From a virus (lineage: Duplodnaviria > Caudoviricetes): DNA of 64,000 bases. The stretch covers positions 141,057 to 205,056 of the IMG/VR virus record IMGVR_UViG_3300037424_000564; one strand, 5' to 3'. The notes beneath the pieces are model-generated. The model was not told the origin of the DNA. It saw nothing but the letters and a program-made list of their open reading frames with translations, and did not search any database. Positions 1-64,000 of the stretch are shown in pieces; positions within the stretch are counted from its first letter, which is position 1; the number at the start of each line of letters is the position of its first letter. Made by a program: the position numbers and the translations under genes.

Positions 1-1133
1 TTGAATTTACTACGAAGAAAGTCACCTAACCACAGAGTAAGAAATTCTTTCCAGAATTCATCAGTTAATTTTGATTTAGAAAATACTTCATCTTTCATGA
101 AATCCACAGATACTTTTTTAGGATTCATTTTGAATGATTGTTTTTCTTTGGTAAATACACCTTCATCTAGACAGAATTGAAGCAATCCAGAATACATAGT
201 CAAACCAGCTTCGAAGTCAATTGTGAATTTGACTTTTGTTTTTTCTTTAGCAGTTCTACATTTAGTAGTGGTAGAAGTAATCAAACCACCAGTAGTACTA
301 CCGTTACTAGCTTTCTCTTGTGCTTTGGTAAATTCATTGATGATGGATGCATTGTATAAACTACCAGAACCACCACCAATTACTTTACCACCAAATCCAC
401 CAATTTGATCATATACGTGATTAATAGCAATGATAGGTACGTTTTTAATACCTGCTCTCATTGTGCAAGTTCTGAAGAAAGCTTTGAGTTTGGATGCTCT
501 AGTCATATCTTTTGTTTCTGAACCAGATTGTGTATCGTCGATTTCTTTGTTGGTAGAAATATTACCAATAGAGTCAATTCCGATAATGACTTTATCTTCT
601 GGACCAACTTCATCAAGAATATTCAATACAGAAGTCATTAGGGATTCTACTGTGTCTACAGGGATATAAAGTAGTTTGTTAAGGTCGATGCCTCTTTGTT
701 TCAAATCTTCTTTATTATTATTAGCCATTTCTGTATCATAAAGTACAGCAAAGTATCCCATTGCTTGTGCGACTTTGATTGTTTCTAGCATTAGGAAAGT
801 TTTACCACAAGAGTTAATACCAGCTAATTGCCAGATACGACCAGAAGGTAAACCACCATCATATCTAGATGAAATTTGAGCATTTAGAAGAACGTTGCCA
901 GTTGAAATCCAATCTCGAATGGGATACTTATCAATTTCATCCTCTCCCATAAGTTGAGCATAATCAGAAGCAGATGAAGACATTAGACGTTCGCCAAAAC
1001 TCATTTTCTTTTTCTTTTCTTGTGCTTCTTTATCGTTGTCCTTTAGAATTTTCTTTTCTTCTCTGCTTAATTTAATACCATTTTCTTGTTTGAATCTTAA
1101 TTCCATTAGTTCTTTTTCAGTTACTTTTGCCAT
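1..1133 (-). CDS. uvsX: UvsX/RecA-like recombinase (3' end runs off the window; missing from the ORF track)
   Basis: Hand translation from the ATG at 1133 is open to the window edge: WISTGNVLLNAQIS, GGLPSGRIWQLAGINSCGKT (Walker A), LYDTE, IGIDSIGN (Walker B), INHVY, GGGSGSLYNAS. Confidence 0.93.
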   Translation of the reverse strand, partial: MAKVTEKELMELRFKQENGIKLSREEKKILKDNDKEAQEKKKKMSFGERLMSSSASDYAQLMGEDEIDKYPIRDWISTGNVLLNAQISSRYDGGLPSGRIWQLAGINSCGKTFLMLETIKVAQAMGYFAVLYDTEMANNNKEDLKQRGIDLNKLLYIPVDTVESLMTSVLNILDEVGPEDKVIIGIDSIGNISTNKEIDDTQSGSETKDMTRASKLKAFFRTCTMRAGIKNVPIIAINHVYDQIGGFGGKVIGGGSGSLYNASIINEFTKAQEKASNGSTTGGLITSTTTKCRTAKEKTKVKFTIDFEAGLTMYSGLLQFCLDEGVFTKEKQSFKMNPKKVSVDFMKDEVFSKSKLTDEFWKEFLTLWLGDFLRSKF

Positions 1134-1352
1134 TTAGTTCTCCTTAAAAAAGTTTTTGAATGTTTTATATACAGGGGATTCTTGAATCTTGAGACGTTTT
1201 CTAGCTCTTCTTATTAGATATTGTAAAAATCTAGGATCGCAACGCTCTAATCCTTCTCTAATAAGATTACCTGAAATATCTTCAAATAATAAAGAAATTG
1301 AACGTTCAGATTTTTTTGATTCAAATGCTAACTTCTTTATTATTTTATCCAT
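1134..1352 (-). CDS. Hypothetical protein (72 aa)
   Basis: ORF whose stop abuts the uvsX start (TAAATG); ends in YKTFKNFFKE. Confidence 0.7.
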   Translation of the reverse strand: MDKIIKKLAFESKKSERSISLLFEDISGNLIREGLERCDPRFLQYLIRRARKRLKIQESPVYKTFKNFFKEN

Positions 1353-1355
1353 ATA

Positions 1356-1826
1356 TTAATTCCAAGTTATTTTATGTTTTATGCTGTCACAATCTGAACA
1401 ATATCCGTTTACATTAATCTCTGCTGTTTTGTATGTATAATTACATATATGACATTCTTTAATACCTTGATTTTCCATTTCAACATTTTTCATAATTTTA
1501 TATGCATCATCGCCATATACAAATGTTTGATTAACTGAGTCGTAATAGTTTTCATCTTTAATTATAATATCTAACTTATTTATATGATCCAGCATTATTA
1601 TAGTATTCAATGCCGCTATTTGTGGGGAAATATTGATAGTAAAACTTAAATTAAAACAAACATCTTCATGTACATATAACATAATGAAATCTTCTGTTTG
1701 TAGTATTAAATTCAAATCATTGTAAATTAAATTGGTAAAAAATTCAGATCCAAATACTGTTTTAATATCATTTTCTATATTTGATAATTTACTATATGCA
1801 TCTTGAGTTTGTTCTAAACTACTCAT
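1356..1826 (-). CDS. Hypothetical protein with C-terminal CxxC...CxxC
   Basis: 156 aa ORF packed tightly in the operon. Confidence 0.7.
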   Translation of the reverse strand: MSSLEQTQDAYSKLSNIENDIKTVFGSEFFTNLIYNDLNLILQTEDFIMLYVHEDVCFNLSFTINISPQIAALNTIIMLDHINKLDIIIKDENYYDSVNQTFVYGDDAYKIMKNVEMENQGIKECHICNYTYKTAEINVNGYCSDCDSIKHKITWN

Positions 1827-3536
1827 TTATTCTATCTCCAATATCTTAGAAAATCCTTTTTCCATTATAACGTTATATGTCTTGTCAAAATAGCCAGAAT
1901 CAAGATCATTGTTGTGATTTATAGTTAATATACATTTATTCTGATAATCTGTATGTTCTTTGAGAATATCAAATAAAGAAACTGTTCCGGTTGCATCAAG
2001 ACCTGACATAACTTCATCAAAAATTAATAGATTAGTATTAGATTTTTTATTTTTATGCATTGCGAATTTTATAAAAGTAAATAGAATTGCAAGATCAATA
2101 CGTTTTTTCTCACCTTCACTGAAATTATGATAACTATAATCTTCTTTGTGTCTTGTATTTATAACCTCATTAAAGTTGGAATCAAAGTTAAAAATAGTAT
2201 TTGCATTGAATTTAGTTAGATATGTATTAAGTAGGCGATTAATAGATGGTAAATATTTATTAATAATGAGTGGTTTCATTCCATCATCAGAAAATAAACT
2301 TCGTAACACAAGAAGATGTTCTTTTTTATTACATAGCTTATTATATGTATCAGTAAGATCTATCTTTCTATTATTATACTCGTTAAATTTACTTTCGTCA
2401 ATTGTAATTACTTTCTCTCTAATGATAGAAATTTGTGATTGTAACTTATTAATTCTGTTTGTATTTTCGATAAGCCCATTATTGACAAAATTTTCATTAT
2501 TTATAATTCTATTCGCCTTATCAATGGAATCAAGAATAGATTTCAAAATTAATTTATATTCATCTAACTCAACTTGATAATTCTCTAATAATACTTTATT
2601 TTGATTATTATTTTCGTCATTATTTAAATTTATTATATTAGGGCAACTACCGCAGGTATTCTTGAGGAATAATATCTTCTCTTCATGTACACCAATAGCT
2701 ATTTCTAATTCAATTTTTTTGTTTTCGATTATATCTATTTTACTTTGGATATCAGTACGACTTTTGATAAGATTTGCTTTATCAATTTTCTTTTTATTAA
2801 TTATTTCTATTCCAGTTTTAAATTTAATATTTTTATCTTGTAATTCTTTAATTTCTTCTTGATATGATGAAATTAAAATGTCTGCTTCTAATTTTAATTT
2901 AGTTTGAAGATTTTTCATTTTTTCGAGATTAGCAAGTTCTTGTTCAATTAATAAATTAATATTATCAATATCTTTTTTTGTATCTCTAATTGTTTGGTCT
3001 GTTTGGTCTGTTTTAATTTTAAGATTCTTAGATATTGTAGTAAATAATTCAATGTCAAATAAATTTTCAATAATTGATCTTTTTTCTGCTTTATCTAATG
3101 TCATAAACGATGCAGATTTAGTAAGACTTTTAAATATAACTTGATTAGATAAATTCTCATTGAACCCAAGGATATCATCATCTAGAATTTGTTGATATCC
3201 TCGTTTGTTACTAGATACAGGAATTATCTCATTATTCTTATATATTTTAAATGTATCTGGTTTTAGAGTACGAGATATAATATATTCATCATCTTGTTTC
3301 TTAAATTTAAGATGTACTTCCAAACCTTTTTTATTTTTAGAATTTATTAGTTGTTTAATTTTTATTTTTCTATACGGTTTGCCATATAACGCAAAATAGA
3401 TAGCATCAATAATGGAACTTTTACCCATACCATTACTTGCTTGTATTTTACAAACTCCCGTAGTAAAGTCAAAAGTAGTCATATTATTACCATATGATAA
3501 TAAATTTTTCCATTTGACTGTTTTAAATTCTATCAT
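1827..3536 (-). CDS. gp46: Recombination endonuclease ATPase subunit (T4 gp46, Rad50/SbcC-like)
   Basis: Walker A ASNGMGKSS, coiled coil with central CxxC hook (CGSC), signature FSEGEKKRID, Walker B LLIFDEV, H-loop INH. Confidence 0.95.
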   Translation of the reverse strand: MIEFKTVKWKNLLSYGNNMTTFDFTTGVCKIQASNGMGKSSIIDAIYFALYGKPYRKIKIKQLINSKNKKGLEVHLKFKKQDDEYIISRTLKPDTFKIYKNNEIIPVSSNKRGYQQILDDDILGFNENLSNQVIFKSLTKSASFMTLDKAEKRSIIENLFDIELFTTISKNLKIKTDQTDQTIRDTKKDIDNINLLIEQELANLEKMKNLQTKLKLEADILISSYQEEIKELQDKNIKFKTGIEIINKKKIDKANLIKSRTDIQSKIDIIENKKIELEIAIGVHEEKILFLKNTCGSCPNIINLNNDENNNQNKVLLENYQVELDEYKLILKSILDSIDKANRIINNENFVNNGLIENTNRINKLQSQISIIREKVITIDESKFNEYNNRKIDLTDTYNKLCNKKEHLLVLRSLFSDDGMKPLIINKYLPSINRLLNTYLTKFNANTIFNFDSNFNEVINTRHKEDYSYHNFSEGEKKRIDLAILFTFIKFAMHKNKKSNTNLLIFDEVMSGLDATGTVSLFDILKEHTDYQNKCILTINHNNDLDSGYFDKTYNVIMEKGFSKILEIE

Positions 3537-4651
3537 TCATCCTCCATATTAAACGCTTCATCATTTGCGTTTTTATATTCTTCAATAGCACAATCAACCA
3601 ATAATGTTTTATCTATTCCCGGCTCAAATGTCATACCTTGAATACACGCTATTATCAATTCAAGAGTAGATTCTTCTTCTATAAATTTTTCATCAAATGA
3701 ACTAGAATCAAAGTCTTCAACAACATCTTGAGTCTGAACAACGCTAATTTTATAATCATTACATGATATGGATGATATACTAGCTTGATATGTTTCGAGT
3801 GCTAAAGGATTATCACTTTTTTTAACATATATTCTGACATAGTTATGTTTAGCTATATCTAGGGATTCTTCTTTTGATATAGGTTTTGATTCAGATAACC
3901 CATCAACTGTTAAATCACCGTTGTCATACCATATCTTTATAAATTTGGGATTTGTGTTATTTTCAATAAATCTCTTTCCAAAATTATCATCTAATACATA
4001 GAAACCTTTCTGTGTATTAAAATCATTCCAAGTTAATTGATATGGTGTGCCTATCATAATAACATTATCACGCTGAAAATTTATATGATAGTGTCCAGAG
4101 AATACATATTTATATTCCTTAAATTTAGTATGAGAGTATCCAGTTTTCCCTGTGATACCTTTTATCATAGGGAAATCTTTTAATTCAAGATGACCTATCA
4201 AAATATCACATTTTTTAGGAAATACCTCTTTATTGGTATCTACGATCCAAGGAACAAATCCTATAGTATATTTTTCTATAATCTTTACTTCTTGTTTGTC
4301 ATAAACGATTATATTTCTATATTCTCTTGTAGTTTTTGTTAAAGAATTTTGTGATATTTTATCTTTATAATAGGTATCATGGTTGCCTACCAGCATATGC
4401 AAAAATACATCATTAGAATCAAACCAAGCAAAAAATCTATCTTTAATTTCATCTAATATAAGCCAATCAATTTTTTCTCTGGAATGAAAAAAGTCGCCAG
4501 AGAAAATAACATTTTTGATTTCATTTTGGATGATATAGGGAAAGAATTGTTGTTCGAAAAAATTCATTTGTTCTTCAAACATTGAAACTGAAAAATTTGA
4601 TATTCCAAAATGTATATCCGACACTAAAGCTATTTTGGGATTAAAATCCAT
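3533..4651 (-). CDS. gp47: Recombination nuclease subunit (T4 gp47, Mre11/SbcD-like)
   Basis: SDIHFG, GDFFH, GNHD, GHLE and SGHYH metallophosphoesterase motifs; adjacent to gp46. Likely start MDFNPK at 4651. Confidence 0.95.
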   Translation of the reverse strand: MDFNPKIALVSDIHFGISNFSVSMFEEQMNFFEQQFFPYIIQNEIKNVIFSGDFFHSREKIDWLILDEIKDRFFAWFDSNDVFLHMLVGNHDTYYKDKISQNSLTKTTREYRNIIVYDKQEVKIIEKYTIGFVPWIVDTNKEVFPKKCDILIGHLELKDFPMIKGITGKTGYSHTKFKEYKYVFSGHYHINFQRDNVIMIGTPYQLTWNDFNTQKGFYVLDDNFGKRFIENNTNPKFIKIWYDNGDLTVDGLSESKPISKEESLDIAKHNYVRIYVKKSDNPLALETYQASISSISCNDYKISVVQTQDVVEDFDSSSFDEKFIEEESTLELIIACIQGMTFEPGIDKTLLVDCAIEEYKNANDEAFNMEDE

Positions 4652-5141
4652 CGTTTTGTTCCTGTTTACACTCTTCTGCTGCATCTTCATCATAAAGATT
4701 TATTTTATCTAATGAATACATACTCTGTTCATTAATAGTATCAAATTTTATTTTGGATTGAGTATCTTCGTTGTTCCAGATTTGACGAAAGGAAAATTCA
4801 GTGATTTGAGTGAAATATGAAAAGGCATTATTAGATTTTTCAACATTAAAATTATGGGCATATTTGACACAGGTTAAAATAGCTTCAGATCGCATTTCAT
4901 CGATATAAGTATATCCCCTCCATCTTGGTTTCAATGCATAATGATTTACTATTTTCATAATACAAATAGCAATATATTCTGTCATTGGTGTCCATTCTGT
5001 TCTATTCTTATCTCTATCATTTTCTGAATTCTCTGCTATCCATGCGGCTACTGCCTCTGTAAACTCTTTGTTGTTTACATAATGTGGATTTTCTGTAGCT
5101 CTTTTTGATAATTTTCTTTTTGGTTTTACTTTATCGACCAT
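4641..5141 (-). CDS. gp55: Late-transcription sigma factor (T4 gp55)
   Basis: HYVNNKEF...YTYIDEM...NFNVEKSNNAFSYFTQI; T4-like gp55-gp47-gp46 order. Confidence 0.93.
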   Translation of the reverse strand: MVDKVKPKRKLSKRATENPHYVNNKEFTEAVAAWIAENSENDRDKNRTEWTPMTEYIAICIMKIVNHYALKPRWRGYTYIDEMRSEAILTCVKYAHNFNVEKSNNAFSYFTQITEFSFRQIWNNEDTQSKIKFDTINEQSMYSLDKINLYDEDAAEECKQEQNDGF

Positions 5142-5375
5142 TTATTTCTCCTTCTTATTATCAAAATATTTTTTAATTACTGGAAAAATCAATTCATTGT
5201 AACATCTGTTACATAAATCAATCACATCTGTTCTTCCTGATATTGAATTAAGATCTGAGTCAACGTATCCGTTCATTATTCTACCTTGTGCCATATCTGT
5301 TAAATGACATTTATATTGGAATTTATTAACAGATCCTTCTTTCCCACAATGATCACAAAATTGTTTTGTTGCCAT
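5142..5375 (-). CDS. Small Cys-containing hypothetical protein
   Basis: 77 aa; CDHC...CNRC suggests a zinc ribbon. Confidence 0.65.
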   Translation of the reverse strand: MATKQFCDHCGKEGSVNKFQYKCHLTDMAQGRIMNGYVDSDLNSISGRTDVIDLCNRCYNELIFPVIKKYFDNKKEK

Positions 5376-5383
5376 AAATAAAA

Positions 5384-5436
5384 ATCCCCTTTGTTAGTAT
5401 ATAGACATTATATACCAACAAAGGGGATAGAGTCAA
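5384..5436 (-). promoter_or_regulatory. Long hairpin overlapping a sigma70-type promoter upstream of the gp55 operon
   Basis: Arms ATCCCCTTTGTT (5384-5395) / AACAAAGGGGAT (5417-5428); minus-strand TTGACT-18-TATAAT. Confidence 0.55.
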
Positions 5437-5456
5437 ATTTTAATCAAACTACCAAT

Positions 5457-5756
5457 TCACGGTAGTTCTGGTTGCATTCCTTCAATAATAGTTTTTAAAC
5501 TTTCAGAATCAAAACCTGCTTTTTTTAGATCCTCGATTAATTTTTCAGATGTTACTGTTAAAAAATATTCATCAACCTTTGTTTGAAGGTCAATTGTCCA
5601 TTTAATATCTTCTGCAATGATTCTACAAATATCACATGTAGTTTCAATAACATTATCACCACAATTAAAACATCTACATGTAGCTAATACTTTATGGCAA
5701 ATTTTACAGACTACTCGACCATGACCATTTAGTAATTTTTCATAATTAATTTTCAT
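5457..5756 (-). CDS. Hypothetical protein with CxxC pairs
   Basis: 99 aa ORF; CKIC, CFNC, CDIC. Confidence 0.65.
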   Translation of the reverse strand: MKINYEKLLNGHGRVVCKICHKVLATCRCFNCGDNVIETTCDICRIIAEDIKWTIDLQTKVDEYFLTVTSEKLIEDLKKAGFDSESLKTIIEGMQPELP

Positions 5757-5758
5757 TT

Positions 5759-7390
5759 TTATTTCCTTTTCGTATATTTACGTTTTGCTGGTTTAGCAGG
5801 GTTGAAATTAAGACAACCATCTTCAGGAAGATATTTAAAGGCATCTGGATCGCTACCACCAAGAACTTCACGAATTAGATCAGTAGTAGCATTTTCATAT
5901 ACTTCAATTTCTACTTTAGAAGGAGTCTCTTCTGTATTGTGAACCAGAAAGAGATTTTGTTTTGCTCTGGTACAAGCAACATATTTGAGATTGATTTCCT
6001 GCACCTTCTCCCAATCCATTCTGGCCCATTTGTTTTCAGCAGACTGCAACCAGAATACGTTGTTCCACTCACGACCTTTACTTTTATGAATGGTGGAAAG
6101 GATAACACAACCTTTCAGATCATCACCAAAGATATTGTCAATTTCCTCACAAACACTATCAATAGGAGTAGTGCATTTGGGGTTGATTTCCTGAACCCGT
6201 TTTATAATAACTTTGATACAAGCAACTTTATCTTCAATAGCAATTGCCTGTGATTCTTTTTCTTTGATACGATATTTCGCGGATTCACGATCACGGTAAG
6301 TATCAAGACGATCAATCAAAACGCTAAAGTTTTTGCATTTGTAACGGCGAACCAAAGTTTTGATAGAAGTTCCAATTTCACGACCTTCTACTTTAGCAGG
6401 AATCCCTTTGGCGATGAACTGGTATACCAGAGAGATAATAGGACGAGTGAAGCGACAAAGAATAGCATCACCTTCTTTTGCAGTTTCTGTGATGTTGGTT
6501 TTAAGAACTTCTACTTTACCAACAGGAGAAGAGGGGTGAGCAACAATATGTTTCACAAACTGGTTTGCGTAAGTAACGATGCTTGAAGGGCAACGATATG
6601 TAACAGTGAGAGGCATCTGAATAGCATCAACTGCGTTACCAATAAGGTCAAGAGCATCAGAATCAGCGCCAGTGAAACCGTAAATTGCTTGGTGGCGATC
6701 ACCAACAGCAACCAGTCGCCCCCCTCGTTTAAGCATTAGAAGGGCAAGAGCGCGTCGAGAAGCATTAGTATCCTGTGCTTCATCAATAAGAACCCAATCA
6801 TGTTCATATGCTTTAGCATGATGAATCAGGGGAGCAAGAATCATATCATCAAAATCAATAACATCAGTATCTTGTGCTACTGATTTAGTAAATACTTTTT
6901 TGGCGCGATTAAGGATAAGTTCATCGTTATCCATACAATCGATATTAAAGTGTTCGATAAGATTATACCATGCAGTGTCTTCATTTGGCACAACAGCACC
7001 AATAGCTGCTTGTTTTGCATAAGAAACGAGATTCACAGTAACAGTTTCAAATTTACGATCTTCATATTCAGTGAACATAGAACGATAAATGTTACGACAT
7101 TTAAAATTATCAACTTTAACATTACCAGCAACACGCCTCCAAATACCAAATCCAGCAGAGTGCATTGTTCCGATGTTTAGGCCAGTTTTATTGGGTGCTT
7201 TTGACTTGATTTCGTCGGCAATCTTCTTATTATAAGAACCAAAGAAGATATCACCTTCCATGAGTTTAAGAGCTTCAATCAGAGTAGTAGTTTTACCAGC
7301 ACCAGCTACTGCTTCGAGAACGCAAGAACCTTTACCAGTAGTGATCCAGTTGAAAAAGTTGCTCTGTTGCTCGGAAGGAATGAAAGTCAT
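5759..7390 (-). CDS. UvrD/Rep-family SF1 helicase
   Basis: AVAGAGKTT, IDEAQD, VGDRHQAIYGFTGAD, YRCP, STIHKSKGREW, YVACTRAK. Confidence 0.92.
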   Translation of the reverse strand: MTFIPSEQQSNFFNWITTGKGSCVLEAVAGAGKTTTLIEALKLMEGDIFFGSYNKKIADEIKSKAPNKTGLNIGTMHSAGFGIWRRVAGNVKVDNFKCRNIYRSMFTEYEDRKFETVTVNLVSYAKQAAIGAVVPNEDTAWYNLIEHFNIDCMDNDELILNRAKKVFTKSVAQDTDVIDFDDMILAPLIHHAKAYEHDWVLIDEAQDTNASRRALALLMLKRGGRLVAVGDRHQAIYGFTGADSDALDLIGNAVDAIQMPLTVTYRCPSSIVTYANQFVKHIVAHPSSPVGKVEVLKTNITETAKEGDAILCRFTRPIISLVYQFIAKGIPAKVEGREIGTSIKTLVRRYKCKNFSVLIDRLDTYRDRESAKYRIKEKESQAIAIEDKVACIKVIIKRVQEINPKCTTPIDSVCEEIDNIFGDDLKGCVILSTIHKSKGREWNNVFWLQSAENKWARMDWEKVQEINLKYVACTRAKQNLFLVHNTEETPSKVEIEVYENATTDLIREVLGGSDPDAFKYLPEDGCLNFNPAKPAKRKYTKRK

Positions 7391-7420
7391 GGTTTGCTCC
7401 TTTGGGGTTGATGTAAGAAG

Positions 7421-7449
7421 ATCATACCCTTTATTGATTTAGTTGTCAA
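7421..7449 (-). promoter_or_regulatory. Early sigma70-type promoter
   Basis: TTGACA-17-TATGAT upstream of an AAGGAG site and the helicase ATG. Confidence 0.8.
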
Positions 7450-7471
7450 TTATTTTCTAAAATATAATAAT

Positions 7472-7744
7472 TTACATCATTTCATTAATTCTACTTTTAT
7501 ATTCCTTTTCACGAAGGTCGCAAATAAGTTTATATTTTGGATTTTTCTTCATATTTTTGAGTTGTTGAATTTCTTTATCAAGGTAAGATTGTATGGATTG
7601 AATTGTGTGCCATTGGCCGGGACCAGCATCCCCATATGCTGAAATTTCACTACGATATTGTGATTCATTTTCAGCAAGAGCTTCCATACCATGCTGAATA
7701 CTTTCTTCGAGTTCTTCCAGTTTAGTACGAAAAAAATCTAACAT
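7472..7744 (-). CDS. Hypothetical protein
   Basis: 90 aa ORF with AAGGAG site and upstream TTGACA-17-TAATAT (7769-7797). Confidence 0.7.
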   Translation of the reverse strand: MLDFFRTKLEELEESIQHGMEALAENESQYRSEISAYGDAGPGQWHTIQSIQSYLDKEIQQLKNMKKNPKYKLICDLREKEYKSRINEMM

Positions 7745-7797
7745 AATAATTCTCCTTGATTTTGAGATATATTATAATTAGATTTTTTATTTGTCAA

Positions 7798-9327
7798 TTA
7801 AATTTTGAATATTTCTTCTTTTACATCCCAATTCTCTTTATCGTAATATTTCTTTCTGACTATATAATGGTCAAGTGCATAATTTATAAACCTAGTTTTG
7901 GTTTCAGGTATAATAAAACTTGCATTATCAATGATATCGAAAAGTCTAGCACAATCCTTATCTTTATGTTTTCTCAAGGATCTACCTATAGATTGAAGAA
8001 CTTTAATACGACTTTTGTATCCAGAAGCAAGAACCAAATTATTCAAATTTTTAACATTCCAACCAGCAGCTAAAGTTCCATAAGTAGCTAGAAGTATTAC
8101 ATTTGTGTTATTTTCTAAAAATGTTCTAACATCTTCTCTATCTTCTAATGGTGTATCACCATCTACATATAATACTTTTTCTGTTCCGAAATGATTTTCA
8201 AAATATTCTTTTAATAAATATCCATGTTTTGATTTTTTAGTAAATAAAACTAATGTATTACCTTTTAAATTATCTACCAATTTCAGAATGAATTTATTTC
8301 GTTCTTCATTGCTATACATTAGATTATTTTGTATCTGATATCGTTCTGCTGGTTTCGTTGCCTCTTCAGTAGCATCATAAATTTTACGTTTAAATTCAGA
8401 ACTATAATTTAATACAACTGAATATATTTTTAATTTAGCTATATAATCATTTTCTTGGAGATATTTGTATGTTGCTATTTCCACGATTTTACCAAAAGCA
8501 CCAACAATAGAATACCATTCTGCTGTGACTGATTCTGGATAAGTACCTGAAAACCCATATCTATATTCTGCATTGACACAATATCTAGCTAATGATTGTA
8601 TAGATCCTGCATCAGATGCTGCCTCATGCACTTCGTCACAAATAAGACAGTCAAAATCATTATATGGATTATCTTGTTTTACTTTTGGTGTTATTAATGA
8701 TTGCCATGTTGCTATAATTATAGGGCTATCATAAAACTTTCTCTGTCCACCATAAATACGATGACAGTATTTTTCTGCATTAAATCCATAATCAATAAAA
8801 TCTTTATACATTTGTTCTACCAATCCTGTTTTAGAACAAATCAAAATTACTTTCTTTTTCAAAAGCATCATGAATCTACATATAATATATATACATAAAG
8901 ATTTACCACCAGCAGTACTAATAAGTGTATTCATATTTTTATAACATAATGATTTATATATAGCTTCAAATTGATATGGTCTTACTGTAAGAGGTAGATT
9001 TAAAGATTCTATAAATCGTTGTAATTCTTTTCTATCAATTTTATTAGATAGAGGATAATTACAATCAATACTATATCCACCTTTTTCTGCAAATTCATAC
9101 ACCTTATAAACTAATCCGATAGGAAGTTCATTTGTTGAAATTTTAAAGAATCTAATTTTCCCATCCCACATTTTAGCCTTGTATTTTGGGGAGAATCTAT
9201 AATTAGTTGCAAAAGATGAAAAATAGTTATATAATTCTCTTGCAATGAATTCTTCACATCGGATGGTGACTGTGGAATGATCTTTTTTTAAAATTGAAAT
9301 TTGAGTTTTATTTAACATAGGAATCAC
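7798..9327 (-). CDS. uvsW: UvsW SF2 DNA helicase
   Basis: WDGKIRFF, RPYQ, STAGGKS, DEVH, FSGT, GWNVKNL, LQSIGRSLR, DIIDN. Confidence 0.95.
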   Translation of the reverse strand: MIPMLNKTQISILKKDHSTVTIRCEEFIARELYNYFSSFATNYRFSPKYKAKMWDGKIRFFKISTNELPIGLVYKVYEFAEKGGYSIDCNYPLSNKIDRKELQRFIESLNLPLTVRPYQFEAIYKSLCYKNMNTLISTAGGKSLCIYIICRFMMLLKKKVILICSKTGLVEQMYKDFIDYGFNAEKYCHRIYGGQRKFYDSPIIIATWQSLITPKVKQDNPYNDFDCLICDEVHEAASDAGSIQSLARYCVNAEYRYGFSGTYPESVTAEWYSIVGAFGKIVEIATYKYLQENDYIAKLKIYSVVLNYSSEFKRKIYDATEEATKPAERYQIQNNLMYSNEERNKFILKLVDNLKGNTLVLFTKKSKHGYLLKEYFENHFGTEKVLYVDGDTPLEDREDVRTFLENNTNVILLATYGTLAAGWNVKNLNNLVLASGYKSRIKVLQSIGRSLRKHKDKDCARLFDIIDNASFIIPETKTRFINYALDHYIVRKKYYDKENWDVKEEIFKI

Positions 9328-9340
9328 TTTTGAATTAAAT

Positions 9341-9369
9341 TTGACAGATTAGAAATCTGATGTTATAAT
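9341..9369 (+). promoter_or_regulatory. Consensus sigma70-type promoter for uvsY
   Basis: TTGACA-17-TATAAT. Confidence 0.85.
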
Positions 9370-9445
9370 GAACCTTAGGTGCCGCTGGAGTGGATAGATA
9401 TAAGGTAAATTAGCTAGTTGTATACTATTATTTAGGAGAGATAAA

Positions 9446-9880
9446 ATGAGTGAAACGGAGTTATCAAGGCAGGATAAAATTTATAAAAAGTTTAAGGAAT
9501 TAAAAATTGAAGCAGAAAATGTTGTTAAGCTTGACACCTATAAGATGTCAAATGCATTCAATAATAGTTCAGACATTGTTCGATGGATCACAAAAAAAAC
9601 TGAATGGTCAAGAGTTTTGAGAGACTTAGAGGTTAAACGTAAAAAAGCATATAGAATAGCATATGAATATTATCAAACTGAATTTGCTTTGAAACTCACC
9701 ACTAAGGATGAATATATTTTATTCATCGAGAGTGATGAGAATTATGTAAATCATATGCAACTTTCATTGTTAGTAAAAGAAGTCATTCAATTTATTGATT
9801 CAACAATTGATGCATTGAAAACAAAAGGTTATGATATTAAAAATTTAATTGAATGGAGGAAATTCACCAACGGGCAGTAA
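9446..9880 (+). CDS. uvsY: UvsY recombination mediator
   Basis: Helical 144 aa protein ending KGYDIKNLIEWRKFTNG, next to uvsW. Confidence 0.8.
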   Translation: MSETELSRQDKIYKKFKELKIEAENVVKLDTYKMSNAFNNSSDIVRWITKKTEWSRVLRDLEVKRKKAYRIAYEYYQTEFALKLTTKDEYILFIESDENYVNHMQLSLLVKEVIQFIDSTIDALKTKGYDIKNLIEWRKFTNGQ

Positions 9881-10651
9881 CTAACTGTAATAAATTTCAA
9901 TATTAGATAAGATATTGTGAATTTTTGATATCTTATCTGTATCTGAACTCAATCTATTTACTTTTAATTTACCTTGATTATTTATCATATACTGTTCCAT
10001 ATAATATTTTGAATATAATAAACCGCTTGTATGCATAAAATTTCTAGGTGATGAATATTTTGGAATTAAAAAATATTCAATATTAGCCAATTTATCAATT
10101 AAAAATTTAATATTATTAGAATCAATATAAGATTGATATTCTATGAATGGGAAGATAACTGTATCATACAGACTTCCCATTAAATTTTTTATGGCATTGT
10201 CTTTTGCTACTTTAGAATTATTTTCGATTGATACTCCCATTGCTGAAGGCATATCTACTGGGTCAGTTGGATTATTGAGTTTCATATAATTAATTAAATT
10301 AAAAACTGATTCCGGTATAGCTCCTAAGAATCTAGCCTGTTCAGTAACCGTCATCGTAGTAGTAATATCAATAGACGAATCTACTTTATATTCAAATTTT
10401 TTAGCTTTAGATATAATAGCGTTTAAATCATTTAGATTTTTGATTATTATATTATAATTTTCTGAAGTTAATAGATCAACAGCAAGCAATATATCAGATT
10501 TTATTAATGTTGATGTACGATATACAGTATCTAAAGTTTTTTTATTTATATTATATTCATTTATTACTACTGACGTTATAATATTAGGATCATTACTAGT
10601 AATAGGAAATGATTTCATATCTTCTTTTAATTTGTCTAAAAATTCACTCAT
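9881..10651 (-). CDS. Hypothetical protein in the baseplate operon (TAG stop)
   Basis: 256 aa ORF overlapping the gp5-like gene. Confidence 0.65.
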   Translation of the reverse strand: MSEFLDKLKEDMKSFPITSNDPNIITSVVINEYNINKKTLDTVYRTSTLIKSDILLAVDLLTSENYNIIIKNLNDLNAIISKAKKFEYKVDSSIDITTTMTVTEQARFLGAIPESVFNLINYMKLNNPTDPVDMPSAMGVSIENNSKVAKDNAIKNLMGSLYDTVIFPFIEYQSYIDSNNIKFLIDKLANIEYFLIPKYSSPRNFMHTSGLLYSKYYMEQYMINNQGKLKVNRLSSDTDKISKIHNILSNIEIYYS

Positions 10652-12297
10652 CCTATATTAACCTTTGGTGCTGATATTCTAACTAATGCAGTTGAAGAAA
10701 TAGTTGCTGGTCCAGTACTATTGATAGTTGTTTGCCCACTACTATTTATATTGACGTTTCCTGTGACTGTTATAGTTAAATTACCTTTAGTTGTATTATT
10801 ATAATCACCAGATATAGTTTCTACGTGATTCCCATCAGTTTTATCAGTTTTATCACCAGCAATGGATGTTGTATTATTTCCACCTATTTTTTCTATTTTA
10901 TTTAATTTAATATCTTCTGTAGAAGATCCACCGATTAATGTATCAATATCACCACCTATATCGATGTTATCATTTCCAGAAATAGTTCTGAATTCACTTT
11001 TTCTTACTTCTATTTTTGAATCCCCAATTATAATTTCGACTTTATCTTTTGAAGTTGTTACTTTCCATTCTCCGTCTGTAATTTCTTGTCTATCTTTAGT
11101 TATTTTTCTATGAACAGACCCATCATTTACCATTGCTTCATATGTTCCAGATGGATGTTGATTTATTTTACGTTTATTACCGGGAGTTTCATCTGTTATT
11201 TCGACAAATCCAGCTTTATTTTCTTTTACTACAATTTTCCCATATTCTGCTTTTTCAGGAGTTGGTGCTGGTTCGTTAATTGGTGTAATAGATTTAGATG
11301 GTATTAAAGGTGGAGTAAATCCTAAAGTTTCACCAATAGAAGCAAAAGAAGCCATATCATTAAGTTGACTTGTTGAAGGAGTATTTGGAACACTTGGTTT
11401 TGGTGGCATTGCTGTTAATAAAGATTTAACAGAACCACGAATAGAACTAAGAGAAACAGTTTTAGCACTATTAAATATATTTGTCTTAGGAATCAAAGAC
11501 GATAATGATGGTAGTGATGGTAATTTAGGTAATGTTAATTGTTTATATTGACTAACTGCACTTTCAAACATAGAAAGTTTAGGTTTTAATATTACAGCAT
11601 CTGGTGTCCCTTTTAAAGCATCTGGATTAGATGTTAATTTACCAGCTTTATTTGGAACATTTCCTTGAATATAATTTGAACAAGAAGATCTTCCTTTATC
11701 ACGTTTAAAGAAATTATTTTTAATACCATTATCATTGGAATTATTAATATTAAAAGATCCAATTGGATCTGTTAATTTACTTTTGAGTGAATTTAAAGCA
11801 GCAGTTTGATCATTTAATTGCTTTATATCTTCACCAGTATACTTTGTTATAGATGCGCCAACACTATCATTTATAGCACCAGCTATATCTAAAATTTGTG
11901 AATTAGCTACATCGGTTAATTCAACTGGTATTTCAGCGATAGTATCAAACTTACTTTGTAAGTTTAAATTTATACTATTAGAAACATCTTGTACAAGACT
12001 TGCTCCAAATGTTGAAATAATATCAATATAACTACTTCTAGTATCTAAATGGAATGATGACAATTCACCTACAGCATCATCTATAATAACTTGACCAGCT
12101 TCAGCGGATGGATTGCTTTGTTTTTTACGCAGAGTTGACATTTTTCTGGAAGTTCTAGAAGTAAGTTTAGCAGCTTTTCCACTATTTCTAGTGGTATACT
12201 CTCTAGATTTATTATCAGAATAATTAGCAAAAACTTCTAAACTTGACTTTTTTTTCTTAGCAGAATAGTTAATTATTTCATTTTCATATGTACTCAT
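10648..12297 (-). CDS. gp5: Baseplate spike, gp5-like C-terminal beta-helix with a long S/K/P-rich N-terminal region
   Basis: GFVEITDETPGNKRKINQHPSGTY followed by 8-residue repeats (ISGND, IGGD, IGGN, IAGD, VTGN). Confidence 0.78.
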   Translation of the reverse strand: MSTYENEIINYSAKKKKSSLEVFANYSDNKSREYTTRNSGKAAKLTSRTSRKMSTLRKKQSNPSAEAGQVIIDDAVGELSSFHLDTRSSYIDIISTFGASLVQDVSNSINLNLQSKFDTIAEIPVELTDVANSQILDIAGAINDSVGASITKYTGEDIKQLNDQTAALNSLKSKLTDPIGSFNINNSNDNGIKNNFFKRDKGRSSCSNYIQGNVPNKAGKLTSNPDALKGTPDAVILKPKLSMFESAVSQYKQLTLPKLPSLPSLSSLIPKTNIFNSAKTVSLSSIRGSVKSLLTAMPPKPSVPNTPSTSQLNDMASFASIGETLGFTPPLIPSKSITPINEPAPTPEKAEYGKIVVKENKAGFVEITDETPGNKRKINQHPSGTYEAMVNDGSVHRKITKDRQEITDGEWKVTTSKDKVEIIIGDSKIEVRKSEFRTISGNDNIDIGGDIDTLIGGSSTEDIKLNKIEKIGGNNTTSIAGDKTDKTDGNHVETISGDYNNTTKGNLTITVTGNVNINSSGQTTINSTGPATISSTALVRISAPKVNIG

Positions 12298-12306
12298 ATT
12301 ATTTCC

Positions 12307-12603
12307 TTATCCTGATAAACCTCTTACCCATCCAATCCAACAAGGTGCCATGGGAGATTTTTGCATGAACATAATGTAAAGATAATCTCCTACATCAGGT
12401 ATTTCACCTGAATTTTGTTTACTAGGAGCTATGTGATTGGCCCAAATAGAATTTTCAGGAACATCATTAGACATATCATGAATACCTAAAACTCTAACTC
12501 TAACACGTTCAAGAGCTTTAGGATCTTCATTACTTACAACAAGACCAAAAAATAATCCACCTAGATCTATTTCATTATTTATATCGAATTCATACCCCAA
12601 CAT
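12307..12603 (-). CDS. gp5: Stand-alone gp5 N-terminal OB-fold domain
   Basis: FFGLVVSNEDPKALERVRVRVLGIH...WANHI...GEIPDVGDYLYIMF. Confidence 0.8.
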   Translation of the reverse strand: MLGYEFDINNEIDLGGLFFGLVVSNEDPKALERVRVRVLGIHDMSNDVPENSIWANHIAPSKQNSGEIPDVGDYLYIMFMQKSPMAPCWIGWVRGLSG

Positions 12604-12611
12604 ATATTATC

Positions 12612-13868
12612 TCACTTTTCCCATTTGATAATATCAGATTCAAATTCCTTATATCCATCTGATACTAACGTTATATATTGTTTATAATCTTCATATAATG
12701 AAAATACATGTTTTATTTCACGAATAAGATACATGCCTTTAAATAATTTATTATCAGTAACATCAGGATTGGAAGTATTTTTACCATCTTGTGATGGATA
12801 TTCTAATAATGTCAACCATCCTGCTCTACGTGTAGTTTCACCTAAACATGATATATTTATTTTAAAAGCATCAGTAGTTAAAAAGGAATATTTATTATTC
12901 AAATGACCTTCTATAAAATCTTTTAAAGTTTGTGTATTATTACTTTCTGCTGTTTGAGGAAACAACGGAACAAAACTAGAAGATGTATATTTTGGTTCCA
13001 AGAAAGCTGTAGGTAATGGAAACTTATTAGCTAATCTAGTTTGTGTTGTTTTATTAATTCCAATATCTGTTATAGTAAATTTACTATTATTATAATCAAA
13101 AGCATATATATCAGTTTTAGGTAAACCATTATTTACCATTCGAACTGTATCATAACAGCTTTCAATATTCATTTCCATTACTCTACCTTGATATCTAATA
13201 TTGGTTGGATTAACTATAAAGGATTCATATTTACCTAAACTACCTTTTGTTAAATAGTCTAAAGATGTTACATTTACTTTATCTGTTTTAAAATCAGTCC
13301 AACATAAAAATCCACCATTTGATTCTTCATTTGTAGAAAATCCTAATAGATATTTAATGGAATGATATGGTGTCCATAATGGAGTGACGAAGTTTTCAAG
13401 TGATTGTTTTGTTTTTTCTACTAATCCTATTTCTGCACCACATTCTTTTAATAAATCAACTACAATTTCACTAGTGGTAACTTCTTTATCAACTTTTCCA
13501 TATGGTTTAGATACAAGTCTAGTAAATGCATCAATTAACCAAGATGAACAAAATCCTAATTGCAACGCATCATATGTATTATGAGGAAGAAAGATTGAAC
13601 CTTCATTTGTATAAATTTTATATTTTAATGTCAGTTCATTTTCTTCAGAACCATCAACAGCAAAACTCAATATAATTTCGTCATTAGCAAAAATATTACC
13701 TATTTCTTGAAGACCTTCATAATCTCTTATGTTAATAACACCAACAATACCCGGTTGTGTTATAGATTCATATATCTCAACAACAGTAATATTGGCTAGA
13801 TTTATCTCATGTTCTTTTATTGTTACTTTACGTAACTTTAAAATTTCAAATGTTTCGTTATTATCCAT
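12612..13868 (-). CDS. Baseplate hub protein (gp27-like)
   Basis: IYESITQPGIVG N-terminus and GMYLIREIKHVF C-terminus; sits between gp53 and gp5. Confidence 0.65.
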   Translation of the reverse strand: MDNNETFEILKLRKVTIKEHEINLANITVVEIYESITQPGIVGVINIRDYEGLQEIGNIFANDEIILSFAVDGSEENELTLKYKIYTNEGSIFLPHNTYDALQLGFCSSWLIDAFTRLVSKPYGKVDKEVTTSEIVVDLLKECGAEIGLVEKTKQSLENFVTPLWTPYHSIKYLLGFSTNEESNGGFLCWTDFKTDKVNVTSLDYLTKGSLGKYESFIVNPTNIRYQGRVMEMNIESCYDTVRMVNNGLPKTDIYAFDYNNSKFTITDIGINKTTQTRLANKFPLPTAFLEPKYTSSSFVPLFPQTAESNNTQTLKDFIEGHLNNKYSFLTTDAFKINISCLGETTRRAGWLTLLEYPSQDGKNTSNPDVTDNKLFKGMYLIREIKHVFSLYEDYKQYITLVSDGYKEFESDIIKWEK

Positions 13869-14376
13869 TTAAGATTGCTTCCCTATATTTCCAAATAATA
13901 TCTTTTACAGTTTGTTTTTTTGGTACAATTATATTACGTTTATCTTCATTCGTTGCATTAATTAATCTAGCATATGTATTGTATGAAAATTTATGTTCAG
14001 TATTATATATTCTATTTGTGACTTCTATTATTTGGCTTTGAGTTAAAGGCCAATCATTATATGGATCTTTAATATCATTAAAAATAGCAATAATCCACCA
14101 TAAATTTACATCACCATATAAATCGTATGCTATTGTCTGCATAGTATCATTATCTTTTATTTCATAATTAATAATAACTTCAATATTATCTTTATAATTA
14201 AAAACAACATCAAACTTATCAAAAAGATTTTTAACTGTGGTTTTTATTGGTTGTTTATTTGTAAAAGTATATTTATCATCAATTGATATATTATTAACTT
14301 TATTTAAAGTATTTAAATATCCACTTAGATCATAATCAATATCTACAAATTGATCAAAATATGAAAATTCAGCCAT
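13861..14376 (-). CDS. gp53: Baseplate wedge protein (gp53-like)
   Basis: YEIKDNDTMQTIAYDLYGDVNLWWIIAIFNDIKDPYNDWPL. Confidence 0.88.
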   Translation of the reverse strand: MAEFSYFDQFVDIDYDLSGYLNTLNKVNNISIDDKYTFTNKQPIKTTVKNLFDKFDVVFNYKDNIEVIINYEIKDNDTMQTIAYDLYGDVNLWWIIAIFNDIKDPYNDWPLTQSQIIEVTNRIYNTEHKFSYNTYARLINATNEDKRNIIVPKKQTVKDIIWKYREAILNG

Positions 14377-14380
14377 ATCT

Positions 14381-15115
14381 TTACTCCTCGTTAAGAATCC
14401 AATGTTTTTTGATATGTTGAAATGATAATGATAAATTTATTTGTACTGGATTTTTATCATGGTATATAGCTGCACTTTCTTGTTCGGAAGTATATGAGAC
14501 ACTGCAATTAGTAAGTGCCATAAATTCATAACCTTCAATATCATTAGATATACCTATACCATTTATACCGATAAATTTAATATCCCATAATGGAGGAAAT
14601 TTTAATAATATACCAGTACTATTGTCATCATTAATAAGACTTGGCATAATATTTTTTTTAAAAGTTTTTGCTATCTTTACTATTGTATTTCCTTCATCTT
14701 GATCATATGGAACCAATTTAAAATTAAACGTTACTGACATAGGATCTACATTTTGAAATATCAATATATCTGTTGGTAATGGTGCTACACCACCAACAGC
14801 TTTAGCTGAATTAATAATTTTACCACCATCAGCACCACTAAATCTTTCTGTTATATTAGAAACTAAAGCAGCACCCCAACTATTAGTACCTTGATAAATT
14901 GATTCTAAACCCCAAGTAGCATTTATATTTTCAGAAAAGTCTCCCGGCATATATAACGAAATATCAGGTATGCTATTTGGTTTCTTTTCTGCTTTAGCAG
15001 TTCCATTAAATGATTCTTTAGATGATGGTGTAGTATAATTATATGATTGAAATAAAACAGATGGTATATTTTTATCATATTTTGTTGGATATCTATATGT
15101 TGCTTTATTTGCCAT
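14381..15115 (-). CDS. gp48: Baseplate tail-tube cap (gp48-like)
   Basis: ISLYMP, FNFKLVPYDQDE, LTNCSVSYT, PVQINLSLSFQ. Confidence 0.8.
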   Translation of the reverse strand: MANKATYRYPTKYDKNIPSVLFQSYNYTTPSSKESFNGTAKAEKKPNSIPDISLYMPGDFSENINATWGLESIYQGTNSWGAALVSNITERFSGADGGKIINSAKAVGGVAPLPTDILIFQNVDPMSVTFNFKLVPYDQDEGNTIVKIAKTFKKNIMPSLINDDNSTGILLKFPPLWDIKFIGINGIGISNDIEGYEFMALTNCSVSYTSEQESAAIYHDKNPVQINLSLSFQHIKKHWILNEE

Positions 15116-17631
15116 TAATATGACCTCGCCAATCTACCAATATATGATTGTGTATCACCAGTTACGATAATTGATGGAGGAATAACAGGACTACTACCTC
15201 CACCTGAACTAATACTTATATTATTTATCGCTTCTCTTGTTGTGTTAAATAATTTTTGTTGATTTCTCATATCAGTTATAGTTTCAGTATTTTTTAAAGT
15301 TGATCCTTCTGACACTTGATTTCGTCCATTTGTATTATTAATAATATTATTAACGCCACCCTCATTAGTTAATCTAACAATAGGAGATTTCACTGTTGGT
15401 AGATTTCCAATGCTTGCAGGAGTAACGTTTGAAATAACCAAACCACCGTCTGTTTTTGTTATATTTTCTTGATTGTTTATATTAGAACTATTGACTAATG
15501 ACCCCATGCTAGGAACTGTTTGTGCTGATGAAGGAGCTGTATCTGTTTTCATTCTATTTAACGTATCAACACGATCTTTTTTGGCTACTGCTTTTTCTTT
15601 TTTGTCATCCCCGAAAAATTTATTGAATCCTTTACCTAATAATCCAACAGGGCTAAATTCAACCATTGCTGATAAACCTTTATATATTGTTTCAGGTTTA
15701 ACTAGTCCTAATGATAGTGAAGATAAGGCACCAGCCGCAGTAGCCCCTGTTTTTTGTAATACTGATGCTTTTTCGCCTTTTTTAAGACCAGCTATTTGAT
15801 CCGCATTTTTGAACCCCTTAAATCCACCGTGTATTGCCTGTCCAGCAGTTATAGCTAGTCCAATAGGACCAGCAAATTTAGCTAAACCACCTAGAAGAGG
15901 ACCAGCTTTGCTAAGTAAACCAGCACCCTTAGATAGCAAACCACCACCTGCTGCACTAGATAACAAACCACCACCTTTAGATAGTAAACCACCACCAGCT
16001 TTAGATACTTTAGTTAACAGTTTTCCTATTGTTGATGTTCCCTTTGGTCCTTTTGGTCCTTTTGAAGTAATTAAATCAGGGAAACCTCCATTTAATCCAC
16101 CACGCATTTCATGCCAGTTAGTTATATATACTGGTGATCCTTCTCTACCAACAGCTTTAACTACAGTACTCAAACCGGGAATTTTTTTAATAAATTTATT
16201 TTTAGATAATGCACCAGTTAATTTACTGAATATAGATGATGATATATTACTTAGAAATCCACTTTTCTCTGGTTGAGCTTCACCTTCAGTGCCTTCTTCT
16301 ATTGTACCTTTACCTCCAAATAATGACCTAGCAGAAAGAATATTTTTAGGTTTAGATAATAAACTACCTCTAGCAACAGCATCTCTAGAATCTTCAAGAG
16401 CTTCTTCTGCGGTATGTTCTAATTTTTTTAAAGGTATTAATCTATCAGCAATTAATTTTAATAATTGAGTAGTATTATCTTTAGCAGGAGTTACAGTTAC
16501 TGTTTCTCCTTTATGAACTCTGAGATTATCTATTAATCCACCAGCACCAGATTCCTGTCCACCTTTAACACCAAATCGACCGCCTGTTTTAGCAGAGAAA
16601 GAAGACGATAAACCACCTGATCGTTTAAGTGATTTTATTAGTTTACGCATTTCATCATTTGGTTCTGATGCTGCGAATGAAAGACCTTCGACACCTTTTT
16701 TTGATGTCGAAGCGGTGTGTCTTAATGATTTTCTGAAATTATATATTTCACTTTTTATGTTATTTTCTTTTTGCATTCTCTCATTTCTTTTTTGTGAAAG
16801 AGAAGTTGATAGCATCATTAATCCAGCAGAACCACCTAATAAACCAGCCGCTTTTAATCCAAGAAGACCTGCTGATTTTAATTTTTCTTTACCTGATTCT
16901 TTTTTGAATTCGCCTGCTCTTTTTATAAGAGCATTTATTCCTTCAGGTATAGCCAACGGCAAACCACTACCCAAAGCAAGAGAAGCAGCTATAGCTGTTG
17001 CATTAACTCCTACTTTAGCATATTTTTTTACTTTACTAGTAACAATTAATGTTTTTATTACATCAGATTCACCCTTAGCGAATGTACTGATTTCATTTAA
17101 AATAGCATTTGCTATAGTTATACTGTTTATTGTTGCCTTATGAATCTTTACATCTTTTTTAATTTCTTCATTTATTTTACGTAATTCTTTGGATTTTTCG
17201 GTTATTTGAAGTTTAAGAGTATTTGAATTAGATATATCTAATTTAGATTTTCTTTTTTTACCCGCACCAATGTGTTTTAATTGTAATTTTAAATATGAAA
17301 TATCATTTTCTAATAATTTTTTATTTACTTCTTTAATATATTTTTCTTTTTTATATTCTTTATTAGTAGTAACTTTTAATTCAGTAGAAAACTTTTTAAA
17401 TTCGGTGAATGATTCATTAAGAGCCTTCTTTTGAGAATCGACAAAACTTTTTTTACCTATTAATTTTTGGCTTTCGTCAAAAGTATTTTTTAAATTAAGA
17501 CTAACAAAAGACATGATTGAATATAACATAGTTCTTAACGATGTTACTTGCACCATATCATTTTTTCTTTGAATTTTAGCTTCAAAGATACGTAATGCTT
17601 GTTCGAATTTATCTAATGTTGTTTTTGCCAT
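15115..17631 (-). CDS. Tape measure / gp29-like protein
   Basis: 838 aa; K-rich helical N-half and G/A/L-rich repeats (GGGLLSK); lies between gp26/gp51 and gp48. Confidence 0.75.
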   Translation of the reverse strand: MAKTTLDKFEQALRIFEAKIQRKNDMVQVTSLRTMLYSIMSFVSLNLKNTFDESQKLIGKKSFVDSQKKALNESFTEFKKFSTELKVTTNKEYKKEKYIKEVNKKLLENDISYLKLQLKHIGAGKKRKSKLDISNSNTLKLQITEKSKELRKINEEIKKDVKIHKATINSITIANAILNEISTFAKGESDVIKTLIVTSKVKKYAKVGVNATAIAASLALGSGLPLAIPEGINALIKRAGEFKKESGKEKLKSAGLLGLKAAGLLGGSAGLMMLSTSLSQKRNERMQKENNIKSEIYNFRKSLRHTASTSKKGVEGLSFAASEPNDEMRKLIKSLKRSGGLSSSFSAKTGGRFGVKGGQESGAGGLIDNLRVHKGETVTVTPAKDNTTQLLKLIADRLIPLKKLEHTAEEALEDSRDAVARGSLLSKPKNILSARSLFGGKGTIEEGTEGEAQPEKSGFLSNISSSIFSKLTGALSKNKFIKKIPGLSTVVKAVGREGSPVYITNWHEMRGGLNGGFPDLITSKGPKGPKGTSTIGKLLTKVSKAGGGLLSKGGGLLSSAAGGGLLSKGAGLLSKAGPLLGGLAKFAGPIGLAITAGQAIHGGFKGFKNADQIAGLKKGEKASVLQKTGATAAGALSSLSLGLVKPETIYKGLSAMVEFSPVGLLGKGFNKFFGDDKKEKAVAKKDRVDTLNRMKTDTAPSSAQTVPSMGSLVNSSNINNQENITKTDGGLVISNVTPASIGNLPTVKSPIVRLTNEGGVNNIINNTNGRNQVSEGSTLKNTETITDMRNQQKLFNTTREAINNISISSGGGSSPVIPPSIIVTGDTQSYIGRLARSY

Positions 17632-17633
17632 AT

Positions 17634-17828
17634 TTATCTACCAATAGTTGATTTAGCTGCTACTCTATCTTTTATATCTTTAATACACATCGCATGATAT
17701 ATTTCCAATTCAAAAGGATACATATCAAATATTTCAAATGTACTATATCCACTTTCTTTTTTCATAGCATACATCATAGTATAAAGTTCAGATATAGATA
17801 TATCAAAGATTATAAAACTAAAAAACTT
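17634..17828 (-). CDS. gp51: gp51-like tail/baseplate chaperone frame, probably reached by -1 frameshift from gp26 (first ATG at 17777)
   Basis: Open frame KFFSFIIFDISISELYTMMYAMKKESGYSTFEIFDMYPFELEIYHAMCIKDIKDRVAAKSTIGR resembles gp51 (YSLxEIExMxPxExxIY); not in the ORF track. Confidence 0.7.
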   Translation of the reverse strand, partial: KFFSFIIFDISISELYTMMYAMKKESGYSTFEIFDMYPFELEIYHAMCIKDIKDRVAAKSTIGR

Positions 17829-18526
17829 AACAAATCACCAAAGTCAATTTTAATATCTTCTTTACATTTAATACACTTAATTGTTCTACTTAGAGATACA
17901 TCTGAAATTTTAGAATTAAAACTTTTATAAATTTTTTCCATATCAAGAGGATCAAGAGGATCAAGGAATGTAATAACTTCATCTTCAGTAAATGAAGTAT
18001 ATGTTGTATCTTTATATGTAATACCTACTATTGAATTAATAATATAATAGTAAGTATATTTTGCATCAGAAGATCCATACTTTTTCATTAAATCCATAGA
18101 TTTATTATAAGAAAGATCGCCAAATGTAATAATTAAATCATTATTTACAGGAACAGGTGACATATCAAATTTTTTAACCACTAGATTATCAGTAAGATTT
18201 ACTTCATCCTGCAAAGACATATTACATTTAGGACATTTGTAGTTATATTCAATCGTTTCACCTTTAGAAAGTTTTCTAATTTCAACACAAACTTTTTTGA
18301 TATCTTGTTCTGATAATACATTAAATTTAGCTGTATCATCAACACAATTTTTTAAAAACGAGATTATATATTTAATTTTATTTGCTTCTGCATCTTCTTC
18401 AGATTCTAATGCAAATAATAGTTCCTTTTCATCTTTAACTTTCCAACCTCGCGCACCGATTGCTTTACCTGATGGTAAATTGTTTTTAACAAAATTCACT
18501 TCTTCGTTCATTTTTGGTAGTGCCAT
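17810..18526 (-). CDS. gp26: Baseplate hub / tail assembly chaperone (gp26-like)
   Basis: LPSGKAIGARGWKVKDEKELL, EIRKLSKGE, CPKC and CIKC zinc motifs. Confidence 0.85.
   Translation of the reverse strand: MALPKMNEEVNFVKNNLPSGKAIGARGWKVKDEKELLFALESEEDAEANKIKYIISFLKNCVDDTAKFNVLSEQDIKKVCVEIRKLSKGETIEYNYKCPKCNMSLQDEVNLTDNLVVKKFDMSPVPVNNDLIITFGDLSYNKSMDLMKKYGSSDAKYTYYYIINSIVGITYKDTTYTSFTEDEVITFLDPLDPLDMEKIYKSFNSKISDVSLSRTIKCIKCKEDIKIDFGDLLSFLVL
17819..17825 (-). other. Candidate -1 frameshift slippery heptamer T TTT TTA
   Basis: In the gp26 frame (agT TTT TTA gtt tta TAA); the -1 frame is the gp51-like ORF. Confidence 0.6.
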
Positions 18527-18539
18527 GATTTATCTCCTT

Positions 18540-19199
18540 TTATTTGTTCCATTCTTGTCTGGAATCTCTATTGCCATTTGTTGAAATATGATAGTTATCG
18601 CTGTTATCTAACGGAGTTATATTATGAAACATGTATTTAAATTTTACAGTTGTTTGAATTACTTCACCACCTCTAGAATAGTTATAAGTAATACCAGATA
18701 CATCATATGGAAATACATTAACAAATCTATCACAATAATAAGCATCACCATGATAGTTCAATGGAAATATTAAAAATTCTGATGGACTTGGCATATAATC
18801 TGCCATATAATTACGAACAACCCCATTCTCAGATACATTCACTGCTTCTGACATCCAAGAGAAAAAGAATCGTCTTAATAACAAGTCAGGAGTTTCATAG
18901 AATGTTATTGAAAGATCAGAGTCTGTTCTGCCTTTGAAGTAAAATCTTTTTGCGCCATTTATTTCTAATTCAGATGGACTAATTGATATATTTGGTAATT
19001 CACAAGATGCTACTTGAAATTCTAACCATCCATTTTTTCTAAACTGTGCTTTATTTTTTGGTGCATTGAGTAAACAAACAAATCTATTAGATAAAGGAAT
19101 ACCATGATTATCACCAATAGTAGAAATTTGTTTAAACTGTTCTATATCAATAAAATTTAAATATGATTTTGGTTGAATTCCATCTAATGTATTTGGCAT
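18540..19199 (-). CDS. Tail tube family protein (gp19/gp54-like)
   Basis: SNRF, ASCELP, LSITFYET, FFFSWM, NVFPYDV, TTVKFKY. Confidence 0.75.
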   Translation of the reverse strand: MPNTLDGIQPKSYLNFIDIEQFKQISTIGDNHGIPLSNRFVCLLNAPKNKAQFRKNGWLEFQVASCELPNISISPSELEINGAKRFYFKGRTDSDLSITFYETPDLLLRRFFFSWMSEAVNVSENGVVRNYMADYMPSPSEFLIFPLNYHGDAYYCDRFVNVFPYDVSGITYNYSRGGEVIQTTVKFKYMFHNITPLDNSDNYHISTNGNRDSRQEWNK

Positions 19200-19216
19200 T
19201 TTAATTCCTATTTAAA

Positions 19217-19891
19217 TTATGTATACTTCTTATAAATGTTATGCATTGTAAATTTGAAAGTTACAGTAAACTCTTCAACTGCATTTTCTGTGTCTTGTGA
19301 TAACTCGATAGCTGATATAGTTTGGGGCCAAGCATTTGTTAATTCGATTGCATATACTTCATTTAATTGACTATCAAATTGGTGAATCGAAACATGCCCT
19401 TGCATCGCTAATAATGGAATAGATCCTTTATTTTCTTCCCAGTTATATATTGCCACACGTTGCCAATTGTTAAACATAGATCTTAAATTAAAATCAGAAT
19501 CATTAATGAATGTAATAGACACATCACCATAATTAACTTCATTTGTAGGTATAAATAATTTTTGTCCAGCACGTTCTAATAGATATTCTTTAATACTAAT
19601 TTGTGGGAAATCTGCTTTTTTTGCAAATGCTGTTATTAATTTATCTATATTTTGCCATTCTGCTTTTTTATATATATCATCTGGTGGAACAATGTTTACT
19701 TTAAAAAGATTTGGTCTTGCTAAATCTCTAATTAATTGCGATTTTAAATAATTAATATGAAAACTAGACGGGTCAATACCAGATTTTAAAGAACTAATAT
19801 CTTTTGGATATTGATTAGACTCTAATCCCTGATTATTACCACTAAATTCAAATTTACGTGGAGTAATTGGTACTTTTGATGGTATTGCCAT
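19217..19891 (-). CDS. Tail tube family protein (gp19-like)
   Basis: DLARPNLFKV, KADFP, ITFINDSDF, LTNAWPQTISAIELS, EEFTVTF. Confidence 0.82.
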   Translation of the reverse strand: MAIPSKVPITPRKFEFSGNNQGLESNQYPKDISSLKSGIDPSSFHINYLKSQLIRDLARPNLFKVNIVPPDDIYKKAEWQNIDKLITAFAKKADFPQISIKEYLLERAGQKLFIPTNEVNYGDVSITFINDSDFNLRSMFNNWQRVAIYNWEENKGSIPLLAMQGHVSIHQFDSQLNEVYAIELTNAWPQTISAIELSQDTENAVEEFTVTFKFTMHNIYKKYT

Positions 19892-19894
19892 TAT

Positions 19895-20437
19895 TTATTC
19901 CTCATACATATCTAGATTTTCAAAATAAGAATATGAAAAATCAACTGTAAATTTTTCAATTTGGTCAGTATTAGTCATATCTAAATCAATAGCTGACATA
20001 CTAATTGGGAATACGTCATAAAATTTATAGCTTGCTAACGATGAAACATCAGTTCTTCCTTTTTGATTTACGACTATTGTTGCCCCAAGCATATTAGCTG
20101 CATATGTTTTTTCGTTATTGTCTGCAACTCGTTGGCCACCAAATTCCATCCATTTTTCAATTAAAGATTTACCAACAAAATCATAATCATTTAAAAATGT
20201 TATTGATAAGTTTTGTTTAGAATAATCTCCCGGTAATTTTAATTCCATACCATGAAACTTAATTGAGACTTCTCCTTGTGATCTACTAGGAATTGAAGCT
20301 GATTGTGCAGTCCAAGTAAAAATTTCTATTTTAGATGTATCTATACCTATAGTAGAAGGTATATAAACCTCTACTGTAAATCTATTAGGTCTAGCAAAAT
20401 CTGAAAGTTGATTTTTAAAATCTTTAAGTTTAATCAT
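19895..20437 (-). CDS. Tail tube family protein (gp19-like)
   Basis: FARPNRFTV, AQSASIP, ITFLND, FYDVFPISMSAIDL, EKFTVDFSY. Confidence 0.82.
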   Translation of the reverse strand: MIKLKDFKNQLSDFARPNRFTVEVYIPSTIGIDTSKIEIFTWTAQSASIPSRSQGEVSIKFHGMELKLPGDYSKQNLSITFLNDYDFVGKSLIEKWMEFGGQRVADNNEKTYAANMLGATIVVNQKGRTDVSSLASYKFYDVFPISMSAIDLDMTNTDQIEKFTVDFSYSYFENLDMYEE

Positions 20438-20616
20438 TATTTCTTTTCATGATCAATTGAAATTATCTTATCGATGTTGATAAGACATTTATCTAAAATA
20501 ATTACGTTATTATCAAAGTCAACAACTAAACCACTCAACATAGTTTTATTGTCTAAAAATACCTTTACAGGAATTTTTTTATATTGTGCATCATTTAAAT
20601 ATTCGTTATATGCCAT
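20437..20616 (-). CDS. hfq: Hfq-like Sm-fold RNA chaperone (59 aa; below the ORF-track cutoff)
   Basis: MAYNEYLNDAQYKKIPVKVFLDNKTMLSGLVVDFDNNVIILDKCLINIDKIISIDHEKK follows the Hfq pattern FLN..R..RVPVSIYLVNG..LQG.I.SFDQFVILL...ISTV; AAGGA site upstream; TAATG coupling to the next gene. Confidence 0.72.
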   Translation of the reverse strand: MAYNEYLNDAQYKKIPVKVFLDNKTMLSGLVVDFDNNVIILDKCLINIDKIISIDHEKK

Positions 20617-20629
20617 TGTCTGTCTTCCT

Positions 20630-21076
20630 TTATTTTATTAGTACAATTCCTGTGATACCAACAATACATGCTGAAACAAATCCTACCCCAAACCATGTAA
20701 ATCGTGACGGTTTAGATTCTGTACATTTATTAAACCCATCTGAACATTTATTATATTCCTCTTCAAACCTATCACCACGTACTTTATACACATCTTTATC
20801 TTTTTCTAGAAGTGATATTTTTTTGATATATTCATCAGATAGCAATAAGTATTTATTATTTTGTTCGCTTAGGAGAAATATCTTCTTTTCATAAAATTTA
20901 TTCTTCTCTAATGAAAAATAATATTCACTAGTTATTTTTCTAGCAGTATCTAATGTAATACCTGTAGTAATTGGCGTTTGATCTTCACTTTGTGCTGGAA
21001 TCGCTTGTAGTGGTATCAGGGTTATTATTCCAATACAAATTAATTTCTTCAAAAGTTTTATCTTTGAATTTATCAT
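20630..21076 (-). CDS. Signal peptide + coiled coil + C-terminal TM protein (possible spanin-like partner)
   Basis: N-terminal signal (LICIGIITLIPLQAIPA) and C-terminal hydrophobic helix; overlaps the upstream gene. Confidence 0.45.
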   Translation of the reverse strand: MINSKIKLLKKLICIGIITLIPLQAIPAQSEDQTPITTGITLDTARKITSEYYFSLEKNKFYEKKIFLLSEQNNKYLLLSDEYIKKISLLEKDKDVYKVRGDRFEEEYNKCSDGFNKCTESKPSRFTWFGVGFVSACIVGITGIVLIK

Positions 21077-21380
21077 AGGATGCCTCTTTTGTTGGTTTAG
21101 TTTTATCCAACTGTTTTATTTCATTATTAGTCTTTTTTATACTCTTATTTAGTACATCTATATCACGATCAATTTTTGGATACTCTGTTTTTTCTCGGTC
21201 TTCTACTTCCGCTAATGGTTTATTGATATCAATTTTAGTTTCTATTGTACTATGACTTCGTTTTAATGCTTCTAATTCTGTTTTTGCTGATTGCATAGAA
21301 TTCCACATGAATATAAATCCAAGAAGAAATAATATATAAACAATAGTATTAGCTATTAGTACTTTTATTTTACTGTCCAT
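20985..21380 (-). CDS. N-terminal TM + coiled-coil protein (possible i-spanin-like)
   Basis: TM segment IANTIVYILFLLGFIFMW followed by a charged coiled coil. Confidence 0.45.
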   Translation of the reverse strand: MDSKIKVLIANTIVYILFLLGFIFMWNSMQSAKTELEALKRSHSTIETKIDINKPLAEVEDREKTEYPKIDRDIDVLNKSIKKTNNEIKQLDKTKPTKEASYDKFKDKTFEEINLYWNNNPDTTTSDSSTK

Positions 21381-21392
21381 AATTACTCCTTA

Positions 21393-21557
21393 TTATTTTA
21401 GTTTAGGTACTTTTTTGATTATACCAGTTAGTTTAAAAAAATTACCATCAATAGTTCGTAAATATAGTTCGCTATCATGATTAGATGGTTTTAATGCTTC
21501 TTTTATGCTATCCATGTCTTTTGCTTTTATTGAAACATCTATAATAGTTTTTTGCAT
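21393..21557 (-). CDS. Small hypothetical protein (54 aa)
   Basis: MQKTIIDVSIKAKD...KVPKLK with an AAGGA site upstream. Confidence 0.55.
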   Translation of the reverse strand: MQKTIIDVSIKAKDMDSIKEALKPSNHDSELYLRTIDGNFFKLTGIIKKVPKLK

Positions 21558-21592
21558 ATAATTCCTTTCATACTTTTATATTATTTATAATA

Positions 21593-21623
21593 AAAAAGAG
21601 ACTGGAAATTCCAGTCTCTTTTT
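21593..21623. terminator. Intrinsic terminator (bidirectional-type)
   Basis: AAAAAGAGACTGG-aaatt-CCAGTCTCTTTTT. Confidence 0.8.
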
Positions 21624-21643
21624 GATAAAGTATGTGATATAAT

Positions 21644-22351
21644 TTAATTCATATCAAATTCATGTTTCTTAAATACTTTTACTACTATTTGACTATATCC
21701 ACTTACCATTTGAACTGTTGCATCAGGTAATAATTGTTTTATATAAGAAGCCAATTCACCAGAAGTAAATCCCTTTTGATAACTACCTCTAGTACGATCA
21801 AGTATTTCTCCATTTTCTTTATTTAATACTAAAGCAGTTTTGGCACCTAGCACGTCAGCCTTTGAACGGACACCAATGATAGCAACTCCTTCAGGCTTTA
21901 AATGTGACCAAATGTCTTTAACGATGTGATCCCTTATATCTTGTTCTACTACATTTAAAACAGCAGAATTTATAATATAATCGTACTGTTTATTTGGAAG
22001 TGAATTTAAACCACTATGAGTAATATCTACAGCTTTGTTATGTGGAAATGGTTCGTATGATTCTATATGAGCATCATATTCATCTCTAAGCATTGCAGAT
22101 CCCATACCAAGACCAGCAGAATAATCCAATCCAATACCTTCTTTGTTTTCAGGAGGAAGAGAATTAAAAAATTTAGCATATGATGCAGTTGTATTAGAAC
22201 GTTGTGTTGGATGACCAGCATCAGGGTTGAATTTGATACCTTCTTTTTTTCGGATAGCATCTACTTCTTCTGAAGTGAAACCTCCTTTATGATCATCAAA
22301 ATAGCTATTATCATCTTCACTTAACAACATATATAATGCAAATTTACTCAT
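21644..22351 (-). CDS. Class I SAM-dependent methyltransferase with capsid-targeting-like N-terminus
   Basis: LDYSAGLGMG, YEPF, YDYIINSAVLNVVE, HLKPEGVAIIGVRS; starts MSKFALYMLLSE. Confidence 0.8.
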   Translation of the reverse strand: MSKFALYMLLSEDDNSYFDDHKGGFTSEEVDAIRKKEGIKFNPDAGHPTQRSNTTASYAKFFNSLPPENKEGIGLDYSAGLGMGSAMLRDEYDAHIESYEPFPHNKAVDITHSGLNSLPNKQYDYIINSAVLNVVEQDIRDHIVKDIWSHLKPEGVAIIGVRSKADVLGAKTALVLNKENGEILDRTRGSYQKGFTSGELASYIKQLLPDATVQMVSGYSQIVVKVFKKHEFDMN

Positions 22352-22353
22352 AA

Positions 22354-22713
22354 TTAATCCTTCTTCTGCCATGCATGGTTGCAGTTTTTACATTCATACA
22401 TTTTTTGTTTAGGATATTCTAATACTTTTTTGTGTCCACACTTAGGACATTTCATATCAGATGATTGATATTTATCTTTGTCTAATTTCTCAAGTTCTAA
22501 AAATAATTCAAATTTAGATTCTTTCATAACTTTTTCTCTTGTACGATTGATAAGCATTTGACGATAACGCATATTATCAGGTGTTATACCTTCTTTATCA
22601 AGTTCAGATGTTACTGAACGCCAAACACGCTCAACATCATCAACAGATTTTTTAATACCTTTTGCTTTTGCTTGTAAAGATAAATCCTTCCAATAATCTT
22701 CTACTTTACTCAT
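22354..22713 (-). CDS. Hypothetical protein with C-terminal zinc ribbon
   Basis: CPKC...CKNC; internal ESKFELFLE. Confidence 0.65.
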   Translation of the reverse strand: MSKVEDYWKDLSLQAKAKGIKKSVDDVERVWRSVTSELDKEGITPDNMRYRQMLINRTREKVMKESKFELFLELEKLDKDKYQSSDMKCPKCGHKKVLEYPKQKMYECKNCNHAWQKKD

Positions 22714-22729
22714 ATTATACATCCTTATT

Positions 22730-23563
22730 TTATATTGTATTTAAAATTTGGTTCATGTCATCCCAAGATGGTATTTTTTTCATTGCAGATGGTAATAAAT
22801 CTTCTCTATGCAATCTCTTTATAAAATTTTGAATAAAAATTTCATAATCATTTTTATTCTTGAAATTTTTGAAATTTGCCATTAATGACGCTTTTTTCTG
22901 GAATAATTTCTCCCAAGTCAAATTATCAAATTCTTTTTCTGATAATTCTCTTTTAACTTGCTTTATTGCATGTATTTGAGAATTAATTTCAAAATTAGTA
23001 TGATTAACACTATTAAATTTTCCAATTATCCCTTTAATATTATTATATTCATTTGCTTTACTAATTTTTTTAGAGATAAAAGAATTATGTGTTACGTCAT
23101 CAATCCAATGTACTAGTTCATGATAAATAGTTGCTTTTATTGAATGTGAAGTAAATTCATTAAAAAATCTAGGAGTTTGGACATTTAAAAATTTTTCAAT
23201 TGAACTTTTATTAAATTTTTGATTTCGTAGAAATGTAAATGCAGGCATATTTAATGATATTTGTAATGTATTATTATTAGGTCTATAAAAACTTCCATTA
23301 TCAAATATACCAACACGTATAGATACTGGTTTTATTTCAGATGCTTCTATGCTTGAATTGTTTTTCAATTCAGTAGAAGGAAATATAGCAAACTCATACC
23401 CATCACTAGAGTTAGTTTTTCTTAAAATATCATATATATAATCTTCATCAATTTCTTGCAAAGCTTTGATAAATTTATTCATATTTGATTTATTGTAAAT
23501 ATAATCAACATCATCATTTAAATCATATGTTTTTTCGATAATATATTGTTCAAATTTACTCAT
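22730..23563 (-). CDS. Zincin-like metallopeptidase-motif protein with capsid-targeting-like N-terminus
   Basis: TIYHELVHWIDD (HExxH) with a downstream E (FEINS); starts MSKFEQYIIE. Confidence 0.65.
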   Translation of the reverse strand: MSKFEQYIIEKTYDLNDDVDYIYNKSNMNKFIKALQEIDEDYIYDILRKTNSSDGYEFAIFPSTELKNNSSIEASEIKPVSIRVGIFDNGSFYRPNNNTLQISLNMPAFTFLRNQKFNKSSIEKFLNVQTPRFFNEFTSHSIKATIYHELVHWIDDVTHNSFISKKISKANEYNNIKGIIGKFNSVNHTNFEINSQIHAIKQVKRELSEKEFDNLTWEKLFQKKASLMANFKNFKNKNDYEIFIQNFIKRLHREDLLPSAMKKIPSWDDMNQILNTI

Positions 23564-23777
23564 GTATTTTTTCTACTTTATAATTATTAGATTTAAAATG
23601 ATTAGAAACTAACCCTACATTTCTATTTAGTTTTTTTGCTAACTGAGAAAGCATATTTCTATGTGCAGATACTTCACTTGGAGCAGATGTATATAGAATA
23701 TGATTCTCTTGATACCAATTATAAGTACCTTTATACTTATTTTGTGCTTCAGTTAAAAACTGTTCGAATTTAGTCAT
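23556..23777 (-). CDS. Small putative internal head protein
   Basis: Starts MTKFEQFLTE; directly downstream of a TATAAATA late promoter. Confidence 0.65.
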   Translation of the reverse strand: MTKFEQFLTEAQNKYKGTYNWYQENHILYTSAPSEVSAHRNMLSQLAKKLNRNVGLVSNHFKSNNYKVEKIHE

Positions 23778-23795
23778 TATATTATTCCTTTATAT

Positions 23796-23809
23796 TTATT
23801 TATAAATAA
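23796..23809. promoter_or_regulatory. Palindromic bidirectional T4-type late promoter
   Basis: TTATTTATAAATAA contains TATAAATA on both strands. Confidence 0.75.
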
Positions 23810-23884
23810 TGAGTGAGATTTGATATTAGTAGTATCAAATCAACAGTAGGGTGAACTGCTGTCCTCATTATATCTATTTATAGG

Positions 23885-24652
23885 GTGAATACAATGAATA
23901 ATTTCTATAATTATATCTATCTTGATCCAAGAAAATCTGGCAAATTTACATATGAAGGCTTAAATTTTAGTTTATTGTACGAACCATATTACGTTGGTAA
24001 AGGTTGCAGAAATAGATATATTGTGCATTTAATGAATCATTCGTTAAAATATAAAAATTTTAAAAATTCTATAATTAAAAAATTGCTTTCAAGTAATATA
24101 GATAAACAAACATTAAAAACTTTTATAATGAAATTAAATGTAAATACATCAAATATAGATGCTAATATAAATGAAACATTATTAATAACTACTATAGGAA
24201 GACGGAATAATAATACTGGTAGTTTATCTAATTTATGTGATGGTGGAGATGGAGTAGTTGGTCATATTAGTAATAAAAAATATAAAAAATATGAAGAATT
24301 ATATGGCATTGAAAAGTCAAATTTAATTAAAGAAAAGATAAAATATATTGGTATTGATAACGGATTTTATAATAAAACCCATTCAGAAAAACAAAAACAA
24401 CTTTGGACAAATACTCGTAAAGGAAAATTAAATAATAAAGCTAAAAAGTATAAATTTATATCACCTAATAATGTTGAATATATTGTACACGGAGAATTAA
24501 TTAAATTTATAAAAGAACATAATTTACCAAAAAGACAACTACTTTATCATATGGATAGATATTGTAATGTTGGAATAATAAAAGATTTTATGATAATACC
24601 AACAAGAGGGAATGCTAAAATATTAATTGGTTGGATTATAACACTACAGTAA
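23885..24652 (+). mobile_element. Free-standing GIY-YIG-type homing endonuclease with NUMOD3-like motif (likely ATG start at 23894)
   Basis: YNYIYLDPRK...PYYVGKGCRNRY..H, E..LI..IGR...GSLSNLCDGGDG, FYNKTHSEKQK; inserted antisense to its neighbours. Confidence 0.82.
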
Positions 24653-25150
24653 TGGAGCTACTTGAGTATTCCAAAAATTTAAACTTCCTATTTTTGATTT
24701 TGGAATATTATTTTTATTTACTATAATAGTCCAATGTAATGAGTGTTGTTTACTTTGTTCTACATCAAACCCATCATAATTATCATCTACAAATTGCCAT
24801 TTATGATGATAAATAATTTTACCACTTTTTTGATGTGTTTTATTATTTACCCACTCATCTATTATAGGTTCGGGGTTACTATTAAAGTCACTAGATTTTA
24901 TAAAAGAAAATATACCAGTTTTCGGATTATACTTCACTACCACATAGTCATAATTTTTAGGGAGAGCATTCTTTGCATTTTGAAGTGGACCAGATGGAAA
25001 CTGATCTTCATATTGACGATGAACATAAACCTCACCACCGATAACTTTACCAATTGGATATCCAGCACCGCCACGTTTTAATCCAAGCTTTTTTAGCTTA
25101 GAATCAATATCTACATCTTCATTTATATATTGTTTAAATGAATATATAAT
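24644..25150 (-). CDS. HHKW-motif protein resembling a domain of DNA-phosphorothioation-associated methyltransferases; probable ATT start
   Basis: Frame is open 69 codons upstream of the tracked GTG: (M)IYSFKQYINE...IGKVIGGEVYVH...VVKY...FSFIKSSDFNSNPEP...IYHHKWQFVDDNYDGF...KIG...W. TAAGGA lies 6 nt before the ATT. Confidence 0.6.
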   Translation of the reverse strand: MIYSFKQYINEDVDIDSKLKKLGLKRGGAGYPIGKVIGGEVYVHRQYEDQFPSGPLQNAKNALPKNYDYVVVKYNPKTGIFSFIKSSDFNSNPEPIIDEWVNNKTHQKSGKIIYHHKWQFVDDNYDGFDVEQSKQHSLHWTIIVNKNNIPKSKIGSLNFWNTQVAPLL

Positions 25151-25159
25151 CGTATGTCC

Positions 25160-25804
25160 TTAACTGTAGTATTTCTTTTGAACTTCTTCATCAAATCCAT
25201 AATCAATAATGACTGGTTTGCCCTTATAGATTCCCCAATTGGCTAATCTAGTGAAGTCTCCTGTCAAGAAACCAAAATTACCCACCATATCTATTACTTC
25301 GTTATAAATTTCAGATTCTCTAATTTCTTCTTGTTCTTCTTCAGGTACACCATATGTGAAATTTCTATTATAACGATTTCCATTATTTTCAACTTCCCAT
25401 TGTTGTAACATTTTTCCAAAATTAACAAAATTCAAACCAGTAAGAGCTTTAAATTTAGAAGCAGTCAATTTATCTGCTTTCTCGAACTGAATCCATCTTG
25501 GAGGGTCATTATCATCATCATGATCAATTAAAGGAATTAAAACACTCCCATGCATATTATGTAAGCCATAATCTGCTTCTTTTTCATTCTGTGCTAATCC
25601 TTTAGCATTTTTTGCTACTTTAAGAACAGTTTCTCTACCCTCAAAAGGAATAATAAAAGCAACTCTAGAAGAGCCAGTTCCTATTTTAGCTGCTCGTTCT
25701 AAAGCATAATCTAATTGCTTTTTAAAAGATCCTTTAAATGCTTCTTTATCCCAATCAGGAGGTAAAGGCATTTCATTTAAAAATTGTGTAAATGATTTCA
25801 TAAA
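25160..25804 (-). CDS. Protein-kinase-like fold protein (paralog 1)
   Basis: IGTGSSRVAF (Gly loop), VLKVAKN, AQNEKE, GDFTRLANWG (D...N), IIDYGF (DFG-like); starts MKSFTQFLNE. Confidence 0.7.
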   Translation of the reverse strand, partial: FMKSFTQFLNEMPLPPDWDKEAFKGSFKKQLDYALERAAKIGTGSSRVAFIIPFEGRETVLKVAKNAKGLAQNEKEADYGLHNMHGSVLIPLIDHDDDNDPPRWIQFEKADKLTASKFKALTGLNFVNFGKMLQQWEVENNGNRYNRNFTYGVPEEEQEEIRESEIYNEVIDMVGNFGFLTGDFTRLANWGIYKGKPVIIDYGFDEEVQKKYYS

Positions 25805-25836
25805 TTTCCTCATATATAGTTTACTTTATTTATTAA

Positions 25837-25877
25837 AAAATAAAAAGGCATATCGTTAAGACATGCCTTTTTATTTT
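25837..25877. terminator. Intrinsic terminator
   Basis: AAAATAAAAAGGCAT-11 nt-ATGCCTTTTTATTTT. Confidence 0.75.
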
Positions 25878-25894
25878 CTCTATTATTTTAATTA

Positions 25895-26200
25895 TTAAAG
25901 ATATTTACTATATCCATGCATTTTTTCTTGTGAAATCATATTCTCTGTAAACAATTTTGTTTTTGAGTTTAAACCTACCATGATAAGTTCAATTAAATCA
26001 TTATTATCGATAGAACTTATTATAGAATCAAACGATTTGTTTAATAAAGTAACAAATTGTTTCATATCATTATTAGATTTTTGTAAATAATCTACATAGT
26101 TTTTATGTTCTTTGTTAATTGTCTCTAATGAGATTATATTATTTTTTAGATTTTTGATTTGTACTTCATAATCTTGAATAATTTTTTCTTCATCGCTCAT
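25895..26200 (-). CDS. Hypothetical coiled-coil protein
   Basis: 101 aa ORF with AAGGAG site. Confidence 0.65.
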   Translation of the reverse strand: MSDEEKIIQDYEVQIKNLKNNIISLETINKEHKNYVDYLQKSNNDMKQFVTLLNKSFDSIISSIDNNDLIELIMVGLNSKTKLFTENMISQEKMHGYSKYL

Positions 26201-26211
26201 AATTTTTCTCC

Positions 26212-27081
26212 TTATGCTACCACCTTTTCTACTGCAACAACTCTACCATCTTGAACATGAGTTTCAATCCAACCAATTTCACTTGGTTCATATCCAGCAA
26301 CTTCAGCATAACTGATTGCATATGTACCGGGATCGCTGTATAGCTTCAAGAAGCTACCTGAACAACCATACCATCGACTATCAGGTGGAATATAATCAGC
26401 ATTTTGTTCTGTGAGAACATGATAATGTTGTTTAATACTAACACCATCATCTGTTAAGAATAATTTATCTTCAATAGTAGGATCTACTACTATTAATTGG
26501 TGAGTATGACCACAACTCATGTAAATACAGTCACTAAATCCACTCTTGCACATTTTATTTTTCAGTGATGCTTTTTTATTAGCAAGTCTTTGGATATCAT
26601 CTTTAGCATTACTGTTAATATTTCCGTATCCGTGAGTAAAGAACATTTTATGCATTAATTGATTTTTCTTATCAACAGCAGTAAACTTAAAGGCATATGT
26701 GCCATAAGGAACATCTAATTGATTAGCAATATATCTACCAAAGTCCATAGTGTTCAATAGTTTATACTCATGATTTCCGAATCCCCAACCAACAATCTTA
26801 TCTCTAATTGGCATAAAATCTTTTACAACTGCATCTGCTTGTTGGATCGGTGTCATTAGATTATCTTTAATATCTAATGAACAACTTGCATATCGTTTAT
26901 CATTAGGTAGAATAGCTTCAATCGAATCTCCTTTATTGACCAAGAAATAATCTTTTCTAGATGCTACTTTGTTGATCATTTCTTTGATGCTATCTCTAGC
27001 ACAATTCGCACTTCCATAATGATAATCTGAACTATCGATTAATACATAATCTCTCGGCATTACTTTTTTAATTAATTCCAT
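26212..27081 (-). CDS. Calcineurin-like metallophosphoesterase
   Basis: SDYHYG, KGDSIE, GNHE, FTHG, CGHTH, GSFL. Confidence 0.85.
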   Translation of the reverse strand: MELIKKVMPRDYVLIDSSDYHYGSANCARDSIKEMINKVASRKDYFLVNKGDSIEAILPNDKRYASCSLDIKDNLMTPIQQADAVVKDFMPIRDKIVGWGFGNHEYKLLNTMDFGRYIANQLDVPYGTYAFKFTAVDKKNQLMHKMFFTHGYGNINSNAKDDIQRLANKKASLKNKMCKSGFSDCIYMSCGHTHQLIVVDPTIEDKLFLTDDGVSIKQHYHVLTEQNADYIPPDSRWYGCSGSFLKLYSDPGTYAISYAEVAGYEPSEIGWIETHVQDGRVVAVEKVVA

Positions 27082-27104
27082 TAATTTTCCTCTCAATATT
27101 TAAA

Positions 27105-27359
27105 TTACCAAACAAATTCTACAGAACCTTCCATACAATTTATACATTTTGTTACGCTAGTTCTTTCTATTAATGGTCTTCCACATCTAATACATCGATT
27201 ATTTTCTTTTCTTTTTTTGCGTACTCGTATTGCTTGTATTCTGTCATTTTCTTGACATATGGGACATCGATACGCATATTGTGATTTTTCTCTACCACAT
27301 CTAACACATAGATTTAATAATTTACGTTTGATGGTTAATTCACTTTGGGTAGTTTTCAT
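27105..27359 (-). CDS. Cys-rich zinc-finger protein
   Basis: Two CxxCG...CxxC units. Confidence 0.65.
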   Translation of the reverse strand: MKTTQSELTIKRKLLNLCVRCGREKSQYAYRCPICQENDRIQAIRVRKKRKENNRCIRCGRPLIERTSVTKCINCMEGSVEFVW

Positions 27360-27393
27360 CTTATTCCTATTATATTTTATATAATGAATATTA

Positions 27394-28116
27394 TCAACTT
27401 TTAATATTTGATCTTTTATTCATGAATAAATTTCTATTTCTGATAGTGAGTTCGCCTTCATTTTGAATATGATTTGGAGTGTCATAATGATATTGATGAA
27501 TTGCCTTAACTCCATCATCATTCACCTTTTTAATTCCAGCTTTATTTATATCAAGTAAAAATGCATCATCATCATACGCACAACCACTAGCAAAATCTTC
27601 ATCGAAACCACCAAACTTATCTAAAGATAATTTAGATATTGCTGCACAAAAATGATAGTATTTTGGTCTATATATGGAATGGTTATACCAACCATCATCA
27701 CCACCAAAAGTTACTGCTCTATTTTTAAAACTAACCTGATTTAATTTAGTGGTAGAGTTTTGTGAATACACAGCAAAGGCATGATAATTATCACGTACAT
27801 TTTCTTGAACATATTTAACAATATCATCACAATGATAACACTCTGCATTTTGTATGATAATCAAGTCACCAGAGCATAGTTTGAATCCTATATTAAAAGC
27901 CATACAAGGATTGATCCACCATTTTTTCTTTTGAGTTATATTGACATGGATAATAGGTAATTCGGGGAATTCTTCAATAATAGGAGTAGCACTATCGCTA
28001 CTCCCATCATCAACAATAATAATTTCATATGGAATAGTATAATTAGAAATAGAAGTTAATGTATTTCTTAGTTGACTACTTCGATTGAAGTAAGTCATAC
28101 ATATTGATACTTTCAT
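27394..28116 (-). CDS. Glycosyltransferase family 2
   Basis: SICMTYFNRS, IIIVDDGSSD, AFNIG, GGFDEDF, YDDDAF, HQYH. Confidence 0.88.
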   Translation of the reverse strand: MKVSICMTYFNRSSQLRNTLTSISNYTIPYEIIIVDDGSSDSATPIIEEFPELPIIHVNITQKKKWWINPCMAFNIGFKLCSGDLIIIQNAECYHCDDIVKYVQENVRDNYHAFAVYSQNSTTKLNQVSFKNRAVTFGGDDGWYNHSIYRPKYYHFCAAISKLSLDKFGGFDEDFASGCAYDDDAFLLDINKAGIKKVNDDGVKAIHQYHYDTPNHIQNEGELTIRNRNLFMNKRSNIKS

Positions 28117-28124
28117 AGTTTACC

Positions 28125-29189
28125 TCAAATAAAATTTGTATGTTTTGCATCTTTTTTGATGCAATAATTGATGAATTCATTTTTCTTTTCAAACATACAA
28201 GGAAGTCTACAAGATTTCCTTGGATTATGATTAGCCATGAAGTTTTTTGTTTCTGGTGAAAACCACATATCTTCAAATGTTTGTTCTTTGAGATTACCAA
28301 CATAACCAAGATCATTGTATGCAAGAGTACAACAAGTATATACGTTAAGATCTGCGCCAATATAAGGTACTAGTGATTTCATGGGGCAGAAGTCATAATT
28401 TTGAGTGCCTTCAAATAGATCACCGATTCGATCATTAAATAAATTAAAGACAGTGAAGTTTTGATCATTTAGATCTTCAACTGTTTTTAATGTTTCTTGT
28501 TTAGCTTCATCAAACCATCCATCGTAATATTTAATTCCAGTATCAGTGAATGCGGCAGATATTCTAAAGTTATCAACTCCCAATTCTTTGAAAAATTTGG
28601 CTGATTGATATACTTCAGTCCAGTTATCTTTAGTAATAACGAAACCAATTCCGAACACCATATCTTTAGATTTCTGATCAACTAGAGATTTGACATTGTT
28701 TATCATTTTGTGATATTGTTCTTCTTTTACATTTCTAGTTTTAGCGTATGTAGTTGGAGAGAAGCAATCTACTGAAACTCTAACCCATGAAGCATTAGTT
28801 AAAGAATTTATAATACTTTCGTTCCAATTTACTCCATTTGATACAAGGCCAAGATCCATCCCACTAACTAAAGTAAGATCAAAAGCACGATCAATATCTT
28901 TATGTACAGTTGGTTCACCACCACCAGTAAACTGAATAGCTTTAACGCCACAAGTATTCAAACTTGAAATAATATCTAATAATTTCCCTGTTTCCATTTG
29001 ATCACCACCACCAAAATTTTGTGATGATGAATATCCATGCATACGATATGCACAAAAAGAACAATTTTGATTACATCTGTTAGTTGGAACTAAATGTACT
29101 TGTAACGGAATTACATGATGCTTCATTTTCATTTGGCTAATTGTATTCCCATGATGTACAATTTTATATGGGCTATATTCTTCGTTCAT
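28125..29189 (-). CDS. Radical SAM / SPASM(Twitch)-domain protein
   Basis: NRCNQNCSFC (CxxxCxxC), FTGGGEP, SNG, RVSVD; C-terminal C...IGADLNVYTCC...GNL...W...C..C. Confidence 0.9.
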   Translation of the reverse strand: MNEEYSPYKIVHHGNTISQMKMKHHVIPLQVHLVPTNRCNQNCSFCAYRMHGYSSSQNFGGGDQMETGKLLDIISSLNTCGVKAIQFTGGGEPTVHKDIDRAFDLTLVSGMDLGLVSNGVNWNESIINSLTNASWVRVSVDCFSPTTYAKTRNVKEEQYHKMINNVKSLVDQKSKDMVFGIGFVITKDNWTEVYQSAKFFKELGVDNFRISAAFTDTGIKYYDGWFDEAKQETLKTVEDLNDQNFTVFNLFNDRIGDLFEGTQNYDFCPMKSLVPYIGADLNVYTCCTLAYNDLGYVGNLKEQTFEDMWFSPETKNFMANHNPRKSCRLPCMFEKKNEFINYCIKKDAKHTNFI

Positions 29190-29758
29190 TCTTTCTCCTT
29201 ACATTCAAATATAAAAAATCTTCCTTCTTTGTTAATAATTTTTACAGATTTAAAATAACTAGATAATATTTTGTACCACCAATCAACATTTTCTTTAATT
29301 GGGTGTAATTCTATTCCACACTGAACATCACTATGATTAGCTATCCCAAATAGACATCTTTTTGATAATTTCAAACACGCAATAATAAAATCATCAATCT
29401 CATTATATTGTATATGTTCCATAACGTCAAAACAATATAAACAATCATATACAATATTATCATCTGCATACTCAACTACGCCAATATTTTTATGTGGTAG
29501 TTTTGAAAGATATTTATCACAGCAAACTTTGCTAATTTCAATACCAAAAACATTTAAATTTTTATTTAAAAAATACGTAAGAGCATTACCTGAACCACAA
29601 CCAGCATCTAATATAGAATTATGGTCGCCTGCTAATATAAATTCTTCTATAAATTCATATTTATTTGGAGTAGGTGGATTATAGTTAGGGTTATTTTTAT
29701 ATACTAAATTATAAATTTCGCTATTTTTCATTTTATAATCATTCCAATTCCACCCCAA
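29186..29758 (-). CDS. Class I SAM-dependent methyltransferase
   Basis: ILDAGCGSG, GIEIS, CFDVMEHI. Confidence 0.85.
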   Translation of the reverse strand: MGWNWNDYKMKNSEIYNLVYKNNPNYNPPTPNKYEFIEEFILAGDHNSILDAGCGSGNALTYFLNKNLNVFGIEISKVCCDKYLSKLPHKNIGVVEYADDNIVYDCLYCFDVMEHIQYNEIDDFIIACLKLSKRCLFGIANHSDVQCGIELHPIKENVDWWYKILSSYFKSVKIINKEGRFFIFECKEKE

Positions 29759-30270
29759 GTAGCACCTGAAATAAATTCTTCATATTTATAATCATGTTTA
29801 ACTGAATTCCAAGTATTAGAAACAAAACAATTTTGAATCCTATGTTCATGTGTATCTACGATATCATGAAAGAAAATCATACCACCATCTTTTACCAAAT
29901 TGATGTAATTTTCAAAGTCTCGTTTAGCTCCCAATTCAGTATGATCACCATCAATGAAGAGGAAGTCTACTTGTTCATTTTTGAAAAAATCTTGTACATT
30001 TTTTATAACATTTTCTGAGGTAGAATTACCAATAAAGAACTTATGTTCACAGTTATTTTCAACTTCAGTTGTATCAAAAATTTTACTGATATCAATAGTT
30101 CCTAATTTTGAACAAATCTTAGAAAAAGCAATTGTGGTTCCACCAGTATAACAACCAATTTCTAATCCTACTGCTCCTTCTGGAATTCTATTAAGAACTT
30201 CTTTAAATTCGCTTTCGATTTGTTGAATTTTATACTGTTTACATTTTTGCCATAAATCATCTGTTTTCAT
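29728..30270 (-). CDS. Class I SAM-dependent O-methyltransferase (Methyltransf_24-like)
   Basis: LEIGCYTGGTT, VDFLFIDGDHT, DGGMIFFHDI, WGGIG. Confidence 0.85.
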   Translation of the reverse strand: MKTDDLWQKCKQYKIQQIESEFKEVLNRIPEGAVGLEIGCYTGGTTIAFSKICSKLGTIDISKIFDTTEVENNCEHKFFIGNSTSENVIKNVQDFFKNEQVDFLFIDGDHTELGAKRDFENYINLVKDGGMIFFHDIVDTHEHRIQNCFVSNTWNSVKHDYKYEEFISGATWGGIGMIIK

Positions 30271-31048
30271 ATTTCATACTTTCTTTCCATTTATTAAATT
30301 TTTTATTGATTTCGTTTAGTGAAGGTGATAAATATCCTGTTGAATAATTTCCATGTGAACAGAAATATGAAGGTTCGTATCCCATCATATCAGCAATATG
30401 ACTGAAATCTCGTTCAAAAAAATATCTATCGGAATATTCATTTATGTTCGTTGTGAAAAATGAATCATCTACATTACTTATAAATCTTTTGAGTATGTGA
30501 TTTTTGAGTATGAAGAAAGTATTAATATAATAATATTCCATGACTGGATATTTTAATATATCATCTGATATAAATCTACGCATTGAAGACATTTTGCCGA
30601 TATCGTTGCCGATATTAGTACATGTTAAGAAAGGTGCATAAGATCCTACTTTTTCATCTGCTAGACTTTCTTTTATTAAAGTACCATCAAATAGTAATTT
30701 AAACATATGTTGACGTAATTGATCATTATTTGATGTAATGCCTTTTGTGTGACAGAAATAGCATCTATCAAAATTCATATCAGATTCTTTATATAGTTCT
30801 AATGCAGCAATAAATGAGGATGCATCAGAATCTATCATCATTTCTGGTGTAACTCTTCTGGTTTTAATTTTGAGATTACCTTTAGATTTACGAATGAATT
30901 CTTCTGTTTCAGGGATTGAATTTGATTGGATTCCGATGAATACTGTTTGTCCAGTTTCTTTTCGACTTAAGTATTCTAGAATTTCTTTGAGGACATATCT
31001 TTTTTTGATGCTTGGTAGATAACAAGCTAATAATATACAATTATTCAT
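30257..31048 (-). CDS. RgpF-like (rhamnan synthesis F) glycan-related protein
   Basis: CYFCHTKG motif, YYINTFF, RYFFERDF; located among glycosyltransferases. Confidence 0.55.
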   Translation of the reverse strand: MNNCILLACYLPSIKKRYVLKEILEYLSRKETGQTVFIGIQSNSIPETEEFIRKSKGNLKIKTRRVTPEMMIDSDASSFIAALELYKESDMNFDRCYFCHTKGITSNNDQLRQHMFKLLFDGTLIKESLADEKVGSYAPFLTCTNIGNDIGKMSSMRRFISDDILKYPVMEYYYINTFFILKNHILKRFISNVDDSFFTTNINEYSDRYFFERDFSHIADMMGYEPSYFCSHGNYSTGYLSPSLNEINKKFNKWKESMKYENR

Positions 31049-31884
31049 TATTTCATCCATCTATATTTAAAATCTTTAGCAGTAGATGATTTTAAATATG
31101 TAAACTTGACATCAGATTTGTATTTTTCAATATTTTCCATTAATTTAGGAACATTTTTTTCGCGGAAAGAATCTTTGAAATCTCTATATTCCTTTTCATT
31201 AACTTCTTCCATTCCATCAGAAGCTTTAAATCCCGGTTGAGTTGTGTCAATAATAGCCGCTTTACCAGCAGGAAGATGGAAGAAAGCATCTTCGTCTTCC
31301 ATATATGCGTTATGCTTGCCTCTGACAGCTAATCTGATATAATAGTCAGCATCCTCTTCCCCATAAGTTTGATAACTATTTTCATTAAAATATCCAATCA
31401 AATTCTCTATATAATCAGATATTAAAACACAAGCACCACCTATATTTCCACCTTTAACTCTCATGTTAATATCGTTGTCAGAAAAATTAATAGGATAAGA
31501 TACTGGTTCGACATTATACCCAATTGTACCAAACTTTGGATATTTTTGTAGGAAAAGCACCATATCATCTAACCATCCAACTTTTTGTGCAACCATATCA
31601 TTATCAAGTTTTAAGAAATATTTTGCGTTTGGTTCTTTTGTCCATGCAGCATTAGCACCTTTGGCAACACCAACATTTTTAGGATTTAGACAAAGATTGT
31701 CAATTAGATTTGATTCTTTGAGGGATTTGAGATATTCAGCAGAACCATCAGTAGATCCTTGATCTATGACAGTAATTTTGAAAGGATATTTCCCTTTTGT
31801 TTGATGGATAGCTTCAATGCATTGTTTGGTATAATTTAATCTATTAAATGATAAAATACCAATATTCACGAATTCTTTTTTCAT
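31048..31884 (-). CDS. Glycosyltransferase family 2
   Basis: ILSFNRLNYT, VIDQGSTDGS, NVGVAKGAN, LKLDND, YGEEDADY. Confidence 0.88.
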   Translation of the reverse strand: MKKEFVNIGILSFNRLNYTKQCIEAIHQTKGKYPFKITVIDQGSTDGSAEYLKSLKESNLIDNLCLNPKNVGVAKGANAAWTKEPNAKYFLKLDNDMVAQKVGWLDDMVLFLQKYPKFGTIGYNVEPVSYPINFSDNDINMRVKGGNIGGACVLISDYIENLIGYFNENSYQTYGEEDADYYIRLAVRGKHNAYMEDEDAFFHLPAGKAAIIDTTQPGFKASDGMEEVNEKEYRDFKDSFREKNVPKLMENIEKYKSDVKFTYLKSSTAKDFKYRWMK

Positions 31885-31897
31885 TAATTGATTCCTT

Positions 31898-32089
31898 TTA
31901 CGCAGATTCCCATGGTTCTGCTAATAGTAATGATGATGCGTGTATCCACATTCCTTCAGATTTGTTGTTAATATAACACGATGGATTATCACAAATCATA
32001 AAATAATTTGATGTTGCTATAATCTTTTCAGATTTTGCCATTAATCCAAGATTACACATTGGGCATTTATATATAAAATCTTCGTGCAT
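31898..32089 (-). CDS. Small zinc-ribbon protein
   Basis: MHEDFIYKCPMC...CDNPSC. Confidence 0.55.
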   Translation of the reverse strand: MHEDFIYKCPMCNLGLMAKSEKIIATSNYFMICDNPSCYINNKSEGMWIHASSLLLAEPWESA

Positions 32090-32102
32090 TTTTTGTTTTC
32101 TT

Positions 32103-32600
32103 TCAAGGAGTAAATTCATATAAGTAAATATCAACATTATGACGTTGTGATATTTTTTCAATTATCCCATATACAGTAGACCAGTCACCATTAGCTAGAC
32201 CGCATCCAACTAGATAAGGCATTCCAATTTTATTTCCTTTTTCGGGGAAATCAGTAATAAGAAATTTAATATTGATAATGCAATCATTAAGTCCTCGTTC
32301 AAAAGCAGCATAATCGGTATACACTACATTTGGATCAGCCCCGTAGTAAAATTGACCATACATATTAAAAATATATTTTTCTAAATTATTGTTTAACATG
32401 TGAGTATCTAATGCAAAGCTATAAGATCCCAATTTACATTTAGGTGTTCTTACATCTTTAATAAAAGATTCATATGCTCTTGGGTAAATTTTTCTAATTT
32501 GTCCAGCAATACCACTACCAAATCCACCGTGACAATTACTTTGATGGATTATATATCTACAATCAGATATTAATAAATTTCCTTGTATATGATGAATCAT
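32103..32600 (-). CDS. Macrodomain (ADP-ribose hydrolase/binding) protein
   Basis: IIHQSNCHGGFGSGIAGQIRKIYP, NMYGQ, MPYLVGCGLANGDW. Confidence 0.88.
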   Translation of the reverse strand: MIHHIQGNLLISDCRYIIHQSNCHGGFGSGIAGQIRKIYPRAYESFIKDVRTPKCKLGSYSFALDTHMLNNNLEKYIFNMYGQFYYGADPNVVYTDYAAFERGLNDCIINIKFLITDFPEKGNKIGMPYLVGCGLANGDWSTVYGIIEKISQRHNVDIYLYEFTP

Positions 32601-32602
32601 AT

Positions 32603-33028
32603 TTAATCCTTATAGTTATTTTTCTTATAAACTTTACGCATACGATATTCAAAATATCGACCATATCTACCAAGGATAACTGCCATTTGTTCAGGAGTTA
32701 ATTCTTTCATTTGGGTAATACCTGACATATAATACATTCGAAGACCTTCTAAACCAGTTCTGAATTTAGGCTTTCGTAGTAAATTATATGTCAATCTCAT
32801 TCGTTCTTTTTTCCTACCAACTGTATTAGTTTTCTTCATTACATCCATAATATTTTCGTAAAGTTCGATTCTATGCGGTTTGGCTATCCAGTGCATATTA
32901 AGTCCTAGAATGGAATCTGGTCTTATATCTATTATAAAAATTAAAGGAGTTTTGTCATAGACAGGTAATGTACCTTCTCCTATAGCTTTATATCTGAAAC
33001 TATATACTTTATTATAATCAATTTTCAT
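32603..33028 (-). CDS. DNA end protector (gp2)-like paralog
   Basis: YSFRY...LPVYDKTPLIF...LGLNMHWI...R. Confidence 0.7.
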   Translation of the reverse strand: MKIDYNKVYSFRYKAIGEGTLPVYDKTPLIFIIDIRPDSILGLNMHWIAKPHRIELYENIMDVMKKTNTVGRKKERMRLTYNLLRKPKFRTGLEGLRMYYMSGITQMKELTPEQMAVILGRYGRYFEYRMRKVYKKNNYKD

Positions 33029-33212
33029 TTTCCATCTTTTCAATTAATTGAATTATCACTTCTTTATTGAATCCATCTTCTTCTTTTGCTTGATACAGCA
33101 GATTAAGAATAGCATCCTTCTCGGAAGGACCAAACCCAGAAATATTAGGAATCTTATCAACAAATGCGATATATTCGTTGTCTTCAAAATCGTAAGCTAC
33201 TTTTACTCGCAT
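33018..33212 (-). CDS. HicB-like antitoxin-fold protein
   Basis: YDFEDNEYIAFVDKIPNISGFGPSEKDAILNL. Confidence 0.65.
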   Translation of the reverse strand: MRVKVAYDFEDNEYIAFVDKIPNISGFGPSEKDAILNLLYQAKEEDGFNKEVIIQLIEKMENEN

Positions 33213-33239
33213 AATACCTCAATTATTTAGATGATGTTA

Positions 33240-33298
33240 AAACAGAAAAGATAACATCTTTTCTGTTTCTATAACAAAAATACTATTATAATAGTATT
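33240..33298. promoter_or_regulatory. Hairpin plus 20-bp palindrome upstream of the HicB-like gene
   Basis: AAACAGAAAAGAT-aac-ATCTTTTCTGTTT (33240-33268); AATACTATTATAATAGTATT (33279-33298). Confidence 0.5.
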
Positions 33299-33349
33299 AA
33301 TATTTAATAAGTGTACAACTCATATAAAATACTATTATACCGGCATTAA

Positions 33350-33607
33350 TCATTTAAAAAAATCTTTACTTTGAGTAAATTTGATAACTTGTTTTGCGGA
33401 TACTGATACAGCTTCGCCAGTTTTAGGATTTCGTGCCATACGAGCAGGTTTATTTTTAACAACAAAAGAACCTAGACCGGCAATACGTAATCGTTCACCT
33501 GACTCAATCCTATCAACAATTCCTTGAATTACACTCTCAACAACTTCCTTGCCTAATTTTTTAGTTAGGTTATACTCAGTTGCTACTCTTTCAATTACTT
33601 CTTTCAT
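33350..33607 (-). CDS. hup: HU/IHF histone-like DNA-binding protein
   Basis: LRIAGLGSFVVKNKPARMARNPKTGEAVSVSAKQVIKF. Confidence 0.93.
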   Translation of the reverse strand: MKEVIERVATEYNLTKKLGKEVVESVIQGIVDRIESGERLRIAGLGSFVVKNKPARMARNPKTGEAVSVSAKQVIKFTQSKDFFK

Positions 33608-33628
33608 TATAGTTCTCCTTTTGGTTTC

Positions 33629-33877
33629 TTATTTATCCATATTTACAGTAAAACATCTATCTTCAATATCCCTGATGATTTTTCTCAAACTTTCTTTGTT
33701 TGTCTCAATATCACATGCATTTAAATTATGATATCCTTCAAACATAAAATCAAATCCTTTTCTCACATGATAATCAAAAATTATAGTTGCATCACTATCA
33801 AACGTGACATTAAAAATGAAGGCATAGCAAGTATATTCTTCGATTATGTGTTTTATTTTGAATAAGTAGTCTAGCAT
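33629..33877 (-). CDS. Hypothetical protein
   Basis: 82 aa ORF behind TTGACA-17-TATATT (33901-33929). Confidence 0.65.
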   Translation of the reverse strand: MLDYLFKIKHIIEEYTCYAFIFNVTFDSDATIIFDYHVRKGFDFMFEGYHNLNACDIETNKESLRKIIRDIEDRCFTVNMDK

Positions 33878-33925
33878 AAAAATTCCTTATGGTTAATGAC
33901 AATATAACATAATATGATATTAATG

Positions 33926-34096
33926 TCAATTAAACTCAATATTATTTTTATATTTCATATCACGGAAGTCGCCTCTTTTTTCCTTGCGCCCTTCAGCATC
34001 TTTCATAATGCGATTGGCAGGGATGGCACTACGCCCACGAACTGTTTTAAATAGGGCATTTGTGTCAATTTTTTTAGGTGAAGATTTCTTACTCAT
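33926..34096 (-). CDS. Small basic hypothetical protein (56 aa)
   Basis: MSKKSSPKKIDTNALFKTVRGRSAIPANRIMKDAEGRKEKRGDF...; AAAGG site and its own TTGACA-17-TATAAA promoter (34122-34150). Confidence 0.55.
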   Translation of the reverse strand: MSKKSSPKKIDTNALFKTVRGRSAIPANRIMKDAEGRKEKRGDFRDMKYKNNIEFN

Positions 34097-34154
34097 TATG
34101 ATTACCTTTCGTTTATATTATTTTATATCCTAGTTTAAATAAAATGTCAAATAA

Positions 34155-34182
34155 AAAAGGACTAGATTTCTCTAGTCCTTTT
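34155..34182 (-). terminator. Intrinsic terminator after the major capsid gene
   Basis: AAAAGGACTAGA-tttc-TCTAGTCCTTTT. Confidence 0.85.
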
Positions 34183-34211
34183 CTTTTAACTTTTTATCTA
34201 TTTAACTTAAA

Positions 34212-35645
34212 TTACCAAGATTGACCAAAGTTATAACCACCACCGAAAGAAGAACCAGTGAAGTCAACAAGGAATTTACGATAGTAGTTTTGAACTCCGT
34301 ACATATTTCCGGCGATTGCATCTCTAGTCATGAAACCAATTTTTGGTTGGAAAGTAACTGGATCAACAACTTTTTGCATTTGTAGAGGAACATATGGGCA
34401 GTAGATGATACCTGAGTCATAAGTATTGCTACCTTTGTAACCAAGAGTTACATAATCAGTAAATGCAAATGTATCCATGTAAACAGTGAAACGACCGTCT
34501 AGAGTACCAACTTTAGCTACACCTAGAACTGGTTTAACTTGACCGGGAACAGAAGCATACATGAAACCTTGAAGAGTTTCAAGAGCCGCAACGACATTAG
34601 ATGAAGCAACAATGAAGTTAGCAGAACCACGGCGAGTTGAAAGAGCAATTTGGTTTGCTTCACGAAGAAGACGATTGTATAGGGTACGGATTTTCTCTGC
34701 TTCCCAACGACCATCAGGAGTAGTACCAGTAGCTGAATAAGTTACTAGACCAGCACCACCATAAGACCAAGTAGGAGTTACAGTAGCTTTAGCATTCATA
34801 AGGTCAATAAGTTCACGGTCAAGTTCAGCACCGATCTCATATTCCATGATGTTGATTAGTTCTTTCTCAGCATCAAGTCCATGAATGTTTTTTAAATCTT
34901 GTGCCATTTCTAGGGTGTATTCAGCTTTCAAACGACGAGTTTGAGCTTCTACACTAGCACGTTCAATTTTTAGGTTGAGGTTTTTGATATTAGCGCCAGC
35001 AGTTTCACCAGCAGCAGTGGTCCAAGTAGTAGCACCAGCATTACCAGCATATCCTTTGAAGATTAGGTTGAAACCTGCTTCATTTTGGAATCCAGCAACA
35101 GTAGAAGTAGCTGAGAAACCAGTACCAGTTACAACACCACCAGCAGTTACCGCAGTAATAGCATCAGCACCTGAACTAAAAGATACTAGAGTACGACCAG
35201 CTTCTGAATACTTAACAGTACCAGATACACCGTTTGCAACAATAATTGAAGAAACAGTAGGGAATGCAGTAAGATCAGCTAGGATAAGTCCAACGTCAGT
35301 GAATACAGCACCACCAGTAGTCAAGCCACGGTTGAATGCACCACGATCAGTAGGAGTTTGACCAGTACCATCGCCATATACATAACGTAGAGCGTATGCG
35401 TAACCAGTAGGTTGTTTAAGAGCTTGAACGCCAACTAGTTCATTAGCTAGAAGGTTAGGGAAAATACGACGAACGGCTGGAACGAGAATAGGGGTATATT
35501 GAGCGATATCAGATGCAACACTGCTCTCATTCATGCTTACTTCTTGGTTTTCAAGAAGTTGAGCCATAACTTCTTTGGCTTGTACTAAAGGAGCCTTGTC
35601 GCTCTCAATTAATTCTGCCCATTTTTCTACGAGAATATTACTCAT
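34212..35645 (-). CDS. gp23: Major capsid protein (T4 gp23)
   Basis: LANELVGVQAL..PTG, AQTRRLKAEYTLEMAQDLKNIHGLDAE, GIIYCPYVPL, FQPKIGFMTR. Confidence 0.97.
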   Translation of the reverse strand: MSNILVEKWAELIESDKAPLVQAKEVMAQLLENQEVSMNESSVASDIAQYTPILVPAVRRIFPNLLANELVGVQALKQPTGYAYALRYVYGDGTGQTPTDRGAFNRGLTTGGAVFTDVGLILADLTAFPTVSSIIVANGVSGTVKYSEAGRTLVSFSSGADAITAVTAGGVVTGTGFSATSTVAGFQNEAGFNLIFKGYAGNAGATTWTTAAGETAGANIKNLNLKIERASVEAQTRRLKAEYTLEMAQDLKNIHGLDAEKELINIMEYEIGAELDRELIDLMNAKATVTPTWSYGGAGLVTYSATGTTPDGRWEAEKIRTLYNRLLREANQIALSTRRGSANFIVASSNVVAALETLQGFMYASVPGQVKPVLGVAKVGTLDGRFTVYMDTFAFTDYVTLGYKGSNTYDSGIIYCPYVPLQMQKVVDPVTFQPKIGFMTRDAIAGNMYGVQNYYRKFLVDFTGSSFGGGYNFGQSW

Positions 35646-35667
35646 TTATTTTGTCTCCTTTATAAAT

Positions 35668-36351
35668 TTATTTTAATTGTGAAAGATACTGTTTCATGGT
35701 ATCTGTATGTTTTTTATCTTCAACGATTACAGTTTCTTTTTTTTCTTCAAGCTTTTCTTCAAGCTTTTCTACAGTAGTTTGAATTTTGGTAACAAAAATA
35801 TCTAGTTTTGATTCAAACAATTCTTCGTCAAAATCAACAGTTTTTGCCATTTCAACAAGTTTTTCACGTTCTACATCAGTTGCAAGTTTTTCACATGCTT
35901 CAGAAATCATAGCTGCTTTTTTTACTAGTTGAGTTTCTTTACGAGATTCAATAAGTTTATTTACCAAAGTAGTGTTTTCTGTTTTCAATTCTTCAATTTC
36001 ATCTTCTGAACTAATTGACTCGTCATTTAGAGAAATATTGAAAGCTTCTACCATTTGTTGAAAGTTACGAAGTACTTTTTCTGCTAGTTTAACTTTAGCG
36101 AAATCTTCAACTACTTGCTCATTTTCTTTGATGTACTCTTTGCAGAAATAATCAATATAGCTATCAACTTGTTCTACTAGATCTTCTTTGAACTCAGTAA
36201 TTTCAGTGCGATTTGATTCTTCTAATTCCTTTTCCTTACTCTTGATTGCTTCATTAATAGCTGATTCAAATAAAGTAGACATTTGAAGTTTTACTTCATC
36301 AGTAAGTAGTTCAGACTCAATAGATTCAAATAATTCTTTGAGTTGTTCCAT
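35668..36351 (-). CDS. gp22: Prohead core scaffold (T4 gp22)
   Basis: Acidic coiled coil between gp21 and gp23; LVEQVDSYIDY. Confidence 0.88.
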   Translation of the reverse strand: MEQLKELFESIESELLTDEVKLQMSTLFESAINEAIKSKEKELEESNRTEITEFKEDLVEQVDSYIDYFCKEYIKENEQVVEDFAKVKLAEKVLRNFQQMVEAFNISLNDESISSEDEIEELKTENTTLVNKLIESRKETQLVKKAAMISEACEKLATDVEREKLVEMAKTVDFDEELFESKLDIFVTKIQTTVEKLEEKLEEKKETVIVEDKKHTDTMKQYLSQLK

Positions 36352-36468
36352 AGTTTATCCTTTCTTGTGAATTAATAATTATCTGATATTATTTAGTAAC
36401 TTACATCAGTTATGCCATTCACAACAAATATAAGTAATTGAATTAACTAAACAATATCTAAATATTTG

Positions 36469-37152
36469 TTATTTAATCTTTGCATTAATTTTTTCTAGAT
36501 TATCTTTAAATAGTTTTAGAAATGCAGCCTGTCGATCTTCAATAGAAAATTTATTCTCTATTACAATAGTATCAATATCTTTTTTTGTTTTTTCTATATC
36601 TTGTTCTGATAAAATACCATCGACCATAACCCATTCTTTGCCTTCAGTAATACCATCAACCCAACAACCGGGACCAGAAGGATCTGAAACAATATCAACA
36701 CAAATAAGACGATAATCTTGTTGAACAACGCCATTCTTTAAAGAACCAACACCACGACTTGAAACTCCTAATTTGACACCACTTTCCATTAAAGATTTAG
36801 CAATCTTTCCACAAGGAGTATCTAGGATCTGTGCCTTGCCAATAGCAGTATTACCATTCATTGATAATTCTTTGATTAAATGTGAAACTCTATCAAGATT
36901 AATCTCTGAAGATGGAGGATGACCCAATTCTCCTAATGCACGATTCTCTTTAATTTTCGTATTAATATGTGCAGCTACTTCTTTCTCAATAATAGCTCTA
37001 GGATAAATACGTTTATTCCCATTCATAACTTCTGACTGTAAAAATGGTCCTTTGATGTAAAAGTTTTTAACTTTAGCCATTCCTTCTTGGACTTCGATGA
37101 TTTCAGACTCCATAAGAGCTAAATCAATTTCTTCAATAATAAGTTCTGCCAT
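36469..37152 (-). CDS. gp21: Prohead protease (T4 gp21)
   Basis: GPFLQSEVMNGNKRIYP, ALGELGHP, INLDRVSH, LGVSSRGVGSL, DIVSDPS. Confidence 0.95.
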   Translation of the reverse strand: MAELIIEEIDLALMESEIIEVQEGMAKVKNFYIKGPFLQSEVMNGNKRIYPRAIIEKEVAAHINTKIKENRALGELGHPPSSEINLDRVSHLIKELSMNGNTAIGKAQILDTPCGKIAKSLMESGVKLGVSSRGVGSLKNGVVQQDYRLICVDIVSDPSGPGCWVDGITEGKEWVMVDGILSEQDIEKTKKDIDTIVIENKFSIEDRQAAFLKLFKDNLEKINAKIK

Positions 37153-37154
37153 AA

Positions 37155-37319
37155 TTATTCTTCCTTATTAAATGCATTCTTTTGTAAAAAATCATTAAAA
37201 CCAGATAAATAATTCTTCATCTTAGTTTCAAATTCACCACTAATTGCTTTTTCAAATTCTTTGTAATCTTTTTTAGCGGCTGCTGTGATAGAACTTTCAA
37301 TTGTATTTTCGTTTGTCAT
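37155..37319 (-). CDS. Small prohead core protein (gp67-like)
   Basis: 54 aa MTNENTIESSITAAAKKDYKEFEKAISGEFETKM...; directly upstream of gp21. Confidence 0.55.
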   Translation of the reverse strand: MTNENTIESSITAAAKKDYKEFEKAISGEFETKMKNYLSGFNDFLQKNAFNKEE

Positions 37320-37341
37320 TTTTATTTCTCCTTACTTCTAT

Positions 37342-38043
37342 TTAGTAAATAATTGTATCTTTATTTGCCATATCTAATGATAATGTTATTTTTTTCATAT
37401 ATGCTTCTTTTCTGTAATACAAAGAATATCTATATGTGTTAGTACGCATAACTAATTGTGTTGCTTCCTGTATAGTTATTTCATGCTCATTGTTATTTAT
37501 ATCTTTAATTTTAATTAAAAATGTAATATTACCACCACCTGCTCCACCAGATATAATAGGTGTAGACAACATGGTATCAATATTTTTTTGTAATGTAGAA
37601 GTATATTCTTCACTACATTCAACTGTATATCCAAATCCAGTATCAAATCCTAATGACATATACTCGTTATATTTAATATCAGAAATTGTATTAAGCTCAT
37701 TAATATTATTGATATAAAACTCATATATCATTCTTTTTTTATTCCATGCTGACCAAAAATATCTCTTCATTTCTAGAGCTAGTAGTTGTGCTTCTTGAAT
37801 TGTAAGTGGATGACTAATATTATCTTTATCTCTAACTGATACCATTGTTTGATCATTACCACCAGCCCCTCCTAATTCTTCAGGAGTATTTAAGAAAATA
37901 TTAAGTCCATCTTCCATCATTTCATAATCAGCTTTGTCACATTGCATAATAAATCCTGATTGTGTAGAATACCCATTAGAAATAATGGTTTTGTAATATC
38001 TATTTGATATTTCTGTTGCTTTTGTTAATATTTTATCATTCAT
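37342..38043 (-). CDS. Internally duplicated DUF4376-like fiber-associated protein
   Basis: Two halves each with GF/Y...GGAGG...xKDxxNxxHxxTIQEA. Confidence 0.5.
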   Translation of the reverse strand: MNDKILTKATEISNRYYKTIISNGYSTQSGFIMQCDKADYEMMEDGLNIFLNTPEELGGAGGNDQTMVSVRDKDNISHPLTIQEAQLLALEMKRYFWSAWNKKRMIYEFYINNINELNTISDIKYNEYMSLGFDTGFGYTVECSEEYTSTLQKNIDTMLSTPIISGGAGGGNITFLIKIKDINNNEHEITIQEATQLVMRTNTYRYSLYYRKEAYMKKITLSLDMANKDTIIY

Positions 38044-38052
38044 ATTTTATCC

Positions 38053-39798
38053 TTAGAAATTAATTGCTTTTGGTATATTAATTAACGGTACTGTTGGTTT
38101 AATTCTAACAGCTACTTCTATCATTCCACCTAATGTACTTAGATCAGGTGGCACCCCTGTCATACCTGCTGTATAAGATGTTATAGCAATAGAAGATATT
38201 ATAATTTTTTGTGCTGATTGTAATATATCGGTGTATATGTTGGGTATCTGTAACTGATTGTAATTATTATAATAACCATATGCATTATTATGATATTCAC
38301 CACCACTAGTCATAATTGTTAAATAAATTTCTCCTTTGATAATGTTATATGATAATATTTCATTAAATGTCACTATATCATTAAATGCATCAAATGGCGT
38401 ATGTCCTGCATATGTTAATTTTTTTAGAAACATGTCAGATAAAATTGTTATTGTATTACCATTGTTTACAACATATGGTGCTTTAGTGGTAGGATCTACT
38501 AAATGAGAATCAATTATAATACATTGACTTCTATCTATCATAAAATAGTCGTTATTCCATCCCCAGAGTTGACCATTACAAGATTGGATAGCACCAGAAT
38601 CCTCGGAATTCAAATTAAAAAAATGATAAGGAAATATAGGAGTATTATTATTACTATCGAGTAGTTCATTAAATGGTGTATTTAATGTATAAGATTCAAA
38701 TAAATTACTGTTAGCATCAACACAATTAATATATTTATTTGTAGTGCTTTCTATGAGTAAGTCATCAGTTGTATAGTAAGTGAATCTACAATTATTATAT
38801 TCAGTGTTTGTATATAAATTAATAACATCTGTTAAAATACAATTAGTAAATATAACACCATCAGCAACGTTAATACGACATAGAGTTGAATTTAACACAA
38901 TTGTCATAGGAGCTAAATAGAATGGATCACCGTTATGTAATTGATTTACGTTGGTTATTAACCAACGTAGACCTACATAATCATAAACAAACCTACCTAC
39001 TCCAAAACCATCATCATGAAAATCCAAATCAATATTCTTAAATGTTGCATTTATTAATATCGATGAATAATCCTCATATGTAATGCAATCATATTGAGGA
39101 TAGTCGGTTAGTGTTTGTTGAATAGTCAAATTATGCATATTAAAATTTGTGAATGGTTCTGATAACAGAGTATTAACACCATTTGCATTTGTAAACTTTT
39201 CCCCAAGATATCCACTTTGACAATATATAATAGCATTTCCTGATAGAATAGAATTACCACTAAGCTCTACACTCTTGATTTGAGAAGGAACAGATTCGCT
39301 ACCATTAAGTAGAATATAATATTCCATCAAATCTGATTCTGCTGCCAATGCATTAAAGGCATCATACATTTCAATAGAATCTTCCCATTCGAAATATATA
39401 TAATCAGTACCTGTAGTTATGTATGGTACACCATCAGGAAAATTTATAATATCAGAATCTAAAAACAAAAATGAATAATCAGAAAAGTCTAGTTTTGTTT
39501 TTTGTGTATTACCGCCACATATAACAATTGGGGTACTAGCATTCATTTCATCAGCGTCAAATATGATATTATCAGTTAATGTATGAGTACCTTCATCTAG
39601 GTAAAGTTTATATTTACCAGCAGAAACAGCTTCATTTAATGTTAGATAATCTCCGCTACCAGTAGGACTAATTAAAACAAATCCATTAGGTGCATTGCCA
39701 GAAGGTAGAGCATCAATAAGGTCAGTAAAATCTTGTTGAGTTGGTTTATCGCCAGTTTCGAATTTAGTTTTTAAGTATTCTTTTATTTCAGTTGCCAT
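38053..39798 (-). CDS. Putative virion fiber/spike protein (beta-helix-like)
   Basis: LKTKFETGDKPTQQDFTDLID anchor; GSGDYLTLNEAV pectate-lyase-like start. Confidence 0.55.
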   Translation of the reverse strand: MATEIKEYLKTKFETGDKPTQQDFTDLIDALPSGNAPNGFVLISPTGSGDYLTLNEAVSAGKYKLYLDEGTHTLTDNIIFDADEMNASTPIVICGGNTQKTKLDFSDYSFLFLDSDIINFPDGVPYITTGTDYIYFEWEDSIEMYDAFNALAAESDLMEYYILLNGSESVPSQIKSVELSGNSILSGNAIIYCQSGYLGEKFTNANGVNTLLSEPFTNFNMHNLTIQQTLTDYPQYDCITYEDYSSILINATFKNIDLDFHDDGFGVGRFVYDYVGLRWLITNVNQLHNGDPFYLAPMTIVLNSTLCRINVADGVIFTNCILTDVINLYTNTEYNNCRFTYYTTDDLLIESTTNKYINCVDANSNLFESYTLNTPFNELLDSNNNTPIFPYHFFNLNSEDSGAIQSCNGQLWGWNNDYFMIDRSQCIIIDSHLVDPTTKAPYVVNNGNTITILSDMFLKKLTYAGHTPFDAFNDIVTFNEILSYNIIKGEIYLTIMTSGGEYHNNAYGYYNNYNQLQIPNIYTDILQSAQKIIISSIAITSYTAGMTGVPPDLSTLGGMIEVAVRIKPTVPLINIPKAINF

Positions 39799-39817
39799 TT
39801 ATATATCCTTTATATTA

Positions 39818-41581
39818 TTAAACATAGAAGTCAGGTGATTTTTGTTTTGTACCAATTCCAGTAGATTGATAATGGATATCAGTGTAATGTAAAAACACAC
39901 TACCAGTCCCACCAACAATATCATATGAACTCAAATAACATCTAACTAATATAACAGAATCTGGTTCTATTAATGAGTTATTGATTTGTGATGCAGATGG
40001 AGAATTAGAAGAAAGTTGAACTTCTGCAATCATATGTCTATATTGACCAGAAGCACCAATAGATGCTAATTGTGTTACACTTGTATTTATAGGATTAATA
40101 AAAGTTTCTTGTTGATGTCCTTTTGCTGCGGTAACATTAAATCCCCAAGTAACAGATCCACTAGTGACACCAGAAGTAGTATGACTCCAATGGGTGTGAA
40201 TAAATAGATCAGTTCCTTTCACATAATCATGTGGTATATGATAATTGAACCATATTTCTTTATTAAGGGAAAATTCATATTGACTTATGTTACCATTATA
40301 AATTGACCATAGAGGATTATTCAACCCACTTCCTCTTACTGTAGATATTCCAATTATATCTTGCCACGGATATGTAGGAGTTATTAAATCAACTTTAATA
40401 CCAGCAGTAGCACTTTTAGAAAGTAGTGGAGTTCCTGAATGTATATTATTATATTCGGATTGATTTACATGATAGAATTCTCCTGCACTTGTAGGCAAAC
40501 CACCTTGTAAATTTGTCAAAAGATTATGATCAACTATATTAGTGTTTAGAGAAATACCAGCACCAAAATTGCTTACATCTATTATTTTAACTTTAGTTGG
40601 ATCGGATAGATCAGTAACACCTTGTTGCATAATAATTTTAGCTCTTAGAATTGATCCTTCCAATGATTGTAAATTTTCAATTCCGATATCTTGATTTTCA
40701 GTATCAGATGATGCGATTGCGTCAGATAAAGAGCCATATACATTATGCCCATATATAACATCAACTACATCAGAACTAGGAAAGTAATATATATACTGAA
40801 TTGAAAATTTATTACTAGGAACTGCTGTTAATATTCCATCGACATCGTAAAAATTTGGTTGAAGTTGATTGAATTCTGTAGTTAAGTATTGATTGGATAA
40901 ATGGTAATTATAAGAATTTATTGCAGTAGCAGGATTACTATATATAATATTAGGAGATAAAGGTTGTTCACTAAAATTAGATGAATATCTAAATGATATA
41001 CCAGCACTACGATTAAGAGTTAACGTAGAATCATAAGCAGTAAATGAATTACCTTGCTTATTCAAAGACCCCATAGTATCTAAAAAATCTATCAGAGTAT
41101 TACCTAGATATAAAGCTGGTGATGAATATTGTCCTACCCCTGCAATTGTAGTATGGTCAAATGTCCAAGCTCTACCTAAAATTGCAATAGTTCTTTTTTC
41201 AAGTGCGGTGAAATTCTCAGAAAAAATAAAAGTAGCAGATCCAATTCCAGATCTTTGAATGCCTACCCAAGGTCTTGTATTAATTGTTATATTAGGATCA
41301 ACATTTTGAGCATTCCAAGACAGAACTTCCACTATAGGATTATTAAAATCAGAAAGATCTACATATAAGGATTTACCTTCAGCGATATCAATAGTTGTGT
41401 TGTCGGGATTTATAGTAATCATACCACCACTTAATACACCAGTAGTCAATCCCAATCTTCCCTCGTCACCTGATACAACATCAGATCCAAATAATCCATT
41501 ATCCAACCAAGTAGCATAATCTTCGCTTGTTATTTTATAACCTGTAACAAATTTAGATTTTAGTTCTTCTCTTATTCCCAT
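39818..41581 (-). CDS. Putative virion structural/fiber protein
   Basis: ELKSKFVTGYKITSEDYATWLD anchor related to the downstream gene; HNLLTNLQGG...YH. Confidence 0.55.
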   Translation of the reverse strand: MGIREELKSKFVTGYKITSEDYATWLDNGLFGSDVVSGDEGRLGLTTGVLSGGMITINPDNTTIDIAEGKSLYVDLSDFNNPIVEVLSWNAQNVDPNITINTRPWVGIQRSGIGSATFIFSENFTALEKRTIAILGRAWTFDHTTIAGVGQYSSPALYLGNTLIDFLDTMGSLNKQGNSFTAYDSTLTLNRSAGISFRYSSNFSEQPLSPNIIYSNPATAINSYNYHLSNQYLTTEFNQLQPNFYDVDGILTAVPSNKFSIQYIYYFPSSDVVDVIYGHNVYGSLSDAIASSDTENQDIGIENLQSLEGSILRAKIIMQQGVTDLSDPTKVKIIDVSNFGAGISLNTNIVDHNLLTNLQGGLPTSAGEFYHVNQSEYNNIHSGTPLLSKSATAGIKVDLITPTYPWQDIIGISTVRGSGLNNPLWSIYNGNISQYEFSLNKEIWFNYHIPHDYVKGTDLFIHTHWSHTTSGVTSGSVTWGFNVTAAKGHQQETFINPINTSVTQLASIGASGQYRHMIAEVQLSSNSPSASQINNSLIEPDSVILVRCYLSSYDIVGGTGSVFLHYTDIHYQSTGIGTKQKSPDFYV

Positions 41582-41594
41582 AATTTACCTCTTT

Positions 41595-43043
<1,449 letters not shown>

Positions 43044-43095
43044 AGTTCAATCCGTTTATAAAGTTTATAATGCAGTATTATTTATACGAAATAAA

Positions 43096-43124
43096 TTGAC
43101 AACTAAAGCAGAATTACTTATAAT
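43096..43124 (+). promoter_or_regulatory. Consensus sigma70-type promoter
   Basis: TTGACA-17-TATAAT. Confidence 0.85.
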
Positions 43125-43141
43125 ATTTCAAAGGAGAAATA

Positions 43142-43513
43142 ATGAATAATATTATATTTTTAGATATAGATGTATTTTATATGTTTTGGTTAGAATTACA
43201 GAAACATCCTACTTTTTTTCTTTTTGGTGGTACTATTATTTATTTGTGTGGATTTTGGATAGAACTGTCATGTCGGACTATTTCCACTAAATGGATTGGA
43301 AATAAACTACATGATACCACCCGAGATTTGGAACCTACAGATGTATGGATTGCTGTTATATGGCCATTACGTATGTTTATTTATTGCCTTCAAACAATTC
43401 TTTATGGGATAAACATGGGAGTTATTCTTCCTTTGGCTCTTTTGATTGGTATAAAATATCAAAAAACAAAAATATATAAAAAGATTGATAAAATATGTTT
43501 CGCACGTTTTTAA
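43142..43513 (+). CDS. Hypothetical membrane protein
   Basis: Two to three hydrophobic segments; AAGGAG site. Confidence 0.65.
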   Translation: MNNIIFLDIDVFYMFWLELQKHPTFFLFGGTIIYLCGFWIELSCRTISTKWIGNKLHDTTRDLEPTDVWIAVIWPLRMFIYCLQTILYGINMGVILPLALLIGIKYQKTKIYKKIDKICFARF

Positions 43514-43514
43514 A

Positions 43515-43543
43515 TTGACAATTAAATCAATATCTAGTATATT
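43515..43543 (+). promoter_or_regulatory. Sigma70-type promoter
   Basis: TTGACA-17-TATATT. Confidence 0.75.
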
Positions 43544-43571
43544 GAATTCAACATCAACCAAGGAGATTATC

Positions 43572-43898
43572 ATGCGAGGACGTAAAGTTGACACTGTGAA
43601 GCAGGAAAAATTCGACACCATTTTCATCAACTCCGTTGATCGTACTCAATTTGAAGACGAAGCACAACGAGAAGGTATTTCCAAAAAAACTGCAACTGTT
43701 TACTGGTACAAACTCTGCAAAGCTAATGGCAGACTTGTAAACGAAAAACGTGGCCGCAAGCCTGTCATCAAAACAGATCTTGGCCATAAGATGGCGACCA
43801 TCGAATCTTTCGTTAATTCCGAAATTGAAAAAGCAAAAAATGCCAAGAAATCAACTCTCGTTCTTTGTCAGATTCTTAATCTTATTGTTGGTGAATAA
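43572..43898 (+). CDS. Hypothetical basic protein
   Basis: AAGGAG site before MRGRK; KRGRKP motif. Confidence 0.65.
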   Translation: MRGRKVDTVKQEKFDTIFINSVDRTQFEDEAQREGISKKTATVYWYKLCKANGRLVNEKRGRKPVIKTDLGHKMATIESFVNSEIEKAKNAKKSTLVLCQILNLIVGE

Positions 43899-44087
43899 TT
43901 ATGTATCCTACTAGTTTCAATTTGGCTTGTTGTCATTACTTCTTGTACCAAAGATTTTTTTGGAACAGCTATATGCATTAATAAGCGTTCTGCTGATGTA
44001 ACTACATTAATCGTGTTCACTATTAGAATGACATTTAATGTACTTGCAATTATCTATCTATGCACAACCAACTAAGGAGGAATAATC

Positions 44088-44225
44088 ATGATTTTCAAAA
44101 GAATGTGGAGAAAAACGAAACGTAAAGGATACCTACGTGTCAAATCAACTCATTATGTTGGATGGTTTCTTTTTGGAATTATTCCACTTTACATTAAAAC
44201 AATTAAAGTTGAATATTACAGATAA
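44088..44225 (+). CDS. Small hypothetical protein (45 aa)
   Basis: GGAGG site; MIFKRMW...YVGWFLFGIIPLYIK. Confidence 0.55.
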   Translation: MIFKRMWRKTKRKGYLRVKSTHYVGWFLFGIIPLYIKTIKVEYYR

Positions 44226-44282
44226 TAATAGACAAATAATTAATATCATATTATGATTAGATCAACGAATAGGAGATACCAC

Positions 44283-45491
44283 ATGTTTATAGCAAATCAC
44301 CCCAAATTATATATAGTCGGAGGTTGTGTCAGAGACATGATCATGGGTCGAGAGGCTTCTGATGTGGATTATTGTTTCTCCGGTTCTGAATCAGAATTGA
44401 TGAAATTGTTTCCTAAAGCATATCAGGTTGGTATTTCTTTTCCTGTGTTCATGGTAAATGGATGTGAAGTTGCATTGACTCGTACTGAAGAATCTAATGG
44501 AGATTCCTATGGTGACTTTATTGTTACTAATGTTGGGGTTTCTATTGAAGAAGATTTGAATCGTCGTGACTTCACAATGAATCAAATAGCAATTAACACA
44601 ATGACTCAAGAAGTGATTGATCCTACTGGCGGCAAGAATGATATTACTGGTATGATCATTCGTACAACTAATACTAAAGCATTTGAAGAAGATCCTGTTC
44701 GTATTTTGAGAGCAATTCGATTTGCAACTACCATGGGATTTGCAATTGAAACTGAAACATTCCAAATGATGAAAGAAAATGTTCATCGTTTGGAATTCAT
44801 CACCAAAGAACGTATTGTGTTGGAATTGGAAAAAATGTGGAAAGGTGCTAATGTGCCTTCTGTATTTTTTACAATTTTGAGCGAGATTGGTGGATTGAAA
44901 TTCATTTCTCCTGTGTTTGAAGCAATGGAAAATGTTCCTGCTGGACCTTTCAAATACCATGGGGATGATACAGTATTTGATCACACAATGAATGTCATCA
45001 ATCGAATCAAACAACATAACGGAACGTTCAGTGCATTCATTGCTGGATTGACTCATGATTTTGGAAAGACTGTGACTCCTGCACATGTATTGCCGGGACA
45101 TCATGGCCATGAGTTTAATGGGTTGGAATTGGCTAAAGAATTTATAACAAATAATCGTTTTGATTCTTACACAAATGAGTTGATCTTGGTTGCTATGAGA
45201 AATCATATGCTGGTTCGTGTTTTCAATGAAATGAGAACTATCACCAAAGTCAAATTTGTTAAATCTATTCCTAAGCATATGGTGGAAGATTTCAAAGTGA
45301 TTGTCTTTTCTGATCATGAAAGGTCACAGGAAACTAAAAATTTTATTAGTTTCGTTTTTGCAACTGTCAATTCTTTTAGAATGACCAAAGAAGATATCGA
45401 ACGTGTTAAAAATACAAAAGATAAAAAAGAAGTAGCTATCAGAATCATCACTAAACATTTGGCTTCTAAAATTAAGGAGATTGAAGAATGA
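44283..45491 (+). CDS. cca: tRNA nucleotidyltransferase (CCA-adding) with HD domain
   Basis: YIVGGCVRD..MG...DVDY, ALTRTE, EDLNRRDFTMN, EDPVRILRAIRF, ERIVLE, H...DHT...THDFGK. Confidence 0.92.
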   Translation: MFIANHPKLYIVGGCVRDMIMGREASDVDYCFSGSESELMKLFPKAYQVGISFPVFMVNGCEVALTRTEESNGDSYGDFIVTNVGVSIEEDLNRRDFTMNQIAINTMTQEVIDPTGGKNDITGMIIRTTNTKAFEEDPVRILRAIRFATTMGFAIETETFQMMKENVHRLEFITKERIVLELEKMWKGANVPSVFFTILSEIGGLKFISPVFEAMENVPAGPFKYHGDDTVFDHTMNVINRIKQHNGTFSAFIAGLTHDFGKTVTPAHVLPGHHGHEFNGLELAKEFITNNRFDSYTNELILVAMRNHMLVRVFNEMRTITKVKFVKSIPKHMVEDFKVIVFSDHERSQETKNFISFVFATVNSFRMTKEDIERVKNTKDKKEVAIRIITKHLASKIKEIEE

Positions 45492-45689
45492 TTAATACTG
45501 AATCGAAATCATCAAAGTAATTAGAATTATGGATCAAATTACAAATACACAATATCGTAATAATAATATATATTTATTATGAGCATCCAGCTTTCGAAAA
45601 AGATGAAAAATTAAGACGCAGGGGTCAACGTAAATTTAGAGGAAGAAATTGGGATTGATTAACAATTACCTTATATTAAGGAATAACTA

Positions 45690-46643
45690 ATGAAAGTATT
45701 ATATTGTGGTTCATTTGCTCCATTACATAAGGGTCATGAATATGTTTACAATGCTATTGTTAACAAATTTGGCAAAGAAAATGTATTCTTAGGAATTGGA
45801 AAAAATGAAAAAAAGAATACTGATATTGCCCAAATTCTTTATTCTATTTGTCCGATTACTTCAAATGTAATCGTGTATGAGGGTCTTACTTCTAATATAG
45901 TAAAAAAGCATAACTTTGATTATCTTGTTAGAGGTATTAGATGTTCAGAAGATATGACAGAAGAATCAAAATTAGCATACTGGAATAAAGAATTGTGCGG
46001 AGTTGATACTTTGTTTATAGTTACTTCTCCTGAACTTTCTATGATATCATCATCCGCACTAAATCTACTAGATGCTTATGATTTTGGGGATGATATCACG
46101 AAATTTATCAACAGTGATGTGTATTATAGATATAAAGCAAAGAAATCATCATTTGATGTAGTATTCGGTAAATGTTGTTCAGGTAAATCAACCCATATTA
46201 AAACGCATTATCAAAATAAAAATATCATTGAAATAGATAAAGTATTTTGGAATTATATTAACACTTCTAAACAATTCAAAGATGTTATGGGTACTACATT
46301 GAAAACTTTATTTTATAATAAAAATAAAATTGCATTCAATGAACATATGCAAGTTGTGATGTCATATTTTGATTGGGCGGAATTAGAAGAGCAAATTGAT
46401 TTTATCAAACAGATAAACAATAAAGATACTATTGTTGATTTTCCCGCAATTGGTTGTTATTGGGATTATATTCCAGTTAAAGTTAGAGCAAGAATGAATT
46501 TGATCAAAGTTTACACTAAAGAAGAAAATAGGGCAGTATTTGCCGGTAATAGAAATGCAAATACTGCCCTAATTGAATGTTCTGATTTAATGTATCAAGA
46601 TCCTCCATATCACGATCAAGAATTTGAAATAATGAAAGAATAA
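45690..46643 (+). CDS. coaD: Phosphopantetheine adenylyltransferase (CoaD)-like domain fused to a P-loop kinase
   Basis: GSFAPLHKGH, GIGKNEKK, YEGL, LVRGIR..ED..EE..LAY.NKEL, TLF, ISSS; then FGKCCSGKST...IEID. Confidence 0.75.
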   Translation: MKVLYCGSFAPLHKGHEYVYNAIVNKFGKENVFLGIGKNEKKNTDIAQILYSICPITSNVIVYEGLTSNIVKKHNFDYLVRGIRCSEDMTEESKLAYWNKELCGVDTLFIVTSPELSMISSSALNLLDAYDFGDDITKFINSDVYYRYKAKKSSFDVVFGKCCSGKSTHIKTHYQNKNIIEIDKVFWNYINTSKQFKDVMGTTLKTLFYNKNKIAFNEHMQVVMSYFDWAELEEQIDFIKQINNKDTIVDFPAIGCYWDYIPVKVRARMNLIKVYTKEENRAVFAGNRNANTALIECSDLMYQDPPYHDQEFEIMKE

Positions 46644-46647
46644 TATT

Positions 46648-46869
46648 ATGACGATATCTGAATTTTTCGACCCAAGTAAACAATCACATATTACAGCATT
46701 TGAATGTTTAATGAATTCTGGTACATGGCCTGTAAATTTTTTACCTAATGATATTTGTTTTTCACCAACTTGGCCATATGACGTTACTCAAAAAATGGTA
46801 ATCTTTTTAATTAAAGAAAATAAAACATTGAAAGAAAAAGTAAGAATACTTAAGAAATATTATTACTAG
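46648..46869 (+). CDS. Hypothetical protein (TAG stop)
   Basis: 73 aa ORF. Confidence 0.55.
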   Translation: MTISEFFDPSKQSHITAFECLMNSGTWPVNFLPNDICFSPTWPYDVTQKMVIFLIKENKTLKEKVRILKKYYY

Positions 46870-47470
46870 CAAACGTGGCAGGTAAATCAAAAACTTCAAT
46901 TTTATCATTTGGGGCGACTACTTGTTTATCAATAATCATTCTCATATTAAAAAGAACAATCATAACTGTATCACTCCATCCAAACGGATGATCTACTGAC
47001 AAATAATCAATTCCTTTTAACACTAGAAAGTTCCTAAACGCATTTGTTTGGGAACTTTTTATTGCTTCATAGTTCACCATCATATTAATGAAATTACTAG
47101 CTGGAACTTCACCTTTGTCCTTGTACCTAGAAAGAGCCTGAAGTATTTCTTTTCTCTTATTTTTTATAATATAATCATCGACAAATTCCAAGATATCAGC
47201 TAAAGGAATGGATGCATCATTTGCATCCATTCCTTTTTTGATTGTTACCATATAAAGCTTGCGACTACCTTTAGAATATTTCTGTGCTGTTTGATAATGA
47301 GTTATTAAATAAAGGCCGGGGCCATACTCGAATCTACCTTTTTTCTGAATTTTGGTTTCATCATAAGCATCATCTAAATTTCCACCATGCCAAAGACTCA
47401 TTGTATTTTGAGTAGTAGATGGAGATATAATCTTTTTAGCTTCTGTTATAAATTGTTTGAATGGTTTCAT
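46850..47470 (-). CDS. ADP-ribosyltransferase (PARP-like)-fold protein with capsid-targeting-like N-terminus
   Basis: LWHGG...EYGPGLYLITHYQTAQKYS; starts MKPFKQFITE. Confidence 0.6.
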   Translation of the reverse strand: MKPFKQFITEAKKIISPSTTQNTMSLWHGGNLDDAYDETKIQKKGRFEYGPGLYLITHYQTAQKYSKGSRKLYMVTIKKGMDANDASIPLADILEFVDDYIIKNKRKEILQALSRYKDKGEVPASNFINMMVNYEAIKSSQTNAFRNFLVLKGIDYLSVDHPFGWSDTVMIVLFNMRMIIDKQVVAPNDKIEVFDLPATFASNNIS

Positions 47471-49254
47471 AATCTTCTCAGTTTACCTTTTTCAAAAATT
47501 AATTTAGATTTACCATCAGTAATAATATCGCCTTCTTCTAAAGATTCAAGAATATCTTTACTTAATCCAGATTCTTGAGCTTTTTGTCTAAATCTACTTT
47601 CAGATGCTGGTGTTTCTGGAACTGGTGCTTCTGCTCCCGGTTGAGGTGCTTGTGCGCCTCCTGCTCCCGGTACTTCTTGAAAATCAGGGGGAACTTCACC
47701 ACCAGCAGCAGGACCACCCCCCATTGGGGCATTGCCAAGAGCGTCAGCTTCTCCACCACCAAGATCTCCAACAGAACTCCAATATTCAGCAATTTCAACA
47801 ACTTCTTCATCAGACATTCTTAGAATTTTCTCTTGAATATATTTTGGTGAAAGAATTCTAGCTTCAGCAGTTGCCAATCCCATAGCATTATTTGCACCAT
47901 TGACTTTAACATCAATGATTTGTGCTTTTTTAAGCATTGAAATTTCATTAGAAGATGCGTAAACAAATTTAATTTTCTCTTGAATATCTTTCCAATCGTC
48001 TAATGACATTACTTGTCTAGCAATCAAATCTTTTTTAAGTAAGTCTACAAATAAGTTATTAAATTTTCTTCTTAATTTCTGAATATATTTGAAGAATTTC
48101 ATTTCATCACGTTCGATATCAATAGTAGGATTGATACTGATTTTGCTTTCAGCATTTCTTCTACTTTTAGGTACACATAACGAACTATATACTTTATTTA
48201 CAAAATAATCAACATCTTCGAATGAAGAGAAACTAGTATTGCTCATATTCAAAGGTTCTACTCTAGTTCCTTTGCCTTGCGAATTAATAGGAAACCAAAA
48301 ATCTTCAAGTATAGAAATAGATTTTGCTGCATTATCAACAGTACCATTTTCAGTATTGTAAACTTTTTTCTGACGATACTTTGAAATTAAACTTTTCATA
48401 TACTCTTCAGCTTTAGTTTTTGGTAGATTCCCGGTATCAATATAGAAAGCACGTTTCTCTGTTGACTTTGTTAATCTATGAATGATAAGAGTATCTTCAA
48501 GTAAATAAAGTTGATTGATAGATTTCATTGCTTTTTGAATTGGACTGTAGTAATAGTTTTTATCAGGTGAATAAATGCCTGAGTTAATACTAGCAATCTG
48601 CTCATCAAAGTAAGTTATTTCAGGGTTTTCTAAATCTTTCATTGGATTATAAGATGAATGTTTATCAATATACCATCTAACAGTACCATCATGTTCATTT
48701 TTATATTTTTGAATATTAAAAGGTGGAAGAAGAATTAATTTCTGAATACCATCTTTTGGTTTTCTATTATTGTACACAACTTCAAAGTTCAATGTAGAAT
48801 CTACATACCATTGACGAAAAAGTTCTTCGCCTTTTTCATTAAAATCTAATAGATAAATTATCTTGTCAAATGAATCATAAATTCTAGATTTAATATTTTC
48901 AGTTAATTCAATATCATCTAGGTTAAGAGTAATAGCAGGATCAATTTCATCAAACACAATAGCTTCAGAAGTAATTTCAATTAATGCTTCATCAACTTCT
49001 GGAAGTAAAGATGATTCCCTCCATCTACGAATAAAATCACCATGATTAATAGGTTGAGCATTACCACCCAAAGCAAAAGAGTTACTATAATTATTAAATG
49101 GATCATAAGTAACGTATGGTGTTTCTAATTCTGTTTCTTTTGAAATTTGTGAGAAATTTTTATGGCGATCTTGCATTGCTTCTTTTTCAGAATAGAAAGG
49201 ACGATTCAATTGTTCAGTAAGATCTCCCCATGCTTCTGTAATATTTTTAAACAT
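47467..49254 (-). CDS. gp20: Portal protein (T4 gp20)
   Basis: PEVDEALIEI, FRQWYVD, LLEDTLIIHRL...RAFYIDTGNLPKTKAEEYM, LEDFWFP, G/P-rich C-terminus. Confidence 0.96.
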   Translation of the reverse strand: MFKNITEAWGDLTEQLNRPFYSEKEAMQDRHKNFSQISKETELETPYVTYDPFNNYSNSFALGGNAQPINHGDFIRRWRESSLLPEVDEALIEITSEAIVFDEIDPAITLNLDDIELTENIKSRIYDSFDKIIYLLDFNEKGEELFRQWYVDSTLNFEVVYNNRKPKDGIQKLILLPPFNIQKYKNEHDGTVRWYIDKHSSYNPMKDLENPEITYFDEQIASINSGIYSPDKNYYYSPIQKAMKSINQLYLLEDTLIIHRLTKSTEKRAFYIDTGNLPKTKAEEYMKSLISKYRQKKVYNTENGTVDNAAKSISILEDFWFPINSQGKGTRVEPLNMSNTSFSSFEDVDYFVNKVYSSLCVPKSRRNAESKISINPTIDIERDEMKFFKYIQKLRRKFNNLFVDLLKKDLIARQVMSLDDWKDIQEKIKFVYASSNEISMLKKAQIIDVKVNGANNAMGLATAEARILSPKYIQEKILRMSDEEVVEIAEYWSSVGDLGGGEADALGNAPMGGGPAAGGEVPPDFQEVPGAGGAQAPQPGAEAPVPETPASESRFRQKAQESGLSKDILESLEEGDIITDGKSKLIFEKGKLRRL

Positions 49255-49328
49255 ATATTATTCCTTTACTGTATTTGTAAATCTAATTTTTAATTAGTTC
49301 AATAAATCTTGTGTTTCGTTATATTTAT

Positions 49329-49889
49329 TTATGGTCGCATTCTTTTGCCTTTTTGTACTATATGTCGTTTCCTTGGTTTCATAGCTTGACTTCTCTCAAG
49401 AAATCTAGCTTTATAAAGAACTTCTGTATACCTAATTGTTTCCCATACACCAACAACTTTAACATTAGTACAATTTGATATTCTGTATCTTCTAATTCCA
49501 GCCAATGAAAAACTCAATGATGGATTATTTTTTATAGTTTTATACCAGAGTCTAAAGAGACTTTCATTTATACTTCTCTTCTTCATTTCATTTATAACTT
49601 CAACAAATTTTGGGCGTAATGCGCCGGGTATCCAATGTAGATTGATTCCTAATGCAGACAGACCACCAATATCTAAAAATATTACTTGTGGATATTGATC
49701 GTATATATGAATCTTTTGTAAATCAATTGGAGTATATCGAAAATAATATATCTTACTATATTCAAATCTACCTGTGTATTTATTGAAAGTAGCATTGGCT
49801 AGATTTTTTGGTTGTTGATTAGGTGGTAAACTTCCACCCAATTGTTTATCTGGCGGTGTAGTATTTTCGTCTCTGAAAAATTCTGACAT
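49329..49889 (-). CDS. gp2: DNA end protector (gp2)-like protein
   Basis: YYFRYTP...YDQYPQVIFL...LGINLHWIP..LR, IRRY. Confidence 0.75.
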   Translation of the reverse strand: MSEFFRDENTTPPDKQLGGSLPPNQQPKNLANATFNKYTGRFEYSKIYYFRYTPIDLQKIHIYDQYPQVIFLDIGGLSALGINLHWIPGALRPKFVEVINEMKKRSINESLFRLWYKTIKNNPSLSFSLAGIRRYRISNCTNVKVVGVWETIRYTEVLYKARFLERSQAMKPRKRHIVQKGKRMRP

Positions 49890-49924
49890 TTAATTTTCTT
49901 TCACGTTATATACCATTATTTTCT

Positions 49925-50395
49925 TTATAGAAAAAATGGGCAATCTTTTTCTGTTAATATCAAAAATTCAACATCTATACCTGCTTGTTTTTTTTCTGCT
50001 ATAATTTGTCTAGTTGTATCCCATTTTGCTTGATTTATTATATATGTTTTAACTTGTTTAAAATAATTTTTAGTTTTACGTTTAGGTACTTTAGGAACAT
50101 CAACTTGACTTTGTGGTTTGATTTCAACCCAGAATTCTTTTGTTTTGCCTGATGCTGTTATAGCCTTAAATGTGAAATCCATAAAATATCTATGGTATTT
50201 TCCATCATCAGGTCGTATATATTTAATTATAGTAGATTCACTTGTCCATTCAATAATATTTGTATTCTTGTCAAGATATTGAGATATAAATTTAATCTCC
50301 CAACCGCTTCTAGCAGTAATTGGACGAGTTCCTGTATATTTCTCAGGATTCTTTAAATGAGGATACATATCATTTATTTGGTAATAGTGACTCAT
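49925..50395 (-). CDS. gp4: Head completion nuclease (T4 gp4)
   Basis: RSGWEIKF...WTSE...Y..PDDGKYHRYFMDF, VEIKP, NQAKW, FLILTE. Confidence 0.93.
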   Translation of the reverse strand: MSHYYQINDMYPHLKNPEKYTGTRPITARSGWEIKFISQYLDKNTNIIEWTSESTIIKYIRPDDGKYHRYFMDFTFKAITASGKTKEFWVEIKPQSQVDVPKVPKRKTKNYFKQVKTYIINQAKWDTTRQIIAEKKQAGIDVEFLILTEKDCPFFL

Positions 50396-51525
50396 TATTT
50401 TTTCTCTTTTGTTTTTCCTGAAGGCATGTAATTACCAATTACTTTAACTACTTTGAATGCTTGTTTAGTTAAAAATACAGTTTGAGTTGGTTCATTAGGA
50501 TGTATAATAGCTAGACCGGGATCTATTAATACATCATATCCCAAATCTCTTATTTGTTTATTCCATTTATTAGGATTAGGACTAGGACTATTTGAACCTT
50601 TACCACCAGCTAGAATATAAGTAAACCAAAAGAAAATTCCACCGGGATATTTTTTACGAATTGCTTCTTTTGTACCTTTGGTGTATATAAATTCTGTGTC
50701 GATTTCTTCAGATTTAGATGATTTGCTTAATTCTTTTTTTAAATAATCAATAAAGAGTTTAAAAAAGTTTTTTGTATTTTCTATCGCAACTTGTTTATCA
50801 GATCTTTTATACTGTTTCAAACTTTTACCAAAAGTTTCATTCCATGCGTTATCAAACAGTAGTTGAAACGTATCATAAACATAATGTCCTTCACTATATT
50901 TTAGAATAGGCTTTATTTCCTGCATGAAATATTCAGCAATAAAACTTTCAACATCATCTTTATATTCATCTTCATAATTATCAACAAAGAGTTCTATTTT
51001 TGTTTTATTGATTAATTGTCCTAGTGTTCCAATAACACCCTCCATTGATTTAATGTTTCCAGTTGAAATATTATTCATAAAAGACATTTTAATATTAGGA
51101 TTTTTTTCAATGGTTCTATCAATAATAGCTTTCACTTCATCTTCTGTAATATCTTTTAAATTTAAAGTTCTATCTAGTGCGATATTTTCAACTAGATAAA
51201 TGAATGGAGCTTGTCCCATAAAAGGTAATCCATCTAATCCTTCATTATCAAGCTGATATGCCACATCAACCAATCTATAAGTATAAATTCCATTAGGAGT
51301 ATCATATACACTTTTAGGATTTATTCCAATTTTGTGAGTTGGTTCATGATGTTTAGATCGAACATTTATATCAGCAGGTTTACCATTTTTATTTGTAACT
51401 GCTGTTCTCATACTAATAAAATAATTAGGTTCATCTAGATATGGTTCAAGAGTCTTCATAGGAAGTTCACGTTTGTTTACATCAGGATTTTTTCTTGCTT
51501 CGAAAAATAATTTGAATTGTAACAT
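50395..51525 (-). CDS. Hypothetical putative internal head protein
   Basis: Starts MLQFKLFFE; GINPKSVYDTPNGIYTY and LGYDVLIDPGLAIIHPNEPTQTVF motifs. Confidence 0.65.
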   Translation of the reverse strand: MLQFKLFFEARKNPDVNKRELPMKTLEPYLDEPNYFISMRTAVTNKNGKPADINVRSKHHEPTHKIGINPKSVYDTPNGIYTYRLVDVAYQLDNEGLDGLPFMGQAPFIYLVENIALDRTLNLKDITEDEVKAIIDRTIEKNPNIKMSFMNNISTGNIKSMEGVIGTLGQLINKTKIELFVDNYEDEYKDDVESFIAEYFMQEIKPILKYSEGHYVYDTFQLLFDNAWNETFGKSLKQYKRSDKQVAIENTKNFFKLFIDYLKKELSKSSKSEEIDTEFIYTKGTKEAIRKKYPGGIFFWFTYILAGGKGSNSPSPNPNKWNKQIRDLGYDVLIDPGLAIIHPNEPTQTVFLTKQAFKVVKVIGNYMPSGKTKEKK

Positions 51526-51534
51526 AATATGTCC

Positions 51535-52005
51535 TTAATCGAAAAGATAGTAACTAAAACCAATACCAATATCAAATGTGAAATTCTCTTCATCTGAACT
51601 TGAACTAGTTAATTGAATATCAGAAATGGATTTGAAAAAACAGTTATAGAAAGTAAGTTTATGTTGTATATTATTCTTATTAGTTGTTAGAAATAAAGTA
51701 GCATCAAATACTGGTTCTACTACATCTAAATTACCAAATACGGGTTCTGCCCCAGACATAATATAGTTGTATACTTCTTTGAACGCTATAAGATCTTCGT
51801 CGCATAAAACAGAAATATCTAGATCATTATATGTCAATGAATCTCCCGGTCTTGCATCATTAACAACCGAACGTGCAATATCTATAGTTCCCAGAGTAAG
51901 ACCGGGAATATTCGCAGTTGTTGTCATTAATTCAATTTGTTTTACATTTTTAAATTGAATTATAAAGTTTGAAACTTTAAATAAGTTTGTAGAAGTAGTT
52001 GTCAT
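51535..52005 (-). CDS. gp3: Tail tube terminator (T4 gp3-like)
   Basis: SNF, ANIPGLTLG, PGDSLTYNDL, CDEDL, FYNCF. Confidence 0.85.
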   Translation of the reverse strand: MTTTSTNLFKVSNFIIQFKNVKQIELMTTTANIPGLTLGTIDIARSVVNDARPGDSLTYNDLDISVLCDEDLIAFKEVYNYIMSGAEPVFGNLDVVEPVFDATLFLTTNKNNIQHKLTFYNCFFKSISDIQLTSSSSDEENFTFDIGIGFSYYLFD

Positions 52006-52025
52006 ATTAAACCTTTCGTTGTTAT

Positions 52026-52072
52026 TATTTATAAAAACAAAAACCTCTAATATAAACTAGAGGTTTTTGTTT
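52026..52072 (-). terminator. Terminator hairpin followed directly by a TATAAATA late promoter
   Basis: 15-bp stem (52035-52049 / 52058-52072); minus-strand TATAAATA at 52026-52033. Confidence 0.75.
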
Positions 52073-52092
52073 GTCATTTAATGTGTAATATT

Positions 52093-52647
52093 TTATACTA
52101 CTTCAAAATAATCATATTTTAAAGTAACACTAATTTCTTCCATAGAATCGTTTGAATCTTGAGAAAGATCAATAGCGGCGATTGTAACAGGATAAGCACC
52201 TATTAAACGATAAGTAGCAAGTACATCAGATGAAGTTCTACCTAATTGTTGTAGTTGAATGACATCAGATTTATATGCTCCCGGTTGACTTCTCTCATTG
52301 CTATCCATTTGAGCCATAACTTCTAACCAATTTTCAAAGAATGATCTTAAGTCCCATTCATAATTATTGATAAAAGTTAAAGTAATATCATCAAAGGTAG
52401 GATCGCCAGCAATATTATATTTCATACCTTGCCAGTTGATTTCAATATTACCAATGGTACGACCGGGAAGAGAAGCAGATTTTGCTAAAAATTCATGATA
52501 TTCTTTCCAAGGACTAAGAGATGCGTTATTATCAGCACCAGATGTAATAATTGCATTTGCTGGATCACCTAAAGCAACCCAGAAACGATTTGGTCTTGCA
52601 ACGTCAGTAACGTTACTTTTAAATTTCTTTAAACTTAATTCAGCCAT
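52093..52647 (-). CDS. gp19: Tail tube protein (gp19)
   Basis: DVARPNRFWV, KSASLPGRTIG, AGDPTFDDITLTFIN, GAYPVTIAAIDLS, EEISVTLKYDY. Confidence 0.88.
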   Translation of the reverse strand: MAELSLKKFKSNVTDVARPNRFWVALGDPANAIITSGADNNASLSPWKEYHEFLAKSASLPGRTIGNIEINWQGMKYNIAGDPTFDDITLTFINNYEWDLRSFFENWLEVMAQMDSNERSQPGAYKSDVIQLQQLGRTSSDVLATYRLIGAYPVTIAAIDLSQDSNDSMEEISVTLKYDYFEVV

Positions 52648-52670
52648 ATTGTAACTCCTTTATATAAATG

Positions 52671-53294
52671 TTATTTTAATTTACTCATTGTTTTTTTAAC
52701 ATTTGATTGTTTATTTTTACCCTCACCAAAATATTGATAATTAGCAACATATTGATTTTTTATTTTTGTTGGTTTAGCTACATATGCAGTAGGATATTGT
52801 TTTTTGAATTCTTTTATCTTCATAGCCAAATCATCTTCTGATTTAGCAACTAACGATCCTTGTGTTGGCACCATTCCTTTTACAAATCCTTTAACTTTAC
52901 CTAAGATAGAAGTATCTTCTTTTTTAGGTTGTGTTCTTGGTTTAGATTTAGGTTTAGGTTTTGGTTTAGATGTTGTTTTATCTTCATCATCTTCATCATC
53001 GTCATTATCTAATTGTTCATTATCTGAATATAAATCTCTTTTCTTAAGAGTATTGACAAAGTTTTTAAGATCTTGAATGCTATTTGGAGATAACCCTTTA
53101 ATAGATGTAGTAAGTTCTTTTATTAACTTTTCGGTTTGGTCTTGGGATAGAGAAACCTTTTCCTTTTTCTTGTCAATTGGGTTAACTTTATTTTTAGCTT
53201 CTTGTTCTTTTTCAAAATCAAGATATGATTTTTTATAATCGAAAGTTTCTTCAGCCATAACTGTTTCTAATATATTATTAAAATTAATTTTCAT
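52671..53294 (-). CDS. Charged hypothetical protein (possible internal/core protein)
   Basis: Starts MKINFNNILE; acidic and KP-rich linker. Confidence 0.6.
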   Translation of the reverse strand: MKINFNNILETVMAEETFDYKKSYLDFEKEQEAKNKVNPIDKKKEKVSLSQDQTEKLIKELTTSIKGLSPNSIQDLKNFVNTLKKRDLYSDNEQLDNDDDEDDEDKTTSKPKPKPKSKPRTQPKKEDTSILGKVKGFVKGMVPTQGSLVAKSEDDLAMKIKEFKKQYPTAYVAKPTKIKNQYVANYQYFGEGKNKQSNVKKTMSKLK

Positions 53295-53967
53295 TTGTAT
53301 ACACCCTTTTATTTAATCTTATAAAATACATGATAGGGAAATTAGACTGTAAACCTATTGTTCTGGTTCTTTCGTATACTCCTTCTAATCCATCTGTCAT
53401 ATCACCTTTTATTGATCCTGATTGATCTCCGCCATTTCCAGCTTTAGTATTTGCTTCTATTGTATAAATATTTAGATTTTTATCAATATACCTAACTAAA
53501 CCAGCATGACCATAATAATTATATCCACTAAATGTAGAGCTACCATGTTTCCATGATGCAATATCTCCCGGTTCAGGTGTATAAATTCCCCATTTGATTT
53601 GTTTGGATGATATTACTTTGAATGTTAATGGACGTTTACTACAATATTCAGCAAATCTAGCAACTCCTGCATAATTAGGATATGGAGATTTTAAATTTAT
53701 ACTTTTAAATACTACATCAAATGAATAAGCTTGAAATGCCTGACAATATGAGTATCCCGGTCCAAGACCACAAAATTTTAACCATTTATCTATTTCTGGA
53801 TTATCATTATTATTTGTAGCTTCACGAACATTCAAATGTGTTTTTTCATATGCTATTATTTCATTAGAAATATTGATTTCAGGCTCAGTCGCGTGGCAAG
53901 TTGAGGCACACCCTCCATAAACAAATGAAGGAAAAAATATGATTAGAAATAATAGAACTTTTATCAT
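53284..53967 (-). CDS. CHAP/NlpC-P60-type cell-wall peptidase (putative endolysin) with N-terminal signal
   Basis: YSYCQAF (Cys), PGDI, GHAGLV (His), TIEANT. Confidence 0.8.
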   Translation of the reverse strand: MIKVLLFLIIFFPSFVYGGCASTCHATEPEINISNEIIAYEKTHLNVREATNNNDNPEIDKWLKFCGLGPGYSYCQAFQAYSFDVVFKSINLKSPYPNYAGVARFAEYCSKRPLTFKVISSKQIKWGIYTPEPGDIASWKHGSSTFSGYNYYGHAGLVRYIDKNLNIYTIEANTKAGNGGDQSGSIKGDMTDGLEGVYERTRTIGLQSNFPIMYFIRLNKRVYTNEN

Positions 53968-54474
53968 TTATCTGTTACTCATTTTGTAGTCTGCTGCATC
54001 CATATCATCACCAGCATCACTACCAGAAATAACTTTTTGAGCAGGACATTTTTTATTATGATCTGAAGCAGATAATGAAGATTCACCATCACAGTCGCAA
54101 ACAGATTCAACTTTTTTAACTAATGCATCTTTTGATTTACCTTCAGACATTTCTTTTTTAAATTTGCCTTTTTTCTTTTTGCATTTGCATTTATCGCCAC
54201 ATTTACCATCACAACCACATTTACCATCACAACCACATTTACCATCACAACCACATTTACCATCACATTCAAAAATAAGTAAGGATCTCTCAATGTTATT
54301 CATAATATTCTCTCTCTTTTCTTTTTTATAATTTTGCGCCATTTTATTTACAGTACCTGAAACAGCTTTCCAATCATCACCATATTCTTTCTTTGCTATG
54401 TTCCAAAATTCTTCAACTACCGTTAGAGGTAGATTATATCTTTTAGCGTAAGTTTTAATATGTGGGATAGGCAT
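53968..54474 (-). CDS. Hypothetical protein with CDGKCG tandem repeats
   Basis: N-terminal helical domain followed by four CDGKCG units. Confidence 0.7.
   Translation of the reverse strand: MPIPHIKTYAKRYNLPLTVVEEFWNIAKKEYGDDWKAVSGTVNKMAQNYKKEKRENIMNNIERSLLIFECDGKCGCDGKCGCDGKCGCDGKCGDKCKCKKKKGKFKKEMSEGKSKDALVKKVESVCDCDGESSLSASDHNKKCPAQKVISGSDAGDDMDAADYKMSNR
54197..54267. repeat. 18-nt tandem repeat (about 4 copies) encoding CDGKCG
   Basis: CCACATTTACCATCACAA at 54197, 54215, 54233 and nearly complete at 54251. Confidence 0.9.
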
Positions 54475-54475
54475 A

Positions 54476-54838
54476 TTACATCAATCCTTTAGAAATAACT
54501 AAAGCCAACGCAAGCCAAATACCCATTTGATATATAGCGGCAGCTATATTATGATCATCAAAAATTTCTTTTTGGATATCTCGTTTCGTTCCTAATTGGA
54601 ATTTTTGTAATCCAAATCCAACTAAGAGTAAAATTACAACATTGAATACTATACCAGTACCCATACTAATAATAGTATCAATATCTACTCTAGTAAACAT
54701 AGTTAAGTAACTAATAAGGGCTACTGTTCCAATCACGAATGCAGTATTGAAATGGCTTTCTTTAGCTTCAAATTTGTCATATTTGTCAATCAGTTTGTTT
54801 TTCATAATAGTTACCTTTGATTTAAAATATTCATTCAT
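54476..54838 (-). CDS. DUF350-like membrane protein (possible holin)
   Basis: Three hydrophobic segments; IQKEIFDDHNIAAAIYQMGIWLALALVIS. Confidence 0.55.
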   Translation of the reverse strand: MNEYFKSKVTIMKNKLIDKYDKFEAKESHFNTAFVIGTVALISYLTMFTRVDIDTIISMGTGIVFNVVILLLVGFGLQKFQLGTKRDIQKEIFDDHNIAAAIYQMGIWLALALVISKGLM

Positions 54839-54857
54839 AATTAGTTCCTAGTTTGGG

Positions 54858-55520
54858 TTAGATTTCTGGTTCTTCTTCTGTAGTTTCTTCGTCAGGTATT
54901 TCTTCAATTTCTTCATCTTCTTCGTCTTTGATATTATCAAGACCAGTAAATTCTTTGATTATCCATCCACCATCATCTGAATCGAATTCCAAAGAAGCTT
55001 TAATTTTAAAATCTGTAGAGTTTACTGATAGAACTGGTTTGGTTGCTTCAATACGTTTTTGAATTTCAGAGTTTCCATTTTTATAATTAATGAAGTCAAC
55101 ATTATCATTTGCTCCAATTTTTTGAGAGATGATAATTCCCATATAATATTGTTCTGCTGATTCATCTGTATATCCGTGAATCTTTTCGCCTAACGATGCC
55201 AAATAGGAAAGATGATTTTTGATATTATGATAATCATCTTTAGTAAAAAATCTAGGATGCCCTTGATTCTCTGTTGTCAACACACCTTGTATTTTTCTTT
55301 TTAGATCTGAAGATTTGGTTAGTTGTTCTATTTCTTCTTTTTTGAAAAATATGATTCTATATATATTTGAAGTATCTCTAGTATGATATTTATCAGTATA
55401 GTTACCAAAATTCTTAGCTGCTAATGCCCATTTACCTTCAAATACATCTTCAACAAATGCATTGAATGTATCATCTTCTTTTGCTTCTCTTAAGAATTTC
55501 TTGAAGTTATTAAATCTCAT
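54858..55520 (-). CDS. Putative internal head protein
   Basis: Starts MRFNNFKKFLRE; acidic tail. Confidence 0.6.
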   Translation of the reverse strand: MRFNNFKKFLREAKEDDTFNAFVEDVFEGKWALAAKNFGNYTDKYHTRDTSNIYRIIFFKKEEIEQLTKSSDLKRKIQGVLTTENQGHPRFFTKDDYHNIKNHLSYLASLGEKIHGYTDESAEQYYMGIIISQKIGANDNVDFINYKNGNSEIQKRIEATKPVLSVNSTDFKIKASLEFDSDDGGWIIKEFTGLDNIKDEEDEEIEEIPDEETTEEEPEI

Positions 55521-55870
55521 TATTCGATCCTTAAAAATGTAAAAAAGTAATTTCCATTATCATTTTTCTTTAATTCAACATGTAATTTTTTAGTAATATT
55601 TTCATCAGATTTTGATTGTAAATTAAAATGCATATTGGCATCAGTGTTAAGTACAATACCAGTTCCATCAAAAGGAACACCATCTTTTAGAATTACTAGA
55701 TCAATACCATTCTCTTTAAATAATTGATTAATTTGTGTGAAAAGATCTTTAGGATTTGCTTGTTCGTTATCAAATTCATCAGGCATATCACCATTTGTAT
55801 ATTTCAGTAATATGCTATTAGCATAGCTATATGCTTGTTGTTCTTGTAAGTAAATCCTAAATGGTTTCAT
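55520..55870 (-). CDS. Putative internal head protein
   Basis: Starts MKPFRIYLQE. Confidence 0.6.
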   Translation of the reverse strand: MKPFRIYLQEQQAYSYANSILLKYTNGDMPDEFDNEQANPKDLFTQINQLFKENGIDLVILKDGVPFDGTGIVLNTDANMHFNLQSKSDENITKKLHVELKKNDNGNYFFTFLRIE

Positions 55871-55879
55871 GATGCTTCC

Positions 55880-56716
55880 TTATGTATGTTTGCTATATAT
55901 TAATTTAATACTTCCATCGTCTTCAACAGAAGCTATTGCGTATTTTGTGTGATTATATAATCCCTGAGATTTAGTTGTGAATCCATAATCTAGAATAACA
56001 GGTCTTCCTTTATAAACTCCCCAATTCTCAGTGTTTATCAAATCATCTAGATTCAATCCTGCTTCTTGTAAATGTATTAATTCTTGAATATGTTGAAAAT
56101 GTTGCTCATTGATATACTTACCTACAACCAATTTATGTAATTTATATCTACGATCATCAATTAACATATATGAATATGCTGATATATGTTTTTGTTCAGG
56201 ATACAATTCTTTGAAAGCATTACTTAGTTGACCAAACCAAGATTCAAATATTCTATTGAATTCTGCACTAGCTGGTTGATCTGCATATGGCATCTGAATC
56301 CAATTTGAAGTTGTTTTAAGTTTTTTACCAGTAGGATCTTGAACTGATAGACTAATCGCATGATTTTTACTAGTATCAATTATAGGCAAAAGACATTTAT
56401 ATTTTTTAAATTTTTTGTATACTTTTATCTCTTCTTCATTTTGAGCTATACCTCTTGAATTCAAAGCTACTTTGATTACAGTATCGGCTAATCCTTCAAT
56501 TAGATCTAGATCCCCAGTACCTTGTTTGAATTGAGAAGGTTCTACACCAACACGGAAAGCGACTCTGGAAGAACCTTCGCCTAATTTTACAGAAGTTTTA
56601 TTTAATGCATTTTCGGCTTTTTCGCTACTATATTTACCGGCATCTGGTGTTAATGCATCAGGAGCCATATTCTTAGGTAAAGGCATTTCATTTAAGTATT
56701 TAATAAAAGTGAGCAT
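55880..56716 (-). CDS. Protein-kinase-like fold protein (paralog 2)
   Basis: LGEGSSRVAF, VIKVALNSRGIAQNEEE, DDLINTENWG, ILDYGF; starts MLTFIKYLNE. Confidence 0.7.
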   Translation of the reverse strand: MLTFIKYLNEMPLPKNMAPDALTPDAGKYSSEKAENALNKTSVKLGEGSSRVAFRVGVEPSQFKQGTGDLDLIEGLADTVIKVALNSRGIAQNEEEIKVYKKFKKYKCLLPIIDTSKNHAISLSVQDPTGKKLKTTSNWIQMPYADQPASAEFNRIFESWFGQLSNAFKELYPEQKHISAYSYMLIDDRRYKLHKLVVGKYINEQHFQHIQELIHLQEAGLNLDDLINTENWGVYKGRPVILDYGFTTKSQGLYNHTKYAIASVEDDGSIKLIYSKHT

Positions 56717-56724
56717 ATATTTTC

Positions 56725-56946
56725 CTACTTTGGATGACAAGGAATACATCCTTGTTCATCTTGAATTTTAAGTTGTTCTTCTGTTAATAGTGTATGAGGT
56801 ACAATTTTGAAATCTTCAATATGATATGTTACTGTTGACATAACTTCATCATTATTTATACCGAATTCATATTTATTTTCTAGATATGGAAATAAGATCA
56901 TCAAAATTGCAATAAGTACGTATGTTGCTATGTTCCATTTAGTCAT
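56725..56946 (-). CDS. Small membrane-anchored protein with C-terminal CxxCH (TAG stop)
   Basis: N-terminal TM segment; ends GCIPCHPK. Confidence 0.55.
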   Translation of the reverse strand: MTKWNIATYVLIAILMILFPYLENKYEFGINNDEVMSTVTYHIEDFKIVPHTLLTEEQLKIQDEQGCIPCHPK

Positions 56947-56983
56947 AAGTAAACTCCATTGTCTTTTTTATTTATGAAAATAA

Positions 56984-57015
56984 AAAAGCCCATCTAAATT
57001 AATAGATGGGCTTTT
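56984..57015. terminator. Intrinsic terminator
   Basis: AAAAGCCCATCTA-aattaa-TAGATGGGCTTTT. Confidence 0.8.
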
Positions 57016-57032
57016 GAACAATTAATTAAAAA

Positions 57033-57641
57033 TTAGTCAAGAATACCAAATTGTTTATCGAACCACTCTTGTTTCTTTTTTGTAGCTTCAATTCCATCAA
57101 GGAATTTATTGATATGTTTTGAAGTTGTGGTTGAATGTTTAGTATCAGTCATAATAGCAGTATCACCATCTTTAACAGCAACAGGAGTTTTATAGCTATA
57201 AAGAATTTTCTTACCACCTTTGGTAACTACAGTTGTAGAAGCTTCTAATAGTTCCATTGCTTCTTTGACAGAAACTTTTCTACCAGATCTAGCTTTTTCT
57301 GCATTAGCCTGACGTTTAAGTTTCATTTCAGGATCTACCTCTTTGGTAGCTTTAATATCTTCTTTTTCTTTACCGCTTTTAGGACGTTCAGAGTAAAGAG
57401 GACATTTGTTAATTGTACAAGTTTTAGGATGATCATCACCAGCACATTCATAGCATTTTGCTTGAATGATATTACGAAAAACTTCTGTAGGTTTAGCATT
57501 ACCTGACTCAAGAGCAGTTACTACTTTTTGAAGATGATTAACTAACTTGTTATCATTTGGTAATGGATTGCTTTGTTTCTTTGTTTTTTCAATTTGCTTT
57601 TTGATGGAAGCAATTATACTTGCATTTGCGTTGTCAGCCAT
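57033..57641 (-). CDS. Two-domain hypothetical protein
   Basis: CYECAG...C...CPLY domain, then LYSYKTPVA...HSTTTSKHINKFL domain. Confidence 0.65.
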   Translation of the reverse strand: MADNANASIIASIKKQIEKTKKQSNPLPNDNKLVNHLQKVVTALESGNAKPTEVFRNIIQAKCYECAGDDHPKTCTINKCPLYSERPKSGKEKEDIKATKEVDPEMKLKRQANAEKARSGRKVSVKEAMELLEASTTVVTKGGKKILYSYKTPVAVKDGDTAIMTDTKHSTTTSKHINKFLDGIEATKKKQEWFDKQFGILD

Positions 57642-57652
57642 TTGATATCTCC

Positions 57653-57958
57653 TTATAGATTATCTTTGTAGTTATCCATATTCTTTTTCTTAGCATCTAG
57701 CATCTTTTGAATATGTTCAGGTGATTTTTGTGATCTAGCATCACCTTCTTTATCAAATTTAATTCGCAATGCTTGCTTAAGAAGAGAATCATTAGTATCT
57801 TTACGATAACCAAAAGGCTCATTTGGATCATCATCATACTGAATTTTCTTACGGATAAGTTTTTGTAGTTTTAAGTTACCTTCATCTTCAGCATTGTATG
57901 CTTCTGATACGATTTCGTCTTGTGTCTTTAATCCTGCAATTAATTCTAATAACCCCAT
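57653..57958 (-). CDS. Hypothetical protein
   Basis: 101 aa; AAGGAG site. Confidence 0.6.
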   Translation of the reverse strand: MGLLELIAGLKTQDEIVSEAYNAEDEGNLKLQKLIRKKIQYDDDPNEPFGYRKDTNDSLLKQALRIKFDKEGDARSQKSPEHIQKMLDAKKKNMDNYKDNL

Positions 57959-58027
57959 GTTAAACTCCTTTTGAGTGTGTAATAAATAGTTTATATTATT
58001 TAGAAAAATAAAAATAAAGGATCATTT

Positions 58028-58147
58028 ATGAATTGTGAGATCTGCGGCAAACCATATCACCATAAACATCATATCATATCAAAATCATTTGGTGGAAAAA
58101 ATGGTAAAGAAAATATAGCATTTTTATGTGCTAGTTGTCACGTCTAA
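58028..58147 (+). pseudogene. Truncated HNH endonuclease remnant
   Basis: MNCEICGKPYHHKHHIISKSFGGKNGKENIAFLCASCHV-stop; the motif breaks off before the last His. Confidence 0.6.
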
Positions 58148-58165
58148 CCACAAGCATCATATCAA

Positions 58166-58723
58166 CTACTTTTGATGTTCTATTATTTTTTTAATATGAT
58201 TCAAAAACATATCTACTGAATGATCTAGTTTCATTCTGTTACATATCTCGCAACATGTAACACAATTATCAATATCATACCCCTTTGAATTATCTACTCT
58301 ATCAATTCCATTATAAATATATAACTCGTTATTATAATTTCGTTTGACTGTTTTTGGCGACGAAGAAGGTGGAGAACCACAATAATAACAATTATCTTTC
58401 GTTAACATAGAAAATTCTTTTCTTGTTAATGTAAAACTTTTTTTATATCTATAACTTGCTCTAGTTTTATAAACTGAATATAATTTCCTTTCATTTGGGT
58501 TATCATACTTAGCTTTACATTTTCCCATACCACAACTTAATGATCCAAATTTTCTAAAATGATATGCTGATTTAGAATAACTTCTGTATGACTCGTTACC
58601 ACATAAACAGCGAGTTAACCAATATGCATTTTGATGATTTATGTCATCCCCACGCATTTCATACTTATCGAGAAATGTAATACTTCCTATCACTTCTCCT
58701 TCTCTGTTCTTTATTACTCCCAT
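58166..58723 (-). mobile_element. HNH homing endonuclease (TAG stop)
   Basis: WLTRCLCGN, SCG..C, CYYCG, NGIDRVDNSKGYDIDNCVTCCEICNRMK. Confidence 0.85.
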
Positions 58724-58742
58724 GTCTATACTCCTTAAATAA

Positions 58743-58793
58743 TTTTCCCTTCAATGTTATTTATAAAATAAAACAAAAACATTGAAGGGAAAA
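58743..58793 (-). promoter_or_regulatory. TATAAATA late promoter inside a 16-bp inverted repeat upstream of the HNH gene
   Basis: TTTTCCCTTCAATGTT (58743-58758) / AACATTGAAGGGAAAA (58778-58793); TATAAATA at 58758-58765. Confidence 0.7.
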
Positions 58794-58798
58794 GAAGA

Positions 58799-58833
58799 AA
58801 ACCCTATCACCGGACTAGCTGATGATAGGGTTT
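58799..58833 (-). terminator. Terminator closing the amber-leader operon
   Basis: AAACCCTATCA / TGATAGGGTTT stem followed by TTCTTCTTTT on the minus strand. Confidence 0.65.
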
Positions 58834-58836
58834 ATA

Positions 58837-58905
58837 TTAAGTAGCAAAACATTTCTTACATTGTGGTGTATGAGACTTACCACACTCTTTACATTTCTTG
58901 CACAT
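58837..58905 (-). CDS. 22-aa Cys-rich micro-protein
   Basis: MCKKCKECGKSHTPQCKKCFAT; GAGGT site 7 nt upstream. Confidence 0.45.
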   Translation of the reverse strand: MCKKCKECGKSHTPQCKKCFAT

Positions 58906-58942
58906 AATCAATACCTCTTCTTTTGAGATATGATTATTTATC

Positions 58943-59260
58943 TTATTTGTACATTTTAAATTTTTTGAAGAACTTTCTATCCTCTCCATAAATTGGTTCT
59001 GTAGCAATTGCAGTAAAACCAGTTTCGTGATCAGGCTCGTAAAACATGTGAGACTTAATTCCTTGTAAATCCAATTTCAACTTTATATCAATCAATTTTG
59101 CCTGATCTTTGACCTCAAACAAAATAAAGTGACATGTCTTTTCAGGATGCTCAATTTGTTTCGTTATTTCTTGAGTTGAGTGAGCCGCCTGTATTATTTG
59201 ATAATGTAAAGACATGTCTTTTCTAATGAAGCAATAAGTATAAGGAGTCTAATTACGCAT
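58943..59260 (-). CDS. Peptidyl-tRNA hydrolase (Pth2)-like protein with in-frame amber codon at position 4
   Basis: AAGGAG-7 nt-ATG CGT AAT TAG ACT CCT TAT ACT TAT TGC TTC ATT AGA AAA GAC ATG...; read-through gives YTYCFIRKDM...QIIQAAHS...FYEPD...TAIATEP, which restores the family's first beta-strand. Confidence 0.72.
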
Positions 59261-59591
59261 TGTCAGTCTCCTTTAGAATAGCTCTAATTGCAATCAAATG
59301 ATCTTCTGTTAAGATACCACCAAACGGTGGTAGAATCCATTCTGGACGTGCATTGCAAACATAATTCATAGCTTTTCTATATGCTTCATTTCCAGTTTTA
59401 CCTTGACAAATTAATTTTCTCTTGGATTGCTTTTCTGGTGATGCAAAACATTGTTTAGGATCTTTGTCTCGTAAAATTGCGTAAAGAGCAAAGTCGTATC
59501 CAGAGAAATTGTAGTTGTCTTTGCATGATTGTTTCCATGCTTTGATCATGTTTAGATATTGTTCTTTAGATTCAAAAATTTCCATTTTCAT
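59253..59591 (-). CDS. Hypothetical protein, first full gene of the amber-leader operon
   Basis: 112 aa; stop overlaps the Pth2-like ATG (ATGCGTAA). Confidence 0.75.
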   Translation of the reverse strand: MKMEIFESKEQYLNMIKAWKQSCKDNYNFSGYDFALYAILRDKDPKQCFASPEKQSKRKLICQGKTGNEAYRKAMNYVCNARPEWILPPFGGILTEDHLIAIRAILKETDNA

Positions 59592-59601
59592 AGTGTGTAA
59601 T

Positions 59602-59661
59602 CCTTTATAGGTGATTAAGTTAAGTTAAGTTAAGTATACTTCACGTTATTTCCTATAAAAG
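59602..59661 (-). promoter_or_regulatory. Translational attenuator hairpin sequestering the SD of the 112-aa gene
   Basis: CTTTTATAGG (59661-59652) pairs with CCTATAAAGG (59611-59602), which overlaps the SD AAAGGA (59606-59601). Confidence 0.55.
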
Positions 59662-59697
59662 TTACGGTGGTCTATTTGAATGTGTCTATCGTTTCAT
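59662..59697 (-). CDS. Leader peptide M-K-R-[amber]-T-H-S-N-R-P-P
   Basis: GGAGG-5 nt-ATG AAA CGA TAG ACA CAT TCA AAT AGA CCA CCG TAA. Confidence 0.65.
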
Positions 59698-59747
59698 ATC
59701 AGCCTCCATGTGTTAGGGTTAAAGTTACGATCTATTCATAAAATCAT

Positions 59748-59776
59748 ATCATATCATTAGATTGGTTATCTGTCAA
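59748..59776 (-). promoter_or_regulatory. Early sigma70-type promoter of the amber-leader operon
   Basis: TTGACA-17-TATGAT. Confidence 0.8.
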
Positions 59777-59783
59777 TTAAAAA

Positions 59784-60083
59784 TCACCATCTATCTTGCC
59801 AACAAAGACAACTATCTTTTCTACCAGCAAGAAAATCTTCTGCTGCACGTAAACAACAAGGATCTGCACCAACTCGTTTTTTATATTCAGTAATTGTATT
59901 TTCAGTTTTAGATTTTCTGATTCTTAGTGATTTTAAAAGTTCAAGTTCTTCTTCAGTAGGTTCAAAATTTTCTTCATTTGGAATCCAAGCTTGATATCCA
60001 TCAACTATATGACATGGATAGTTAGCTGATGAATTACGACAATCATGTTGTCTACCACATGTAGAACAATTTTTTATTTCCAT
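59784..60083 (-). CDS. Hypothetical Cys-containing protein
   Basis: 99 aa ORF with AAGGA site. Confidence 0.65.
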   Translation of the reverse strand: MEIKNCSTCGRQHDCRNSSANYPCHIVDGYQAWIPNEENFEPTEEELELLKSLRIRKSKTENTITEYKKRVGADPCCLRAAEDFLAGRKDSCLCWQDRW

Positions 60084-60130
60084 TTTATTTTCCTTAAATT
60101 TGAAAATTTAATCTACCCAGATTCCATTAT

Positions 60131-60397
60131 TTAAATGAATGGAAGATAATCATTGTCCTTTGTAGATTTGACAATCTGTTTACAAAGATCGATTGTATCC
60201 TCATTACGATGATCAGAACGACCATTTTCAGCCCATTCTTTAATACAGGCCATGAACAGCCTCATTGTGGATTGTTGAAGTGTTCTATGATCGTTGCATA
60301 CCGTTTTAACAAATCCTTCAGTGTCAGGAGAAAAACTATTGACCAGTCGGGAAAGGGCTTCAGCAACTTCAGTTCCATTTTTTGGATTGATTTCCAT
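60131..60397 (-). CDS. Hypothetical protein
   Basis: 88 aa ORF with AAGGAG site. Confidence 0.7.
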   Translation of the reverse strand: MEINPKNGTEVAEALSRLVNSFSPDTEGFVKTVCNDHRTLQQSTMRLFMACIKEWAENGRSDHRNEDTIDLCKQIVKSTKDNDYLPFI

Positions 60398-60443
60398 AGT
60401 GTTTCTCCTTAAAAGTATTTTATTTCAATGATTAAATTAATAT

Positions 60444-60680
60444 TTACATATTAAAGTAAGTACATTTATGGGCTTCAACAATAGAATCATCTTCTATAAA
60501 TGTCAGACTGATTTTTAGTGTAATAGGATGAACAGCAAACCCTTTCACAGTGTTAATTTTTAGTTTTGACTTAAACGGTTTTCCCGAGACTTTTTTGACT
60601 TGAGTTCCAATAAGATCGGAAAAATTAGGATGGTTCATAAATGATTTAACGGCTTTCCTATGCCATGCTCCACTAGACAT
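60444..60680 (-). CDS. Hypothetical phage protein
   Basis: KVSGKPFKSKLKINTVKG...HP.T...FIEDDSIVE. Confidence 0.7.
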   Translation of the reverse strand: MSSGAWHRKAVKSFMNHPNFSDLIGTQVKKVSGKPFKSKLKINTVKGFAVHPITLKISLTFIEDDSIVEAHKCTYFNM

Positions 60681-60709
60681 AATAACTTCTCCCTTTGTAT
60701 ATTAATATA

Positions 60710-61261
60710 CTATTTACTATCTGTAATGGTAAATGCCATATCAGTATTATTAATAGAAGTTATTTTTGAATGATAACCATCCTTAAGTTTTTGTGTTTCA
60801 ATTTCAATAATTTTAATTTCATCGATATAATTAAATTTCGCAACCTTGATAGGAGGAACCCTAAGATTTTCGGGAAGATGTGTTTGAACACTTTTACATA
60901 AGTCAAAATAAACATCAGTAATATCGTGTAATCCGTCACTTGACCAACATGAATTATGATTACTTGTATTTTCAAATTGATCTAGTGGAATGGAGTTCAG
61001 ACCCCATGCTGTACTGACAGCAGACCAAACAGATACATGTCCTGTAAAAATCATGTGGATAAATTTAACATCAGAAATTGAGTCATAACTACTAAGAGTA
61101 TTACCATCAAGATAACCATAATAACTCGCGCTCATTTTTAATTTAATATAAAGAGATTTCTTCTTTTTATTGTCATAACTATTCATCGTGTTGATTGCAG
61201 GAAGTAGTGTTCTGACCATATTCGCTACAGTAATATTAGCATCCAAAGTAGCAACACCCAT
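60710..61261 (-). CDS. Hypothetical protein
   Basis: 183 aa ORF with AAGGAG site. Confidence 0.65.
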   Translation of the reverse strand: MGVATLDANITVANMVRTLLPAINTMNSYDNKKKKSLYIKLKMSASYYGYLDGNTLSSYDSISDVKFIHMIFTGHVSVWSAVSTAWGLNSIPLDQFENTSNHNSCWSSDGLHDITDVYFDLCKSVQTHLPENLRVPPIKVAKFNYIDEIKIIEIETQKLKDGYHSKITSINNTDMAFTITDSK

Positions 61262-61335
61262 GATAAATCTCCTTTTTGATTGGTAGTGGATTTAACTTTA
61301 TATCATATTTCAATTTCTGTCAATTTAAATCTTTA

Positions 61336-61605
61336 TTAAACTTTTGTTTGTAGAATTGGACACCATTCAGGTACAGGTTTCATATCTCGATATCCTTCAA
61401 CATACCCCATAATTTTTTTATAGGTAACAGATGGATGTGTGCAGTAATGATCACTGGCACACCCTGCATTAGGAGTAGCCCGTTCTTGTTCGAATACACA
61501 AGAATTTCGTCCTCCATGACTACAACCATCAATAGATGTACAAGTACGCCGATTGATAACAGTAGAAGTAATAGGAAACTGATAAGGAAAAATTGTTTCT
61601 GACAT
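61336..61605 (-). CDS. Hypothetical Cys-containing protein
   Basis: 89 aa ending PVPEWCPI. Confidence 0.65.
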   Translation of the reverse strand: MSETIFPYQFPITSTVINRRTCTSIDGCSHGGRNSCVFEQERATPNAGCASDHYCTHPSVTYKKIMGYVEGYRDMKPVPEWCPILQTKV

Positions 61606-61631
61606 AATTTATCTCCATTGTGATATGTTTG

Positions 61632-61703
61632 TGGGCAATGCGGGAATTGAACCCGCGATAGAGAATTTAGAGTTCCCTGCTTTAACCACTTAGCTAATTG
61701 CCC
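61632..61703 (-). tRNA. Amber suppressor tRNA, anticodon CUA (3' CCA not encoded)
   Basis: GGGCAAT TA GCT-AAGTGGTTAA-AGC A GGGAA-CT CTA AA-TTCTC TATC GCGGG-TTCAATT-CCCGC ATTGCCC A: complete 72-nt cloverleaf, followed by CAA. Confidence 0.92.
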
Positions 61704-61711
61704 ATTTCATT

Positions 61712-62134
61712 TCATTTCTCCTTTTTAAGTTTGATATTCACACAACCCATATGACATTCAATAACTTTTATTGATTTATCAGGATAGAATTGACATTGAT
61801 TACTATCACTACGTACATCAGACTCTTTGGTTGTTTTGAAGACACAAAACTTCAATCTCCTACTTTTAACCCGTAAAATTTGTTTAAGAAGATCTTCTGG
61901 AAACCAACTCTCGAATTGTTCAATAGAATTGAATCCAAAATATTGATTATCATTTCTAGTAAGATCAAATTTAGGATGAATATCATCCGAATCACCTTTA
62001 TAGTCCATATAGTATCTATATAATCTTAAGCATTCTATTACAGCATTAGCTTTTTTTCTTGCTCGTTCATAAAAACTAATACCATTATTATAAATACCAA
62101 ATCCATTGCCATATTGAAATCTATAAACAAACAT
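61712..62134 (-). CDS. Hypothetical protein
   Basis: 140 aa; FGFNSIEQFESWF...QCQF; co-transcribed with the tRNA. Confidence 0.65.
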   Translation of the reverse strand: MFVYRFQYGNGFGIYNNGISFYERARKKANAVIECLRLYRYYMDYKGDSDDIHPKFDLTRNDNQYFGFNSIEQFESWFPEDLLKQILRVKSRRLKFCVFKTTKESDVRSDSNQCQFYPDKSIKVIECHMGCVNIKLKKEK

Positions 62135-62163
62135 TTTATTCTCCTGTGAATTGGGTTAAGAAG

Positions 62164-62192
62164 AATATATTATTATTTTATTTATTTGTCAA
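62164..62192 (-). promoter_or_regulatory. Early sigma70-type promoter upstream of the tRNA transcript
   Basis: TTGACA-17-TATATT. Confidence 0.7.
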
Positions 62193-62371
62193 TTATTAAT
62201 TAGTCGCATTGCTTTGATTATTGTATTTCTAGTTTCATCTGATAATAGATACCATGCGTTGTCTAATCTAACTTCAACCAATGCATTATGACAAATACTA
62301 GCCATATCATTTAATGCATTGATTGAAGCTGGAATTTTACATGGTTCTGGTGTGAATTCTATATCTCTCAT
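62189..62371 (-). CDS. Hypothetical protein
   Basis: 60 aa; overlaps the yqeY stop. Confidence 0.55.
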   Translation of the reverse strand: MRDIEFTPEPCKIPASINALNDMASICHNALVEVRLDNAWYLLSDETRNTIIKAMRLINN

Positions 62372-62820
62372 GATAGTGCCTGTTTAACTAAAACAGAAGC
62401 CATTTTCCCATCATATAGACCATCATATTCTTTTTTGAGAATTGACATCACTCTACCCATATCAGAAGGAGAAGTAGCATTGTTTGATTTTGTGATAAAT
62501 CCAATAACACCAATCAATTCAACTTCTCCCATTTGTTTAGGAAGAAATTCATATAAAATATTTCTCTCAATATCTAATTGAATTGGGTAAGTATCACATA
62601 GTTCAATTGTTTGATCAATCCCCTTGATAAATGCTTTAATTTTGTTAACACAATCTGTGTCAGTAATAAGACGTTGGCCATCATTCTTGGCAACCATTTC
62701 AATCTCCCCAATAAGAGTACCAAGAAGATTTGCTTTTATTTTGAATGATTTATTTCCAATTGCTTCTTTACGAGCAGCTACCCATTCCTTTTTAATCGTA
62801 TGAATTAGTTCTGGTTTCAT
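62368..62820 (-). CDS. yqeY: GatB/YqeY-domain protein
   Basis: IKKEWVAARK...LLGTLIGEIE...ITD...FLPKQM...DMGRVMSILK..Y.GLYDGKMAS.LVKQAL. Confidence 0.85.
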   Translation of the reverse strand: MKPELIHTIKKEWVAARKEAIGNKSFKIKANLLGTLIGEIEMVAKNDGQRLITDTDCVNKIKAFIKGIDQTIELCDTYPIQLDIERNILYEFLPKQMGEVELIGVIGFITKSNNATSPSDMGRVMSILKKEYDGLYDGKMASVLVKQALS

Positions 62821-63237
62821 TTTATTTCCTTTTCAATTTTATCTTCCAGTAAATGAATCATTTTGTAATAATCTTTTGCTGTTTTAAGTAGAGTTCGATA
62901 ATCCATTTGAGAGGATCAGTAGGAAGGGGTAAAAGTTCGAATCCTTCTCCACCATATTCAACTGAACATTGAGCCGCATAATCTAACATTCGATGTACTG
63001 AATTCACGCCATCTTCTTCATGTAATAATTCCATTAAGATTTCATTAGCAAACACATCATTATCTGTGATATTAAATCCTTGTTGCTTACCATGAGCAAC
63101 ATTTATTGCATAACATAAAATATCAACACCAATTGTTATTGATAGTAGTCCATCGACAATTTCTACAGTTAACGGTTTATTTCTCATAATCAAATCCTCC
63201 CATTTTTTAATCGTATGAATTAGTTCTGGTTTCATTT
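62789..63237. repeat. 34-nt exact direct repeat (62789-62822 and 63204-63237)
   Basis: TTTTTAATCGTATGAATTAGTTCTGGTTTCATTT at both positions. Confidence 0.9.
62858..63235 (-). CDS. Hypothetical protein whose first 11 codons duplicate those of yqeY
   Basis: Starts MKPELIHTIKK; internal M at MRNKPLTV. Confidence 0.6.
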   Translation of the reverse strand: MKPELIHTIKKWEDLIMRNKPLTVEIVDGLLSITIGVDILCYAINVAHGKQQGFNITDNDVFANEILMELLHEEDGVNSVHRMLDYAAQCSVEYGGEGFELLPLPTDPLKWIIELYLKQQKIITK

Positions 63238-63268
63238 GAATTTCCTTGTCTAGTGTTTGAATTCTTCA

Positions 63269-64000
63269 TTAATATTTAATACATTCCATCACAAAACATT
63301 TTTTAGCTCTAATTTTACCAAATTGAACAGTGATGATATCTTCAAGATTTACACGACATATCAAATATGTTTTATTTGAACATTGGTTTTCCCAATATGT
63401 AGCATTTGAGAAATGTAATCCAGAAGTACAAGAGACATTATTATATTCAACATTTAAAGCTTCAATCCAAGAATTCACTGTATATTTAAAATATGGATCA
63501 TAAAATGATGATTTATCATCATTAACTTGTTTAAAACAAATAAGAGATTTATTCGAAGCTATAAGACCTGTTTGGGCTTTGATGTTTTCTCTGATGTTTT
63601 TTGGATCAGTAAGATCCACTTCACAAGTAGAAAAACTAACATACATTTCTTGTGAAATCACTGCATTACCGTGTACTCTAGCATTACCGGATACTTCAGC
63701 TTTATCGGATACACTAGCATCACCGGATACTATAGCATTACCGGATACTCTAGCATTACCGTATACCATAGCATAACCGAATACCATAGCATCACCGGAT
63801 ACTCTAGCATTACCGTATACCATAGCATTACCGAATACTTTAGCATAACCGTATACTCTAGCATTATCGGATACTCTAGCATTACCGTATACCATAGCAT
63901 CATATCCGATAAAGCAGGTAGGTTCTACTGATGCAGAGTCAGCTACCCAACCACCTTCAAATCCATTTGGGTTTTTATGTCGTTTAGCTAGAACTGATCC
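63269..64000 (-). CDS. Hexapeptide-repeat (VYGNAR) beta-helix protein, 5' end outside the window
   Basis: Frame is open to the window edge (RHKNPNGFEGGWVADSA...); tandem V-Y/S/F-G-N/D/Y-A repeats; C-terminal CTSGLHF domain. Confidence 0.8.
   Translation of the reverse strand, partial: GSVLAKRHKNPNGFEGGWVADSASVEPTCFIGYDAMVYGNARVSDNARVYGYAKVFGNAMVYGNARVSGDAMVFGYAMVYGNARVSGNAIVSGDASVSDKAEVSGNARVHGNAVISQEMYVSFSTCEVDLTDPKNIRENIKAQTGLIASNKSLICFKQVNDDKSSFYDPYFKYTVNSWIEALNVEYNNVSCTSGLHFSNATYWENQCSNKTYLICRVNLEDIITVQFGKIRAKKCFVMECIKY

What the first reader, a model, noticed from the sequence alone, without database searches (positions are those of the whole stretch)
61632..61703. Amber suppressor tRNA in a standard-code phage
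A full cloverleaf with anticodon loop CU-CUA-AA, G1-C72, G2-C71, G3-C70, A73, a 3-bp D stem and a 4-nt variable loop. The charged amino acid cannot be read from the sequence: the loop resembles tRNA-Tyr, but the bacterial Tyr long variable arm is absent, so Gln or Lys are possible. TAG ends only five of the genes I checked (9881, 24644, 46869, 56725, 58166), and read-through there would add only about 2-21 residues. Suppression would therefore cost the phage little.
Basis: partly seen in the sequence, partly recalled or inferred. Interest (0 to 1): 0.75.

Follow-up and report, generated by a model that had tools for sequence, protein, structure and literature searches.

The report
Phage amber-suppressor tRNA with dedicated targets
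A 205-kb T4-like phage that otherwise uses the normal genetic code carries a real UAG-reading tRNA, and this tRNA has conserved targets: deliberate UAG codons three to four codons into a small leader gene and into a peptidyl-tRNA-hydrolase-like gene, a pairing also found in cultured jumbo phages whose suppressor tRNAs had no reported target.

Summary
The tRNA is real: window 61632-61703, minus strand, Rfam tRNA 69.5 bits, anticodon CUA. The phage is T4-like, 205,056 bp, 30.5% GC, from a sediment metagenome. It uses the standard code: reading TAG as sense does not raise coding density, no TAG joins two long ORFs, and 24 ORFs end in TAG.

The tRNA is not an idle, low-cost suppressor. About 2 kb downstream lies an operon with two programmed ambers. 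One is in a leader, MKR-TAG-THSNRPP-stop. The other is at codon 4 of a Pth2-fold gene, whose essential first strand and RKD motif lie after the TAG.

I read 25 such sites in metagenomic and cultured phages (GAP32, CBB, BF, ME3, Arash, RsoM2USA, XacN1 and others), and two more starts afterwards. All 27 put TAG at codon 3-5. In the 25 tabulated, the next base is A in 20. Nearly all of these genomes carry a tRNA(CUA).

Across 21 such tRNAs the loop C32, C34-U35-A36-A37-A38 is invariant, while acceptor stems and the discriminator vary. The inserted amino acid is therefore undetermined and probably unimportant.

Best reading: a tRNA-plus-amber translational gate. This is inferred from sequence only; no expression data exist. 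This scan has seen the same pairing before on other DNA (102 notes, at least 58 genomes). I found no paper describing it.

The parts
61632..61703 (-). tRNA gene with anticodon CUA (reads UAG). Class I cloverleaf, A73, loop CUCUAAA, CCA not encoded.
   Evidence: ARAGORN; Rfam RF00005 at 69.5 bits. In an alignment of 21 phage tRNA(CUA) genes, 18 of 20 stem pairs show compensatory changes and C32/C34-A38 are invariant.
62164..62192 (-). Sigma-70-like promoter (TTGACA-17-TATATT) upstream of ORF 61712-62134. The tRNA starts 8 nt after that ORF's stop, so this is the probable source of the tRNA transcript.
   Evidence: Consensus scan, 11 of 12 matches. Pattern match only.
59748..59776 (-). Sigma-70-like promoter (TTGACA-17-TATGAT with a TG extension) in front of the amber-gated operon.
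   Evidence: Consensus scan, 11 of 12 matches. Similar TTGACA boxes precede the leader in L007 and L009.
59662..59697 (-). Leader ORF behind GGAGG: ATG AAA CGA TAG ACA CAT TCA AAT AGA CCA CCG TAA, that is MKR-amber-THSNRPP-stop. The TAG is at 59686-59688.
   Evidence: Sequence. Relatives conserve the design: ML*INLSRPP*, ML*IRLSRPP*, ML*INNRPP*, MTWT*VYNRPP*, MM*MPKPP*, MQH*VRKIRSP*. Each has a tRNA(CUA) nearby.
59597..59665 (-). Hairpin that begins at the leader's stop codon. Its 3' arm contains the Shine-Dalgarno sequence (AAAGGA) of the next gene.
   Evidence: RNA fold: -20.4 kcal/mol, z -2.4. In relatives the arms differ in sequence but stay complementary (read by eye).
59253..59591 (-). 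112-aa helical protein of unknown function, the first gene of the gated operon. Its stop overlaps the start of the next gene (ATGCGTAA).
   Evidence: ORF list. No Pfam or PHROG family. Conserved in the clade. AF2 pLDDT 83.6, no PDB fold match.
58943..59260 (-). Pth2-fold (peptidyl-tRNA-hydrolase-like) gene of 105 codons, with TAG as codon 4 (59249-59251) behind AAGGAG. Standard gene calling gives only the 90-aa tail that starts at 59215.
   Evidence: Homologs carry the conserved N-terminus [T/I]PYTYCFIRKD, which lies after the TAG. AF2 pLDDT 92.8, with strand 1 at residues 7-13. All top Foldseek hits are Pth2 or Bit1, TM 0.7-0.78.
44253..45491 (+). CCA-adding enzyme with an HD domain. The tRNA needs it, or the host's enzyme, because CCA is not encoded.
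   Evidence: Pfam PolyA_pol 6e-23, PolyA_pol_RNAbd, HD.

Best explanation
The gene encodes a functional elongator tRNA that decodes UAG. Host enzymes probably process and charge it; the phage encodes a CCA-adding enzyme that could supply the missing CCA. Its job is not to recode the genome. It opens a small set of programmed amber codons placed 3-4 codons after the start of specific phage genes.

In this phage there are two such gates in series, in one operon about 2 kb downstream.

(1) The leader MKR-UAG-THSNRPP-UAA. Only a ribosome that reads through the UAG reaches the Pro-Pro-stop end. There it is expected to pause on top of the hairpin that hides the ribosome-binding site of the 112-aa gene.

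(2) Codon 4 of the translationally coupled Pth2-fold gene. Its first beta-strand and RKD motif lie after the UAG, so no functional enzyme can be made without read-through.

Output therefore depends on competition between charged tRNA(CUA) and release factor 1 at a very early codon, in a context (UAG-A) that favours suppression. Ordinary TAG terminators of the phage sit mostly in other contexts and have nearby back-up stops.

Shown: the tRNA, the in-frame TAGs, their conservation, and their co-occurrence with tRNA(CUA). Inferred: expression, charging, read-through, the stalling switch, and the enzymatic activity of the Pth2-like protein. The inserted amino acid is undetermined and probably irrelevant.
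For: The tRNA is real and belongs to a set of 21 phage tRNA(CUA) genes. In that set 18 of 20 stem pairs covary, and C32, C34, U35, A36, A37, A38 are invariant.

The genome uses the standard code. The gp23 and gp20 ORFs are intact under table 11.

The Pth2-like gene needs read-through. Conserved residues F11-I12-R13-K14-D15 and strand 1 lie between the TAG and the first downstream Met. In most homologs that Met is a Leu. The fold is Pth2.

The 'short' homologs P0019, P0023 and P0015 all have TAG at codon 3/4 behind a strong SD, plus a tRNA(CUA) 0.6-3.7 kb upstream.

Relatives without a TAG in the Pth2 gene still keep the tRNA(CUA) and a TAG leader ending in PP-stop. The peptide after the TAG is conserved (RPP-stop), which implies it is translated.

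Cultured phages show the same pattern. GAP32, CBB, BF, Kaldavass, Arash, ME3, RsoM2USA, the 595-kb phage LR756511, and the HD-Pth2 fusions of XacN1, Xoo-sp13 and CM1 all have TAG at codon 3/4 and a tRNA(CUA) in the genome. CM1 has no Met after the TAG. RaK2 has neither a gate nor a tRNA(CUA) by pattern search.

Of the 25 sites tabulated, TAG is at codon 3 (14), 4 (10) or 5 (1), and the next base is A 20, G 3, C 2, T 0. The 24 terminator TAGs of this genome have T 8, G 8, A 7, C 1. The Xoo-sp13 and CM1 starts were read afterwards: TAG at codon 4 and codon 3, next base A in both.

Only these two sites in the 205-kb genome combine a strong SD, ATG, two codons, and TAG-AC.

From my own knowledge of E. 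coli work (Bossi 1983; Miller and Albertini 1983): a 3' A gives the best amber suppression.
Against: Nothing is experimental. No RNA run holds this phage. Neither charging nor read-through has been observed.

There is no genome-wide excess of SD-ATG-(1-4 codons)-TAG over the same pattern with TAA or TGA: 16 against 23 and 15. The case therefore rests on conservation, not on statistics within this genome.

There are exceptions. G002, a complete 101-kb phage with MT*INEKYVF, has 31 tRNAs but no CUA by ARAGORN. The 527-kb G001 has the gated gene but no CUA tRNA by pattern search.

24 ORFs of this phage end in TAG, 7 of them followed by A, so an efficient suppressor would extend some proteins.

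The window's Pth2-like protein does not reach Pfam PF01981 at E <= 0.01.

The sites counted are phylogenetically related, so the context statistics overstate independence.
Confidence: 0.72

Rival explanations
1. General, untargeted amber suppressor: a first step toward TAG recoding, as proposed for standard-code relatives of recoded phages. It would be tolerated because TAG stops are rare and extensions short, with no specific targets.
For: TAG is the rarest stop, 24 of 272 ORFs, in a 30.5% GC genome. Extensions are short, median 6.5 codons. Borges et al. describe a standard-code phage with a suppressor tRNA as a possible precursor of recoding. The nearest GenBank phage tRNA is a suppressor (UUA) of TAG-recoded Lak megaphages.
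Against: It does not explain why TAG sits at codon 3-5 of the same gene family or leader in phages sharing as little as 25-45% protein identity, nor why those phages carry a tRNA(CUA). The two readings are compatible over evolutionary time: the gate could be the seed of recoding.
Confidence: 0.12
2. The tRNA acts mainly against the host or competitors: either a decoy or replacement tRNA that escapes anticodon nucleases, or a tool that corrupts host termination at UAG. On this view the early TAGs would be incidental.
For: Phage tRNAs with altered anticodon loops are known to evade tRNA-targeting defences (my own knowledge). The phage invests in tRNA maintenance: a CCA-adding/HD enzyme, a YqeY gene 0.7 kb upstream, and 25 other tRNAs.
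Against: A decoy or replacement would keep a sense anticodon, yet CUA is invariant in all 21 tRNAs while the rest of the molecule drifts. The in-frame TAGs are conserved and lie before essential residues. This rival does not predict them.
Confidence: 0.08
3. The early TAG is not decoded at all. ATG-NNN-TAG would be a two- or three-codon minigene or upstream ORF, like the lambda bar minigenes, and the Pth2-like protein would be made by re-initiation just after it. The tRNA(CUA) would be unrelated, or a pseudogene.
For: The layout (strong SD, ATG, 1-3 codons, stop) is that of a minigene. ATT, a rare start codon, follows the TAG in 7 of 25 sites. G002 and G001 have the TAG but no detected tRNA(CUA).
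Against: Most codons after the TAG (ACT, AAT, AAC, GTT, CTT, ACA) are not start codons. In the leaders, the frame after the TAG is conserved as a peptide ending in PP-stop. The co-occurrence with tRNA(CUA) in about 20 records would have to be coincidence. The tRNA shows full covariation, so it is not a pseudogene.
Confidence: 0.06

Closest known systems
Orphan amber suppressor tRNAs of standard-code jumbo phages (XacN1, PMC5852040; RsoM2USA, PMC8504454; GAP32 'Sup-tRNA' annotation)
   Same: Same kind of gene in the same kind of phage: tRNA(CUA) in a genome that uses TAG as a stop. These phages also carry the Pth2-like gene.
   Different: The XacN1 paper looked only downstream of annotated amber stops and found no target; the RsoM2USA paper names none. 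Here the target is upstream of the annotated starts: TAG at codon 3/4 of the Pth2-like or HD-Pth2 gene. GenBank annotation truncates or omits this gene.
Suppressor tRNAs of TAG-recoded ('code 15') phages: Lak megaphages, crAss-like phages (Borges et al., bioRxiv 10.1101/2021.08.26.457843; Peters et al., PMC9523058)
   Same: A phage-encoded tRNA(CUA) overrides a host stop codon. It is proposed to control when certain phage genes can be translated. The nearest GenBank tRNA by blastn is a Lak-B suppressor.
   Different: In those phages, many in-frame TAGs are spread through late, structural and lysis genes, and coding density rises under code 15; some encode RF2. Here coding density does not change, structural genes have no TAG, there is no release-factor gene, and only two sites, both at codon 4, are gated.
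prfB (RF2) autoregulation through an in-frame UGA at codon 26
   Same: An in-frame stop early in a translation-factor gene makes synthesis depend on how well termination competes with an alternative decoding event.
   Different: prfB escapes by +1 frameshifting and senses its own product. Here escape needs a dedicated trans-acting tRNA, and the gated product is a hydrolase-like protein, not the release factor.
Leader-peptide translational attenuation by ribosome stalling (ermCL, cat/cmlA leaders, SecM, TnaC)
   Same: A short ORF, a C-terminal proline stalling motif next to a stop, and a hairpin hiding the next gene's Shine-Dalgarno sequence.
   Different: Known leaders sense a drug, a metabolite or secretion. 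This one has an amber codon in its middle, so the input would be suppressor-tRNA activity.
Synthetic suppressor-tRNA feed-forward 'leak dampener' circuits (PMC7969014)
   Same: An amber codon placed near the N-terminus of a gene, plus a co-supplied suppressor tRNA, so that nothing is made without the tRNA.
   Different: That system is engineered in E. coli. Here the design appears to have evolved naturally and is conserved across phage lineages.
Archaeal/eukaryotic Pth2 (MJ0051 2zv3, Sso 1xty, human Bit1 1q7s)
   Same: The gated gene's predicted fold matches at TM 0.7-0.78, and the R-x-D-L and Q-x-x-H-A motifs line up.
   Different: Only 13-21% identity and slightly shorter (105 aa). The Pfam PF01981 threshold is not reached by the window protein. 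Activity and substrate are untested.

Membership tests
tRNA (Rfam RF00005), elongator class I | Cloverleaf with conserved D- and T-loop nucleotides, scoring above the family's gathering score | tested here: met
   69.5 bits against a gathering score of 29, matching model positions 1-71 of 71; found by ARAGORN.
tRNA (Rfam RF00005), elongator class I | Stems maintained by compensatory change among relatives | tested here: met
   18 of 20 predicted pairs have double changes across 21 phage tRNA(CUA) genes.
Amber suppressor tRNA (functional class) | Anticodon CUA in a 7-nt loop with U33 and a purine at position 37 | tested here: met
   The loop is CUCUAAA. C32, C34-U35-A36, A37 and A38 are invariant in 21 relatives, and U33 is present in 20 of 21.
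Amber suppressor tRNA (functional class) | In-frame UAG codons whose read-through yields a conserved product | tested here: met
   The Pth2-like gene and the leader: 25 sites tabulated in diverse phages and two more read afterwards.
Amber suppressor tRNA (functional class) | Expressed, aminoacylated, and inserts an amino acid at UAG | not testable with these tools
   No RNA run holds the phage. No aminoacyl-tRNA synthetase of the Lys/Asp/Asn or Glu/Gln types is encoded, so host enzymes would have to charge it.
TAG-recoded (code 15) phage system | Many genes interrupted by in-frame TAG; coding density and ORF length rise when TAG is read as sense | tested here: not met
   Density is 0.884 against 0.886. 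No TAG joins two long frames. gp23 and gp20 are intact under table 11.
TAG-recoded (code 15) phage system | Accessory code-change genes (RF2, a dedicated synthetase), present in some members | tested here: not met
   No PF00472, PF00152 or PF00749 match in the complete genome.
tRNA-Pyl (ARAGORN's label for any CUA anticodon) | The atypical pylT architecture: shortened D-loop without G18-G19, a 6-bp anticodon stem, a 3-nt variable loop, no T-psi-C sequence (from my own knowledge) | tested here: not met
   The sequence has G18-G19, a 5-bp anticodon stem, a 4-nt variable loop and a GTTCAAT T-loop. The label is only ARAGORN's naming convention.
Pth2 peptidyl-tRNA hydrolase family (target gene) | Pth2 alpha/beta fold | tested here: met
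   AF2 pLDDT 92.8. The top 13 PDB hits are all Pth2 or Bit1: E 2e-5 to 7e-4, TMq 0.60-0.78.
Pth2 peptidyl-tRNA hydrolase family (target gene) | Sequence membership (Pfam PF01981 above threshold) | tested here: inconclusive
   The window protein has no hit at E <= 0.01. Some homologs carry precomputed or weak PF01981 hits. A profile search against PDB finds only Ta0108, at E = 1.
Pth2 peptidyl-tRNA hydrolase family (target gene) | Hydrolysis of peptidyl-tRNA | not testable with these tools
   Needs an enzyme assay.
Leader-peptide stalling attenuator | Short ORF with a conserved stalling motif, directly followed by a hairpin that sequesters the next gene's SD | tested here: met
   PP-stop is conserved in seven leader variants; an eighth, in L080, ends in SP-stop. 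The hairpin folds at -20.4 kcal/mol, z -2.4.
Leader-peptide stalling attenuator | Demonstrated ribosome stalling and induction | not testable with these tools
   Needs toeprinting or reporter assays.

The most novel reading that the evidence does not exclude
The tRNA(CUA) and the early-UAG genes would form a self-contained translational sensor shared by many standard-code phages and, according to earlier notes of this scan, some bacteria. The early amber would measure the balance between suppressor-tRNA activity (synthesis, end-processing, charging) and release factor 1. Two gates in series would give a threshold response, and the output would be a tRNA-end hydrolase that acts back on the peptidyl- or aminoacyl-tRNA pool. 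If so, this is an undescribed class of translational regulation built on a private codon. It would also be the likely evolutionary seed from which whole-genome TAG recoding (code 15) grew.
Probability: 0.25. Interest if true: 0.9.

Novelty: new variant of a known kind. Interest (0 to 1): 0.8.

Why it matters
Amber suppressor tRNAs have been reported in several standard-code jumbo phages as a puzzle. The XacN1 authors wrote that they could not identify any target gene.

This window and its relatives give a concrete, conserved target, and with it a testable function: a private codon used as a lock, with a phage tRNA as the key, on a peptidyl-tRNA-hydrolase-like gene.

It also shows that standard gene callers systematically truncate or miss this gene family. 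Examples are GAP32_397, CBB_406, Arash gp84c, XacN1 ORF364, and the unannotated genes in RsoM2USA and BF.

It offers a plausible intermediate between the standard code and TAG-recoded phages. Several carriers are cultured on tractable hosts, so the idea can be tested directly.

Tried and rejected
- **Isotype by similarity.** Pairwise comparison with 98 phage tRNAs gave no consistent nearest isotype. blastn against E. coli genomes gave only weak tRNA-Ile or tRNA-Asn matches, or nothing. I reject any firm amino-acid call. Tyr, Leu and Ser are unlikely because there is no long variable arm. G1-C72 with A73 argues against E. coli-type Gln or Trp identity. A73, U35 and A31-U39 lean toward Lys by E. 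coli rules (PMC1483225 abstract). However, acceptor stems and the discriminator differ among the 21 relatives (A73 in 16, G73 in 5).
- **Residue at the TAG position.** In sense-codon homologs the aligned residue is Q, L, E or absent. This is not decisive.
- **Genome-wide recoding.** Rejected.
- **Genome-wide enrichment of early TAGs.** Not found.
- **Close relatives in GenBank phages by DNA.** None.
- **The search for related loci with the 112-aa partner alone.** Nothing found.
- **Partner protein function.** No Pfam, PHROG, Atlas or PDB fold match.
- **RNA evidence.** No RNA holder is listed for this stretch.
- **Phage-encoded release factor or Lys/Asp/Asn or Glu/Gln synthetase.** None found.
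- **Literature.** Five full-text searches found no description of a suppressor-tRNA-gated Pth2 gene or amber leader.

Full report
**1. Observation**

ARAGORN finds a single tRNA in the window, at 61631-61703 on the minus strand, anticodon CTA. Rfam's tRNA model matches 61703-61632 over its full length at 69.5 bits; the gathering score is 29.

- G1-C72, G2-C71, G3-C70 and A73.
- A 3-bp D stem.
- Anticodon loop CU-CUA-AA.
- A 4-nt variable loop.

CCA is not encoded. ARAGORN's label 'tRNA-Pyl' is only its name for any CUA anticodon. The molecule has G18-G19, a normal T-loop and a 5-bp anticodon stem, so it is not pylT-like.

**2. The genome**

The window is the last 64 kb of a 205,056-bp single-contig virus record: 30.5% GC, overlapping ends, CheckV completeness 100%. 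It comes from a sediment metagenome. It is T4-like, with a Gp23 capsid protein and a Gp20 portal.

ARAGORN finds 26 tRNAs. Twenty-five lie between 51 and 71 kb, 24 of them clustered at 51-61 kb. The CUA tRNA stands alone at 202.7 kb.

The code is standard:
- Greedy coding density is 0.884 under table 11 and 0.886 with TAG as sense.
- No TAG joins two long frames.
- 24 of 272 ORFs end in TAG, with a median extension of 6.5 codons.

46869 is not a TAG stop, and 60710 was missed.

**3. The tRNA has dedicated targets**

Earlier notes on this window pointed to two early TAGs. I checked them myself. On the minus strand:
- GGAGG-N5-ATG AAA CGA TAG ACA CAT TCA AAT AGA CCA CCG TAA at 59697-59662.
- AAGGAG-N7-ATG CGT AAT TAG ACT CCT TAT ACT TAT TGC TTC ATT AGA AAA GAC ATG at 59260. 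This is in frame with the 90-aa ORF that gene calling starts at 59215.

A protein search with the 105-codon reading found 31 relatives. The 101-108-aa ones carry a strongly conserved N-terminus [T/I]PYTYCFIRKD. It aligns with the 11 codons between the TAG and Met16, and F11-D15 are invariant.

The AlphaFold model (pLDDT 92.8) puts beta-strand 1 at residues 7-13. The fold matches only Pth2 enzymes and human Bit1: TM 0.7-0.78, E about 2e-5. A product starting at Met16 would lack a core strand and the RKD motif. In most homologs that Met is Leu anyway. Read-through is therefore required.

**4. Conservation and co-occurrence**

The 'short' homologs P0019, P0023 and P0015 sit on contigs where the same extension exists with TAG at codon 3/4 behind a strong SD. 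Each contig has a tRNA(CUA) 0.6-3.7 kb upstream.

All of them also have the leader: ML*INLSRPP* or ML*IRLSRPP*.

Contigs whose Pth2-like gene has a sense codon at that position (L007, L009, L015) still carry tRNA(CUA) directly upstream of a TAG leader: ML*INNRPP*, MTWT*VYNRPP*, MM*MPKPP*. L080 has tRNA(CUA) plus MQH*VRKIRSP* plus the partner gene.

The peptide after the TAG is conserved, ending in PP-stop. That is hard to explain unless it is translated.

Distant IMG/VR relatives at 34-44% identity also start M-X-TAG.

tblastn against GenBank phages found 33 records, most of them jumbo phages (over 200 kb) of Proteobacteria. Reading their DNA gave these starts:

| Phage | Start of the gated gene |
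|---|---|
| GAP32, CBB | MAQ*NEKTW |
| Kaldavass | MAH*NEKTW |
| BF | MTH* |
| Arash | ML*NKHW |
| ME3 | MT*IHENKK |
| RsoM2USA | ML*ISDKTYSYCF |
| 595-kb phage | MTH*VETPY |
| XacN1 (HD-Pth2 fusion) | MK*T.. |
| Xoo-sp13 (HD-Pth2 fusion) | MKK*N.. |
| CM1 (HD-Pth2 fusion; no Met after the TAG) | MK*T.. |

Whole-record searches, verified with ARAGORN, found a tRNA(CUA) in every one of these. In ME3 it is one of only five tRNAs and lies 0.44 kb upstream of the gene.

RaK2 has an ordinary start and no tRNA(CUA) by pattern search.

Exceptions:
- G002 (complete, 101 kb): the gate is present, but ARAGORN finds no CUA tRNA.
- G001 (527 kb): the gate is present, but no CUA tRNA by pattern search.
- L013: a 4.8-kb fragment, too short to judge.

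**5. Context of the programmed TAGs**

In the 25 sites tabulated, TAG is codon 3 (14), 4 (10) or 5 (1). The next base is A 20, G 3, C 2, T 0. The Xoo-sp13 and CM1 starts were read after that count; both have TAG followed by A, at codon 4 and codon 3.

The 24 terminator TAGs of this genome are followed by T 8, G 8, A 7, C 1. The five in the window are followed by T, T, G, T, T.

From my own knowledge of E. coli work, UAG-A is the best context for suppression, and very short nascent chains are poor substrates for release factors. Both points would favour the tRNA at these sites. The sites are phylogenetically related, so I give no P value.

**6. The tRNA family**

Twenty-one tRNA(CUA) genes align as cloverleaves, with compensatory changes in 18 of 20 pairs. 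C32, C34, U35, A36, A37 and A38 are invariant; U33 is present in 20 of 21.

Acceptor stems differ almost completely. The discriminator is A in 16 and G in 5. The 31-39 pair is A-U, U-A or C/A.

Similarity searches gave no isotype. The phage encodes no release factor and no Lys/Asp/Asn or Glu/Gln synthetase.

The residue opposite the TAG in sense-codon homologs is variable: Q, L, E or absent.

I conclude that selection is on reading UAG, not on inserting a particular residue. For the window's tRNA, Lys or Gln remain the likeliest by E. coli rules, with a slight lean to Lys. The abstract of PMC1483225 reports that C31-G39 favours Gln over Lys; this tRNA has A31-U39.

**7. Mechanism proposed**

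A sigma-70-like promoter at 59776-59748 drives the operon.

A ribosome on the leader either terminates at codon 4 or, with charged tRNA(CUA), continues to Arg-Pro-Pro-UAA. The hairpin that starts at that stop codon pairs CUUUUAUAGG with CCUAUAAAGG, which includes the SD of the 112-aa gene (-20.4 kcal/mol, z -2.4). Relatives keep the pairing with different sequences. A ribosome paused at Pro-Pro-stop would open it.

The 112-aa gene's stop overlaps the Pth2-like start (ATGCGTAA). A second amber follows three codons later. Two gates in series would make Pth2-like output a steep function of suppressor activity relative to RF1.

Why a peptidyl-tRNA-hydrolase-like enzyme should be gated this way is not resolved. 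Three options:
- A fail-safe against leaky synthesis of a harmful enzyme.
- A timer that waits for tRNA maturation.
- A termination or peptidyl-tRNA sensor analogous to prfB.

**8. Comparison with what is known**

Phage suppressor tRNAs are established in TAG-recoded phages. Here the defining features of recoding were tested and not met.

[quoted passage not shown] The target shown here lies upstream of the annotated starts in those same genomes.

Five literature searches found no description of the pairing.

Within this scan it is not new. 102 earlier notes in at least 58 genomes describe a tRNA(CUA) beside an amber-interrupted Pth2-like gene, including in Acidobacteria. A later check there rated the observation as solid and the bold 'self-contained switch' reading at about 20%.

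**9. Verdict**

What it missed is that the tRNA has conserved targets; the low cost of carrying it is not the main point.

All functional steps remain inferences from sequence.

Noticed in passing
L020 (XacN1 AP018399.1 243735-243756), L078 (Xoo-sp13), L079 (CM1): In Xanthomonas and Stenotrophomonas jumbo phages the Pth2-like domain is the C-terminus of a ~280-aa protein whose N-terminal half carries an HD-like motif (FHDIGKP). All three genes begin M-K(-K)-TAG-A upstream of the annotated start. CM1 has no Met after the TAG.
   Followed up: partly
L022 (GAP32_397), L033 (CBB_406), L036 (Arash gp84c/gp85c), L023 (RsoM2USA), L034 (BF): GenBank annotation truncates the Pth2-like gene to a fragment starting after the conserved N-terminus, or does not call it at all, because of the early TAG.
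   Followed up: yes
window 62368-62820 (-): A YqeY/GatB-tail-like gene (Pfam 5e-13; PHROG 'tRNA amidotransferase') lies 0.7 kb upstream of the tRNA. A YqeY gene also lies 0.9-2 kb upstream of the gated gene in XacN1, Xoo-sp13 and RsoM2USA, and elsewhere in the genome in GAP32, BF, ME3 and CM1. It is absent from Arash, the 595-kb phage and RaK2. It may be a tRNA-binding helper, or a hint of Gln identity.
   Followed up: partly
L001 296-368 (Lak-B1 MK250020.1): The closest tRNA in GenBank phages to the window's tRNA(CUA), at 80.7% over 56 nt, is a UUA-anticodon (ochre-type) suppressor of the TAG-recoded Lak megaphages. This may point to a shared lineage of phage suppressor tRNAs.
   Followed up: partly
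L068 8148-8221 (-) (Acinetobacter phage ME3): ME3's tRNA(CUA) has C33 in place of the near-universal U33 (loop CCCUAAA). It is one of only five tRNAs in that 235-kb genome.
   Followed up: no
L054 707-781 (Stenotrophomonas phage CM1): CM1 carries a tRNA with anticodon UUA in addition to its tRNA(CUA).
   Followed up: no
L072-L077 (G002, IMG/VR 101,761 bp with terminal repeats); L016 5001: A complete phage whose Pth2-like gene starts MT*INEKYVF behind a weak SD, yet none of its 31 ARAGORN tRNAs has a CUA anticodon. Either the tRNA is non-canonical and was missed, or this copy is decaying.
   Followed up: partly
window 60710-61261 (-): A 183-aa ORF between the tRNA and the gated operon ends in TAG-T. 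Read-through would add 24 codons, the longest extension in the window.
   Followed up: no
window 59253-59591 (-): The 112-aa partner protein, whose translation the leader controls, is conserved in the clade. The model is confidently helical (pLDDT 83.6), but no family or solved fold matches.
   Followed up: yes
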